Below, piece after piece: positions 1 through 64,000 of a DNA stretch of 64,000 bases. The notes beneath the pieces are model-generated. The model was not told where the DNA came from and did not search any database. It saw nothing but the letters and a program-made list of their open reading frames with translations. Source of the stretch: Podarcis vaucheri (taxonomy: Eukaryota); the NCBI GenBank assembly GCA_965113315.1, contig OZ220374.1; one strand, 5' to 3'. Both the position numbers and the translations under genes were made by a program. How positions within the stretch are numbered: the first letter of the stretch is position 1; each line of letters opens with the position of its first letter.

Positions 1-291
1 AGAATATGCTGAAAAGTAGTTATGGTCTGTAGGATCTTAAGCCTTACTGGTTCCCCTGACCCACAATAATTTAAACATGCTTTTGAGTGGGTGCAAACCA
101 CTATTCTCCCAATGGTAGGGGAAAACAGTAAAAAACAAAACCAATGGAAATAGAAAGGGGAACATATGATGTTTCTCTGTCCTCTTTGTTCCCCCCTGCG
201 AGTGAGACTGAACAGAATGCCTAGGCAGGCAGCATTTATTGACAGAAAAGAAAAGAACATGTCATTCACGAAGTGCTAGAAATCCAGCTTG

Positions 292-550
292 CATATATAT
301 ATATATATATATATATATGCTTTCGTAGATTTTCACGGGTACAGGAATGCAGGTTTTGGTGTCTTCGGGTGTCTTCCCGTGTAGGAAGGTTTCCTCCCCG
401 TAGAGGTGAGATATTTGCTTTCGTAGATTTTCACGGGTACAGGAATGCAGGTTTTGGTGTCTTCGGGTGTCTTCGGGTGTATTGTATTGTACAGGTTTTG
501 GTGTCTTCGGGTGTATTGTACACGGGAAGACACCCGAAGACACCAAAACC

Positions 551-598
<48 letters not shown>
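292..598 (-). mobile_element. Rearranged terminal repeat remnant (Penelope-like) embedded in (TA)n
   Basis: Direct repeats with a 98-bp period (319, 417), a perfect 37-bp inverted copy (347-383 vs 519-555), and (TA)n on both sides. Confidence 0.55.
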
Positions 599-603
<5 letters not shown>

Positions 604-1959
604 CATGCAGAAGTGTGAAAAAGCTTTTTGCCCTGACCCTTTTTATATTGCCTCTTCATGTCTAAAGATGAACAATCAATTGCTTTCCCACCAACTTGTT
701 AACAGGCATTAAATACGCATTTGAAGCCAGCTCTGTTAAGGCTTAGCAGCTAAGATAAAATGCTGAAAGTATTCAAAAGTGAGGGAAGGCAGAAGCAACT
801 TCTTCAACACATTATTCACAGAGGGACTCCCAAAGCAGATGAGCAGCTGCCGGTAGAGTTACTTTCCCCTTCAAGTTATAGGCCGTTGTTAAATGAATTA
901 AATAAACATGCCTACTGTTCTTCCGCTTTGTCAAAAATTTTATATAGTCCAAGTTTGCAATTCCTAAAACACTTTCTCCACTTGCCAATAGCATCACAAT
1001 CCTATACGTATCTACTCAGAAGTAAGTTTCGAGTACATCCAGGTAGGGGACTTCTCTCTGGAACCCCAAAAGACTGCAGCCAATATGTGCAGGCAATAGT
1101 TAACTAAACAGACCTGGTAGGTTCTGAATCAGTATTAGGCCGTTTCCTAAGTTTACTGAGTCTAATGGGGCCTACTCTCAGGAGAATGGGATCGTAGCCC
1201 AAGTAGTCTGAAGACCGTGGTGCAGGTTATATGGAATATAGTAGTTCAAATTCCTCCACTGAAGGAAATTACTATTCAGAAGGTAATAATAATCTGTGGA
1301 AAGGTCAGCTTTTGGCAAAGGGATTCTCTCTTGACTGACCGCTTTGGGGTGGGGGCTAAAGTTGGTCTGCAGTGATATAAAAAGCCAATTCTTTCATGTG
1401 GTGTGGCTTGGTCTAGCCCCTGAGAGCAGTGGTAGAAGAGAATAGGGAGCCTTCTACCAGCTACAATACATCCGTCATTCTTTTGTGCTCTGTGTCTGTC
1501 TGTTGAGGAAGTGGTTTGTCCTTCACTCATTTGTGCTGCAGTAGTGATCGCAGTAAGAGCTGGCACAGTTGACACAGAGCCAGGAGGAGGCAAAAGCAAG
1601 CAAAACATCAGAGGGTCTTGATGTTTGTGCACAGAGGTAGGTTCCCTCTGTGATCATTTGATGACACTGGAGCTTTTGGGGTGTTAGCATCTCCAGCAAG
1701 ATAAGAAAAACTAAACACACCTGAATGGTGGTGTGGCCAAACAATGGTGACCACCAACTGGATTTTATTACACACACACACACACACACAACCTATGTAG
1801 TACAGGGTGCAGCTTTCCTTGACCACTTTCATACCAGGCTTTCAAAAGCTTCATAACACTAGAACTTGACAATGGTAGTACTCCCCGTTAGGCCCCTGCT
1901 CCAGCTTCAACAAGTGATAAGGCCAGATGGTCCCCCTGCTTCAAAGAAAGACCTGGTGG

Positions 1960-2175
1960 CCGTAATCCATCAGCTCACTACTAAACAAACTATTTCCTAG
2001 AAGCCTGAGCAGGTTCAAAACTCAGTGGTCCACCTCCTTATGAGGATGGGTCACCAACGTTGCATTAGACCAGTGCTCCAAAATCTGCACTGGCTTCTTA
2101 CTAACTTGTGGGAACAATTCAGTTTCCTGTTTCTAACAGATAATGCATTGGGCCTGCTCAGCATCTCTCCTCCCT
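1960..2175 (+). mobile_element. Old L2 fragment
   Basis: QVQNSVVHLL...CIRPVLQNLHWL resembles the L2 C-terminal motif seen intact at ~19590-19680. Confidence 0.65.
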
Positions 2176-2939
2176 TAGGCTTTCTAAGATCAATAGTGTT
2201 TGCTCTCCTTAAGTACCAAATGTGCACCCGATCAGGAACGCCTGGAGAAGTAGAGAAGTATCCTTGTTGACTACCCCACAAATATCATGCCAAATCCGCC
2301 AGAAGCTTGCAAAATCATAACTGTTTCTCCCATCTCCACCCCGCTCTAAAACTACTGTAAAATATTTTAATCTGGACTGTCCAAGAGGGGCTTGGAATGA
2401 GCCAGTGGCATTTGTATAATCTGTTGTAGCCTTTGTAATATTGCATTTGAGCAACTAAAATGTAAGCTGTATGTTACATATTACTGCCCCACCTGTCATC
2501 TTTTGGGTGAAGTACACACAGCTTATTATGGGCTTAAGTATCTTTCTGTGGATTAATTATTATTATAATAATTAATGATACTTTCAAAAATGAAACAGAA
2601 TGACACTGGGCTGTTAAGGAAAGGTGTGCCCTCATAATCATCACCCAGGCAGCGTTCCTCACTTTAAGTTGTATTTGTTGTTAAAGAATCATTTGTGATC
2701 ACAGTAAAAGAAACACAGCAAGATTTGTAGCAATTTCCCTTAAAACTGTCTGGGTGTAGGGGAACAGTCCTACAGGTTTGGGATATTTTGCTGAAGGGGG
2801 CGGTGGGAAAGACAGTCTATTTCCAAGTCTACTTTCCAAGAACTTTGCTTGCACACCAGCTAGTATTGCGCTCCGATTAAGAAAAATAAAGGAGGCGTTT
2901 TAAAAGCCCGTCTCTGGTATGCAGTTTGCGGTGATAATT

Positions 2940-5900
2940 AAGCAGAAAAAGAACCAACAACACGGAAGCGATTGGACGCGCGCTGCCATTCTACAAAATC
3001 AAATCTAAGAGCGGAAAAAAAGAACCACCCAAGTGCTGTTGCTCGAAAGGAGCCTAATAACTCCCCAGCCCAGGTCGCGAAGTAGTGCCGCGCAGCGCCA
3101 AAAACGCGCGTGGAAAGCTCCCGCAAGCAAGTGGGGGAAAACTCCTTCTCCCCCACCCATTCTAAGCAAAGTAACAGCCGGCTGCTGCGGTAGGTTTCAA
3201 AGGCGCGCCAGCATGTGCGCTTCTGGTCTGCCCGGCAACACACACACCTTCTTCCATCGCCGTGTGTTGGAACTTTCTGTCTCTCTGCCTGCCTCGCCAC
3301 CCAAGTCTCCGCGATCGGGAAAGGCTGTTCGGCTCCTCGTCCGCCCCGGGCCCGTAGGGAGGAGGCGGTTTTGTTTTGAGCCGGTGGGGGGAGGAGGAAA
3401 AGGATGGAGAACCCGTCCCTTTCTCTCCCATCTCCTCCGAGCTTAAAATATTGATCACCTTTGTTAGATCCCTTTTCGGAAACTGCCCTGCTCGCTCATC
3501 CTCCCTGCCGCCTCCCCCACCCGCACCAGCCCCGCATCTTCCTTTCCCGGGGTTTGAAGTGAGCACCAGCTGACAGCCAAGCATGTGGTGTATAAATATT
3601 GAAATAAACGAGCGGAATGCGGGGGGGGGGGCGAGGGAGGGAGAGAGAAGGGAGGGGGTGATCTACGGAAAGTGGGGGGAAGAGGGAAAGGAGAAGAAGA
3701 TAAAGGGGGACAGAGCAGCCCTTCGTGCGCCTGCTGTTCCTGCGTGGGGCGCTGCTCTCCGGCGGTGGGGTGTGTGCGGGAAGCAGGATTTAGGAAAGGG
3801 GGGAGAGAAAAGAGGTGGTGGAGGAAGGGAAGATAATAGCATTTAAAACAACAACAACAAAACAACAACAACAACTGCACAATCCCAACAACAGTGACTG
3901 ATTAGCTCCTACCCGTCGCACAGGGACTGGGAGGGGATTGTGTGTGTGTCTCACCTGACTTCCTCCTTCCCCGGGGCGGCGAGGGAGGCAGAGAGAGGCA
4001 GGCGCGCACACAGCCAGCCAAGCGAGCCAGCCACTCTTCCTTTCCAAAAGCAGAAGCATTCTCGCCCACCCTCGGGGGAAAAAAGAGGGAGAGAAAGAAA
4101 TAGCCCTGAGGGAAAGCGAGGAGAAGGGGGAACGGCAGGCGGAAGTAGGCAAGGAAGAGAGAGAGAGACAGAAGGGAGAAGTAAATAAAGCAGTCGGCGG
4201 CCAAGCTCCGACCCGCTTCGCCTTTTGCTCCGTGGAACCCGCGGGCAGCTTCTCCCCTCGCGCCAACCCCGAGAGCGGCGGCGGCGGCAGCAGCAGCAGC
4301 GGAACAGCAGCAAGCGGCGGCGGCGGCAGCAGCTTCACCTCGGCTCCTGCACCGACGTGGGCCAGCCTCCGCAAGGGGGAGAGCCAGCGAGCGCAGACGG
4401 CCCCGGCCGAGCCTCTCGCGCCTCCGAAGCTTCTTCGCTCGAGCAGGAGGAGGAGAAGCGGGGAGGAGAGGAAAACAACCACAACAACCACCACAAGAGA
4501 GAGGGGGGGGGGAGAGAAGAGAGACGCGTCTCCGCGGACTGGGCTGAGAACTGCGCGTAAAGCAAGAGCCCCGCGGGTTTTTTGGACACTTCGCTCGCCC
4601 GGCTGCCTGGCGGGAGAGTGCCCAAAGCAGGCGGGCGCCGCCTTCTCGTCGTCGTCGTCGTCGTCTTCCTCCTCGCCAAGCAGTTCAAGAGTGAAGGGGG
4701 GAGGGCGAGTGCTTGTGTGCGTGTGTGTTTGTGTGTCTGCATGTGTCTATATATGCGGTGTCTGTGTGTGTCTGCGCGCGCCCCCTCCTCCTCCACCACC
4801 ACCACGACGTCGTCGTCCTCCTCCTCCTCCTCCTCTCCGCTCGCGCTCCTTCCTTTAAACGCCCACTCCCGATGGGTGAAAAGACAACTTGAAGTTCAGT
4901 GCAATTAACTTCGCCGGCGCCTGGGAAGCTGAAGGTGTCGCCCAGCCTCGCCCGCCCTCTCGCTGCGCTCTCATGAGTGAGTTTCCCGTCTTCCTTCCTT
5001 TTCGCCTCGGCCGCGCGCGCTCGCTCGCTTACAGAAAGCCCAAGTTTTCATTCTAAGGGGGGACTTGGAATTCGGTGTGGGAATGGATTTGGAAAAGCAG
5101 GATTTTGTTGTTCTGGGTGGCTTTTCATTTAACCGCAGCCGAGTTCCTGGTAGGGGAGACGCTCTCCGTCTAAGAATTCCTTTTTACACTCGTCCTGATT
5201 CATCGGGGGGGAGCGAGTGGCTTCCACCTCGCGCGCACGGACACCTGCTTTATTCACACGCGCGCACACACACACATAGGGGCGGGCGGGCGGGCGCGCG
5301 CCTGCCTGCCTGCCTTTTCCGAGTCAAGAAGTTGCTGGCGAGGGTCGCTGGGAAGTTTGCCTCAACTTCTTGAACCCTCGACCCGGAGTTTTGCCTCAGT
5401 TCAGCAGAAGTTTACATTTCTGCGGCCCGGGGATGCCTGCCAGGGGGGATGCTCGAGGGAGCAGCAGGAGGTGGTGGGGAAAGTCAGCCGCGCAGGAGAG
5501 GGGTGTGCGCGCGCGAAAGGGCGGCGGCGCACTCTGCTCCGCCGCCGCCGCCGCCGCGTGGAAGTGAGGGAGTTTTAAAAGGGCTTCGTCCCGAGCTGCT
5601 GCTAGGAGCGGAAGGAGAGCAGGAAGGTGCCGGACCGGGAAGAGGTCAGCTGGAGGTTCGTCTTGGCGGGAAGGGCTAAAGTTCTCGTGAGGGGCGGCGG
5701 CGGCGGGTGGGTGGTGGGTCCACTGGCCTGCCGGTGACCTTTGGAGGCGGAGGCGGCTCCCCACACAGGTGTACTTTCTCTCTCTCCACGTGAGGTCCTC
5801 CTCTTTCCCCTGGCAGAATCCTGCTCTTTTTCTTTTAAAGAACTGGGTGGTCCCTGAAACGGCAACCAAGGAGCCCAAGAGGAAATGTAATTTCATTTTT

Positions 5901-6270
5901 GGTATTAACCCATAAGGGAAGCTTGCGCTGGGAAATCTCGGAAGGGGGCCAGCTGGAGCGCCTCACCTTGCGCCAAAAGTCGCCCCGTCCGGGTCCTTTC
6001 CTGCCACCCCATTCCCACCCCCCATCCCCTCGCTCGCAAAGCACCAGTTGGTCACACGGAACCATAGTCACTCGAGGCATATATTATTAAGTTGTATCAT
6101 AGTAATTAGGTGTTCTTTTAAAGTCCGAGCCAGAATTCGGTTTGCTCGCTTGAGCTCCCTATCTCTCGAGATCTGCCTCTGAAAAGCTTTGGCAGTGACA
6201 GCTTAAAACTTGTGCCTGAGCTGAAGTTTCTGTGGCGGAGAGATCCCGTGGCTTCTTTTCGAAGGCAGTT
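2940..6270. promoter_or_regulatory. CpG island, probable distal SATB1 promoter (likely bidirectional)
   Basis: Very GC- and CpG-rich against an AT-rich background; GC boxes, GGC/CAG/CGT/CCG triplet runs, CGGAAG next to ATTGG at ~2963-2975, candidate sense donor TGA|gtgagt at 4977. Mammalian SATB1 has a distal alternative promoter. Confidence 0.75.
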
Positions 6271-6460
6271 TCAGCCTAAGTTTCATTCAGGTTAGTAGTT
6301 CTAAAGTTAATTTGCTGGGCAGAGAGAGCATCCTTAACTTCAGAGTAAAGAACACCAAGGTGAAAGCACATGGTGCATTAACCGACCGAAGGAGATGATT
6401 CAGAAGCCAACCTTTATTTCTCCTGAGCATTAGTTTGGTCTAGTACCTTCATATACTTGT

Positions 6461-6624
6461 NNNNNNNNNNNNNNNNNNNNNNNNNNNNNNNNNNNNNNNN
6501 NNNNNNNNNNNNNNNNNNNNNNNNNNNNNNNNNNNNNNNNNNNNNNNNNNNNNNNNNNNNNNNNNNNNNNNNNNNNNNNNNNNNNNNNNNNNNNNNNNNN
6601 NNNNNNNNNNNNNNNNNNNNNNNN
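6461..6624. other. N run (others at 11709-11922, 12064-12275, 38582-38745, 60853-60992)
   Basis: Directly visible. Confidence 1.
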
Positions 6625-9600
6625 TACAATATGTGCAAAATTGCAACTTTAGTTGGCAAAAGGAATTGACTGGATATTTTCCCTCCCGCTGTGTCTTCCA
6701 GAGTGTTTGAAACAATCGCTAGATATGAGGATCTTAATTTGGGCCATTGTTTTGAATAGAAAATGTGGGGAGCAATTCATGTTCCGCAGATGCATGAATA
6801 TAGCTTAATAAGCTTAGGCATGTTATAAAACTTGGTTTTCTAATCTGTTCTGACACTTAGTTGTGTTTCAAATACATCAGTTGTCATTTAGAAACAACAG
6901 CACATACGCAGAATGTGAAAAATGCAGATACACAAGAAAGCATTCTGTGTTTGCATACTTAGATATATAAAGTGTGTCACATTATGTAAAGTCATTATTT
7001 GCAGTTGTTTCTTCCCCTTGCCTCAGATAACTAATGAACAAAAAATTATTCCAAAGTATGTTCCAAATATACTAATAAAAAAGGTAGCAAATACATCCAA
7101 AGCCATAACATTCCTTTTGTTTTCCCCAGGGGTTAAAAATAATTATTTGTGTTAAAATAAGTATATTCAAGCCAAAGCATGTAAATCAAATGTGCCCAGT
7201 TCATGGGGCCTAAAAAGGAACTTTCTGTTTTCATATGCTTAACTATTGATCTTTTAAATTGCATAGTAATTCCTTAGAGGGTTTCTCTTGTATCTCCTAA
7301 CGAGAAAAGGAAGTTCAGGATCCTTACGTACATTATGGTAGAATCATCCCTGTATGCAGTGAGGGTACATTAATCTGATGGAGAAAACGCGCCACATTAT
7401 TCAAATGCTGAATTGGAATCTGACACAGAGAAAAGGTTTTTGGCACGCCAGGTTATGACTTGTGTTATAGGCCCATGAGGTCAGCTGACAAGCACCTGTT
7501 CTGTATCAGAAATCTTATCATTACAAATATTGCTAAGCGAAGCACTACCTGCACAGTGTTGCAGGTATGCCTGTAATGCAAAATCCCTAATGACAGGTGG
7601 AATCTACAGCCCTTGTATAACTTGTACAGAGAAATCATTAAATATGTATAATTTCATTTTTGGAATGCTTCAAAGTGCATTCAGAAAAGCTAACTATATT
7701 AAGTGTTCCAATTTCTAGAAAAGGCACGGTTTTGCCAGATTTCTAAAATAAGAAATAAATAGAAGAGCACAAGATCATGGCATATTTCTTTTATTTAACA
7801 TTATGTGTGAGGAAGAACTTGGGTTGGTTTCTCAGTGTGACTAATATATACCGTAGCAAAGAACTTGTAACTTATCAGTGTTAGAAACTATTACAGAAGG
7901 CTATATTCTAAGATTGACTAGTCTTATGTTGAAAATATATCTGTTTTTAGGGACACTGAGCTACAGCTGCTACTAATTTTATAAATACATATTTGCTGAC
8001 ATCTTAATTAAACATTAGAGTTAAACATAAAATAAAATTCCTTCTTCTTGTTAGTAGATACAGTGCGTGTTTTACAAGCTCCATTACGTCTTGATTCTTC
8101 CATATTTCTAAATGTCTGCTGAAATATTTCACATTTCTAACTGCCATCATCACATTTTAAAGCATCAATCCTTTTCAGGGTTGACGGAATACTTCTGTGG
8201 TTAAGACACAAGCCTCAAGTCTTTAGCTACCTGGGCAGCTGGGAGATTTCCCCTTTTGAGCTCAGCTATGGAACAGAATGGATAGTTTTATTGGCATTTC
8301 TGAAGTCAAGTACATTAATGTTCATTAATGCTACCTGTCTAGAACACAAGGGTGTATCTTCTGCCAAAAGCCCCTTATGCTGTAATGGGTATGAGACTTC
8401 AATAATCTGCTTCCTTTCTGGAATCAACACTTTTGACTTAAAGTCACAATATACCTACTTTTTATTTGCATTGCGTTAAGCTGAAAGAACAGGAAAGGAA
8501 AAATATTACTTACTTTCCAGGGGTAAATACCAGTTTATAAGTGAGTGCATGTATTTATATCCCTGTCGCCACTAAATAATGACTCCCGATTCCATTTTAA
8601 TATCAACCTGGCAGTATTATCCATGGTAACTGAGTCTTCCTTGTTAGCATATGGGAGGGAAAGTTTTATCATTTAGGCCAGGGGCAACTTAAAGGAAAAC
8701 TCCATGCTGCTTTCTGAGGCATGCTGGTGCCGATTTTAAAGAAGCAGTATCTAGTTTTATACGGTAAACACAGGATAAAATGCTGTTTCTGAAAAGTAAT
8801 ATGCATAGCAAGCTGCACAGAGCATCCATTTGAGCTGTTGACTATAAGGGCAGAAGCATATTATTAATAACTGAAAGCACATATGTGTATGTGAGGGAAA
8901 ATGTTCTGCAAATCTGTCACTACGCAGTCTAGTGCATTTTAAAGAGCTTCACTCACAACAAAGTCATTCTCGTTTACAAAAGATACTTACAAATTTGATT
9001 GCTAAAGAAGTTAAAAGTGCACGCTTTAACTTTATTTAAGAACTTAACGTGTTCAGAATTTGTGAAATAAAGTTCAATAAGGTGTAAAGCCCTTTTAGCC
9101 GTTATACCTTTAAGTGAATTATGATGTGGTATTAACTTATCTGAGAGTAAGCCCCATTGAATTCAGTAGGACTTACCACTGAGGAAATATGGCTACATTT
9201 GCAGCCTAATTCACAGACTCCTATACAGAGAATACAGCAGTGGTCACTTTTTCAGGGTTTTCTAAGAAGTGCTATTAACTTGCAAACTCGCCACAGTTCC
9301 TTCCTAAATAGACTGCAGGATATCTGCTAAAGTATTTACTGACTTCTGCAGGGTGGCTGCCTACCAACATCTACTTTCACATCAGTGGGTAGCAGTTATT
9401 TTTTTCCATGAATACTAACCATAGCTAGGCTTCTAAATGGCACATAAGTTGAGACTAGTGTTACCAAACTCAGCTATGCCAAAACAATATTTTTAGAGTA
9501 CTGCACAAAGTTGAATCAGGAGTAATTCTATGGACACAAGTCAGGTTAAATTCTAGAAAACCTGAGATCAGAAATAAAACCTGAAGAAGTTAGGTGTAAC

Positions 9601-12600
9601 ACACATAATGTAGCATGTGCGACTGTGGCATACGTACACCTTACTGTTAATTTCCGTTTTGCTGTTGTTGACTTAAGTGTTATATCTGACTAAGACACAG
9701 TAGACCAATAGACTTAAGTTAGTTACGATTTTAAACGTGTCAACTCTGTGTATGACTTAATGAAACCACACTTTTCTAAGGTAGAGTTCAACTGCAATCC
9801 TTAAGAGTGAATTCTGCTGACCTTAACAGGAAATTCTTTCTGAGCAGGCATGCGTCAGATTGTGTTGTAAATGAGTTGACTCTGAATATAAGTTCACGGT
9901 AAGATACGGTAGCATTCACATTGCCAAGGTCTATTTTTATCACTTTATGCAAAATATAGGTTTTCTTAAAGCTGTCTCCAATCTGCACTAGTAAACTATG
10001 GATTATCAAACGTATGTAGACTGATTCCCACCAGATTCCGTTCCTATAGAACACAGTGCACAGCCAATAAGATGGAGTCGTGCTACTCCAAATGTTCCTT
10101 TTAAATTAATAATAATAATTTAGGGAATAACGTGTCCTTAAGAACTATACATTCGAAGCTCAGATCTTCCCCTGGCATTTGAAGCCTTGGCCCGTATCAC
10201 TCTGACTGGTGTTCTTTTATTTTATTATAACTCTTTATTTCAGCGCACTCTATAGATTTCACACCTTTATCAATATTTTTGTAGTTCTGTTAAAGGACTG
10301 GATACTAAGCTCTTGAAGAAGTGATCTTGGATGCTCACCTATACAATTTATTTTCAGATAGGCTACATGCAACTCGTAAAACAGGTTTTGTGCATCCCTT
10401 GATTGGAACCTTTCCCGCAATGCATTCCTGGGGTCCATGGTAGCACTAGGGACAAAATATATTGCTAGACTTGGTTTCACAGGTGGGCTTGAGGCATACC
10501 TGCATACACTTTATCTGGAAAATGTTCAGATATTTCTGGGGTGAATGGCACTGCCGTATAATGGCAAAACATTGTGGCTATAATTATGTAAGGAGAAAAC
10601 CAAGGTGTAAAGAATTTCCTTGCAACTGAGAACCTTTTTCAGTGGTTAAAGTATGCAAAGGCTGTGTATTTATTATAATTTATGAAGATATCTGCTTGTT
10701 ACAACAAATTTCAGCTCATTAACAAAATAATTTTTAATTTTAATTTGGAAACCCTGAAAAATATAATCTTAAAACTGGTTGTATGGTGGTAGAAAATAGT
10801 TGGTGTCTTTGTTTAGCTGTAAAAGCATAAAGCCCCCCCCCCCCAAGCAATCAAACTCCAGCTTTCACGTTTTAAAAAATCAGTGCCATTTCTCAGGATA
10901 CACTGGCCTAATTCCCTTTCCTTATCAGTTTTATAGCTCTGACCCTACAAACCAGTCTGGCAGAGAAAATTTCAGACTGATAAGGTATCAGTGCTGTGTC
11001 ATGTGACCTGTGACATCATACTGGTATTGCAGGCCTAGACAAAACATGAATCAATGTGAGAAGGACTAATATGCTAGACTGATAAGTGGATAACATACCT
11101 ACTTCATGACGATTTTGGAAGTGTCCAGGTCCACAAAAGGCAGCTATGCCCATATGATCATACAAATCTAATACCTACAATTCGCGTGAGAGACAGCAAA
11201 GGTGTGAAGCTTCAATTGATGCTGCAGCTAAATCAGTGAAAGCCATTTGATAAGCTGTTGTCAACTAGACCTTCATACCATCATGGCTGACAGGGTGAGT
11301 GCATGGCTAGTACAATAAAGTTATTTGGATAGTGCCTTCCTAGAGCTCTCTGGGCACGATTCAAAGTGTGATCATCTTGTAACCATATGGTTTCATTTCC
11401 ACTGAACCTGTAATCTCATTAACCTGCTGTAGTTGAGCTACCCATTCGGTGATGGAAATGAGCTCTTGCATGATGTTTAATATAACCACTATGTTTCAAA
11501 ATGTACCTTAATAGTCCCAAATCTTCTTTTCTAGTGACCTTTAAATAAAAACAAAACAAAAGCCACAACACCATACCAGCAAAATGGGTTTAGTGTGCAT
11601 GTGTCTTATGTAGTTGTTAAATAAAGACATCAGACTATGTAGAAAAAGATTCCCCAAATTTGCCTGTTGTATTTTCAGGCTGTGTCTTTCACATATAGGT
11701 TCTGTCGCNNNNNNNNNNNNNNNNNNNNNNNNNNNNNNNNNNNNNNNNNNNNNNNNNNNNNNNNNNNNNNNNNNNNNNNNNNNNNNNNNNNNNNNNNNNN
11801 NNNNNNNNNNNNNNNNNNNNNNNNNNNNNNNNNNNNNNNNNNNNNNNNNNNNNNNNNNNNNNNNNNNNNNNNNNNNNNNNNNNNNNNNNNNNNNNNNNNN
11901 NNNNNNNNNNNNNNNNNNNNNNTAACCACTGGCCTTCTTTTTAAAATTAAAGAAAGTGGGAAACGCTAAGTCAGTTAATTGGCTAGTAGTCCATTGGGAC
12001 TTTAAACAGACTTGCCTTTTCTGCTTTTGGTCACGTGATTGGGAGAACTACATCAGTGATGTGNNNNNNNNNNNNNNNNNNNNNNNNNNNNNNNNNNNNN
12101 NNNNNNNNNNNNNNNNNNNNNNNNNNNNNNNNNNNNNNNNNNNNNNNNNNNNNNNNNNNNNNNNNNNNNNNNNNNNNNNNNNNNNNNNNNNNNNNNNNNN
12201 NNNNNNNNNNNNNNNNNNNNNNNNNNNNNNNNNNNNNNNNNNNNNNNNNNNNNNNNNNNNNNNNNNNNNNNNNNNCTTGTTTATTGTTGACATATTTTCC
12301 TTATGCCTCTGCTTCTCATCTCTGTGTCTCTTTCAAATATTCCTAATGTTTTTCCTCCCTTTCTTTTTAGTATGGAGAAGCTTACTTAACCTTATTATTA
12401 CAATAACAGAATAGCTTATTAATATTTAATATCCATGTGTGTTGACATTTTTTTTAAAAAAAAAGTTAGGTCACCTCTATTAAACGGCATGTCATTTTAT
12501 TGTTTGTTAATCCTTGTGTTGCTTTTAAGAGTTTCTGAGATACTTTCTTCTTTTAGTGGCGATTTAGCTTGTAATATTTAAACACCTGTGTTAAGATACT

Positions 12601-13473
12601 TGAAGGGGGGGTGTAGAAAATAACTTATCAGTCATGGATAATCAGTTATGCATGAATTCAAATTTAACAGATGGACGTTGGGAGTTAAAAATTTCTCGTT
12701 TGGCTTCATGGGGGTTTTTTTCTGTTTGTGCGACACCTGTCTCTTATGTATAGATAAACATCTAACGTAGTTTACAGTCTTTCTTAAATCTTTGTGCATT
12801 TTTTTCCCTTGCGAAAATTCACTTCTCGCTGATTCTCTTTATGTTTAAGGAGCTCTTATACAGACTACAGTCACTTGTGAAAGCATGCTATTAGACTTCT
12901 CAGTTGCAGATATATGGCACGTCATGGTTCAAATGTATTAACCCAGTTCAGAAGTCCCTACGGCATTACAATTGAAGAAAGCCGACCTATGAATATGTGT
13001 GTATATTTTGCTGCAAACATATGTGCTTATGCAGTTTTGCATATTCAGGTTATTAATATAGATTATGAAGTGATACATAGATGAATAGAACTACATTCCA
13101 AAATGATAAACTGGAATATTGTCTAAGAATTTGATTTAACAGAAAATTTGGCTACCTATATTTCATGAGCCAATGGGCAGAGTTAACAACAGAGACTTGC
13201 TGTAGATTACTCTAGTTAGTCATGTAGGGCATTACATTTGAGAGAAGCATTTCTGTATAATGGCTAAACTCACACACTCAGGAATTCCAGAAAATTTCAG
13301 CCAAAGAACTGCATGATTCATTTAGAAACTTGCACAATTTTATATCTTCACCAAGTTAAGTGGTGTAGATATTGAATTAATCTTGGGTTAGGTGAAAGCT
13401 ATTATTGAACTTCAAGGAACCAGAGAAATAGAAAGTTGCACCTAAGGGTTTTGCTTTCAACAACAGCTTATTA

Positions 13474-13477
<4 letters not shown>

Positions 13478-13518
<41 letters not shown>
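13478..13518. repeat. (TA)n microsatellite
   Basis: Directly visible. Confidence 0.95.
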
Positions 13519-13521
<3 letters not shown>

Positions 13522-15479
13522 CCAAGAAAACATGACCACACAAATGTGAAAAAGGAAAAGATGATAAACCAGTTGTTGGTTTCTTACAGTGGCACTAACC
13601 ACTATAAATCATCTGTAGTTGGAAATCAAGCAGCTATAATGTATTCACCCCCAATATATCCCCCCGCCACCATGACAACACTTATGAAGTGCCTTAAGCT
13701 TATGTGAGTGTGCACAAACCTATAATATCATGTTTCTGATATGCAATTTCATAGAAGGTATTGTGTTGCTGCTTGTGTCTATTAAAGAATATTTGGTACT
13801 TTGGAAACTGCAGTACAAAATGTGGTTAAGTTGTGTTGGATTTCCCTTCCTCCTTTTAAAATAGAAATATATATTGGTTGTATGAGGGTACAACTCAAGT
13901 CTTTAATCATAGAAGTTACTTTTCTTAAATTATTTGCATTTTAAAACCGAACCATGATGAAGAGAAATCTCCAAAATAGGAACCTCAGAATAGCGAAAGG
14001 TTTAAATATGCACTTGGGAAAATGCTATCTACTTTTAAGTGTAATTGCATGGGGGGAGAGATTTTGTATTAAAAGGAAATGTGAAGGGCAGTATTTGAGG
14101 CAAATGGTTTTGAGCAAATAAGCATAGACTGAAATCCCATGCATGTTTACTAAGTCCCATTGAGCTCAATAGGCCATACTCCTTAGTAAGTGTGCTTAGG
14201 ATAGCAGCTATAGAGTATTGCCTTTAGTTTTTGCATTTTTAAAAGAAAATATCAACTAATGCATATTAGCTTTAATATCAACTAATGCATATTATTTTTA
14301 ACAGGATATGTGCTACTGTGACTAGATTATTACTCTCGCAGTCTTACTTGGGTTGAAGCCTTAGCATAGAAAGTGTGTGGATTCACACCTGCAGTTGTTT
14401 GCTGCATGTACACCTGAAAGTGTGGCAGAAGATGTATGTCTTTAAACATAACATGCAGGGGACATGCATCATGGAGTTGCAACCAATCACACTCTCCCAG
14501 AGCATGTGCATTCACCACATGTCCCTTGAGTGCTGCCAGCTGTGCATCTTTTTCATACTTCTCATGTTTACCACAACAAATATTTGTGTGCATGCAGCAA
14601 ACATGGCTCCTCCATAAAGTTATGTATCAGCCAGTCCTAAGAGAACTGCTAAAACCTGACAAGCTTAAAAACAATCTAACTTTGGTAGGATCCTATCTCT
14701 AATTACCGATCCAAGTTAATTCCTATTCAAATCATTCTTCATCTAAATAAAATTCCTTCCCAAAAAACTCCCGTATCATTGTTAACAGCAAGCTAAAAGT
14801 ATCTTGGTGAAGGAAAAACGTTTAAGGTATTCAACACCTCATTTCTTTGATTATTAACCTACTACTGTGATGCTGCTCTTATTTTCTTACACTTGAGCAC
14901 AACAAAAATTTAAAGAGTTCTTTTAGAGGTTATATGTGGCTAAGAGAGCGATTACAACTCCTGTTGCTTGGTTGCTTTTTGTCTTAGGTTCCTGAGAATG
15001 ATATTGTACACCACACCCCTTAGAGAATTTTAATTCTAATTTACAATCAGTTTATAAATTTTTGAAACAATAAAAAAAAAATTGAATTTCAACTATTATA
15101 GGCATAGACCGATCTTCAGCTCAGTCCTATGAATTCCTGCTGTTGTGCCGGAACTTGTTTTAATGCAAGCTTATTGGGAATATGATTCCAGTCAACATCC
15201 CAGAGTCTTTTTTGAACTGTGAGCTTCACACTGGTGCCACAGTGAATTTGGTCCTGTTATTTTGATATGTAAAGGACAGTGTTGTCACTCCCCTGCCTCT
15301 ACCAAGACTGCAGTTTAGGGGAAAGCTGGCAGGAGCTAGAGAATATCTGGTTCTGGACAACTCATCCCTTAGGGGTGATTATTTAAATGCTTCAGGTTTT
15401 CAAATAGGGTCCAACTTGGTAATGAACAAATAGAAATAAACGAAGCTGTTTAAAGGGATCAAAGACTTGCAGGAAAATT

Positions 15480-16245
15480 GCACATAAAAGAGCATTTGAA
15501 AAGAGATGCAATATATAAACGTTTATATGCTAATGTCAGAAGCCTTGAAGCAGAGATGGGAGGATTTGAGTGCTTGGTACTAAAAAGAGAATATAGATAT
15601 AGTGGATATATCAGAAACCTTGTTGGAGCAGTGGAAATCATTAGGATGTGGATCTCCGAGGATATAGAATCTTTAGAAAGAAATGTGTTGGGGATCATGT
15701 TGCTCTGTATGTCAGAGGGCACAGATTCCCCCCAAATAAACAGAAAATGTAAGATGCACAAACTGCTCCACAGAATCACTGTGGGTGGAAATGCTAGATG
15801 CCAAAGGTAATTTAGTACTGCGGGCATACGACCAAAGCCCCTGATGAAAACTCAGAAATCAGGAAGGCAGCCGAAGGGATAAATGTTGAAAAATGTGTGG
15901 CTAACCCTCACATTCACTGGCTAAATGTACATTTAGGTTTTGCAATTGTGACTTTAAACAATTATAGTGTAATCCTATGCATGTTTACTCAGAAGTCGCT
16001 GTGTTCAATGGGACTTACAACCACAGCAAGTATGGTTAGGATGGCAGCTGTAGTCAAAACAATTACAGGGCAATCCTATGCATATTTACTCAGAAGTCAC
16101 TGTGTTCAGGGGGACTAAAAATGTGGTTGGGATTCCAGCTGTAGTTGCTTAGCAGACTAGAGAGAAGGCTTAGGCTTTATCCTGAATGGTGCTGAGGACC
16201 TGGCACAAGACAGAAGCACTGTCGAGCTGTTCAGCTGAGCTATAT
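15480..16245 (+). mobile_element. Degenerate CR1 LINE, endonuclease region (left part, interrupted by the L2)
   Basis: Broken translation LYANVRSL.AEMG.FECLVLK...I.ET and, at ~16170-16230, FILNGAEDLAQD, resembling CR1 'LDLIL.GA.DLV'. Interrupted by short repeats at ~15960-16145. Confidence 0.75.
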
Positions 16246-16252
16246 GCACACT

Positions 16253-16732
16253 CTGCCGCTCTGCCGGTGAGTCTTGGGGAGGACCGCTCCCCCTGCAAGC
16301 CCATTCTCCACCTTGGGCCTGGGGGCGGGCCCCAGACTCCACCTCAGCATATAAGGCCCCAAGGAGGCCTCGGGACATCGCTGCTGCCGCTCTGCCGGTG
16401 AGTCTTGGGGAGGACCGCTCCCCCTGCAAGCCCATTCTCCACCTTGGGCCTGGGAGTGGGCCCCAGACTCCACCTCAGCATATAAGGCCCCAAGGAGGCC
16501 TCGGGACATCGCTGCTGCCGCTCTGCCGGTGAGTCTTGGGGAGGACCGCTCCCCCTGCAAGCCCATTCTCCACCTTGGGCCTGGGAGTGGGCCCCAGACT
16601 CCACCTCAGCATATAAGGCCCCAAGGAGGCCTCGGGACATCGCTGCTGCCGCTCTGCCGGTGAGTCTTGGGGAGGACCGCTCCCCCTGCAAGCCCATTCT
16701 CCACCTTGGGCCTGGGGGCGGGCCCCAGACTC
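16253..16732 (+). repeat. 131-bp tandem monomer array (~3.7 copies) at the LINE 5' end
   Basis: Units start at 16253, 16384, 16515 and 16646 and are near-identical; the ORF track repeats the same peptides with a 131-nt period. Confidence 0.97.
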
Positions 16733-17013
16733 ACCACCATCACAACTCGAAGGACACTGCTGCTGTGGCAGCAAATGTTTAACCGTGTTATATATTTTAA
16801 AGTGTTTTAAAAGTGTTTTTATTTTTTACTTTGTTGTACCACCAGAAACGGTGGTTTTTTATCCATGTATTCTTATTTGTTTTGTTTTATTTTGGGTTGG
16901 GGTGGGACGGTTTGTTGAGTGGGGTGGGGATTGGTTTTGCTTTGGTGTAATTGTTTTTTTCTTTTTTTTCTTTTTTTCCTGTTTGTTTGTTTGTTTGCTT
17001 TTATACTTTGTAA

Positions 17014-19986
17014 ATGGAGGCGAGTATGAGGCCTGGGATTCCTACTGTGGAGGGGCGAGGGAGGTATGGCGGTGGGGGCAGATGGCATAGGCGAAGGGGA
17101 TCGAGATATGGATATGCTCGTACCCCTTCCAATCTGCGCCCCATCCCGAGAGACGAGGGTAGGGTGAGAAAGGATTACTCACCTCCGTCACTGGTGTTGT
17201 GCAATGCCAGGTCTATAGGCAACAAAACCGCCACCCTGCGAGACTTCATCATCTCGCAGGGGGTCGACCTGGCTTGTGTGACGGAGACCTGGGTGCGCGA
17301 AGGGGTAACTGTTACCTTACGAGAGATGGCGCCCCCGGGTTTCTCCGTCCTCCACCAGTCACGGACTGTGGGCCGGGGGGGAGGGGTGGCATTATTAATC
17401 CGGGAAGACTGTTCTTTCAGGGCTCTACCACCGCCATCGATCCCCGGCATTGAATGTGTTGGCCTAGTGTGGGGCTCCGAGGTGAGCTTGGCTGTCTGGC
17501 TGGTGTACCGGCCACCTAGCGCACCAGCAGCCACCCTGTCAGGCCTGCTGGAGGCGGTGGCCGGCTGGGCCTTGGAGTTCCCTAACCTATTGGTATTGGG
17601 GGACTTCAACATCCATGCCGATGCCACTCCCTCCTCACAGGCTCTGGACCTGGTGTCTTCCATGGCGACACTAGGGCTCTCCCAGTTTGTTTCGGGCCCC
17701 ACACATCAAGCAGGCCACACGCTGGATCTGATCTTTGGCGTCGGTATAGATGTGATCCTGTCTCCTTCGATGAAGGTGCCATGGTCGGATCACTATGCTC
17801 TGAAAGCCAGGATTGATGTTCCACCCCCACCCTGCTTAGGTGGTGAGCCGATTTGGGCTCGCCCGCGGAGGCTGATGGACCCTGATAGATTCCGTCAAGC
17901 CTTGCGGGACCTTTCTCCCCCTGGCGACTCATTGACTGAGCTTGTTGAGGGCTGGAATACCCAGCTCCTGGCAGCCATCAATGAGATCGCACCTAAGCGC
18001 CCTCTGCGACCCCGCAGAAACCGGGCTCCCTGGTTTACTGAGGAGCTCCGGAAAATGAAGCGGGACCTCAGACGGCTAGAGCGAGTATGGCGGGGTGCCC
18101 GTGACGGAGCCTCAAGAACATCTTATAGGGTTTTTATGAAAACCTACGAGATGGCAGTGAAGGCCGCCAAGAAGTCCTACTTCTCGGCCTCCATTGCATC
18201 CGCTAGCTCTCGCCCGGCACAATTATTTAGTATAATTCGGTCTTTAACGTCCCTCGAAGGACAGCCAAATTTAAATAACAATTCGACACATAGCTGTGAG
18301 GCATTTGCGAGCTTTTTTGCGGAGAAGGTCCTGTCGCTCCGCCATGACCTCCCTGCCAATTTGGATACAATAAAAGAACTGGAGGCCCCTCGACTGTCCT
18401 CGGGTCCAGTATTGGACCACTTTGACCGGATATCCCCAGCCGATGTGGACAGACTCCTCCGAGCTGGAAAGCCCACCACTTGTCCTCTCGACCCGTGCCC
18501 GTCTTGGCTGATTAGAGCATGTCCAGACGAGGTGCGGGCCCCCCTGGGGGATATCATCAATTTGTCCCTTGGCATCGGGACATTCCCAGGGGAACTGAAG
18601 GAGGCAGTGGTGCGTCCGCTCTTAAAGAAAACATCATTAGATCCCTCAGATCTATCCAATTACCGCCCAGTTTCGAATCTTCCATTCCTGGGCAAGGTGA
18701 TTGAGAGAGCGGTTGCTGAACAGCTTGGTAGGTTTCTGGATGAAACATCGGCTCTGGATCCATTCCAGTCCGGCTTCCGCGCTGGTCATGGGACCGAGAC
18801 GGCTCTGGTCGCCCTAACAGATGATCTCCGTAGACAGCTGGATCGAGGCGGGTCGGGGCTGCTGATTCTTCTAGATCTGTCAGCAGCTTTCGACATGGTC
18901 GATCACGAACTTTTGGACCACCGCCTCGCCGACGTGGGGATCCAGGGCGCAGTCCTTCAATGGCTGCGCTCGTTTCTCTCTGGTCGGGGACAGAGGGTGG
19001 CGCTTGGGGGGGAACTGTCATCCCGCCACTCCTTGGTGTGTGGAGTGCCTCAGGGTGCGATTCTCTCCCCGATGCTTTTTAACATCTTTATGCGCCCCCT
19101 CGCCCAGCTTGTCCGGAGTTTTGGGCTGGGCTGCCATCAGTATGCCGATGACACCCAACTCTATCTGTTGATGGATGGCCATCCTGACTCGGCCCCAGAC
19201 ACACTGATCAGATGCTTGGAAGCTGTGGCTGGATGGTTACGTGGGAGCCGGTTGAAGTTAAATCCTTCGAAGACAGAGGTCCTCTGGCTGGGACGGGACG
19301 ATATGGGATTGAGGGGGCAACTCCCATCTCTTGCGGGGGTGCAATTAGTGCCAGCACCGTCCGTTAAGAGTTTGGGTGTAATCTTCGATACCTCCCTCTC
19401 TATGGAGGCGCAGATTGCAGCTATAACAAAGGCGGCATTTTTTCATCTCCGCCAAGCTAAGCAGTTGGCCCCTTACCTCTCTCGCCCTGACCTAGCCACT
19501 GTGATCCACGCGACGGTCACCTCCAGACTGGATTATTGTAACTCGCTCTACGTGGGGCTGCCCTTGAGACTGACCCAGAAACTCCAGCGGGTGCAGAATG
19601 CCGCAGCGAGACTCCTTACGGGGTCTTCGCTGCGGGATCACATTCATCCGGTGCTATACCAGCTGCACTGGCTCCCAGTGGAGTACAGGATCAGGTTTAA
19701 GGTGCTGGTTTTAACCTTTAAAGCCCTATACGGCCTAGGACCCTCGTATCTACGGGACCGCCTCTCCTGGTATGCCCCACAGAGGAACTTACGGTCCTCT
19801 AATAAAAACATCTTGAAGGTCCCAGGCCACAGAGAGGTTAGGCTGGCCTCAACTAGAGCCAGGGCTTTTTCGGCTGCGGCTCCAACCTGGTGGAACGCTC
19901 TGTCACAAGAGACAAGGGCCCTGCAGGACTTGACATCTTTCCGCAGGGCCTGCAAGACAGAGCTGTTCCACCAGGCCTTTGGTTAG
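17014..19986 (+). CDS. L2 LINE APE endonuclease / reverse transcriptase (990 aa)
   Basis: APE motifs CNARS, VTETW, VYRPP, GDFNIH, TLDLIF, SDH. RT motifs NYRPVSNLPFLGK, QSGFR, LDLSAAFD, GVPQG, YADD, KSLGV. L2-type C-terminus RLDYCNSL, HIHPVLYQLHWLP, RAFS..AP..WNAL. Confidence 0.96.
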   Translation: MEASMRPGIPTVEGRGRYGGGGRWHRRRGSRYGYARTPSNLRPIPRDEGRVRKDYSPPSLVLCNARSIGNKTATLRDFIISQGVDLACVTETWVREGVTVTLREMAPPGFSVLHQSRTVGRGGGVALLIREDCSFRALPPPSIPGIECVGLVWGSEVSLAVWLVYRPPSAPAATLSGLLEAVAGWALEFPNLLVLGDFNIHADATPSSQALDLVSSMATLGLSQFVSGPTHQAGHTLDLIFGVGIDVILSPSMKVPWSDHYALKARIDVPPPPCLGGEPIWARPRRLMDPDRFRQALRDLSPPGDSLTELVEGWNTQLLAAINEIAPKRPLRPRRNRAPWFTEELRKMKRDLRRLERVWRGARDGASRTSYRVFMKTYEMAVKAAKKSYFSASIASASSRPAQLFSIIRSLTSLEGQPNLNNNSTHSCEAFASFFAEKVLSLRHDLPANLDTIKELEAPRLSSGPVLDHFDRISPADVDRLLRAGKPTTCPLDPCPSWLIRACPDEVRAPLGDIINLSLGIGTFPGELKEAVVRPLLKKTSLDPSDLSNYRPVSNLPFLGKVIERAVAEQLGRFLDETSALDPFQSGFRAGHGTETALVALTDDLRRQLDRGGSGLLILLDLSAAFDMVDHELLDHRLADVGIQGAVLQWLRSFLSGRGQRVALGGELSSRHSLVCGVPQGAILSPMLFNIFMRPLAQLVRSFGLGCHQYADDTQLYLLMDGHPDSAPDTLIRCLEAVAGWLRGSRLKLNPSKTEVLWLGRDDMGLRGQLPSLAGVQLVPAPSVKSLGVIFDTSLSMEAQIAAITKAAFFHLRQAKQLAPYLSRPDLATVIHATVTSRLDYCNSLYVGLPLRLTQKLQRVQNAAARLLTGSSLRDHIHPVLYQLHWLPVEYRIRFKVLVLTFKALYGLGPSYLRDRLSWYAPQRNLRSSNKNILKVPGHREVRLASTRARAFSAAAPTWWNALSQETRALQDLTSFRRACKTELFHQAFG

Positions 19987-20181
19987 GGCACAGCCTGACT
20001 CCCTCCTTCAGCAATCTTTACAATACTTTAGTTTATGGTTGCCATTAATTTTGATTTTAATTAATTCTTATGATGTTTTTATATTGTTGCACTTTTTTAG
20101 TGTTGTTAGCCGCCCTGAGCCCGGCTTCGGCTGGGGAGGGCGGGATATAAATAAAAATTTATTATTATTATTATTATATAT

Positions 20182-20430
20182 TTTGAGACAAAAGTTCAAT
20201 TTGGCCAGGATTAATTTCAAAATTGTAAACTTTAATAAAAGGGGAGGGGGAGTTGAAATGAATCATCATGGTGGAAAATCTTATTTACTGGCAATTGTTT
20301 AAAACCACTATAATCAAAGCTGACCTAGAATGCATGCCACAGAATAAGAGAGGTGCAAACATTTCTGGATTACCCAATAGGCAAACTGTGTACAAACTGT
20401 TCAGGGCACCAGCAAAGCACGGCACCAAAA

Positions 20431-20495
<65 letters not shown>

Positions 20496-21988
20496 ACACT
20501 TGATTAAAATAAAAAGGCTCATCAGATTAGTCATAGTGAGAAAAATCAGATCCTTACACTCCTACGGCACACTTCTCCGACATTTTTCTGTTCTCTTTTT
20601 ATTACTGTACTTATCTCCACCCAAACCAGGAAGCGTCCTACTAATGTAGATTGAAATAATACGAGGAAATCGGACCCTGTCATGCGTTTCAATGAACCAC
20701 CTTTTATTTTATTTTTAATTGTCCAGTTTTACATTATAATTTAATATAGTTTTTATTTTTGAATTATAAATGGGGGGAGCACAATAATCTTCTCTAAAGG
20801 GCCTCTAAAGGTCTAAATCCAGCCCTTTTGGACAAGGAAGTTCAAAAGGATGACAGTGTTGTTAACAGAGTTTAAGGAAGCTATAAACACAAGCATGTTT
20901 CTTTTAAAAGGTATAGCCCAATAAGGACAATAAAAAGGAGTAGTCACTCTGGTAAAATAAAAACAAATGGACAATAAGGCAAGGAAAAAGCAAAAGCACT
21001 GGAAGAGCACATTTTTAAAAACATGACAATAAATAAATAAACATATATATAAATCAGAATCAGAAAGCCAGTTCTGGACCACCAGATGACAAACTGCGAA
21101 AGGTTTACTAAAGTTATCAAAGACTGCAGAGAAGCTAAATTATTTGCATCAGTTTTCATGTGACATTATTAGATAAATACCCGTTGAGGAGAGGTATCTG
21201 AAGAATTAAGACAAGAGAAAAGAGATGAAGTTCTGATGCTAAGAAATTACAAGATAAAGTCACCATGTCCAGAAGATACCCAAAAATTCCTAAAAAGCTC
21301 AAAACTGATATTGTTGCTTTTTGAACAAAAATATGCAAATTATCACTAAAAGCATATATCCTGGAGAATTAAAAAGTAGCCGATGCATCATTGCTTTGAA
21401 AAAAAGAAATATATAGGGGAGATAGGAAATTACAGACGCATCAGCCTAATTTCTCTACTAGGTAAATTGGTAGAAAGCATTATAAAAACCCAAATTATAA
21501 AACATATGTATAAAACTACCCTTGATTAAAAAGAATGCAAGGAAAGTCCTGTCACACCAGACTTCTGAAATTCTTTGAGAGTATTGTCATATTGGAGTAA
21601 CCCAGCTGACATTGTTTTTGAGGATTCCAAAATGTTTTTGACAAAGTCCCTCCTGAAAGCTTCCTGAATAAAGTTATTCCAGATAGGGATAAGATGATGG
21701 GTCCTCTTTTGTGCCAGAACTGGTTAAAGAACAGGAACCAGAGAGTAAGAACAAATGGACAAGGTTTTTATGACGGAGGAAGAAAGCAAGCCCTCCCACT
21801 CAAAGACCTGAATCATCAGATAAGCAGTAAGGTAGCCATAGTTTAGTTGTGGGTGAGACCATTAATTCAGGATGGAGAAAATTCATACAAACTTTCAAGG
21901 GCTTCAAAAGTCCTATCCCAAGTGGCTGACTGGGCAAAAATATGGCAAACGAAATTCAGTATAACAGAGTGGTGCACACTGTGGCCAT

Positions 21989-22031
<43 letters not shown>

Positions 22032-22130
22032 TATCCGCAAAACAGATAGCTCAGTGCAAAGCCTAACTGGAAAAGAATATTAGACTAGATGGACTCTGGA
22101 CCTGGCCTACCAGACTCTTAAGTTTATTGA
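20182..22130 (+). mobile_element. Degenerate CR1 LINE, RT region and 3' UTR remnant (right part)
   Basis: WQLFKTTIIKA.LEC.P, AEKLN.FASVF, GNYR.ISL.SL.GKLVESIIK, DWAK.WQ.KF, and a CR1-like tail GACTAGATGGAC near 22085; many stops and frameshifts. Confidence 0.78.
20433..20492. repeat. Compound (TG)n(AG)n microsatellite
   Basis: Directly visible. Confidence 0.95.
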
Positions 22131-22638
22131 CACATTCTTGCTATTTCTTTATTTCTGGCCCAAAACATCAGCTGGAACAAAGTATTGTCCCTTTCTACAG
22201 TTCCAGTTTCTGGGTTGGCTACTCTAGTGGGTAGATGTTGAGTATGCATTTCTGTGTACCCACACATTCAGGAAAATGTGTGGAAGGAATACAGGGCTGT
22301 CTAGAAGTTAACTTGTAAAGGATGGTTAGCTGAAGAAGGTGAACACCTGCAGTAGCAGTCGTTGGATGGGAACTGATGTGGCTCTTTCAGAACCATCATT
22401 CTGGTTTACGTTCCTACCGGTTGTTATAGCAAAGAGCAATTGTGATCATTTGTTGCCTTGCATAACTTTCAGGGGAGTGATTGTATATAGAGGCTGTTCA
22501 TTTCTGTTCTCCTGGTGAGAGCTGGAGAGGTTAGGTGATCTCTGGGTAAGAGATGTAGAAAAAAGGGTAAAGGAAAATGCTGTATTGCTCTATGCACTTT
22601 TAGATAATTTTTTGTTTCAGTTCAGAGGAAGAAAGTAG

Positions 22639-22671
<33 letters not shown>

Positions 22672-23179
22672 GGCAAGAAAGCCGCCCCCCAGTTCTATGA
22701 TTGGAAGAAATTTCATGGAGGGGGAGATGAAGGTGCACCTTTTCCAAATTCATTCTGTAAGGAAGATACAGCCTTGAAAACTCGAGCCAGGAAAATAAAT
22801 GGAGGTTGTATTTTATTGGCAGGTAAACCTGTGTCTTCTGCTTTACAATTCCAAATCTTTTTGGGGGTGGAGGAGATTCAACAATAACTGAGGACTTGAT
22901 TCTGAATGAAAATGAACTGTCTGTGGTCTACTGTGACCTGCTTGCAGATAAAGCATCTTGCATATGTTACTACATGAACCAAGGAGGAGTCTTGGAATTC
23001 TTGGAATAGTCTTAGGTGATTTCACTTGAGGATGCCAACAGGAGCCTTGCAGATGTGCTCTTTTAGTTCTTTTAACCAGTCGAAGAGAGCTGTCTCTGCA
23101 AAAGAGATGTTCCTGTCCTCTTGAACAAGGCAATTGTGATAACTGTTACAGTATCTACTTTTGGATCACCTGCATTTAC

Positions 23180-23570
23180 ATTCAGTTTCCTGTCTGCCTT
23201 TTGGGGGCACCACTGAATAGGTGGTGGCTTGGAAGTTCCAGGGACTTTTAGATTAAAAATGGTTATATCTTTATCAGTCTGAATTGCTTCTCAATTTGAT
23301 TTTGAATCCAATTTAAAGTGCTGGCATAGCCCTAAATAGCTTAGTTCCAAGTTACCCAAAGAAAAAACTTCTCCACTGAGTTCTTCAGGACATGTCCTTT
23401 TTCTGAGCCCCTTCTCTGAAGCCAGGTTGGTAAGGACAAAGAGCAAGATATTCTCAGTAGTAACTCCAGCTTTTGGAATTCCATCTCCAATCAAGACCAC
23501 CCAGTGGACTTTATCTTTGACTTCTGGAAGATAGTTCAAACTTCTATTTCAGAACAAATAGTGGATGTCC
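23180..23570 (+). mobile_element. Old L2 3' fragment
   Basis: QFKVL..ALNSL.PSY and EARLVRT...FSVVTPA.WNS remnants. Confidence 0.65.
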
Positions 23571-24494
23571 TTTTAATGGACTGTTCCCTGCCCCCTTACA
23601 TTATATTTTCTTGTTTCTTATCACTTTAACTGATATTGTTTTAGATATGTGCAGTGTACATTCTTCCCAGCAGTAAGCCCGACTGGGTTCATTGGGACTT
23701 ATGCCCAAGTAAGTGTGTGTAGCATTGTACTTTTAATGCTGTAATCCTCCCTGAGGGTCTTTTTGGATCACAGTGCAGGACATAAATGTTAAAAGTACAT
23801 AAAATAATATTTCCAACATACATTTTATATGTACGCATCAAACAGACTACCCTATCCACTCTCAAATACCATGTTCCAAAAAGCAGATTTTTTAAAAGAT
23901 CCACTCCTCTTCCAGCTATTAACTCAAATCCTTAGCCTACTGATTATTTAGTGCCTGGAATAGACAACATTTAAACGTGTTATTACCCTTCATTATGAAA
24001 TACTGAATTCTCTAAGATACATGGTACTTAAAAACAATACCTTTAAATCACAGGTATCTAAGGGATTAAGTTGCTCTATGGGCCAGTTGTTTTTCATCTA
24101 GCAGACCTACTTATTATACAATGCTAACTTTCACCCTTGCCCATTAATTTTCATCCGAACTATATTTAGTAATTCCCAGTGTAGCACTTAAATGCAGGAT
24201 GTGGGGTGGGGAGCCATTTGAAAAAGAGCTATGTTATCTGGAGATGTAGCGAATATCAGTCTGATTGGGTGACGATCTGGTTTCTGGTCAACCCAATGAA
24301 AATGTTTGAGAACTTCACTTTGTCAACAGTTGGTTAGATTGGGGAAACTTGCATGTTTTTAGCAATTGCTAAATATTTGTTTATCTTAATTTGTGTTGCT
24401 TTGTTATGCTTTGCAAAAATCCTTTCCAGTAGGAAAGTCATCATGGGGCAAAAGGTGGCAGGTTGGTCGTGGTTTAAAAGCTCTATACCTCTTA

Positions 24495-24645
24495 ATACAA
24501 TTGTGTGGGTATACAAGCAAGAGAGAGATATTCTGCTCATGTCTTGTTTGTAGGCTTCCCATGGGCATCTTGTTGGCTTGTGTGAGAAAAGAATGCTGGA
24601 CTAGATAGGTATCTGATTCAGCAGATACCTTCTTAATATTTTCCG
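24495..24645 (+). mobile_element. CR1 3' UTR fragment
   Basis: GGCTTCCCATGGGCATCTTGTTGGC...GAATGCTGGACTAGAT resembles the squamate CR1 tail. Confidence 0.6.
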
Positions 24646-25220
24646 AAAGGAAGACGCCAACATATCCAAAGGATGCTTTGTCAGTTGACAGGTATAGTGA
24701 AAAGCACCTTTTAGTGGGTTACTACTTCTGTTACCTCAGAATATGTCCATTATGCATAGTTTAAAATTTGCCCGAAGTTGAATATGGTGCTCCAAGCTCT
24801 AAGACTGCCATCCTGTGCACATTTAAACTGCTTAAAGCTACTTTCTGCAAATGTATTTAAGTAACTATTCATAGGATGTATGTCTGCTACTTATTATCTC
24901 TCTCCTCTTCCTTTGTTTGGGTTTATATTACTTTTGTAACAGTGCTGTACTTTATGTGACATGAGGGACTGTTGCTAAAAGGAGGTGAAGAAAGCAACCC
25001 CCACTGTGTGCACAAGACATTTGTTTGGAATCTCTTCATAATGAAAAGAAACCACATGTCTCTCTGTAGTTCCATGCCACAGGGTTCCTATGACCCATTT
25101 GATCAACTACTAGTTACCATTTCAGAGCAACTTATCTGTAGGTTAAGTTTCATTTTTCTTAGTTCTGACACCCAAAGATTTCTTCTTCATAAATGTGTTG
25201 CAACTTACGTGCATTTAACC

Positions 25221-25461
25221 CAGGGGGCAGCAAACGTTTTCAGCAGGGGGCCAGTCCACCTTCTTGTGGAGGGCCGGACTATATTTTTTTAAAAAACAGA
25301 ACAAATTCCTATGTCCCACAAATAACCCAGAGATGCATTTTAAATAAAAGCACACATTCTACTCATGTAAAAACATGCCGATTCCCAGATCGTCTGCGGG
25401 CCGGATTGAGAAGGCGATTGGGCCGCATACAGCCCCCGGGCCTTAGTTTTGCCTACCCATG
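25221..25461. mobile_element. hAT-type MITE
   Basis: Imperfect TIRs CAGGGGGCAGCAAAC / TTTGCCTACCCATG and an 8-bp TSD ATTTAAC(C/T) at 25213-25220 and 25462-25469. Confidence 0.85.
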
Positions 25462-26104
25462 ATTTAACTTGTGCACATTTAGCTTTACATGCTTGGCAAA
25501 AAAAAACCCAAAACAACAGACTTTGGCAATTCTACCCACCATTGAACCCAATGGGTTTTGACTATATGTGATTTTGGCTTTAGCTTCAATCCCTGGAACA
25601 TGACTGCCATGTAAATGGCAGGCTTACTATACTGTTAATTTAAGGAAAATACTTTTTCTTCATTTAGTCCGTTTATTTTACCAGTAATCTAGCTTTTGTG
25701 TAACATGATCCACATTCTGCTTATTAAAATAATGTATTGCATATAAAGCGGTTAAGAGTGTGAGCTGTGTCTACTCAGAAGCAAGTCCCCTCGAGTTAAA
25801 TGCTGTTTACTTCCAGATAAATCTGTAAAGGATCTGCCTTATTGGTGGCAGATACACAAGAAAGGAATTTGCAACTACAATTAATTACAAGCCTGGAGAA
25901 TTTACAGCAGTTTTCATTTCATAGAATGCTCTCAGAACATAACAAAGAGAACATAAATGCAAAATTTGTGTGATCACTCTGAGAGAGATACAGCTTTCTT
26001 GTGGCATACCCTACTGAGAATATAGTACTGAGATTACAAACATGTATTGCTAATTAATACCATAACCCCAAAGCTTTGTATAGATGTTAAAGTGGGTGTT
26101 AGGA

Positions 26105-26290
26105 AAGGGCATGACTCGTTGGTTAGAGAACATGCATGCTAAAGGTCACAAGTTCAATCGTTTGTTACTCCGCAGAGGGATGGGAAATCTCTCTTCTGAC
26201 GACAGAGCTACTGCCAGTCACTGTAACCAGTTCTGAGCCTGACAGAGCAATGGTCTGACTCAGTGTAAGGAAACTTTCTGTGTTTCTACC
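26105..26290 (+). mobile_element. Degenerate tRNA-derived SINE with CR1-like tail (Squam2-like)
   Basis: A/B-box remnants (TGGTTAGAG, GTTCAATC) and GCTACTGCCAGTCA...AATGGTCTGACTCAGTGTAAGG tail. Confidence 0.65.
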
Positions 26291-28039
26291 AAGCCAGCTG
26301 TGGTAGCATGTTTTCTGTGTTAAGTGGGGTAGCACTATTTCATGTGCAATATAAATGTTAATATATTTATTAACATTTGCATCAGCCGCAATGTAAATGT
26401 TAAGAGCAAAAGTTATAAACTGGAAATCCAAATTCAAATGGTTGTTCAGATTTCAGCTTATTGACCAGCCAAATCAAGCACTTCCCAGCTGTAGCCTCTC
26501 TCCGTATTTGTGTGGGGATAAAATACAGACCTCTCTTACAAAATTGATATAAGTATTACTGAAAATAATGTGAAGGGCATTTAAGGAAGCATTTAAGCAG
26601 TTAAGGATTTTTTTACGAAATTGCTGACGACCCATCTAAGGTTCACAATAGGTACCAATGTATCTGAAAACTTACTAAGATTGTGCATTGCTGAGTTTTC
26701 CCCAGTTGCACATATGTTTGGGTCTAATCATCTCTCATTTCTGTGCCACACGTAACTTTATGTGACTCAAAATGGCGCTCTAATCTGACCGATAATTTGC
26801 TAATATAATAACTTGTAAAGCCAATGGTTAAGAAAGAACCTGTTTGATCAGAAAGCAGTTTCTAACTGTAATTGCAACTACTGATTCCATACTAATCAAT
26901 TACAATGTTGTGCATCTTCCATTATTCAGATCCGTATTAACAAGTATCCCTGAAGCCTTCACATTTTCTCTACAGAAATGTGCTGATACCATCATTGTAA
27001 GTTTTACTCAGAGTAAACCCAGTGAAATTAATAGCCTTAACTTAGCCATGTTCATAAATTTCAATGAGTCCAATCTGACTGAGTACCAGCAATCAGTCAC
27101 AATGTAATTTAGGGATATAGCACTGTTACATTTGGCACACAAATTGTTTTACCCTTTAATTTAAAGGTATGTATGCCTCAATTAATACCTGATCAGATGA
27201 TCAAATAAAAATAATTGATAGTTTATATATTTTCCATAAACACTCTTCCAAATAGCCGGCTGAAAGTGGAAACTCTTTCCATGTCTGATTTCAGTGTATA
27301 AAATAAAACTAGTAAGTTTTGCTTGCATTGTGCTGGAGTGTTTTCTGTTCTCTATTTTGATATAAACTTCATGCCCTGAGTTCTAAAAGTAAAATGAAAA
27401 GTAAAATTGGAATTTACTGCTGGGGCTTCTAGGAGGAATATTTTGTCCTTGCTATAAGCTAAAGAGATAAAGAAACTAGCAGGTGCAGGAACAGCTTAGT
27501 GATAGGCTACAAAGAAACACAATGCAATGACTGCTTACAAATAGTATACAAGACGAACTATTCCCCCCATCCATTAGTTTCATTTAGTTAATAAAATTAG
27601 TATTTTATATAAAGTAACACCCCATTCCATTATACCATAGCAAAATATTATTCCACGTGTACACCAATGTTTTCTAAGCCATCTGTCCATAGCCTCTTTA
27701 AAATATAAACACACACCATTTATTCTGAAATTTGTACAGTTAATGAGTACGTGCACCCTTGATTTAAGATAGACATTTTCCTCTAATAGCCACGTCCCAA
27801 AACTTACTCAACCAGTCTTTAATTGCCAGAATATTGTGTTTCCCACTTAATTTGGCTAAACTAATATTTATTGCCACCAGCATGAGATGGATCAAGTCAT
27901 GATGTTAATTTTGATTAATATTTTTCAGAATATAGCCTAATAGTAGTAATACAGTGGGTACCTCTTGTAGCACCATCCAAAAAATTTTCAGTGAACATTT
28001 GCAGGGTGGAATCTGTAGAGAGCTTTGATCTATGTTGTG

Positions 28040-28580
28040 GCAGGTTCCTAATACTGATCCAATTCCCGATCCACAAGAGGACCTCTTCTTTTATTCCATG
28101 ATTACTAAACTTTTTAAACCAGATCACCTCTTTCTATATGCTTGTTGACACTCTTAAGAAAAATTCTAAAAGGTCCATGAGAAAATATTTGTCCTTGTAG
28201 AAGCCATGCTGAGTCTTCTTCAGTGAGGCTTGTTCTACATGCTTAGTTATTTTATCTTTAACAATATTTCCCAGTTTTCCTAGGGCAGTCATTAAGGTAA
28301 CCGGACTGCAGTTTCCAGGGTCCTTCCCCCCCACCCCGCTTCCAATCCCTTTTAGAAATTGATATTATATTGGCTACTTTCCAGTCCTTAGGTATGAAAG
28401 CTGATCTGAGGGACAAGCTATATGTTTTTGTCAGAACACCAGCAATTTCACATTTCAGTTCTTTGAGAGCTCTCGGGTGGATTCCATCTGGATCTGGCGA
28501 TTTGTTGGTTTTTATTTTATCTATTAGGCCTGGGATTTCATCTTTCATCACCACTATCTGCCTCAGTTCCTCAGATTTAG
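28040..28580 (-). mobile_element. CR1 LINE RT fragment
   Basis: ORF track: KSPDPDGIHPRALKELKCEIA...IPKDWKVANI, DPGNCSPVTL...GKL, QHGF...DLLEFF, LLWIGNW; frameshifted. Confidence 0.9.
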
Positions 28581-29634
28581 GCCCATTAATTTCACAGCGT
28601 CTACTTAGATATAACCCATAGATTCTCATTTAGAATTCCTATGTCTACATTTCCATACCATTCAGTATGTTTGCATTCCAAGTTTTAGCCCATTACAGAG
28701 AAGCAATTTGTGATATGGAGGTATATGCATTTTTAGAACACTAATATTGATTGCTTTTGATTGATATCTGTTTATCACCACGCTAGGTACTACATAATTT
28801 TTTGTTTCAGGTTCATTACTTTATCACAGTACTCTCTTAATTTATCCTTAACCATGATATTCCAGGAAAGATACCTAAATTGTTGTATGACGATTCAAAA
28901 CAACAATGAATCCCTTTCATTATGATTTGGTGATTTGATCGTTTATTGTCAAAAGATTTTAACTGTATCCAACCACAATCTGGATACTTTGTCAAGGACT
29001 GGATGTGCTTGACATATGCTTCCATGGTTGAAATCCTATTCAGAATTCAGATTAATGAATGCAAAGGACACAAAAAGTCTGACTGGTCACCTATTTTAGA
29101 ATGTGAACTTTGTTTTAGAGTTGATTGAGAAATCACTTAAAGTTGTGTACTTGGACTAAAATCAGTTTAATTTGGATTAAACAAGTATAAATACAGGTTC
29201 AGAATTTTAAATAGCTTGCTGATTACATTGTAAGAGGGTGATATCCAATTGTGGCTGTCTTCCAGTAGAATGGACTTTTGCTGGTGCGATAGGACTTCCC
29301 TTTTCCCCCTCTCCCACATGAAACAGTATACGGTACCTAAAATCTAATTTTAAGCCTTTGGGACTGTTCTGAACCAAGTGGTTTGTGAGCCACCTATTTA
29401 TTCGTGGTATCGGAACTAAAAAGTCTTAAATGCACAGATATTGTCTTAACTAGCTTGTGGCCTGTACTCAAACTTCAGTGAAGTAATTGTCTTAACTCTT
29501 AAAGCTAATGCAAGTAGAAAGAGAAGGCAAACTAAGAGCAAAGTTATTCTGGAGTAGTGTCACTGGTGTCCACGAGACTGTATTGGATGAATTGGCTTAA
29601 AGACTACAAGCTTGGGGCTGATTCACATTCATGC

Positions 29635-29990
29635 ATATTTATTTTATCTATATTAATTCCCAGTATACAGCCTTGCATCCAAATCTCTCTAGATGTTGTA
29701 CAAGAAGATGAATAAATCGGCCATTTCAATTAAAACAAATATAAATACATACATAGGACTGGAGCAAGGGCATCAAACCTGCAACTTTATTGTCTAAAGG
29801 ACTGAACAAACAGCCAAACTTTCACCTGATACCTGAAGGTCAACCAAGTGAGTGGTAGATGAATTTCAGGGGGGAAGGAATTCCAGGGCTATGGTGGCAC
29901 CACACACAAAGAAGGCCCATTAAATGTCCTCACCAAATTAACTGCTGCCAGTGGAGAAACATTGAGAAGGGTCTCCCTGGATGATCTCAT
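29635..29990 (-). mobile_element. Old L2 3' fragment
   Basis: Reverse strand reads GGGCCTTCT...TGCCACC...TGGAATTCCTTCCCC (AF..AP..WNS.P-like), followed by a UTR-like tail. Confidence 0.55.
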
Positions 29991-32199
29991 ACACAGCTCA
30001 TCACTGGATAGTCATTAGCTGAACTGCAACGTAATAACAGTTCTTGAAATAATGCAAAGGGATGCAAAAGCATGCAATTGCTTGATCCGTGGTGGGTGTT
30101 TTACACATGCAGATAATCACTTGCATGTGTTGGGGATACTGAGTGATAAAGATGCATGTGTGAAGTCACCAGCAATAAATATTATGTGTCTCTGGCCAAG
30201 CCCACAGACACACTGAATGTTAAATTATTCCACCTTCAGCTGCACTCCTTGAAATAACTCTGTTGTATAACACTGTTATGTTTCAGGCCTCATGCTCTTT
30301 ATTTCTAACACAATAATCTATTCTGTGCATTGCTGGCTGTTATAAATATTTTATACATTTCACCCCATTACCATTTTCTGCACACACTCTTTGGTATTTG
30401 TGTTTACTTCAGTAGACGTCAGCCTATATTTCTCTATGTAACTTTGATGCTTTGTTCTGGTGTTATAGTAAGGTGTGTGTGCGTTTAATACACTTGTTTT
30501 TTCTGAGCATTTACTAATTTGTACTCTTTCTGTGTTCAAAGTTCATAATGCTGCATTTTTCATTGTGCATGTTATGAAAGAATCATCTTCCTGTTGCCTA
30601 TTTAGGAAAACTCCTTAAGTTTATATGACAGCACCCTCATTTCTTGTTTTTTAAAAATACATTTGCATTTGAGGTAACACAAGTAAAGATTCTGCCAGTC
30701 ATACACATCAATTAATAATTAGTCTGATCCAGAAGCCAATTATGTTGCTGTACTTGGGTTAAAGAATGAAGGAGTAAGATGAAAGTATCTTGTATTTCAA
30801 GTTGTCTGGCTTAACTGGTCTCTGGATCACAGCCAGCATGTTTGTGAACTTGTATTCCACCCCACCCCCTATCATTATCAGTATATAAGCATCTATCCCC
30901 TTGGATTGTTTGCAGACTGTTTCTTCCTATCTGCCAGTGTGGTCTTCTTCCTTCTCTAGCTGGTACAGCATGTGCATTATAGTGCTCATAATTATAATTA
31001 TTATAGTTGCAAATAAATAATTTACCACCTTCTGTACTTTTCTGTCCCTAAGCACTGGTCTTCCTTCCACCAATGTGGAAGGTATACTAAATTCCATTTC
31101 AACCAGCGACCAATAGCTTTTCTAACTTGGAAAGTGTTCAGTACCACATTTTCATGTATTTGACTGTTCATTATTATTGTGAATTTATTCACGTGAACAA
31201 AGATAAACAGCATTAGACATTTTTTCTAGGTTATTAAAGATGACTATGTCTCCCCAGTTTCATACTGTCTTTGTACTATTGTTCATTTCCAACTTTTCAT
31301 CCCAAACGGCAGCATTCAGTCCTTCTCTCTGTTGGATGAATGCAGCACTGGGACAGGATGACAAGGGTCCTATTCTTGTAATATTCTTTCACCTTTAAGG
31401 AGTTGTTTTAATGCTCCTCTGCCTTCACTTTCACCCCTCCCTCAGTGCAAAACAAAAATTGAAGTATATGAAGTTCCTTACACTGTCAGATCATAACTCC
31501 TGTGTCGTGGTACCCTGTCCATTTCCCCCATTTGATAGAAAAAGACTTCAAATGTCAACTTAACCTATTGTAGCCAACATGATTTACATCCAAATAAACA
31601 TGCTTAGGTTTAAGCCTGAAAGTTCTCTTGGTTAATCCATTTTTATTACTAGGTTTCTTGCACTTACAATCTGCAAGACACTTCATGTAAGATACCTGTC
31701 ACCTTAACTATGGACAGTATCACTATTTACAATACCAGACACAGAAGTACACTGGAGTCTCAATATGGAATGACTCCATTGAATGACTTCCAATTGTTAC
31801 CTTTTGACATGTTGCTAAGGACCCCCTACAAATGGGCGCAATCTGGCTTTTGCTAGGCTTGTAGACCCCAGCCCTAGAGATCCGAATTATTCTGCTTGTT
31901 AGTGGCACGCTCCCAAGAAAAGCATCTTCAATGCAACCTGTTCTTTGTGCAGAACTACTTCCATGGAAATACAACGCAGTGCACACGTATCCGTGTTTAC
32001 AACAGGCAACGTTGCCTGCCCAAATGTAATATTTGCTTGGAGCCGGGTCACCTGAACTGGCATGTAGACTGCAGATCTGCTGATACCCTGCCAACTTTTC
32101 GAAAGGAGAACTTTCACCTCTAAAGTTCCCCCCCCGCCCCCAAACAAGAGTATACACAGGCGCACTACATCCTGTCTCCCTAGCTATGGAACCATGACT

Positions 32200-32442
32200 G
32201 CCAGCCATATGCTTCCATGCCTCGCAGGCACCTGCTCTCCTTCTCTCCCCACCCCCCGGTCCCCGGCGATCTCGCTGCCCGCACAGATGCCCGCGTTCTT
32301 CCGATTCCTACTTTGTTTCCAAGTCTGTTGAGTGCGCTACCGGAGTTGCCTCTCTTCGCCTTTGGCACCCGATGGGCGTGCGTGCGCCCTTGCCCTCTCC
32401 TGCTTAGGTCATGGCTGCTACCGGGCTGATGTTGGGAAGGCG

Positions 32443-32476
<34 letters not shown>

Positions 32477-33550
32477 ATCGCACGGTTGCAAGACTCTAGT
32501 AGCGCCTGCTGTTCCTTGCTTTCCCTTCCCCGGCTCCTTGATTCCTCTTCCCCTCTCCACAGACTCTCCAACCCCTGCGCGCCCTCTCTCGTTGGGCAAG
32601 GAAGGTGGCCTCCGCTTCTGCCGCCGCTGTTTTTGGCCTGTCCCTCTCGCCAGCCCGTTCCGCACTCCCTAATCGTTTTCGCCTCGTGCAGCTGCCGGCG
32701 GCATCTCTTCCCCTCTCCCAGTTTTCGCATTGCTCCCTGTTATTCTGGGTATTGTGTGTAATAAATGCACAGCCGCCTCACACTAATCAAGCTGATTACA
32801 AATTCTTGCGCGCCCTGTGCCGGAAATCGCACACCCCTCGGCTCTCTCTTTTCCCCTCCCTTTGCCTCTCTCTCTCTTTCTCTCTCCCCCCCCCTCACTT
32901 TTAACCCCCTCCCCCTTCAGCCTTAACCCTCCAGCCCCCTTTTTTAATCCAATTCCCCTTCTAGATGTCCTTTCTCCCTTCCACCCCCCCTCCCGCCCCA
33001 GTTTACTCCACCGCCGCCGCCGCCACCTCCTCCTCCTCCTGCTTGTCTCTGTGTCTCTCTCTCCCTCCCAGGACGCGTCGGATGATCCGGGGCCGCCGGG
33101 GAAGAGCTCCAGGCAGCAGCAGGGAGGCTACGTCCTCCTCCTGTCTTGGGCTGTATACATATTTTTTAAAAAAAGCAAGGGGGGGGAGCCGGTGGCCCTC
33201 GGTGTTATTTTGTATTAAAATGAGGAGGAGGAGAAGGAGGAAGAAGCGGCGGCGGCGGCGGCAGCAGGAGCAGAAAGCAATAGAGGAAGGAGCAGGAGAA
33301 GGGACGGCGGCAGCGGCGGCAGCAGCAGGAGCAGGAGGAGGAGTGATGAGTCAACTAATAATTTAATGGGGACAGAGAGAGAGAGGGAGAGCGCGAGCGA
33401 GCGAGAGGGAGAGCGAGCAAGCAAGCAAGCAACGAACGTCCGGGGGACACACACTCACACACACACACGCAAACACGCAGACACACCACCCTGTAACATC
33501 CAGCAACAACCACCAAACCGGCCTAAATAACCATAATAGCCAGCCGAGGG
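32200..33550 (+). promoter_or_regulatory. CpG island, proximal SATB1 promoter
   Basis: CpG-rich, with pyrimidine tracts, an ETS-like CCGGAAAT (~32820) and an AP-1 site TGAGTCA (33347-33353); lies directly upstream of the 5' UTR exon. Confidence 0.8.
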
Positions 33551-34429
33551 ACAACAAGAATTTTGAAAGCTCACAGGATTTATTTTGTTATTACTATTTG
33601 GGGTAACCTGATTTTCCCTTCTTGCACCCTCCTCTCATCTTCTATCCCCAGCTTTCGTTTCTCCCTAAGTCTTCGGAAGTAGATTTATTTTTTTATTTTA
33701 TTTTTTTAATTCTCCGAAGTGAAGTGATTTTTTTGATATATTTTTTTTTTACTTTTGGTGGTGACTGTTTCCTTCCGCTCCCCCTCCCTCCCTCCCTCCC
33801 CAAACGCAATCTCTCTGGGTTAATGAGGAAGGAGAAGCATTCTGCATTATTATGATGATGATTATAAAAAAAAACCCCGAACAGCAAGGACAATAGTGAA
33901 ACTGAATTTTAGTGCCTTTACTGGAACTTTTCTAATATCCTTTTTACGTTTTTTTGCTATGTTTCTTTTTCTATGGAGGGTTTATGCAGAAAGTTTTTGG
34001 ATTAGTTTTTTGGGGGGAAGGGGGAAGGGATGTCTTTAGCTTCTATTTTTTTGTGTGCCTGTGTCTTATTAGAAAATAATTGTAAGGGACAAGATCAATA
34101 CATTTTCTGTTTTCAGAAATATTAGGCAGAAGAGCTGTTTCATTTCCTCCCCATCTTCATTCTCTGATTTACACTTTTTTGAAAGCAGAGTTAGACAGGT
34201 TACCACTTATCTCAGTTTTACTTTTCTTTTCCTTTAATAGAAACTTTTATTATTGTGAGCATTACACTTGTCTGGTTAATTTTTTAGACTTTTTCATTCC
34301 CCGTTATTGGAGAGACTACGATTCTCAGTACATTAATTGGAATCTCTGCCCTTCCCCCCCCTCCGCTTCTTGCCTCCCCCTCCCATGGCTGTGATGCTTT
34401 GCTTATGTGTTTCCCCTTCCCCAGAAAAA

Positions 34430-34594
34430 TAGAATTTTGGGAGGGAGGTATCCTCCAGGTTTCCTTAATTTCTTTTGATTAAAAAAGGACTTAGAAAACA
34501 TCAGACTTGAGCTTCTTCCTCCTCTTCAAGAGATCGGTGTGCAAAGGAAATCTCCTTTGTTTCCATTATTTATATGCTGTCAAGTTTTGAAGTG
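34430..34594 (+). other. SATB1: SATB1 non-coding first exon, 3' part (5' boundary uncertain; may extend back into the CpG island)
   Basis: ...GCAAAGGAAATCTCCTTTGTT...TGCTGTCAAGTTTTGAAGTG|gtgagt ends in a consensus donor. Joined to 37139 it gives GAAGTG-GTGATCTTTAGA, which matches my recollection of the mammalian SATB1 5' UTR. Confidence 0.8.
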
Positions 34595-37163
34595 GTGAGT
34601 TTCAGGTCTTTTTATAAAATTTCGCTCAAAACTGCAGTGTTCCTGTTTCTAGATAGTGTTTTGCTTCTTTGTCTCTTTAAAAGGTCACAGTGAAAGCTTG
34701 GCCTGGATTATGACAGCCATATGGAATGGATAAGAACAGAGCCTCTCTTAAATGTGATTAAGGGGTTTTATCTAGAGAGAGGAGGAGGGGAAAGAGAAGA
34801 AAGGGGAGGGGGCTAACTCTCAAAGTGTTGAAGGTATAATACAATACTCCATTCTCCTAGAGGAAGGATGGCTCTGACAGCTGAGTTCCATTTTTTTTAG
34901 AAGAAAAATGCTTAGAATGTCATATTGCTATGCTAGTAGGGCACTTAGGAAATTGTACCTTGAAACTAATGTTTGTGCTGGAAACTTGTGCATAGAACAA
35001 ATGCTTGAAGGTGAAACAGGAAGAAGCTTTTGGCCCTGTCATCTTCAGAGTTGTTATAGGCAAACCATGTTGACAGTTGCTCATTACTATTTCAGGTGGA
35101 GGTTTTGATGAACTTTAGCATAGAGTTCAAAATTAGTAAATTAGGTGTTTTATGTGCACACAATCTTGCTTTGCGACACAAATCTTTTTGCAAGGTGGCT
35201 GAGCTAAAAGGATTCATAGTGGGCGGGTCTTTGAAGTCCAATTTAAAACGACCTGCTCCATGTGTTTAAGCAATATACATTAAATGAATGGTAATCTTAT
35301 CACTTTTGCTGGTTGGGCAGGAGGTAATGGCGAGCTGGCTTGTGATGGCTATTCTTTCTAGCAGGTGAGTGTTAGTTTTTAGAGAGTGACAGGGACTTGC
35401 CTGTTTGAGTACAAGAGAAAAACTAGAATCTCAGACAAAGTGTTCTGGTAAAGCACTACCAAATGCTATAGATGTTGGTAATTTAGATGTGCAGTTTTGG
35501 GTTAAATAGCAGTTAATGTAATGAAAAAGAATAATCTTGATTAAAAAAAGTGATTAAAGTAGGCATATTTATTGTTAATGAGACTCATAACCAAAAACAG
35601 ATGGGACCACAATCAACGGTAAACCTTTGGTTCTCAGCATGTCACCCTAGAGTGTAAGGATAAATAACCATTATATTCTAAACTTTATAGTTATTCAGCT
35701 GGCATTCTTAAGGTTGCATCTAAACCTTCAGATAAACACAGTGTTCATGCAAGACAAAGCAGTGTATGATTAAACAAGAAACAAATTACAATAGGGATAT
35801 ACAGCATAGTCACCAAAATGAAGATTTCGTCAGAACTGGAGAAGTGTAATTGATTTATTCTGCATTCTGTATTCATAAGTCTCTTTCTTCCTATTTAATT
35901 GTACCTTCCCTGCCCCCATGTTTGAGTGTTTATGCTCAGTGGTGTAAGTACTGTTTCATAAATGACTGGTCACCTGTTCTTAGAGATCATACTGGATATA
36001 TATATATATATAATAAAGCAGGCATTGTAGATAAACCTTAATTAGGAAAGGTGGCAGAGACCATATTTTAAAGTAAGTATTCATCCAGAAGGAAAGTACC
36101 ATCAAAACCTTTCACACATTTTCAAAGGAGTCAACAGCTTCTTTCCCTCTCTCTGTGACATGTCAGTATTAACAGTACTTATCTGTAACTTTTACTGTGT
36201 ATCATTGAACATGACGATTTAAAAACGAATTAGCAATCATGGTGAACTGAATTAAAATTTCAAAAGCAGTGGTGTCTGTTTCAGTATTGAATATATCGTA
36301 AGTTGTATGTAGTTTTGTTATTTCATTTCACATCTCTTGTCAGTGTTCTAATATTTATCAAAAATGTATCAGGGATTTCTTTAAGTGTTGAAAGGTTTGT
36401 AATATGATTTCCCCAAAAAGTTCTGATTGTCCAAAGAGACATGCTTTTTCCACGTGACTTTTATAAAATGTGATAGTTGCCCTAGCATTTCTTAACTCTG
36501 CTGCTGAATATGGAAAACACATACCTACATCTTTTTATTTGTTGTTGATCAACCTAATTCCTAAGTTTAAAAAGTTAAGCTACATAAAAGAAATTCCCAG
36601 AGACTGTTGAGCAATGGGAACCTGGGTATTTTTAAATATTAAAAGATACGTATGGATGTATCATATTACTAGTTTGATCTGTTGCATGCCTAGCTGAAAG
36701 TCTTATCCTCTTTATTCCTAAGGAGAAAACAATATACGACTTCTCTTTATTAAACAGAAATATTTTGATAAAGTAAGAAATTTGGTGCAAAAGCATAACC
36801 CTACAACATACACCTGAGAGACCTATAGCAGTGGGTATATTACTGTGTGAATGCTACTTAATCAGTCACACCTACTATTCTCACTCTTGAATTCTTAATG
36901 ATAAAAATCCTGTATATACTGTAAATCAGTTAATGTATTTAGTAGGTTTAGAAATTCGTAAGATTTTGAGATAATTTGACAATGAAGCAAATTTCCTGAG
37001 AGTGTATTTTTTCCTTAAGATACATATTTAATATTATGTGAACATGCTATACAGATGTATCATGTACATGTGTAAAGCTGCCTACATAAAACTACGCACG
37101 CGTATACAACACATATATATTTTTTTAAATCATGGCAGGTGATCTTTAGAGGCGGGACTGAGT

Positions 37164-37374
37164 ATGGATCATTTGAACGAGACAACTCAGGGGAAAGAAC
37201 ATTCAGAAATGTCTAACAATGTAAGCGATCCGAAGGGTCCACCAGCCAAAATTGCCCGCTTGGAGCAGAATGGGAGCCCGTTAGGAAGAGGAAGACTTGG
37301 AAGTACAGGAACTAAAATGCAAGGAGTGCCTTTAAAACACTCTGGACATCTGATGAAAACACATGCTAGAAAAG
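37164..37374 (+). CDS. SATB1: SATB1 first coding exon (exon starts at 37139; residues 1-70 including the NLS)
   Basis: Translates [49 protein letters not shown]...RK, recognisably the SATB1 N-terminus. Acceptor cag ends at 37138; in-frame TGA at 37140-37142 upstream of the ATG; donor AAG|gtaaca at 37375; 211 coding nt, phase 1. Confidence 0.98.
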
Positions 37375-39647
37375 GTAACACGATAATTCTGAATATGGAA
37401 CATTATTTTTTTTTTAAAAAAAAAAAAACCAATATAGTGTCTTTTAGAAGAAACATATTTCCAAGATTTTTTTAAAAAATAATTTGTATTTCAGTACTAC
37501 CTTTCTGTACTACATGTATCTCATCCTGGCATGTTGGAATGTTGAACTGTATTATTGGGTGGAGCATTTTTATGGGTGGAGTCCTTTTTAATAGGGGGGA
37601 AAAGACTCCTTACCTTCAGATTACCCATCTTGTTGAGAACCTAGTACTACTGCTACCAGTCAAAGATAACTCTTGTAATAAGCTCGTTCTGTGTGGGGCA
37701 TTGAGCAAAACACTTTTATAGCTTGTGAATTAATAATAGGTTCTTGAAAAGCCAGGTTTCTCCTTCTACTCTTGACAAGAGTCCAAAATTGGAAGGTTGA
37801 CTGCATTTGCTAGTTGGCTTCAAGAAAGTGATGCAAAGCGTTTTTGGTGTTCAGTGGAAAACTCCTTTATGATGACCATTTTTCGCACTTTGTTTCCTTA
37901 AGTACAATTCATTACTGAGCAATGAACAACTTGGGTGTCATATTGTTCAATGACTGGTTTGCTGTAATTAGACGTTCTCACAAGAAAGAGACACTTTTAG
38001 AGCCGGTGACTGATTGTGGTATGTGTGTGTCTGCGTTATGTCTTGTATTATGAATATTTTAAAGTAGAATTAATAGTATACATGATTTTTGTGGATCATA
38101 CACAACAGTCATGTTAATTTATATCTAAATGTACTGTATATAATTTGGCTTTTGTTTTAGCACTCCTTTTCTCATTATAATTGCTACTAGTTTATAATTC
38201 AGATTTCTTCTTGCATTTACTAAGCAAAATACAAAATTTAACCAAGACAATTAAACACAGAGAGTTAGAAGGCAATGACATTTCATTCTGATGCATAACA
38301 TTTATCATACAATCATTTATTTTTTCCTTGGATTGGCGAAAACAAAGAATATATTGATCTTGGAATGAACAGACACAGCAGTCCGTATTGTTAGATCTGT
38401 ATCTATTAAAAATGGAAAAACAGCACTTCAGCAAATTCTTTGGCCTCTGCTCATGATTACCCTATTTATTGATTGTTTGCCAAGAATGTATGCATCTTAA
38501 GAAAGCCAGGGTAAGGCATTAAAAATATAATTTATTGCTGCTTTTTAAACAGAGTGCATTAATATTATGCTGTGAAGCACTNNNNNNNNNNNNNNNNNNN
38601 NNNNNNNNNNNNNNNNNNNNNNNNNNNNNNNNNNNNNNNNNNNNNNNNNNNNNNNNNNNNNNNNNNNNNNNNNNNNNNNNNNNNNNNNNNNNNNNNNNNN
38701 NNNNNNNNNNNNNNNNNNNNNNNNNNNNNNNNNNNNNNNNNNNNNTGGCAGACGTGCTGTTTACATAGACTCATAAACCTTCGGCAAAACCTCTAACACT
38801 GCCTTCAGGTTTAAATCATGCTGTATTTTTAGCATTGAGCACTGACCAGTGCTTTCCCCTTTAATACTAGAAGGTTATAAAGTTGCTGCACTTGGAGATC
38901 TTGCCAAGTGCTTGCAAGAGTGATCAGCTAGCTGAGATTGTGGTCTCCTGTCTAGCATTTTTCACATTTAATAGAAGGGCACTTGTGACAGGTTGTTGAG
39001 ATTTAACATCTGTAGTCAGATGATACCTTTTGGTAGCTACAGGGGGGTATCAAAAGAGTAGTCAAGAAGAGGCGCTGCTTCTTTGAGAAGGGCGTTTGTG
39101 TTTTAAGTGCTGGAGCTTGCAGGCCTTTCACACAATAACAACACCGACTTTCCTATTATAATACAAAATACCACAATAAATCTGTATTTAGCACCGTTGG
39201 GGGTAAATCCAGGGTGCTTTAGTTGGGAGGCTGTCTACTCCCCCCCCCCAATAATGTAATTTTCTTACTTTGCGGTCAGTAGGAGGGAAGCATAGAGTAA
39301 GCACAAGTTGATACTGTATTTCTAAAGCATGCAAAAATCTGTGCAGATTCTGCAGTTAGGCTTTTAATAGTCGTTCCAATCCCATCCAGTCCCCTACTCC
39401 CATGCTTTGTGTGTTTGGGTAGTGATGGGTCAAAGCATATTGTGAAGCAGATTTTATCCAAGCTCTGACAAGTGAACCAAGAAAGAAACCAGCAATTTAC
39501 ATTATGATATTCATGCTCTAGTCTTTTTTTTAAAAAAACCAAACACAACTTCCTGAAGCGTCTTGCTATAAGATGCAAATTATTGGCAAATGTTTAGGTT
39601 TGTGGTCTGTGCTGAACCTATTCAGCAAACCAAGAGAAGTTTGTACA

Positions 39648-39738
39648 TCTCTCGGAGCAACCCTGAAAGGATTGATTTGCCAAACTGATTTCTCTCGGAG
39701 CAACCCTGAAAGGATTGATTTGCCAAACTGATTTCTCT
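39648..39738. repeat. Perfect 43-bp tandem duplication
   Basis: TCTCTCGGAGCAACCCTGAAAGGATTGATTTGCCAAACTGATT twice, followed by TCTCT. Confidence 0.95.
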
Positions 39739-41238
39739 GGTGGTGAACTGCTCAGTGCAGAGGTAATTCAAATGGAGCCTTTCACTGTAATCTGCTACTG
39801 TATGTGTAAGAGAACAAAATGAACAAAGAGATTCTATAGTTCAAGTTACCTCAATGGCTTCGATAAATCACTTTTACAAGTGCAGTATGCGTTATATACC
39901 TTTTCCAGGATTGGATGACTTCTGTAAATGTAGATAGGGCAGTGCTTACAGAGGCATTAACGTTGTAGGACTAATTGGCGATCCTGGGCGCCCTGTTAAA
40001 GTAACCTTTGCCATCATTTATGCTAAAGATTATGCCCTCCTGGCACTATGCCATGAGACATCTCCCGTGTAGCAGCTGTTTAACCCTTTCAGATCTTGTC
40101 GGTAAAGGGGTCTGATCTGCATCAGTGTAGGTAGCCAGAGTTCTGCCTCTGGTTTAGTGGGATGTAGGTGTTTATATTTACATGCAACTTCCCTCTCATT
40201 TAAGTCATCAGTTGTAATTTCGCAAGAACAGCTCCTTCCTATAGCAAGTGAGTGATACTTGTACGGTGCTGCGTGAACAGTGGGCTATTACTCCAAATCT
40301 AGCTCAAATGAAAGCGAAATTTTAAGAGCCACAAATATTCCGATGTTTAAAAAAGGCCTAGCCTGTTTCACTGGCAATGCTTGTCATCTCATTGAGATCA
40401 ATGAGAGATGTGATGTATGATTTATAAACCTTTTCTTCATCTTGATACATTGGGACCACAGCAATGTAAAAATAGTCCCTTGAAATTAATTTAAAAAGAA
40501 AAAGGGAAGTTAATTATGTGCACACATGTATGGCACAGTATTTTTATTTTTTTTACTAGTTAGCTGCTCAAAGTACATATAATGGCAGTAACTTGGGTTA
40601 CAGTAAATGTGACATAATTAGAATTGTGTAGGTGTGTGTGTTTCTTTTTTTTCTTTCCAGAATGTTTTCTTTTCTTTCCAGAATGTGTATCTTGTTAGAT
40701 GTAACTTGAGTGTGTCTTGCCTATTTCCAAACAGTAAAAACAGTTAGCATTAGATTGGGTGGGGTTTGGGTTTGGGTTTCGGAGGGGGGTTTTTTTTGCA
40801 CTGTTTTGTAAATGTGAAATTTGAAGAACAGCCAGACAAAGGTGAAATTTTGTGACAATTAGTAATTCAGTATTTTTGGCACTACTGGGGAAGTTTTATT
40901 GTAAACAGAATTATGTTGATGGCATTGCAATGGCTTGCTCTGAAGGCTTCTGCAGAGTATGTATTTAAGTAGTCACATTGCAGACGCTCACAACAAATCA
41001 GATAGGACAATCAACATTATTTCTCTGCAGCCAACCTCACTGTTTCTATAAGCAGGTACTGAATTCTAGAGCAGACCAAGACCTGTACATACACCTGTTA
41101 CAGCATTTTGTAGATGTATGCATGTGATGTAGCCTATATCTGGCAGGAATCTGTGGGTAGGATTTCAGCTGCATAGCATTTCTTTGACAACCCATTCAGA
41201 AAGTACATGTAAGTAACAAGGAAATTTTGATTTCTTAA

Positions 41239-41475
<237 letters not shown>

Positions 41476-41903
41476 TAGTGGGGGGACTGGGCGGACGGTA
41501 TTCCTTATTTTCAGATACGCCGTGCTAGAGCTTATAATCAGCAGCCATGTAAAATGTATATTTCAAATTTTGCATTGCATTTTTCTTAGCAGATATTTTG
41601 CTTGTGTGAAACATTGGAAGTATGGCTTTGTTTTTAAATGCCTTCAGTGGAGTAACAATCCTTAATAATCTATACCACTGAAGATCCATAAGGAAGAGAC
41701 ACATTTCAGCAGGTGGACAGTTGAGAAAGTTAACCTTCCCCCGCCGCCCAGGACTGAGCCATCTCTTATTGTTTCTTACAGGGAAATTTACAAACGCATG
41801 TTTTTCAGTATAGTAACTTGCTCAATATCCACCCATCTGTTAATGTAAGAGGAGAGGACATACTTGATTGATTGTGCATTTTAAAAATAACTGCGTGATA
41901 TAA

Positions 41904-42167
<264 letters not shown>

Positions 42168-42765
42168 TGAATATTCAGTTCCTGCTGAGTTAATGCAGGC
42201 CACCCTTCAGAATAATACCTGCATTCTTTTGTTACTGCAGTTCTTCAGGACCCACCCCACGCCCCAAAATATTGTAGAAACCTTATATTCACAAAGCTGC
42301 GATTCATAGCTTTCCTTTTGGTATCTCATTAAAAGTATATTGCATTTTAGTCAATTAAATGATGCATTACAAGAAGGCATTTTACATAAAGTTTACTTAA
42401 GAGAAAAATATTTTTGCATATCATGAACAGCACCATCTGTGTGCGTTTTGAAAAAAAAAGAATGACTTGTTCGCTCTTATTGTTGCTGTCAAGGTTTTTT
42501 AAATTTCGCTAAACTAAAAGTGGGGGAAGCTAATATATTAATTCTTTTCATGATCAGTCGTGAGAAGGCATTACACCTTAAATTGTTTTACCAAGCGCAT
42601 CAGAGCAGGAAGGTAGAAGTAACATGAAAAAATAGTCGCCACATGCAGCTGATGTATAATTCATGCATCAATACAGCAGATGTGTTGTATAAAGTAATTA
42701 ACTAATCGGAACAATCAGGAGACTGAGAGCAATCTCCAGATGCATCTGCTTGATGCACAAAATGA

Positions 42766-42993
<228 letters not shown>

Positions 42994-44139
42994 TAATAAA
43001 ACACCACAGGCAACATTGATTTGAGGTTCTACAGACTGTTGCCGCTGGAATCTCTTGCCAAAAATAGCACAAATTTGCATTACTGCCTCATCAGATCTTA
43101 AAATGTAGTAGATTTATTTTTAAACAACTATTCAGGTTTAATCCTGTGAAAGACATCCTGAAATAATATCAATACAAAGCTGGAGTTCGGTGCTTTTTTA
43201 TGTCAGGTATTTGAACTGCATTATTGTAACTTGTGTTAATAGAGCACATTGGGTGTGTGGCAGTAGTTAAACTTGCTCACACCTGCTGCTGAATTTGAAT
43301 GTTGTGTTATATCAAACCAAACTAGTTCAGTATGCTAATTTATTAAAATAAAGAGTCACTTCAGTGTTTTGTGTGAATGTATGATGTGTTCTAAACATCT
43401 ACAAAAGAAAAAACAAAAAGTTATTAGGACAAATCCAAATACATAATAACAGTATAATGAGCAAGACAGATTCCAGACATGCCACTTAAAAGTGCTTTTG
43501 AGCTCTTTCCCACTGTTGGTGTGCATTCACGAAATAAACGCAGTGCTAGCATCAGATTGTTAAAATACTGTAGATGTGCCTTCCTGCATGCGCATCAATT
43601 GCATTTCAGTTTTCCTGTGGTGTCGTTTTTGTGCCACCTGTGAACAGGTGCTTTCTATTTGAAGTGCTTCCTTTTAGTTCAGTGCCCAGTGTTATTCCAT
43701 TATGTGAATGGCTCATTTCCATATTTTAACCTCTCTTCCTTGTATAGAAATACCTCTTTGGTCACTGTTGACAAGCAAGATTACCTGATTTCTCCTTTCT
43801 TTTCTGTAACCAGCGGCATGTGTCCAGTGACTATTTGAGTCACTATTCCCCACCCACTCGCTCTCTGGTGCAACCCAAGAAGGGAAAATGTTGCCGATTT
43901 CACTGACACTTACCTAAATTTCATTATATTATTATTACTTGTGCCTACAGGGTGTGTGCGTGTGTGCGGGCATACACACAAACCACATACCCAATTTTAA
44001 AAATTAGATTCATTTGCTCATGAAATTGATCAGGCTTTTCTCCAGACTTTTTTCTACCAGCTTGCCAGGTTTCCCAGATCAGTGAAGCAAATAACAGTGG
44101 AGATGTCAGATAGAAAAAGAGGCTTCACACTCAGGTTTC

Positions 44140-44265
44140 AACAATCTGGAACTCACTGGAACTCAGTCCAGGCACCTCTCAGCTGAGCGCCATTGCCATT
44201 ATAAGAGATCAAAGGAGGCGTTCATAGTGAGTTCCGGCCCCTCTTTTTCTAGAAAAATAGCACTG
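44140..44265. mobile_element. Partial non-autonomous DNA transposon (hAT-like end)
   Basis: GGAACTCAC...GTGAGTTCC internal inverted repeat, terminating in AGAAAAATAGCACTG. Confidence 0.55.
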
Positions 44266-45278
44266 AGTAGAAGGCATTAGACAGTGTAGTCTCACGCACC
44301 ATTGGGCAACCCTACAGGCAATGCAAGTGGGAACTGTCGCCCATACTAGCTAAGAAAGGGCTTTTGTGGCATTTAAAGCTTAACTTGTAAATAGTAACGA
44401 ATGGCTAATTTATATGATGCAAAGCCTCCCAAGTCGTCATTGAACTGCTTGAAATGATCTTAGCTCCAGAATGTATAAAGTATGTGAGCTCAGAAATCTT
44501 TCGAACAACTGTTTAACACAAGACAATCTTGTTATTTTAAATATTGTAGATACAGCCTAAAATCTGTTGGTTTGAGGAAACCAAAGGTGTCTTCCGTATT
44601 CCGTGGCAGGGACAAGAATTAAGCTGATCATTTCCTGAGCTACAGATTTTATTAGTTTCTGTTCTAGCTCCGTGATTATTTCTAGCCGAATTGTTGGTTT
44701 ATCTATAGGTTTTATTACATTTGGGTCAGTAGGGTGGCTGGATTTTTATTGTGTTTAGGATATCAGCCTTAAAAATACATACTTGGAAGTGAATCGTACT
44801 GGAAAGAACGGGTCTTCTTTCCACATAAATCTTGCCTGAGCTTGGATATTTTGTTACTCAGAATTATCTTGCCTATAGTAAAACAATTTCATATAAATAA
44901 TTTATAATTAAGATGGACATTTTATATCTTTAAAATATAGCTCATGCGTCTGTGCTGACAGAAGCTTCTCTGATTCAGCAGAGGTTTCCATCAGTGAATC
45001 GCCAAGGAAAGTGATTTTTGCCAGTGTCCCCTATTTCCTATAACACCTTTCATGCTGCTTCAAAGGGTCCCCCCAACTCTCTGGGGGAGATCGGGGGGGC
45101 TGGGGGGGAGAGAGAAAGGGAATCCATGAAAAATCACCTTCCCTCCCCCCCTTCCACTGACTGAATCAAAAGTGCTTTCCATCCGCAGAGGAGCACCATT
45201 ATATACAACCCATCTTCTTCCTTTTCTGAAAGTCCTTTAGAATAAGTTTATTTAGACAGAACATGGGTATTTAGGAAG

Positions 45279-45438
45279 TACTGTATTTTTCCATCTATAA
45301 GACACCCCCATGTATATTTTGGGGGACTCAGATTTAAGAAAATGGGGGGAGATGGCTCAGAGGATAAGACACCCCCTAATTTTTGACATTATTTTTTAGG
45401 GAAAAAACCTAGTCTTATAAACAGAAAAATACGATATA
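45279..45438. mobile_element. Tc1/mariner-pogo (Tc2-like) MITE
   Basis: TIRs TACTGTATTTTTCCATCTATAAGAC / GTCTTATAAACAGAAAAATACGATA with TA flanks. Confidence 0.75.
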
Positions 45439-46853
45439 TAAGCTTCAGAGAGATCACTAGAGTGTGGCTTTTATAGAGGAATCAATCACTGTTTTCTTTA
45501 GTAATTAGAAACTATTGCAGCAGTATATTTGCAAGACTTAACTGTGCACAACCATTCCTTAGATTTCTGGATGCATGTGTAGACGTTGAAGTTAAGGTCA
45601 CATACAGCTCAGTACCTGGATGGAAAAATGTATGAGAATCCTGTGAAAAGGGAGGTTTCCAGAGAAAGAATAGGACGCATGTTGTGAATATATATTGCTT
45701 GTATGCATATATGTGTCCTTTGTGCACTGTTCTTAAACTGTCTGCTCATTTTTAGAGAATATGCAACACAACGTGATGCATGTTTACTCATAAGTAAGTT
45801 TACTTTCTTTCCTTGAGATTTACTTGGAAGAGTGCACAGAAATGTAGTCACTTTACAACACTATCTGATAACGTGAAGGCAGGAGACGTGCAAGTCAGTT
45901 ATCTGAAGAGGCAGCATTTTACATATTTTGGTATGTTATTGCTATCTAGTTGCAGCTTGTCCACAAATGTAGATATGATGGAATGCTAAGCTATATTTGC
46001 TTATATCTGTACCTTTATGTAGCACTCCCAGTATAAGCTGCAATTATATAAAGAAATAATTTTTACTGTAAGTGCACTTGAGAGCACTGAAATCAAGAAT
46101 CTGGAAAACAATACATATTTTAAAATAATTTAGATCAGTCTATATCTTCCAAGTTTTATATGGCAAAACCAGGATATAACATTATATATATATTGGAAAT
46201 GTTGTATTTCAGTTTGATTTGCATGGTTCATGATGCTGGTTTTGTTACAGCTAAAAGAGACAATCTGTTTGGGGTAAGGATTAATAGTTTTGTAATGAAG
46301 GTTATTACCTTGTTGGGTTATCCCAGACACAAGCACCATGAGGAGAGAAAAGAGGGCCCCATCTATGACTGAGATGGGTTTGGATCTATCCAAACTTTGC
46401 AGCAGAAGCTATGAAGAATCATGGCCATTGCCAATCAAGCTTAATTAACCCGATAATTATTTAAAAAATTTTTTGTGGTTTGTATGATTCTGGGGTTTTG
46501 CTCCATGTATTTATATGGCTGTCAAGTTCTTAAGACTTTCCTAACAGCCATAATGACTTTTTGAATGAATAAATAAAAGCCGATGATCCATTTTATCAAG
46601 GTTCCTTGCACCAAGCAAAATTAACTTATAGCCCTTGGGGCACATCAGCTCTGCTTTGCTTTCCTCCCCAGGGTTTTTTTAGTTTGCATTTCATCCTAAT
46701 CATTGTAAAGAATATTTGAGCTTATTTAGATATAGATATATAGAGAAGAACCCTAGTTTGATTACTTTTTTCCTATAAACTGTTTGGCTTCAAAAATAGA
46801 TTTAAAATGTGTTTGTTTTATAACAATAATTTTGGAGTGAAGTTATAATCATT

Positions 46854-47600
46854 TCCAGAGGGATAGCTGTGTTGGTCTCTCTGCAGTAAAAACACAGAAG
46901 AGTCTTGTGGCACCATAAAGACTAACAAATTTATTTTGGCGCAACCTTTTGTGGATTAAATGTAATCCTCAGTTGGCAGGTATTTATACACATGGACATA
47001 AAAGAGTGGGAAAGGTAATAGTTGGGAGTCAAATGCCAATGAAATGCAAAAAAAAGAGTAAGAACCAAATTATCACAGAGCATCCTTTTTCTACTTCATT
47101 GCTGTTTAACTCCAACTTTTACACTTATGCACCTGTGTAATAAAGGTAAAGAGACCCCTGACAATTAGATCCAGTCATGGACGACTCTGGGGTTGTGGCG
47201 ATCATCTCGCTTTACTGGCTGAGGGAGCTTCCAGGTCATGTGGCCAGCATGACTAAGCCGCTTCTGGCAAACCAGAGCAACGCATGGAAATGCTGTTTAC
47301 CTTCCCGCCGGAGTGGTACCTATTTATCTCCTTGCACTTTGACGTGCTTTCGAGCTGCTAGGTTGGCAATGGGAGCTCACCCTTTTGCGGGGATTCGAAC
47401 CGCCAACCTTCTGATCGGCAAGCCCTAGGCTCTGTGGTTTAACCCACAGCACCATCCACGTCCCATCTGTGTAATAAATACCTGCCAATTGAGGATTACA
47501 TTTCATGCATCTGATAAACTGGACACTTAATCTACAAAAGCTTATGGCATAATAAATGTGTTGGCCTTTGAGATACCACAAAACTCTTAGTTGATTTTGG
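46854..47600. mobile_element. Penelope-like element remnant with inverted terminal arms, interrupted by a Sauria SINE
   Basis: Arms are reverse complements (both strands give KCNPQLAGIY in the ORF track); GAGTCTTGTGGCACC..AAAGACTAACAAATTTATT resembles reptile Penelope-like ends; 10-bp TSD TATAATCATT (46844-46853 and 47601-47610). Confidence 0.7.
47145..47466 (-). mobile_element. Sauria (Squam1) SINE
   Basis: tRNA-like head with B box (GGTTCGAATCC on the - strand), ACCTTT-type tail, 12-bp TSD CTGTGTAATAAA (47133-47144 and 47467-47478). Confidence 0.9.
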
Positions 47601-48404
47601 TATAATCATTGTGTGTGGTTTGTGAAGCAAGTGCCTGGGCTTTAATTTGTTATTTCTGTGCATGCATGAAACAGTGGAAACTAAAGCTGATGTTTATTTG
47701 GTCTAGTCTGAATTAAGGGTGGGGAGCAAGGAGAAAGTTGCAATATTAGAACTGGGCGTTTTCTACCTTTTGTCCCCTCTGTACTAGAATGTTGTGAGAG
47801 ATGCCGTTGTTTATCCACTAGAAAGTATGCATACAGCAGTTGTGCAAAATAACTTCTTACCTCCACAGCAGGTTGATCGAGAGTAATATTGCCCTGTTGT
47901 TCTCATACATATTGTTTGCATAAAGAAGTGCAAGATAAATTACAAAGTGCAACATAGTGACTGCATGTGTGCTTTTCAGTGGATTATTAGAATTCATTAT
48001 CAAGGTCTAGACAATCAGGATGTGTATATAAAGTTTTGTAAGAATGCTTAATTTTGCATTCAAACTTTAGAAGGGTTGGGGACAAGGTGCTGACACTCTC
48101 CTTCTCCAAGGTAGGACCATGTTAATGTATAAACTGTGCTCCATAGGTCTGCACAAGATAGGAAGAACAAGTCTTGGTAGTGTTAATTGCCTTGACACCA
48201 ATGAGATGTGTTGAGTTTGGTGACAGGGATAGCAGTTTGAATTATAACCACTTCTTTCCTCTTCCCAGTGCCAGGTATTCCTGCTAATGCCTTAAATTAT
48301 GTGAAATGCTTTGTGTTGTAAAGAATTATGCTTATATCAACATAAATACTTGAGAAGCAAGGTGGGCATCTGCCACTAAACATAAGCAGCTCTCAGGATG
48401 GGAC

Positions 48405-48775
48405 AGGGGACCCGGGTGGCGCTGTGGTCTAAACTACTGAGCCTACGGCTTGCCGATCAGAAGGTCAGCGGTTCGAATCCCCATGATGGGGTGAGCTCTT
48501 GTTGCTCAGTCCCAGCTACTGCCAACCTAGCAGTTTGAAAGCACATCAGAGTGCAAGTAGATAAACAGGTACCGCTCAAGTGGGAAGGTAAACAGTGTTT
48601 CTGTGTGCTGCTCTGGTTTCGCCAGAAGCAGCTTAGTCATGCTGACCACATGACCCGGAAAAACTGTCTGCAGACAAACACCAGCTCCCTCGGCCAGTAA
48701 AGCTAGATGAACGCTGCAACCCCAGAGTCGTTCGCAGCTAGACTTAACTGTCAGGGGTCCTTTACCTTTACCTTT
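48405..48775 (+). mobile_element. Full-length Sauria (Squam1) SINE
   Basis: GGGACCCGGGTGGCGCTGTGG A box, GGTTCGAATCC B box, (ACCTTT)n tail, 10-bp TSD AGGATGGGAC (48395-48404 and 48776-48785). Confidence 0.92.
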
Positions 48776-49280
48776 AGGATGGGACTGAGCAGGGTGTGAA
48801 GGAGAAGCGAAGGGTGGGGAGATTGGCACAATGCGGATACACCAGTGAAGCCACTTAGAGTAATCTCCCTGTTCAGCAGCTGACCAGTGTATGCGTGTCA
48901 GGGAAGGCATTGAGAGGGGAGAGCAGGTCTGTAGTGCTGGGCCCCAGCCAATGCGTAGAACATGCAAGGGGCCTGCTGTCAATTCCCTGGAGACTCAAAG
49001 TCCTAGGCTCGCTCTTCTGACTGCAGCTCCTTTGCTGAGCATGGAAGTAGTGGCAGAGGAACAGGGCTGGCTCGAGACATTTGGGCACCTGAGGCACACA
49101 CACCAGGGAAGAAGGAGTGAGCACAGATCTACATCAGAAACGGGAGGGGGGAGAGATAAATATCTACATCAGAAACAAGGGGGTGAGTGAAGTTCTATAT
49201 TGGGATTGGGAGGGTGGAGGTGGGAATGAAATCAATCTTAACTGATGGTTGAAGTGGGAATCAAAGGCTGTCATGGAGTG

Positions 49281-49528
49281 GAAAGAAGAAGACTTTGGAT
49301 TTGATATCCCACTTTATCACTACCCAAAGGAGTCTCAAAGCGGCTAACATTCTCCTTTCCCTTCCTCCCCCACAACAAACACTCTGTGAGGTGAGTGAGG
49401 CTGAGAGACTTCAGAGAAGTGTGACTAGCCCAAGGTCACCCAAGAGCTGCATATGGAGGAGCAGGGAAGTGAACCCGGTTCACCAGATTACGAGTCTACC
49501 GCTCTTAACCACTACACCACACTGGCTC
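49281..49528 (-). mobile_element. Squam3-type tRNA/CORE SINE
   Basis: Minus strand starts GAGCCAGTGTGGTGTAGTGGTTAAGAGC (A box), has a CORE-like GTGACCTTGGGC, an L2-like tail and a (CTT)n end. Confidence 0.82.
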
Positions 49529-50258
49529 CCACTCTGAAAGAAGCCCACTCTGAATAGCACTGGATGGGTGCAGAGCCCAAGACTAGGGCAGCCCCCGCTA
49601 GGAGGTGGGAGGAGATCAGCAGTGTCTCCTGCATAGACGCAGCATGGGAGCGGGGCTGACACTGAGGGGGCAGCAGATCTGGCCTCCAAGGAGCGTGCCA
49701 CAACCACTGCTACTGCAGCATGAGCAGTTGGCAATATATGCTTTAGAGTGCATACATTCTGCTGCCTCTGAGGATTCCACTCCCTGAGGCGGTCGCTGGA
49801 CCTTGCCTCATGCATGGGCCGGCCCTGAATAGACCTGAAGTGGATCAGCATCCTCCACTTGCCTTACGTTCTTCCTCTCCCCATGTGGATTGATCCCAGA
49901 GGAAGAAGGCAAGGGAATGGGCAGTAGTGCTGAGGAAAAGGTGTGCCCACTTAAGAAGAGGACTATCTTGCCCAAAGGTCACCCAAAACACAAAACCAAA
50001 ACTTATTCCTGGTTATGGTATATAGGTACTGATTGCCTCAGTCGTCTTCTACATATTACATAATTGGCCTTCAGCTATACTTCACCCCATATAAAATAAT
50101 GTTCAACTTGAAGAGTTCACATGTTGCTGTGTGTGCACACCTACATGTGTTCACAACGCTTCAACAGCATCAGTCATCCTATACCTCAGCAGTTGTAATA
50201 ATGGTAAAAACCAGATTTGTGATTTCAGCTTGAACTCTGGCATAAGTGAATCCTAAAA

Positions 50259-50266
<8 letters not shown>

Positions 50267-50318
<52 letters not shown>
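50267..50318. repeat. (AAT)n microsatellite
   Basis: Directly visible. Confidence 0.95.
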
Positions 50319-50907
50319 GGAAAATGCTCTAAAAGCTAACCTCTCTTCCCCACTGTTGTAAAAATTGACAAGGTACTACAACCCTAATCCTTGCCTCCGC
50401 CTCTCCCCATATCCCAAGATAGACATCTCTATCAGCAGGCCATTAGGCAATTTTTGCTTGAGGGTTTGGAACAGGTAGTAGCCGATTCTGTTGTCTAAGG
50501 CCTGGTATTTCACATCCCTTAAAGCTTTTAAAGGAGGCGTTTTTATTTCATTAGCAAAATCAAATTGTGTCAAAGAGCAGCAATATACACCGCTTGCCTC
50601 AAGATCTAGAATGGCCTTGTGATATCATTAAATTAGAGTGCATTTTTATGCACAACACAGCCTTTTTATATCACCTTTACAGATGTTTATACGTTTCAGG
50701 GTCGTCGTCCCCCCCCCCCATCATTCCAAGCAACTTTATCCTTGAATAGAAGATTTTACAAGAAGGTTGTCGTTTTCTAAAAATTCCTATGTTAAAAAAA
50801 GGGAGGGGGCACCTGCAAAGTATAAATTGATGGGCCAATGTAAATCAAGGACCCTAGCTTGCATGTCTGCTTGTGTGATGAGATGTTTCTTTCTGAGTCA
50901 CATTTCC

Positions 50908-50952
50908 TGATTGATTGATTGATTGATTGATGGATGGATGGATGGATGGATG
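50908..50952. repeat. Compound (GATT)n(GGAT)n microsatellite, possibly a minus-strand L2/SINE tail
   Basis: Directly visible; the retroposon origin is an inference. Confidence 0.85.
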
Positions 50953-53421
50953 TATATACTGTCCCTCATCAAAAGATACCAGGGAGGTTCACAGAATAAA
51001 AAACAGAGATAAAACACAAGTAAACAATTAAACCAAAACACAAACCAATGCCCCCCATTCCCACAGACACATGCAAAAGGTGGTAGAATATTGCTTATAG
51101 TGATATTATCTAAATTTGAAATTGAGAAACAGAAACAAGAAACTACTATGAGCTTAGCCTAAATCTTCCAGTTCTAAAAATTGGGGCTTTTTTATGACTC
51201 TGTATTCTCAAAACTCTCTTGTATTTGCCAAAAAGAGGTGCCACAAGCAAGGAGGGCTGACATGAGAGAGGACCCATCTTTAAAATTCTATATTGCTCTG
51301 CTACAGCATCCATTTCTGACTGGAAAACAAAGTTCCCAGTCCCTGTCTGCTTAATGGACAGAGCTGGGAGGAGCGGGGAGCATTTTACGTATAGCAATAG
51401 AGTATTCTAGGCTTTAAAGACTACTCCTTTACTGTTGCCGAATTGCTCCCTGCCTCTTTCTGCAGTCTGCCAGGGTATGTTTTGGGAACGTTGGGCTAAT
51501 GGAAATAGTGGTGGTGAGGAAAATTTTCTCTGTTTTTGTGTTTTCAGGATTTATTGGCGAACTCTCAGAAAGACCTCAAGATCTGTTTGTTTATTTTGTC
51601 AGAGTTCTCAGAGAAAGCCTGTTTTGTCAAAATAATGCCAGGCAAGAGTAAAACAAAGTTCTGAGTGGAGAATAGTAATGGGGAAAGAAACTAAAGGGGT
51701 ATCCCACTGGAATATAGTAAGAAAATAGACCAACACAAATGTGGTTTATTAAGACCTTCCAATTGCTCTCTTTTGCAATCCCACCCTTTAATTCTCCCTC
51801 TCCTCTTTTACCCCTGAGCAAGCATGGAAGTACTAACCACGGGAGTTAGATTACAGACATGCTTGAAAGTAATTATCCCCTTATTCATTTTTGTTTAAAA
51901 AAATATTAGGATTACAATAAATTTATACACATAGCCAGAATAGTAGAATATAGTGTCCTTAAAATTCTGTCTTGGTCTTCTACTTTTTATTGATGCTGCT
52001 GCTAATTTTTAAGAATGGATGTGTATGTTTGGGACACTTCCATTCTCCTCCATATTGCCATTTTAGCTTGTTCTCCTGTGGAATGTTCTGGTACTTTCTC
52101 CTGACTTGTTAGATAAGCCGTTTTCAGTATTTTTATGTGAGGAAACATTAATAATGCCATATTCACAAGGGTAAAATAATTAGAGGTGTGCACCAGTCAC
52201 AAGATTCAACTTGCATCTGTAGCTTTGGGAAGCAGCCCAATCTGTTTCAGAACTGCTCTGTGCCTTTCCAATTCAGATCTAATTCATCAGATTAGATCTG
52301 TTAAAAAATGAAGCTCTGTTTCCTCCCACCCATTTCACTCTAATGGGGAATTCAAAAATGGTTATAACTTTTTTTTCCTTTTTCACAGAAGTGGATGAAA
52401 TTTGAAAGCAAAAGAGCCCCTCTAGTTTAGATTAAACCTTAAAGGCAGACACATCAAGGTGTTTTAATGCAGGGCACTTTTAAAAGTTTGTTTTCAAAAG
52501 AAAAAAAGGTATTTTATTTTTTTACAAGACACGGATGTAAACCTGCGCTACATAGATGACAATTTTACTATTTTATATATAGTTTCTTAGAGGGTTGAAA
52601 AAAGCAATTGCAATTAGTGGAAGCACTGTAATATGTCTGCACACACTTGCACTATAATGAAAAAATCAGTTTTACCTGCCTAGCCGTGAGGTGGCTTTTG
52701 CAAGAGTTGTAGTAGTACCTGACACATACAGAACAGACACATGCTAGAGAGTTGCAGGGGGAGCGCAGAACTTTGAGAGTCTTGGTTCAGGTTCTATACA
52801 GCAGACCACAAGCACAGAGCTTATTTCAGCAATAATTTCTGTTAAATATACTAGTGCTGTAAACTGTGTACATTAATTTGCTGTTTGTTTTTAATTTGTA
52901 AACCTCTGTTTTCATTTTATGTGGGAACTTTAAAATAATATTTGACAGTGTTTTCACAACATTGTGGCCCAGCTGTCCTGAAGGGTTGCTACTGTGTCGT
53001 CAAATAGAGCTAATTTTAGCCCGAGTAAACCATAAACCTGTGAAATGGCTTAAACATGTAGTAGCTCTCACCCAAAGTAATGGATATGAAAAAATTATTC
53101 CAGGTCCAGTGCAGATAAGATAGAACATTGATAGAGTAGTCCTATATGCGTCATCTCAGAAGCCCTACTGAGTTCAATGGGACTTACTCCCAGGTAAGTG
53201 TGTATCGGATGATTCCTCCCCCCCCCTCCCAAATTGCAAAAAATACCAAACTCAGTATGAGGAGAGCTAGTTTAGCTGTACTAGTAATCATAACTACCTA
53301 CACTCACTTAAACACACTTAAAACTGATACATTTTCTATGAAGTATGACATTCGTCACATCTGCTACTGCAATGAAAATAAAAGGTTCCTTACTTTAGGT
53401 TAATCACTACTCCCACTATTT

Positions 53422-53655
53422 CCCCTATTTTTTGCTCTATAAGACTCACTTTTTCCCTCCTAAAAAGTAAGGGGAAATGTGTGTGCGTCTTATGGAGCGA
53501 ATGCAGGCTGCACAGCTATCACAGAAGTCAGAACAGCAAGAGGGATTGCTGCTTTCACTGCGTAGCGATCCCTCTTGCTGTTTTTGGCTTCTGAGATTCA
53601 GAATAGTTTTTTTCTTGTTTTCCTTCTCCAAAAACTAGGTGCGTCTTGTGGTACA
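53422..53655. mobile_element. Partial Tc2/pogo-like MITE
   Basis: TATTTTTTGCTCTATAAGAC end similar to the 45279 element, with internal GCGTCTTAT inverted motifs. Confidence 0.6.
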
Positions 53656-55744
53656 TTTCTGATCATCCCGAATGATTAAGGCCTGTTATTCAGTCATCTT
53701 AGATGCAAAAATTGCTTTCATAATAGAAACTACCGTTTCTGTCTTCATAGAGGTGGGTGATAGATAGCCTTACTGAAGTGAAGGCATGATGTTTCGACTC
53801 TCTGCAACCCAAGGTTTCCTACTTTCTACTTCCTTCTTTAGAGAAAACCCACTTCTCTTTCCTTGCCTGCCTGTAATCATAGTTTAGCATTGCTTGTATA
53901 TGAATGATGATAATATGGTTAATACTTACTATGGTTACAAGAAGGTGAAAATCCTACATTTGGCTCCCAGTTTCCTAGACAATGATTTGTCTCACCAGTA
54001 TGGGTTGGAAATTGACTTGTGTTCATCAGAGTTCTGCTCACACTGCAGGAGGGGGTGAAGACAGTTTTTGCCTATCCCTTTTCTCTCTGTGCCCTCTGAA
54101 AGCCTTCTCTGGTGGCTTGGGCGATCCCCCAGAACAGCACAGGCAGCTGCAGGTAAAAGAGAAAATGGGTGAAAATTGCTGCCCCTGCTTCCTCCAATAG
54201 GCAGCATCTACAAATCTCATTCAGTTCCATGAATAGAAGCAGCTCTTTCATTCACAGAAGGAACTGTCCTGGCTGCCACCCAAGAACAACAACAGGTGTA
54301 CTTTCTTGGAAGTAAGAAGCCATGTTTTATTCAGACAGCATAAACTCAGCAACAAGAGAAGAAATTAGTTCAGATGCCCCTGGACATCAGCGATGAAGCA
54401 TAGATCAAACCAAACTTTAGGTTTGCAGGCTCAGGAGCTGCAGTCTGAGACTGTGCATGAATGAGCATGAAGCTGTTCCAACAATTGACCGTATCTACCC
54501 CCCCCCCTTTGAACAGATGTGCAGACCTAGCCAGGCCCTCCTTCTTGGAAACTGGGTCTGCCCCTGGCTGTGGAGGTGCTGTCATTGATTCGGAGACAAT
54601 AAACGACTTTCATTCTCCCTTGACAGCTCATTCGATGCCATGGAGCTCTCCTCTGGCACTGAACGGACTTCCCTGGCATTGGATAACCCCACCTCCTCCC
54701 ACTAAACCAAGGAAGTGGGGGGCTGTGAGATTTCCAGAGGGAGATTCTCATCAGAAAGGCTCTGCTCCTGGTCCAGGGCTTGAGTGGGAGACCTCCGATA
54801 ACCATTTGTCTCTTCCTCCCATTCATCGTCACCTGAATCCTCGGGGAGGGAAACACTTTGGATCCTACCCATTATCTATACTAGAAGAAAGAATTTTGTG
54901 GCATGTAGGGGGTTTTTCTTGTAAAGCCACCAACTAGACATCTTGAGCTGAATAGATGAATATAAACATTTCAGGACTGTAAAGATATAATAGAAAAGCA
55001 GTATCATTGTGGGATAGATAAGGAGTCCAACATAAAACAACAAATTATCATTAATGGAAGGGAAGGGGCTACAGAAGTTGTATATGGTAGAAAACAGGTC
55101 AGGGTGTGTTTTTTTAAATCGTGTGTACTGTAAGGTATTGTACAGTTTTCCTCAGCTGACAATATTTGTAGTGAATTTGAGGCTTTTTAATGCTTCTTAA
55201 TGTACCTATGTATTTCATATTTGTACAGTAGAAGTTTCTGGTTACAAACCCAAACCTAATAGAGGTCACTTTCCGTTCTGGAATAGACTTTCCATTCTGT
55301 TGGAAAGTTTTATTGTAGACTGGTGTCAATACTATAACATAATAGGAGAGAGAATTTAAACATCAGAGCCTTTAGTTGCTCTGTTGTCTAGCCTTTGAGA
55401 TCATTGCTATTGAAATGAAACAAGCTTGGACTACAGAGGCTTTTGAATCTAGACTTAAAAGTTATTTGTTGATCTTTTTTATATTATTCTATTAAGGATT
55501 GTATAAATTTAATGTAACTCCTAATGTTGTCAAAGTGCCATGGTTACTTGCATAGTAGATGTTACAACATTCATAACATTTATACTTGAATATGAAGCAT
55601 TAATATATGACCATAAACAGTTCATATAGATAACATTCAACTGCTAATTAAACATTAGAACAAAAAAGTGAAATATTATTGACAATCGCCTTAAAGCATA
55701 ATTTTATTACGCTTATTGGCTTTGGCTTTGTGTACTTGCTCCTG

Positions 55745-55876
55745 CTCCTGCTGGCCACATGACCCAGAAGCTATCTGCGGACAATCGCTGACTCCCTCGG
55801 CCAGTAAAGCGAGATGAGCGCCGCAACCCCAGAGTCGTTCGCGACTGCACTTAATGTTCAGGGGTCCCTTTACCTT
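55745..55876 (+). mobile_element. 5'-truncated Sauria SINE
   Basis: Matches the 3' third of the 48405 copy; 12-bp TSD TACTTGCTCCTG (55733-55744 and 55877-55888). Confidence 0.9.
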
Positions 55877-57102
55877 TACTTGCTCCTGAAATGTATGGCA
55901 TACAATCATTAGAAAATTCTTCAGGGGTGGGGTTTAAGGGTGGGGCAGAATGTAGGAAAACCATCAAAGTTCCCAGATTCGTGAAGTTTGGAGACTGCCA
56001 TTTCAGCTAGGGAGAATGGGAAATGGAAGAGTCACTTAAGCAAGTGGTTGTGGGGAGAAAACGCATCAGGTGAGAGTCTAGAAAATGAGGATGGGAGAAT
56101 ATTAAGGTCTTTGCTGGCGTGCCAGATTCATTCTGTCCTTTGATCAAATAATCTGATGATGAGTTTATCAGATTTTAATCTAGTTGTACTATTTGTTTCC
56201 CACAACATTTTACTGGAGTGAGTCCATCTCTCACCTAATCTTATTTCTATGCATTGCCTCTATCCTTGCTTTTCTTCTTCTGTTCGCTCTGAATTTTGCA
56301 CTGCCTCACCCCCTTAGTCCTGATACCTTATTGTAATTAAGCCAAAATATTTGTAATAACCACACATTTGACCCTTGCTTCCTCTCTCCTCCCCTTTCGC
56401 TTCTATGTGTCTCTTTTGGATTGTAGGCCACTTGGGATGGGGGGGGGGGATGTTGCATCTGTTCTGAGTAAAGTGTCATGTGCACAGGATTCAAGCTCAG
56501 CCGGTTTTTTTCTCACCTATTTCATCATTTGTATCCTGGCAATGGCCCAGGAACTGAACAGCCTCTCCTGATTCAAAACTCATTAAGAAATAGAACTAAG
56601 TGTAATTGGCATACTGATAGTACCTCACCCTAAAACTCCTAATGACCACTCCCAATGGCTTCATGTTGGTATTAAATAGAAGCAGATATAAGATAGTCCT
56701 CCTGGTTGTTGTTTATCCCATTCCTTTTGTACGCTCCTGATAAAAATCACATATCTGGTCAAATGTTATCCATTCTTATTTGAATAGGTTTTCATGTGTT
56801 GAAAAGCAGGGGAAGTCGCATGAAGATTTTTCCTTTTGCAAACAGTGTTTCATATAGTGCAATTTTTTGCGGGGGGGGGAGAAGGGAGAGAAATGAAGGA
56901 ACATGTAAGTGTTGACCTATTGGAAGTGCATTCCCTTGACACATTCAGAACACTTGCAAAAATAGTGCTGGTTCAGAGCAAGTCTTTTCACAGCTTTCTC
57001 TACCTCCCAGCCCCAAATTGTTCACCTTATTCCTAGCAATAGTTAAGGCCATCATGTTTATGTTGTGAAACACATCTGTGGGTGAAGGATGGCATATAAA
57101 TG

Positions 57103-57133
<31 letters not shown>

Positions 57134-57391
57134 GTAGCCAATCCAGATTTTGGCTACATGGTGGTGCCACTAAGGTAAAATGAAGATACTCTGGAGTGAA
57201 GGCAATGCCATCACCCACAAATCTTCACCTATAAAATATTCCCTACATGAAGGACATAAGCCAGAGAACTATGTCATCACGCCCCTGACTGACTGGCTGG
57301 CTGACTTCTTCTTCTTCCTAGGTGTAATTCTGTAACATGTCATTGACACAATAACAAATTAGTGGTAGATTTATACTAGACCAGCCATGCA

Positions 57392-57513
57392 CCATTCCCC
57401 AGATTTTGTTGGACTACAACTTCCGTCATCCCCAAGCTCTGGCCTTGCTAGCTAGGGGTGATGGGAGTTGTAGTTCAACAACATCTGGCAACCCAGAGGT
57501 TGAGAAAGGCTGC
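57392..57513. mobile_element. Hairpin MITE (hAT-like)
   Basis: CCAGAT.TTGTTGGACTACAACTTCC...GGGAGTTGTAGTTCAACAACATCTGG fold-back. Confidence 0.75.
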
Positions 57514-60500
57514 TCTACAATGATGCCCAGTGTTAGGGAATCATTTTAGTCAGGAAGGGCACTATAGCGCAATACAAGCAGGACGAGCCACTTGCCTGAT
57601 CCCCCCCCCCCAAAAAAAAAGTGTGAAAATTGCAGTATTTCAGCAGGAAGCTACAGGACATTAGAAATGAAGCAGTATGTCCACCCCAAGACTTTTATAG
57701 GCACAGACAATATTGGAAATGTCATCACATATAACTGCCCTGACACCATCATGAGCCCAAATTATCATGTATAGACTGTAAAAAGGACATCTGAAAGGCG
57801 CCTCTGTCAGACTAGTTTTTAGAAGGGCAGCATGCTTTCTAATATGGGGAAATATTTTAAATGTGTTTTCTCTAATCTGAAGTGATACGGTTCTTAGCTT
57901 TTCCTTTCAAATGAAGAACAATGTGAATAAAAAGTACCTCAGATAGTTTTCTTTTTCTTTCTTTTTCCTGGATGTATGTGGCCTAATTTGTTTTGCATAG
58001 ACTGGTAGGCTATCAATGTTCTATGAGTGTTGTCACAGTATTGTATAGAACAGCTCTTGCGCATTCTGGTGCTTGACAAACTTATTTGCACAGTTGGTCA
58101 CTGTGTGCCAATTCAAACTGTCAGTTTAAAGCTGCACAATGAAAGGGAAAGTTGCGTGAATGGGACCCAAGTCTACTGCAGGCTAAAGCTTTTAGCATGG
58201 TAATAGATACTTGGAATAATAAATCTGATACGGGGTTATCTGTGTTTTAGTTTGTCCACCTTCATAGGCTTCTGCTTCCATTTGCATTGTAGCCTTTAAT
58301 GCCTTGCCTTTTATCATTATAGCTCCAGATGTGTCCTGGACATTGTGGATTTTCTAGGGTGAAACTGTCTCAGGTGTATCAATAGGTCTTGAAATATCAC
58401 AAGACATTTCCATTTAAACATGAAAAAACACCAAAATCTTGAGGCCTAATATTGGTGTATTGTAGCAACAATTTCATAATTAAACTTTATAAATCTACCT
58501 ATGCATAGGATGGTGTACTTCCTACTCGCTGATCCATCTTCAACAAAGGTCATCAATGAGCTGACAAATGTGATCAGTTGACCTTTTATCAGTTGCATCT
58601 GATAACTCTGTCACTTTGTCGAAAACAGGAGCTAGCAGCCATAACTTCCAACTTTGTATTTAATGGATTGCCTACTGCAGGGCACTATATATTATCCCTG
58701 AGGACAATTCTGAAGATTCACAAGCTGCAGCTCACCTCTTGACTGTAGAATGAGTAGTTGCACTTGAGTAAAAATAACTCAAAGTCCAAGTGAAGACTCT
58801 CAGCATTATCAGATCATCAAGTTACAATTCCAGATTTGCCACGCTTGTGACGAGGGTTGTCTTGAAAATGACGGTTCCACTATATCTGTCATAAAGGAAT
58901 GCCAAATCTTATTTAAAAGTGTCTGGAGCTTCTAGTAACAATAGAAGAAGACATTTCTGACATTTGCAAAGGAGTGGGATACCATCTGTGTAATAATTTT
59001 AAGGGGTTTTCTCTAAGAAAACTGTAAAAAAAAAATTCTAAGGGTCATGATTCCCAAATCTTATTCCAATCCTTTGGAAGAATTTATGTGCCAATATCTA
59101 AGTCCTATATGTTTTTAAGGGGTTCCTGAGATCCACAAGTTATATTAATCAATATAGAATACAAATTAGAAAGGAATCCTTTCCCCTCTGTACCAATAGT
59201 CTTTCTCCTCCTGCCTGTTGAGTTCTTCTGAAGAAGCCCTGATATTTCAGGATCTGGGAAAAGCGGGTAGGAGCTGGCCTTTTTCTGAAGGTTTAGAATA
59301 TCTTTCATGTTCAGATCCACCAAGCTTCTTCTGTCTATTCACCTTTATGAAGAAATGAGGGGTGTTTTTGTTTTTTTGTTTTTGTTATACTAATATTATA
59401 TAGCAATTTCTTTTGGGTGGTTGTTTAGGAATCATTTTGTCTTAAAATTGAAATCAGTTTCAATACTCACTTGCAAAGCTGAAGTGTAAGGACTAGGTTT
59501 TTCTTTTCTTTTTGCTAAATAGCTCTACAGACCCTGGTCCATTGAGAACAAAATCTGGTGGTTGTCCTCCATTGCAGACAGAAGGATGTAATGAATGAGG
59601 GCAACACAAGCAAGACTTGTGGGTGGGATGGGAATATCAACTGGAGGGTTGTGGTTTGTTTTTTCTTCAAGTACATGCAACGTGAAGCTGAGGTCCATAG
59701 TCATGGATTCTGGTATCATTTACATTGGATATGCATGACGTGTTTGTTGGGGAGCTGTGGGTATATATATTTTCAGAAACTGAAAAATTCGGTTATCAGA
59801 AGCCCTTTAAAAAACCCTAATGTTTGAAATGGGCTTTCCTTACCCACTCCTCATTTCTCTTCTGTGTCTGATGAATAGAAAAGAGAGTCTACAGAATTGG
59901 GAACAGCCTTTAATAGTACTGGGTGAAGGGGAGAGAGACAGAAAGAAGAAAAGGAACCAGTACTTTGACAGATTGTTCATTAAATGTCCCTTTTATTGAG
60001 AATTATAAAAACAAGGTGCTTAACACTGCTGGGTCATTAATGTGATACATTAAAAGGTTACTGTCAAGATAATTTTTCAGTTCTGAAAATTGACGGTAAA
60101 GGTTTATAGACAGTGCTCTTAATATTCTGCTTCGAAGATAAGGTATCTTTTAACTTGCCACTTGACAAAATCATTATGTTGTTATAAGCCTACTCGTGGA
60201 GAGTGTGATTAATGTTAAAGCATAAATAAAACCTTATTTGAAGTGGGGTGGGGGGAGATTTGGGTTGCTTATAGCAAATCCTAATTTAACAGATGTTGAC
60301 TTGTGTACAAGGTGGTGATGTGGAAATACTGAGTGACAGGTTAGTATACAATTAACCTTGTTTAATTCTTTCATTGTCTTCCACCTACAGTGTGGCATTT
60401 CAAATCCACGCTTCCTTTCCAATAGAATTAGGGGGAACCCCTTTGCTGATATTAATTAGCATTCGTGATACAAATAGCCATCTTTTTGGGTATTTGTGAG

Positions 60501-63500
60501 ATCTCCATTTTTCAAAAGATTTTTTTAAAAAAAACTCCTAGAAATGTGCTGGCAACACATGGATGGGAAGAAATAAGAGAAACTCTCTAGCAAGCTCTGT
60601 GCATAAAAGGAATATTGCATCTTGCACACTCCTGATTACCCTGTATAAACAGCTTTTGACATCTGTCTTTATAGTTTTTGAGGAGAGGAAGACTTTGTTA
60701 AAAGAACCATTTTTGTATAGCAGTCACCATTTCAGGCTTGCTTTACCTGTAATATGAAAGCAGATGGTCTGCATGTCTTTTGAATATTTATAACTATCAA
60801 AAACAATCTCTTGTTATTCACCCTTAGGCTTATGAGATGTCAGGACTGTTCTNNNNNNNNNNNNNNNNNNNNNNNNNNNNNNNNNNNNNNNNNNNNNNNN
60901 NNNNNNNNNNNNNNNNNNNNNNNNNNNNNNNNNNNNNNNNNNNNNNNNNNNNNNNNNNNNNNNNNNNNNNNNNNNNNNNNNNNNNNNNNNNNCTTGCCCC
61001 CTCTGCTGATAGAGCTTGAAAGCTTTCAAGAACAATGAGCCAGTTATATAAATGATTCTTTTTCATTTCCAGTTTAAACAATCAGAAAGGACTATGGAAG
61101 TTCTGGCTATGATACTTTTGGAAGGGCATACTTTTCACATGCAAAAATAGACAAAATATCTCTGTTCTCAATATCTTAGAACATCTATTTCTTAAGTTAC
61201 CTCCTACGTCAGATGGCACTTTTTGGTAAATTCGTATCTTCTTTGATGAAGCTGTTCTTGGTCTTCTTTACAGATATGTAAAAAATTATACTTAAAAATG
61301 GCGAGTGGGGCGGCGGCATGGAATTTGGGGACAGTGGAGGATAAATGGTTTTGTGACCTGAAGCTGAGCAATCACAGATAACAGATTTTGTAGTGGCTGG
61401 TTGATTTGGCAGCAAAGCATGAACAGTTTTGGTTTAGATGATTGAACTGACCTGATTAACGTTGTTTTTTCCGTTGCTTCCCAGAATGAACAACAATGCA
61501 TTTTTAATCATAAGCCATTTACGATGAGAGAACCTACAGGTCATAGTTAAGAAAGGCCATCTATAATATGCTGTACTGGTTGATGAAGATTGGATCAGAT
61601 ATAAAAGTACACCTAGGGATAAATCTTCTCTTGTCTTATGAATAAACAATATTCAACCTCAGGCCCCCACCCCCTTTAAATAACAAAATGTATACGAAAT
61701 TACTGAGATGCCATCTTATCCCATATTATGCAAGCCTGGGATTCAGAATATAGGATACATTTTAAAGCTGTCTAGATGAAGCAAAAATGAACTTGGGTGG
61801 GGGGTGGGAATCAATCCCTATTGCCACATAGTTATGGAAGAGATAATTATAAATAATGTATTTGGCTGTAAAAGAAAGCTCAGTCTGTGGCAGATGGTAG
61901 CATCCCAGTGTAGTAGGGCTTTTGGAAAGGTGGCACCATTTCAGATCAAATCTTCATCAGACTCTCAGAAAAAGAACTACAAGTACTGTGCATGTATAAA
62001 TTTGGGTACTTTTTGATCTTAGAGACACATATGAACTCAAGCAATTTTGCAGTAGATGTGCAGAGACACACAGATCTGTCGGCAGTTTAAATTGTCCAAT
62101 TTTTTTTCCTTTCCCAGGAAAGGGCAAAAGCTGTTACCAGTGTCACTATCTGTGACACTATAACTTGCTATATTTTATGCTATTTCTTTTTTGCCTGTAT
62201 TTTAAAACTTTTTGCAGCCATAGGTAGCACAGAGAAAACAACTGAAAATACGTCTTTGCAAATCTTTTTTGCCAGCTAGCAATATTTAAGATAACTTTAG
62301 AAGTATTTGAAGCGGAAAGAAAAATGGTAAAAGCCAGCTTCAGAAAAATCTCAGTGCGAACCTTTAAATGTATTGCAGTGTTATATTCACTTGGGAGTTG
62401 TATATTTGAAAGATGATATATATATGTGAAAAAGTCCTTTTCATGTGAAATTGAATGAACACAAGATTGCCTTGCAGAGAGTTGACAACAGTAATCTTTT
62501 AGCTGTCTTTCTGATATGATACTTAGCTAGCACGTGACAACAGGATTGACAGCCGCCTGTCATTTTATAGACTTGAAAAGTCCCACAGGTGTTAATTCTC
62601 ATGATGTCTTTATCTTGGCACTTCGATTTTGGACTTCCATGATTTCTGCCTCATGCCATTGCTTCACCATACACAGTCCTTGTACTGTTTTGATCCTCTG
62701 CTACCCACCTTTATAGATTCATAAAGGACAAGTAGTGTTACAAACAAGGTAGTTATCTGATCAAGCCCCTTCTGGTTCATTGTAAGAGTTATGATTAAAG
62801 AAACTTAGATGGCTTGTCACCCATCTGTAAGGATGGGAAGAAGGTCTAGTGTACTGTGCCACACCCAACAGGTAAATTGTGTTGTCCTCTGAAGGTGAGG
62901 GATGGAGTTGCAAATCGGGGGGGGGGATGCAACTTCACTTTAGTACCTGGTATAACAAGCTCAACTACTATCTCTGTTATGAGTGGAGGGTGGATCCAGT
63001 CAGATTCATCTTAATGTATTAAATTGATATATTTCCTTGCATATGTTAAGGATTATTTCCTATTGAGCCTGAAAACTGAAAATAGCACTTGATTAGTGGG
63101 GGAAGTAGGGGATAAAATTATTCTAGAAATTTATTCTTTATAGAAATACTATTAGAATTTTAGGTGTGCATAATTAAATAATACCAGATGAATATGATGC
63201 AAAAATTGAATCATGTAGCTTCCTTCAATAAGACTTATAAGCAGATATCTTGGACCATTCATTATAAATTGCCGGGTTTGCCATTTTTCCCTAGGTGGGT
63301 GTACCTGTGTTTACATAGTCATGTGAGAAGATCGTGCAAGCTTCGATTTTGTTGCATTTTCTTGCCCTGGAAGCCTCATAACATAGCAGCTTTAAAATGT
63401 GTCAAAACAAAACTTTACATGATTTTTAACACAAGGGAGAATATGTGTTGTCTTCCATTAATGTATATTTGTGTGGGGAAACAGCCCCCAGAGGGTCATG

Positions 63501-63621
63501 GGCTAGATAAAAAGATGACAAAATTTTTGCAAGCGATGCTACGCTGGTATTTCTGTCAAAGATACTGGCACAAATAGCAGGGATCTAAAGAATTAGAATT
63601 CAATATAGTACTGAGTCTTAA

Positions 63622-63834
<213 letters not shown>

Positions 63835-64000
63835 TGAAGTAATGGTGACTACTTGTTTATGATTTGAAGCACTTTTAAGCTTATTCAAATTCTGGAAACT
63901 TGGACTTGTTTTTGCTAATATGTACAAGAGATGAGAGAAAGTTTTCCTGCTCCCGGAACACTTTTTGTACAGTATAGCCAAGGAAGAGGAAGAAAGCTGT

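What the first reader, a model, noticed from the sequence alone, without database searches (positions are those of the whole stretch)
16246..16732. L2 LINE with a tandem promoter-like cassette at its 5' end: GC box, TATA and splice donor in each 131-bp monomer
Seen: complete monomers contain GGGGCGGG or GGGAGTGGG, then TATAAGG (16350, 16481, 16612), a CA dinucleotide ~27 nt later, and CCG|GTGAGT (16267, 16398, 16529, 16660). The element's 5' edge (16246-16253) lies 27-34 nt downstream of where the TATA of a preceding monomer would be (16219), close to a TATA-directed start site. Variants run A-B-B-A, implying recent unit duplication. Known: monomer arrays act as promoters in mouse L1 and Dictyostelium TRE5-A; I do not recall a TATA-type array described for a squamate L2. 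Inference: each round of retrotransposition starts behind one monomer's TATA and loses it, while remaining monomers promote the daughter copy and tandem duplication refills the array.
Basis: partly seen in the sequence, partly recalled or inferred. Interest (0 to 1): 0.8.

Follow-up and report, generated by a model that had tools for sequence, protein, structure and literature searches.

The report
Promoter-like repeat array on lizard L2
A very recently inserted, intact jumping gene (an L2-type LINE) in a wall-lizard-type genome carries at its front end 3.7 near-identical 131-bp repeats, each built like a small TATA-box promoter; this is probably how it restarts transcription after each jump, much as mouse L1 does, but promoter activity has not been shown.

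Summary
A 131-bp x 3.66 tandem array sits at 16253-16732. Its units differ at only two positions, in the order A-B-B-A. TATAAGG occurs 3 times, CCG|GTGAGT 4 times, and each unit has a GC box or its GGGAGTGGG variant.

New here: contigs from another read set of the same species, and from a second species, join the 5' flank (to 16248-16251) to the 3' flank (from about 20177). The whole 3925-bp unit 16252-20176, array included, is therefore one young, polymorphic L2 insertion without a target-site duplication. Its 5' end lies 33-34 nt behind where the preceding TATA would be.

The monomer sequence is multicopy in both species. The array is GC-rich but is not a CpG island.

A monomeric Pol II promoter, following the logic of mouse L1Md, is the best reading at about 50%. 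It remains unproven.

I found no prior description for L2 or CR1 elements. The scan has not noted this array elsewhere; one unchecked note (s1-855139) reports a different 153-bp "possible LINE promoter" array in the same genome.

The parts
16252..20176 (+). Complete L2-type LINE insertion (3925 bp), polymorphic or absent in other read sets, with no target-site duplication
   Evidence: X1 contig 2 (265 nt, depth 35.9) covers 16111-16251 with 141 nt; its remaining 124 nt equal 20177-20300, and site 20243 is covered in X1 at the same depth of 35.9. X6 contig 25 (570 nt, depth 76.4) covers 15967-16248, and site 20243 is covered at depth 76.4. X15 and X16 contigs also leave the window at 16248.
16253..16732 (+). 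Tandem array of 131-bp monomers, 3.66 units (A 16253-16383, B 16384-16514, B 16515-16645, partial A 16646-16732)
16321..16329 (+). GC box GGGGGCGGG (Sp1/KLF-like) of unit 1; the same motif is at 16714-16722 in unit 4; the variant GGGAGTGGG is at 16452-16460 and 16583-16591
16350..16356 (+). TATAAGG of unit 1; also at 16481-16487 and 16612-16618; 34 nt upstream of the next unit's first base
16264..16272 (+). CCG|GTGAGT 5'-splice-site/U1-binding consensus, 14 nt after the unit start; also at 16395, 16526 and 16657. These are the only GGTRAGT sites in the element.
16733..17013 (+). Non-repeated AT/T-rich tether (34% GC). Its start (about 16745-16765) weakly resembles the monomer's 3' end but lacks the TATA.
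   Evidence: 8 of 500 shuffles reach the score
16820..16846 (+). The only plausible 3' splice site of the 5'UTR (pyrimidine tract, CAG|A, exon would start at 16846); hypothetical
17014..19986 (+). Intact single ORF of 990 aa: apurinic-type endonuclease (aa 64-260) plus reverse transcriptase (aa 541-790)
   Evidence: 96% identity to a Podarcis muralis RT protein whose cluster has 101 members
20110..20143 (+). 3' UTR stem-loop with cUUCGg loop
   Evidence: fold z = -3.1
20150..20176 (+). AATAAA followed by the (ATT)n microsatellite tail; end of the insertion

Best explanation
The array is the internal RNA polymerase II promoter of a currently or recently mobile L2-type LINE of lacertid lizards. 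It is built from 131-bp monomers that each carry a GC box, a TATA box 25 nt further on, and a start region about 30-34 nt after the TATA, at the monomer boundary.

Transcription from any TATA yields an RNA that still contains all downstream monomers. The daughter copy therefore begins at a monomer boundary, lacks the TATA that made it, and keeps the remaining TATAs (three in this copy) to fire again. Because each round starting from the first TATA costs one unit, arrays must be refilled by unit duplication; the identical B-B pair is a trace of that.

The GTGAGT that lies 14 nt after the start is most likely a U1-binding or 5' splice site inherited with the promoter. Its use is unknown.

Shown: the array's anatomy, its membership in the transposed unit, the youth of the insertion, its multicopy status, and the position of the 5' end. 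Inferred: promoter activity, the start site, the refill mechanism, and any role for the donor.
For: (1) Empty-site contigs show that the array transposed together with the ORF and that the copy is polymorphic.
(2) The refined 5' end at 16252/16253 corresponds to 33-34 nt after the first T of the virtual upstream TATAAGG.
(3) The GC box, TATA and start-proximal donor occur in promoter-like order and spacing in a 68% GC repeat, where TATA and GGTRAGT are each expected in under 0.3% of shuffles.
(4) Monomers are 98.5-100% identical and follow the layout of array, then non-repeated tether, then ORF, as in the mouse L1Md layout (PMC5381506, PMC6454616).
(5) Summed contig depth over the array is 2-3 orders of magnitude above the unique flanks in two species.
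(6) The ORF is intact and belongs to a large cluster of near-identical Podarcis proteins.
(7) RNA-level alternatives gave nothing: monomer fold z = -0.19, and no Rfam or Pfam hit.
Against: There are no transcription data. All runs laid were contigs, which cannot show starts, and the two 'RNA?' runs also hold the unique flank, so they may be DNA. Only one copy gives a 5' end, and chance agreement is about 5-9%. A distance of 34 nt is at the long edge of TATA-to-start spacing. G|CTGCC is not initiator-like; the nearest CA lies 7 nt upstream. TATAAGG is an imperfect TATA box. The array is not a CpG island (observed/expected 0.37 against 0.38 for the window), unlike L1 promoters. The motifs were picked out after the fact.
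Confidence: 0.5

Rival explanations
1. The array is a neutral tandem duplication of 5'UTR sequence. The TATA, GC box and GTGAGT are chance motifs. The real promoter lies elsewhere (in the tether or at the ORF start), or the family relies on read-through from host promoters.
For: No expression evidence. No CpG island. No initiator match at the 5' end. The phase evidence comes from a single copy. The motifs are short. Tandem duplications in LINE 5'UTRs are common and are not all shown to be promoters (PMC5381506).
Against: The joint occurrence of TATA-like and GGTRAGT motifs in the observed order was seen in 1 of 100,000 shuffles. The 5' end sits in the TATA-compatible window. A promoterless family would not readily reach the multicopy state seen in two species while keeping intact young copies.
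Confidence: 0.25
2. Origin hypothesis, compatible with promoter function. The monomer is a captured 5' end of a host gene (proximal promoter, a very short non-coding first exon, and the start of intron 1) that was recruited as a new L2 5'UTR and then multiplied.
For: A consensus 5' splice site 14 nt behind the inferred start is the signature of a first exon-intron boundary. Summed contig depth jumps about 5-fold between 16929-17075 and 17076-17222. X6 contigs diverge upstream of 17052. Together these suggest that related L2 subfamilies share the ORF but carry other 5'UTRs, the same pattern as 5'UTR replacement in L1 (PMC5381506).
Against: No source gene was identified, because no host genome could be searched. 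Upstream promoter DNA is not normally part of a gene's transcript, so capture would need an unusual upstream start. The tether start weakly resembles the monomer end, which suggests duplication of pre-existing L2 leader sequence instead.
Confidence: 0.2
3. Sub-hypothesis on the donor. The four GTGAGT sites are used. Either they splice to the one good acceptor at 16845|16846, removing the downstream monomers and half of the tether to give a short-leader mRNA, with unspliced RNA serving as the transposition template. Or they act as U1-binding sites that boost initiation and suppress the internal AATAAA signals at 18369 and 19801.
For: The donor matches the consensus at 8 of 9 positions and is kept in all four units. 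These are the only GGTRAGT sites in the element. There is exactly one pyrimidine-tract YAG acceptor before the ATG. Splicing of LINE leaders and splice sites in monomers are known for L1 (PMC2176070).
Against: No joint from a donor appears among the 15 joints listed (82 were not shown), and no RNA reads were available. A 14-nt first exon is unusually short. Spliced copies would be promoterless dead ends.
Confidence: 0.25
4. The array is not part of the element: either the L2 landed beside a pre-existing satellite, or the array is an assembly artefact.
For: None beyond the array lying at the edge of the element.
Against: Contigs from two species join 16248-16251 directly to the 3' flank, so the target site held no array. 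The array words are also present in independent runs.
Confidence: 0.02

Closest known systems
Mouse L1Md (A, Gf, Tf) and rat L1 monomeric 5'UTR promoters
   Same: Tandem monomers at the 5' end are followed by a non-repeated tether and then the ORF. The 5' truncation point of the first monomer is taken as the parent's start site. Monomer loss per round is countered by monomer duplication. Average arrays hold about 4-5 units (PMC6454616, PMC2176070, PMC5381506).
   Different: The clade differs: L2-type with a single ORF, against L1 with ORF1 and ORF2. There is no sequence similarity. The unit is 131 bp against about 200 bp (mouse) or about 650 bp (rat). The design is TATA plus GC box and the array is not a CpG island, whereas L1 monomers are CpG-rich and YY1/AP-1-driven. 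A sense-strand splice-donor consensus lies right behind the start. Function is untested here.
Dictyostelium TRE5-A A-module
   Same: A 5' module of a non-LTR retrotransposon acts as an internal promoter (from general knowledge; PMC3159450 deals with TRE5-A).
   Different: It is a single module rather than an array of TATA units, it sits in a tRNA-gene-targeting element of an amoeba, and it is unrelated in sequence.
Stringent-type L2 LINEs of fish (UnaL2, ZfL2-2)
   Same: About 4 kb long, a single EN+RT ORF, a 3' stem-loop followed by a short tandem-repeat tail that the RT recognises (PMC1636434, PMC4176376). The best non-squamate protein hits are cyprinid single-ORF proteins of about 985 aa at 38% identity.
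   Different: In the papers I could search, I found no description of a monomeric 5' promoter for these elements; their mobility assays appear to use foreign promoters (from memory, not checked).
Lizard (Anolis) L1 5'UTRs
   Same: Same host order, and young low-copy LINE families.
   Different: Boissinot and Sookdeo state that none of the lizard L1 5'UTRs shows tandem duplication (PMC5381506). The array here is on an L2-type element.

Membership tests
L2-clade (stringent-type) LINE | Single ORF with an N-terminal apurinic-type endonuclease and a reverse transcriptase | tested here: met
   Exo_endo_phos at aa 64-260 (E 3e-9) and RVT_1 at aa 541-790 (E 1e-36); one 990-aa ORF.
L2-clade (stringent-type) LINE | 3' UTR stem-loop followed by a short microsatellite tail instead of poly(A) | tested here: met
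   hairpin at 20110-20143, z = -3.1; (ATT)n tail ending at 20176.
L2-clade (stringent-type) LINE | RT groups with L2 rather than CR1, Rex1 or other clades in a phylogeny with reference elements | not tested
   No named reference L2 or CR1 sequences were available. The hits carry only generic names. The L2 label therefore rests on architecture.
Monomeric LINE promoter (L1Md type, functional class) | Tandem monomers at the extreme 5' end, then a unique tether, then the ORF | tested here: met
Monomeric LINE promoter (L1Md type, functional class) | The array is part of the transcript and the transposed unit | tested here: met
   the empty-site contigs skip 16252-20176.
Monomeric LINE promoter (L1Md type, functional class) | 5' ends of full-length copies cluster at one phase of the monomer (the start site), and monomer number varies among copies | tested here: inconclusive
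   Only this copy could be read, and its end is at the unit boundary, 33-34 nt after the TATA.
Monomeric LINE promoter (L1Md type, functional class) | Demonstrated promoter activity or mapped transcript starts (reporter, CAGE) | not testable with these tools
   Only contigs were laid; no raw RNA reads were available.
TATA-box Pol II core promoter | TATA box with its first T about 28-34 nt upstream of the start | tested here: met
   TATAAGG lies 34 nt before the unit boundary, which is the observed 5' end of the element. The spacing is at the long edge of the range.
TATA-box Pol II core promoter | Initiator-like sequence (pyrimidine-purine, YYANWYY) at the start | tested here: not met
   The sequence at the boundary is GCTG|CTGCC. 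The nearest CA is 7 nt upstream at 16376-16377.
CpG-island LINE promoter (human or mouse L1 type) | CpG observed/expected above about 0.6 over the 5'UTR | tested here: not met
   array GC 68%, CpG observed/expected 0.37 (window 0.38, ORF 0.65).

The most novel reading that the evidence does not exclude
An active L2-clade LINE of lacertid lizards has replaced its leader with a host-gene-like TATA promoter plus first-exon/splice-donor cassette and multiplied it into an array. TATA-directed starts at the monomer boundary drive retrotransposition, and the start-proximal U1 site in every unit is functional, either for leader splicing or for protection against internal poly(A) signals. This would be a convergent, mechanistically distinct counterpart of the mouse L1 monomer system outside L1 and outside mammals.
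Probability: 0.15. Interest if true: 0.75.

Novelty: new variant of a known kind. Interest (0 to 1): 0.55.

Why it matters
How LINEs carry or regain a promoter across rounds of 5'-truncating retrotransposition is understood mainly from mammalian L1. L2 and CR1 elements dominate many non-mammalian vertebrate genomes, yet in the papers I could search I found no description of their promoters. A young, polymorphic, intact L2 whose leader is an array of TATA-type units would give a tractable second system for three questions: monomer loss and gain, promoter replacement, and host silencing of a promoter that is not a CpG island. It would also provide a natural promoter for L2 mobility assays in squamate cells. 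If the array turns out to be inert, this is simply a tandemly duplicated leader on an ordinary young L2.

Tried and rejected
This blocked the key test of 5'-end phase and monomer number across the family.
- Two exact-pattern scans of metagenome contigs for the TATA part and the donor part of the monomer gave 0 hits.
- No other copy of the element or monomer lies in the 64-kb window.
- Rfam at E<=1 gave only sub-threshold noise over 15800-20400, so derivation of the monomer from an snRNA or other RNA gene is not supported.
- RNA folding of a monomer (z = -0.19) and of the whole leader (z = -1.3) shows no structure signal, so an RNA-structure role is not supported.
- The minus-strand ORFs of 92-117 aa that run through the array have no Pfam match. 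They are most simply explained by GC richness.
- The 'RNA?' runs X15 and X16 could not be used as expression evidence. They also contain the unique flank, X15 almost lacks the array, and X16 holds only a monomer contig at about 90% identity.
- Summed contig depths were not converted to copy numbers, following the tool's own warning.
'No prior description' therefore rests on seven full-text searches only.
- The hypothesis of a pre-existing satellite or an assembly artefact is rejected by the empty-site contigs.

Full report
**Observation**

The stretch 16253-16732 is a clean tandem array: period 131, 3.7 copies, 98% matches, TRF score 932.

- Written in register, there are three complete units (16253-16383, 16384-16514, 16515-16645) and one 87-nt partial unit (16646-16732).
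- The units differ only at offsets 71 and 73. Units 1 and 4 read GGGGGCGGG; units 2 and 3 read GGGAGTGGG. This gives the order A-B-B-A, with units 2 and 3 identical.
- TATAAGG starts at 16350, 16481 and 16612. CCG|GTGAGT occurs four times, with the GT at 16267, 16398, 16529 and 16660.
- No further copy of either motif block lies in the 64-kb window.
- In 100,000 dinucleotide shuffles of a monomer, a TATA-like hexamer arose in 0.14%, GGTRAGT in 0.26%, and both in the observed order once. This test was chosen after the motifs had been seen, so it only says that the motifs are not a by-product of composition.

**Surroundings**

- The array is followed by a 281-bp AT/T-rich unique "tether" (16733-17013, 34% GC).
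- Next comes an intact 990-aa ORF (17014-19986) with an apurinic-type endonuclease and a reverse transcriptase.
- The 3' UTR has a cUUCGg hairpin at 20110-20143 (fold z = -3.1), then AATAAA and an (ATT)n tail ending at 20176.
- The best protein relative is a Podarcis muralis RT protein at 96% identity, representing a cluster of 101 members. Anolis relatives reach 62% and cyprinid single-ORF proteins 38%. The host is therefore a lacertid, which agrees with earlier notes of the scan.
- I accept "L2-type" on architecture: a single EN+RT ORF with a stem-loop and microsatellite tail, as in UnaL2 and ZfL2 (PMC1636434, PMC4176376). I did not place the RT in a tree.

**New evidence: an empty site**

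I laid the contigs of four public runs on 15900-20300.

- In X1 (organism A; flank contigs have no differences from the window), a 265-nt contig of depth 35.9 covers 16111-16251 with its first 141 nt. Its other 124 nt are exactly the length of 20177-20300, and site 20243 is covered in X1 at that same depth of 35.9.
- In X6 (organism D; about 1% flank divergence), a 570-nt contig of depth 76.4 covers 15967-16248, and site 20243 is covered at depth 76.4.
- Contigs of X15 and X16 also leave the window at 16248.
- The joint row itself is among the rows the tool did not print. The join is therefore inferred from lengths and depths, but four contigs agree on the break.

It follows that 16252-20176 (3925 bp), array included, is one insertion. 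It is absent from at least one haplotype of the same species and from a second species. It is young, and it has no target-site duplication. This excludes a pre-existing satellite or an assembly artefact, and it shows that the array was part of the transposed RNA.

**The 5' end**

The element begins at 16252/16253 (T, or C of CTGCCGCTCTGCCG|GTGAGT). In the internal units that position is the unit boundary, 34 nt after the first T of TATAAGG and 14 nt before the donor.

This is compatible with TATA-directed initiation, though at the long edge of the usual spacing. The local sequence (GCTG|CTGCC) is not initiator-like; the nearest CA lies 7 nt upstream. With one copy, the chance of landing in such a window is roughly 5-9%, so this is modest support.

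**Copy number and spread**

Summed contig depth over the array bins is 13,000-35,000 in X1 and 2,600-55,000 in X6, against about 30-80 for the unique flanks. The tool warns that these figures are not copy numbers. They do show that the monomer is multicopy in two species.

Depth rises about five-fold between 16929-17075 and 17076-17222, and X6 contigs diverge upstream of 17052. This suggests sister subfamilies that share the ORF but carry other leaders.

**Composition and alternative roles**

- The array is 68% GC, but its CpG observed/expected ratio is 0.37, the same as the window (0.38) and lower than the ORF (0.65). Unlike L1 promoters, it is not a CpG island.
- An RNA-structure role finds no support (monomer z = -0.19, leader z = -1.3).
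- Rfam gives nothing above noise.
- The minus-strand ORFs through the array have no Pfam match.
- The tether's first 30 nt weakly resemble the monomer's 3' end without the TATA (8 of 500 shuffles reach the score). This hints that the array grew by duplication of an older leader.

**The donor**

The four GGTGAGT sites are the only GGTRAGT sites in the element. The leader holds exactly one reasonable acceptor, CAG|A at 16844-16845 behind a pyrimidine tract.

A leader intron (16267, 16398, 16529 or 16660 to 16845) is therefore possible, as is a U1-binding role; internal AATAAA signals lie at 18369 and 19801. No joint from a donor is among the 15 listed, 82 joints were not shown, and no raw RNA reads were available. 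Use of the donor is open.

**Most likely mechanism (about 50%)**

The array is a monomeric Pol II promoter in which each unit supplies a GC box, a TATA box and a start at the unit boundary. Daughters start at a boundary and keep the downstream TATAs. Arrays shrink by one unit per round from the first TATA and are refilled by unit duplication; the B-B pair is a trace of this.

This is the logic published for mouse L1Md, where the truncation point of the first monomer marks the parental start site, and where monomer duplication maintains promoters by an unknown mechanism (PMC6454616). Average arrays there hold about 4-5 units (PMC2176070).

**Rivals**

- An inert duplicated leader with chance motifs: 25%.
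- Capture of a host promoter, first exon and donor as the origin of the monomer: 20%. This is compatible with the main reading.
- The array is not part of the element: about 2%, contradicted.

**Comparison and novelty**

Monomeric LINE promoters are known for L1 of mouse and rat. Lizard L1 leaders are reported to lack tandem duplication (PMC5381506).

Seven full-text searches found no description of a monomeric or TATA-type promoter for L2 or CR1 elements. Novick et al. 2009 is not held, and Repbase and Dfam could not be consulted.

I therefore rate it a new variant of a known kind, with function unproven.

**Limits**

The decisive family-wide test of 5'-end phase and monomer number could not be run.

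Noticed in passing
window 16929-17222: Summed contig depth rises about 5-fold from the tether to the ORF start in both DNA runs, and X6 contigs diverge upstream of 17052. Related L2 subfamilies seem to share the ORF but carry different leaders, which would be 5'UTR replacement as in L1.
   Followed up: partly
window 15960-16110: The 5' flank holds two adjacent copies of a SINE-like motif (AATCCTATGCATRTTTACTCAGAAGTC...). X1 and X6 contigs show a back-joint from 16095 to 15999 with 11 letters in between, so the number or arrangement of these copies differs in other read sets.
   Followed up: no
window 16838-16861: A perfect hairpin (ACCACC-AGAAAC-GGTGGT) is followed by T6. It overlaps the only good splice acceptor of the leader. 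Its meaning is unknown.
   Followed up: no
window 16895-17000: A G-run block (GGGTTGGGGTGGGACGG...GTGGGGTGGGG, a possible G-quadruplex) is followed by about 60 nt of T-rich low complexity just before the ATG.
   Followed up: no
window 18369 and 19801: Two sense-strand AATAAA hexamers lie inside the ORF, besides the terminal one at 20150.
   Followed up: no
window 16157-16774, minus strand: Four overlapping minus-strand ORFs (92-117 aa) run through the monomers, three of them starting at an ATG. The two longest were scanned and have no Pfam match. Probably an effect of GC richness.
   Followed up: partly
window 17014-17180: The ORF opens with an Arg/Gly-rich stretch of about 55 aa before the endonuclease domain. 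The best Podarcis database protein (890 aa) covers only 89% of the query; which end it lacks was not checked.
   Followed up: no

Follow-up and report, generated by a model that had tools for sequence, protein, structure and literature searches.

The 64,000-nt stretch of Podarcis vaucheri DNA analysed here (contig OZ220374.1 of assembly GCA_965113315.1; hereafter the window) carries a complete L2 LINE and, on the opposite strand, a full-length Squam3-type SINE. The question raised by this arrangement is whether the hairpin at the 3' end of the L2 is also the signal by which the SINE is mobilised. An initial annotation had proposed that the two elements form a candidate LINE‒SINE pair, that the shared cUUCGg stem-loop is the recognition signal of the reverse transcriptase, and that this L2 lineage or a relative drives the SINE. 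The two tails were confirmed to read as quoted there (L2, nt 20104–20148, plus strand; SINE, nt 49349–49304, minus strand) and, judging from their sequences, both are homologous copies of a 3' end that is common to many L2 lineages and to Squam3.

The window L2, assigned here to lineage A, has the single ORF with AP-type endonuclease and reverse transcriptase that characterises ZfL2-2-like L2 LINEs (Table 1). Its 3' UTR spans 117 nt ahead of the hairpin and (TTA)n repeat; a clear target-site duplication was looked for at this copy and none was seen. Six residues of a stretch resembling the conserved tail-binding region (cTBR), namely P339, W340, K349, R353, E356 and W359, have the spacing of P324, W325, R334, R338, E341 and W344 in the available part of the zebrafish ZfL2-2 report (PMC4176376), and by hand matching five are identical and one is an R to K replacement. 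Protein identity of the window ORF is about 50% to lineages B and C of the same genome, and about 25% to elements read as CR1-type. A young LINE with a GATTCTAT-repeat tail, which by that tail we take to be CR1-type, was found at several loci (L073, L084, L099, L103, L123, L136 and L346) and is about 25% identical to the window ORF; L346 has a 972-aa open frame. Elsewhere in the window there are two GC-rich islands (nt ~2900–5900 and 32200–33500) in which triplet runs of alanine/glycine type occur together with sequence resembling promoters or 5' UTRs, which suggests a developmental gene locus, and old, decayed LINE ORF fragments of 32–40% identity (nt 1929–2150 and 56539–56697).

Table 1. Features of the L2 and SINE copies in the window: position (nt), strand and basis of the assignment.
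Feature	Position	Strand	Basis
Complete LINE (L2, lineage A)	16253–20176	+	array, leader, single ORF, 3' UTR, hairpin, (TTA)n
L2 5' UTR array, 3.7 copies of a 131-nt monomer with TATA-like box	16253–16732	+	TRF
T-rich remainder of L2 5' UTR, without ORF1	16733–17013	+	sequence, ORF list
Intact single ORF, 990 aa, AP-type endonuclease and reverse transcriptase	17014–19986	+	PF03372 (aa 64–260), PF00078 (aa 541–790)
cTBR-like stretch, aa 339–361	18028–18096	+	residues matched by hand to ZfL2-2 (PMC4176376, available part)
L2 3' handle including A-rich linker	20104–20157	+	sequence, fold, covariation
L2 handle, 5' flank	20104–20109	+	
L2 handle, outer stem	20110–20116 with 20137–20143	+	
L2 handle, GAG	20117–20119	+	
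L2 handle, inner stem	20120–20125 with 20130–20135	+	
L2 handle, UUCG loop	20126–20129	+	
L2 (TTA)n terminal repeat	20158–20176	+	sequence
Full-length Squam3B SINE, older UUCG-type subfamily	49283–49530	-	head and tail match lacertid Squam3B rows (PMC7983390, supplementary file 1)
SINE 3' handle (outer stem of 7 bp; internal loop GAG × GAU; inner stem with a bulge; UUCG loop altered by CpG decay)	49309–49343	-	
SINE (CTT)n, after linker	49292–49283	-	

The array at the 5' end of the L2 is likely to be a self-renewing tandem promoter. Other copies carry 2.7 to more than 14 monomers (L182–L210), and 17 of 23 independent L2 5' ends lie 24–40 nt past the TATA-like box, in an interval that was picked after seeing the data (binomial p = 4e-11). 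Thirty loci were considered, and 23 ends remain once the window copy, two duplicates, one locus that could not be parsed and three arrays exceeding the reference in length are set aside. These ends fall past the box as a tandem promoter would predict, and each monomer probably launches transcription in the following one. Tandem 5' repeats of a like kind are found in mouse L1 and HeT-A. A GT site resembling a splice donor is also present in each 131-nt monomer; no joint of a 5' UTR spliced from that site was present in four RNA runs, at a local depth below 20. RNA reads, from an organism that may be another species, span the whole L2 and are mostly 90–99% alike. In two runs one strand is in excess over a large part of the 5' half of the ORF, which agrees with sense transcription provided that the libraries were stranded.

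The SINE had been described as Squam3-type, which is correct and can be refined to the lacertid-type Squam3B with a (CTT)n end. Its tRNA-derived head and its body with an 11-nt insertion agree with the Squam3B consensus in a by-eye comparison with the lacertid rows, and the (CTT)n tail, the body of about 238 nt and the tens of thousands of copies also conform to that family. It differs from a near-majority copy (L032) at 8 of 232 sites, two of which are a TCG>TTG change of the loop and a GCG>GTG change of the stem; TTCG and GCGG are present in other Squam3B copies, which bears out the earlier explanation of the TTTG and GTGG changes by CpG decay. Rfam and ARAGORN returned no matches. SINE RNA reads come from both strands and look like passenger transcription, uninformative on Pol III copies. 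In 120 random 10-kb stretches (1.2 Mb), 24 Squam3B tails were counted, plus one false match, corresponding to about 1.3 tails per 64 kb and about 32,000 per genome. At this density a Squam3B tail is expected by chance in a 64-kb stretch with a probability of ~0.7, and its co-occurrence with the L2 carries little meaning.

As had been described, the fold of the L2 tail has an outer stem of 7 bp, a GAG × G internal loop and a 6-bp inner stem closed by UUCG (-26.2 kcal/mol, z = -2.8; 2 of 200 shuffles equally good). The SINE tail forms the same outer stem, lengthened by an eighth pair (G-U), and its 5-bp inner stem contains a bulge (-14.1 kcal/mol, z = -2.15; 7 of 200 shuffles), a z that falls to -0.72 once the CTT tail is included. 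The two C-G to T-A swaps noted earlier between the L2 and SINE stems are real. The inner stems of the two cannot be aligned in sequence, and the terminal repeats differ, (TTA)n in the L2 versus (CTT)n in the SINE. All of 11 representative tails fold into the two-stem form. Covariation was examined on 21 natural, hand-picked copies, in which the outer stem is paired in 95.9% of 147 cells and changes on both sides at three pairs, a number reached by 31 of 500 shuffles. Its covariation score is 0.314, compared with 0.176 when shuffled (0 of 500 reach it) and at most 0.256 in slid registers, and RNAalifold recovers the same outer helix unaided. Because relatedness inflates such scores and independent events are few, this covariation across families is counted as support and not as a formal test. 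The variation is concentrated in the upper pairs: at pairs 5–7 the family majorities are C-G, C-G, U-A in lineage A, C-G, C-G, A-U in lineage B, U-A, U-A, U-A in the older SINE and U-G, U-A, U-A in the young SINE. Across families there is hardly any change in the GAG bulge or in the four lower pairs, a constancy that is partly inherent in the search patterns used; four published Squam3A consensus rows, in the available part of that source, read GGG or GGA at this position (PMC7983390). What LINE and SINE have in common at their 3' ends, in sequence and in covarying structure, is the outer stem, GAG and the flanks.

The tip loop varies, and what stays constant in the handle is the lower stem together with the GAG internal loop and the flanks. 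Lineage A copies carry UUCG, CUUG, UCUG or UUUG, lineage B mostly GAAA but also GCAA, GAAG and GAGG, family C UNCG, and Squam3B UUCG, UUAG, UAAA, GAAG or UAAG. The loops thus fall into classes by lineage, Y-N-N-G in A, C and older Squam3B and purine-rich in B and young Squam3B, and intermediate Squam3B copies with UAAG and GAAA loops exist. Among the 24 random Squam3B tails an intact UUCG was found in none and at most five are derivable from it; eight have UUAG-like loops and 11 have UAAA, GAAG or UAAG. A cognate tip loop and terminal repeat, as in a stringent LINE‒SINE pair, was not found for the window elements, the loop being common to the older SINE subfamily only.

Tail families were gathered through the ORF, independently of any pattern, and through an anchored pattern (101 matches, 2 in a reversed control). 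Lineage A is represented by 13 tails and four of a close relative, and lineage B by 37, about three times as many. The lineage B protein is 51% identical to the window ORF over 954 aa, and its tail has an 8-bp inner stem with a GAAA loop (L344, L242–L260). Beyond lineage A, at least five L2-type tail families have the same stem and GAG bulge. Many L2 lineages of this genome possess the hairpin, which is no mark of the window elements; these do not constitute the special pair that had been supposed. Family C is old (copies about 80% alike, the median of 102 pairs, best 90%), as are the rarer tails of families E, F and G (E copies 79–87% alike); Squam3B copies have a median similarity of 91%. 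Over 23 anchored columns, the UUCG-type SINE is 1–3 changes from E, F and G, four from the window L2 and eight from B. Its outer stem is better matched by some families (E, F) than by A, and its inner hairpin is matched best by C (local score 10, versus 6 for A), so that on sequence it appears to have no one obvious L2 source. The young SINE differs from A at three and from B at seven of these columns, and it resembles A in having a 6-bp inner stem closed by a U-A pair.

Lineages A and B both have ORFs that are open or nearly open, and in both the cTBR residues are at the published spacing; the two proteins are identical at 15 of 23 positions in the cTBR and at 8 of the 25 that follow (hand count). 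Target-site duplications of at least 4 nt were found at 9 of 17 A, 5 of 15 B and 14 of 30 young SINE copies, and short duplications overlap the terminal repeat in about half of the A and young SINE insertions and about a third of those of B. No nick-site motif was seen at the A, B or young SINE insertions. Neither the duplication lengths nor the GC content of the flanks (0.416, 0.432 and 0.440; p = 0.09 and 0.59) separated A from B, and no partner was picked out. Two peculiarities were observed among the L2 copies. L015, a 5'-truncated member of lineage A, has a fold-back inversion in its 5' part that is twin-priming-like, and L187, L196 and L197 (G000:C41) have the same 5' flank and L2 start, and represent one insertion copied by segmental duplication.

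A LINE carrying the linker and (CTT)n end of Squam3B was searched for with three genome-wide patterns, and none was found. A pattern requiring seven non-G bases upstream gave 10 matches, all with unrelated flanks or SINE body. A T-rich upstream part combined with the SINE-type stem gave 85 rows, of which 30 were retrieved; the 21 distinct loci examined included one truncated SINE and three lineage A copies, the remainder being older L2-like tails. With the SINE linker instead of the stem, seven distinct loci were returned, six having the SINE inner hairpin and one being a lineage A copy without CTT repeats. The upstream part would recover 9 of the 14 lineage A copies and 25 of the 46 of lineage B, a sensitivity of about 55–65% per copy. 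Every L2 found differs from the SINE in inner stem, loop and terminal repeat, and since the three patterns yielded no LINE with the SINE end, the driver of Squam3B probably tolerates a tail whose inner stem and terminal repeat are different from those of its own. With no other L2 family with a (CTT)n tail found, the attribution to this L2 lineage or a relative stands.

The relative ages of the elements bear directly on the window copies. All 30 copies compared of the window L2 subfamily are identical over 262 nt (at least 30 identical copies), whereas among the best 40 matches to the UUCG-type SINE there is no identical copy and the closest is at two mismatches. The GAAG-type SINE has seven identical and 33 one-mismatch copies among its best 40, copies of the UAAA type also form identical groups, and lineage B, with one of its subfamilies as the query, has three identical and about 16 one-mismatch copies among the best 40. 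Furthermore, a UAAA-type SINE (L025:612–873; G000:C10, near 109.2817 Mb) lies antisense in ORF2 of a full-length lineage A copy that has no mismatches to the window L2 in 611 + 880 nt (1,491 nt). The same insertion is seen in L347, and the nested SINE is 98.4% identical to a young copy. Its presence in an undiverged host shows that Squam3B was mobile during or after the burst of the window L2 subfamily, in a form without UUCG. Taken together, the identical A copies, the lack of an identical UUCG-type SINE among those compared and the nested insertion show that the window L2 subfamily is younger than the window SINE copy, and hence did not insert it. The UUCG-type SINE ceased amplifying before the L2 burst, and SINEs without UUCG continued. 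Overlap in activity is seen for the Squam3B family, through the nested copy, but not for the two subfamilies of the window; lineage B overlaps as well. Of the proposed drive by this lineage or a relative, the homologous tails, covarying stem, cTBR motif and mobility of Squam3B during L2 insertions speak in favour, and it is the window L2 subfamily that is removed as the source of the window SINE.

By analogy with the L2s of eel and zebrafish, the L2 region between endonuclease and reverse transcriptase would bind the hairpin, and reverse transcription would be primed at the terminal triplet repeat, yielding duplications of 4–6 nt. As to the part that is bound, our preferred reading, which we put forward tentatively as a good possibility, is that the L2 protein grips the lower stem (CCGC/GCGG), the GAG internal loop and the flanks rather than the tip loop. 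Because such a handle would be tolerant of loop changes, Squam3B could likely make use of any L2 that is active at the time. Earlier members of lineage A, with the UUCG loop and same flanks, are the likely candidates that may have inserted the window SINE copy, and the present, younger subfamily would likely help to drive today's UAAA- and GAAG-type SINEs. Several points stand against a grip of this kind. In the available part of the zebrafish study, the tip loop is the specificity element of ZfL2-1 and ZfL2-2, and loop swaps abolish jumping (PMC4176376); in the present data, the loop class is bound to the lineage, the region after the cTBR is variable, and in the internal loop of the young SINE the 3' side now reads GA, as in lineage B, the age profile of this SINE being nearer to that of B than to A's latest burst. 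Specificity for a loop class as in fish, combined with a switch of partner, is the main alternative, possible though rather doubtful. Under it, UUCG/UUAG Squam3B was driven by A (or earlier by C), and the young UAAA/GAAG types have adapted to B. The young SINE lacks the inner bulge, has GA in place of GAU and has purine-rich loops, all B-like features; the intermediate UAAG and GAAA copies, the unlikeness of A and B in the variable tail-binding region, the greater number of B tails (37 versus 13), the similar age of B and the young SINE, and the fish precedent all point the same way. However, the young SINE still resembles A in its flanks, its closing pair and the length of its inner stem (three versus seven mismatches), UAAA and GAAG are not the main loop of B, and UUCG-type SINEs that do not amplify while A peaks must be accounted for. 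The data do not separate a loop-tolerant grip from a change of partner.

Two other explanations fare worse. That the shared cUUCGg hairpin is the signal, with the window L2 subfamily driving the window type of SINE, would explain why flanks and loop are identical in the pairwise comparison and why UUCG and the same 3' flank are retained in older A copies (83–96% protein identity), but it is improbable given that the window SINE has diverged and the L2 subfamily has not, that no young UUCG-type SINE stands among the best 40 matches, that intact UUCG is absent from the 24 random tails, and that the SINE inner hairpin is nearer to family C; the loop varies inside both families. It is similarly improbable that lineage A is only a relative and that the window SINE copy had its partner in a different L2 family, of the C, E or F type, that has died out or escaped detection. 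The closer outer stems of E, F and G and the matching inner hairpin of C favour such a partner, yet C and E are older than Squam3B and no C, E or F tail has the end of the SINE. 

A SINE that changes drivers, or is free of any single one, is a further reading: young Squam3B may, although we consider it somewhat unlikely, have remade its tip and internal loop toward lineage B while keeping A flanks. If so, lizard L2s would read the GAG internal loop, unlike the tip-loop reading of fish, and the trio of A, B and Squam3B would allow a direct test of how a SINE comes to choose one LINE or exchange it for another.

The pairing of LINEs with SINEs is textbook knowledge, and the link between Squam3 and L2 is already published: Vassetzky et al. 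2021 (PMC7983390) state that Squam3 has a 3' end similar to that of the L2 LINEs found in Anolis and in a lacertid. The present material is useful in that it provides an intact, very recently amplified single-ORF amniote L2 together with a second young L2 (51% protein identity) with another loop. With SINE subfamilies bearing old and new loops, the two L2s permit a clean test of which part of the hairpin is read by an amniote L2 protein, a reading that, in the available parts of the literature cited here, has been measured only for fish L2s; the same material bears on how SINEs switch partners. The head, body, tail and (CTT)n end of the window SINE match the lacertid rows of Squam3B (PMC7983390), and the available part of that source gives no secondary structure, no detail on the partner family (data not shown) and no UAAA/GAAG subfamily. 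The zebrafish ZfL2-2 (Hayashi et al. 2014, PMC4176376) likewise has a single ORF, repeat units in the 5' UTR, a two-stem 3' hairpin and the same cTBR spacing. Its tip loop confers specificity, whereas the lizard L2s exchange theirs within lineages and keep the internal loop more constant. UnaL2 and UnaSINE1/2 of the eel (Nomura et al. 2006, PMC1636434) also share a stem-loop, an internal loop and a short terminal repeat, and in the portion of that work available the internal loop is needed for jumping and the SINE is mobilised in trans. What the eel LINE and SINE have in common is some 60 bp of conserved tail, with GGAUA as the loop, whereas in the lizard the inner stem, loop and terminal repeat differ between the two.
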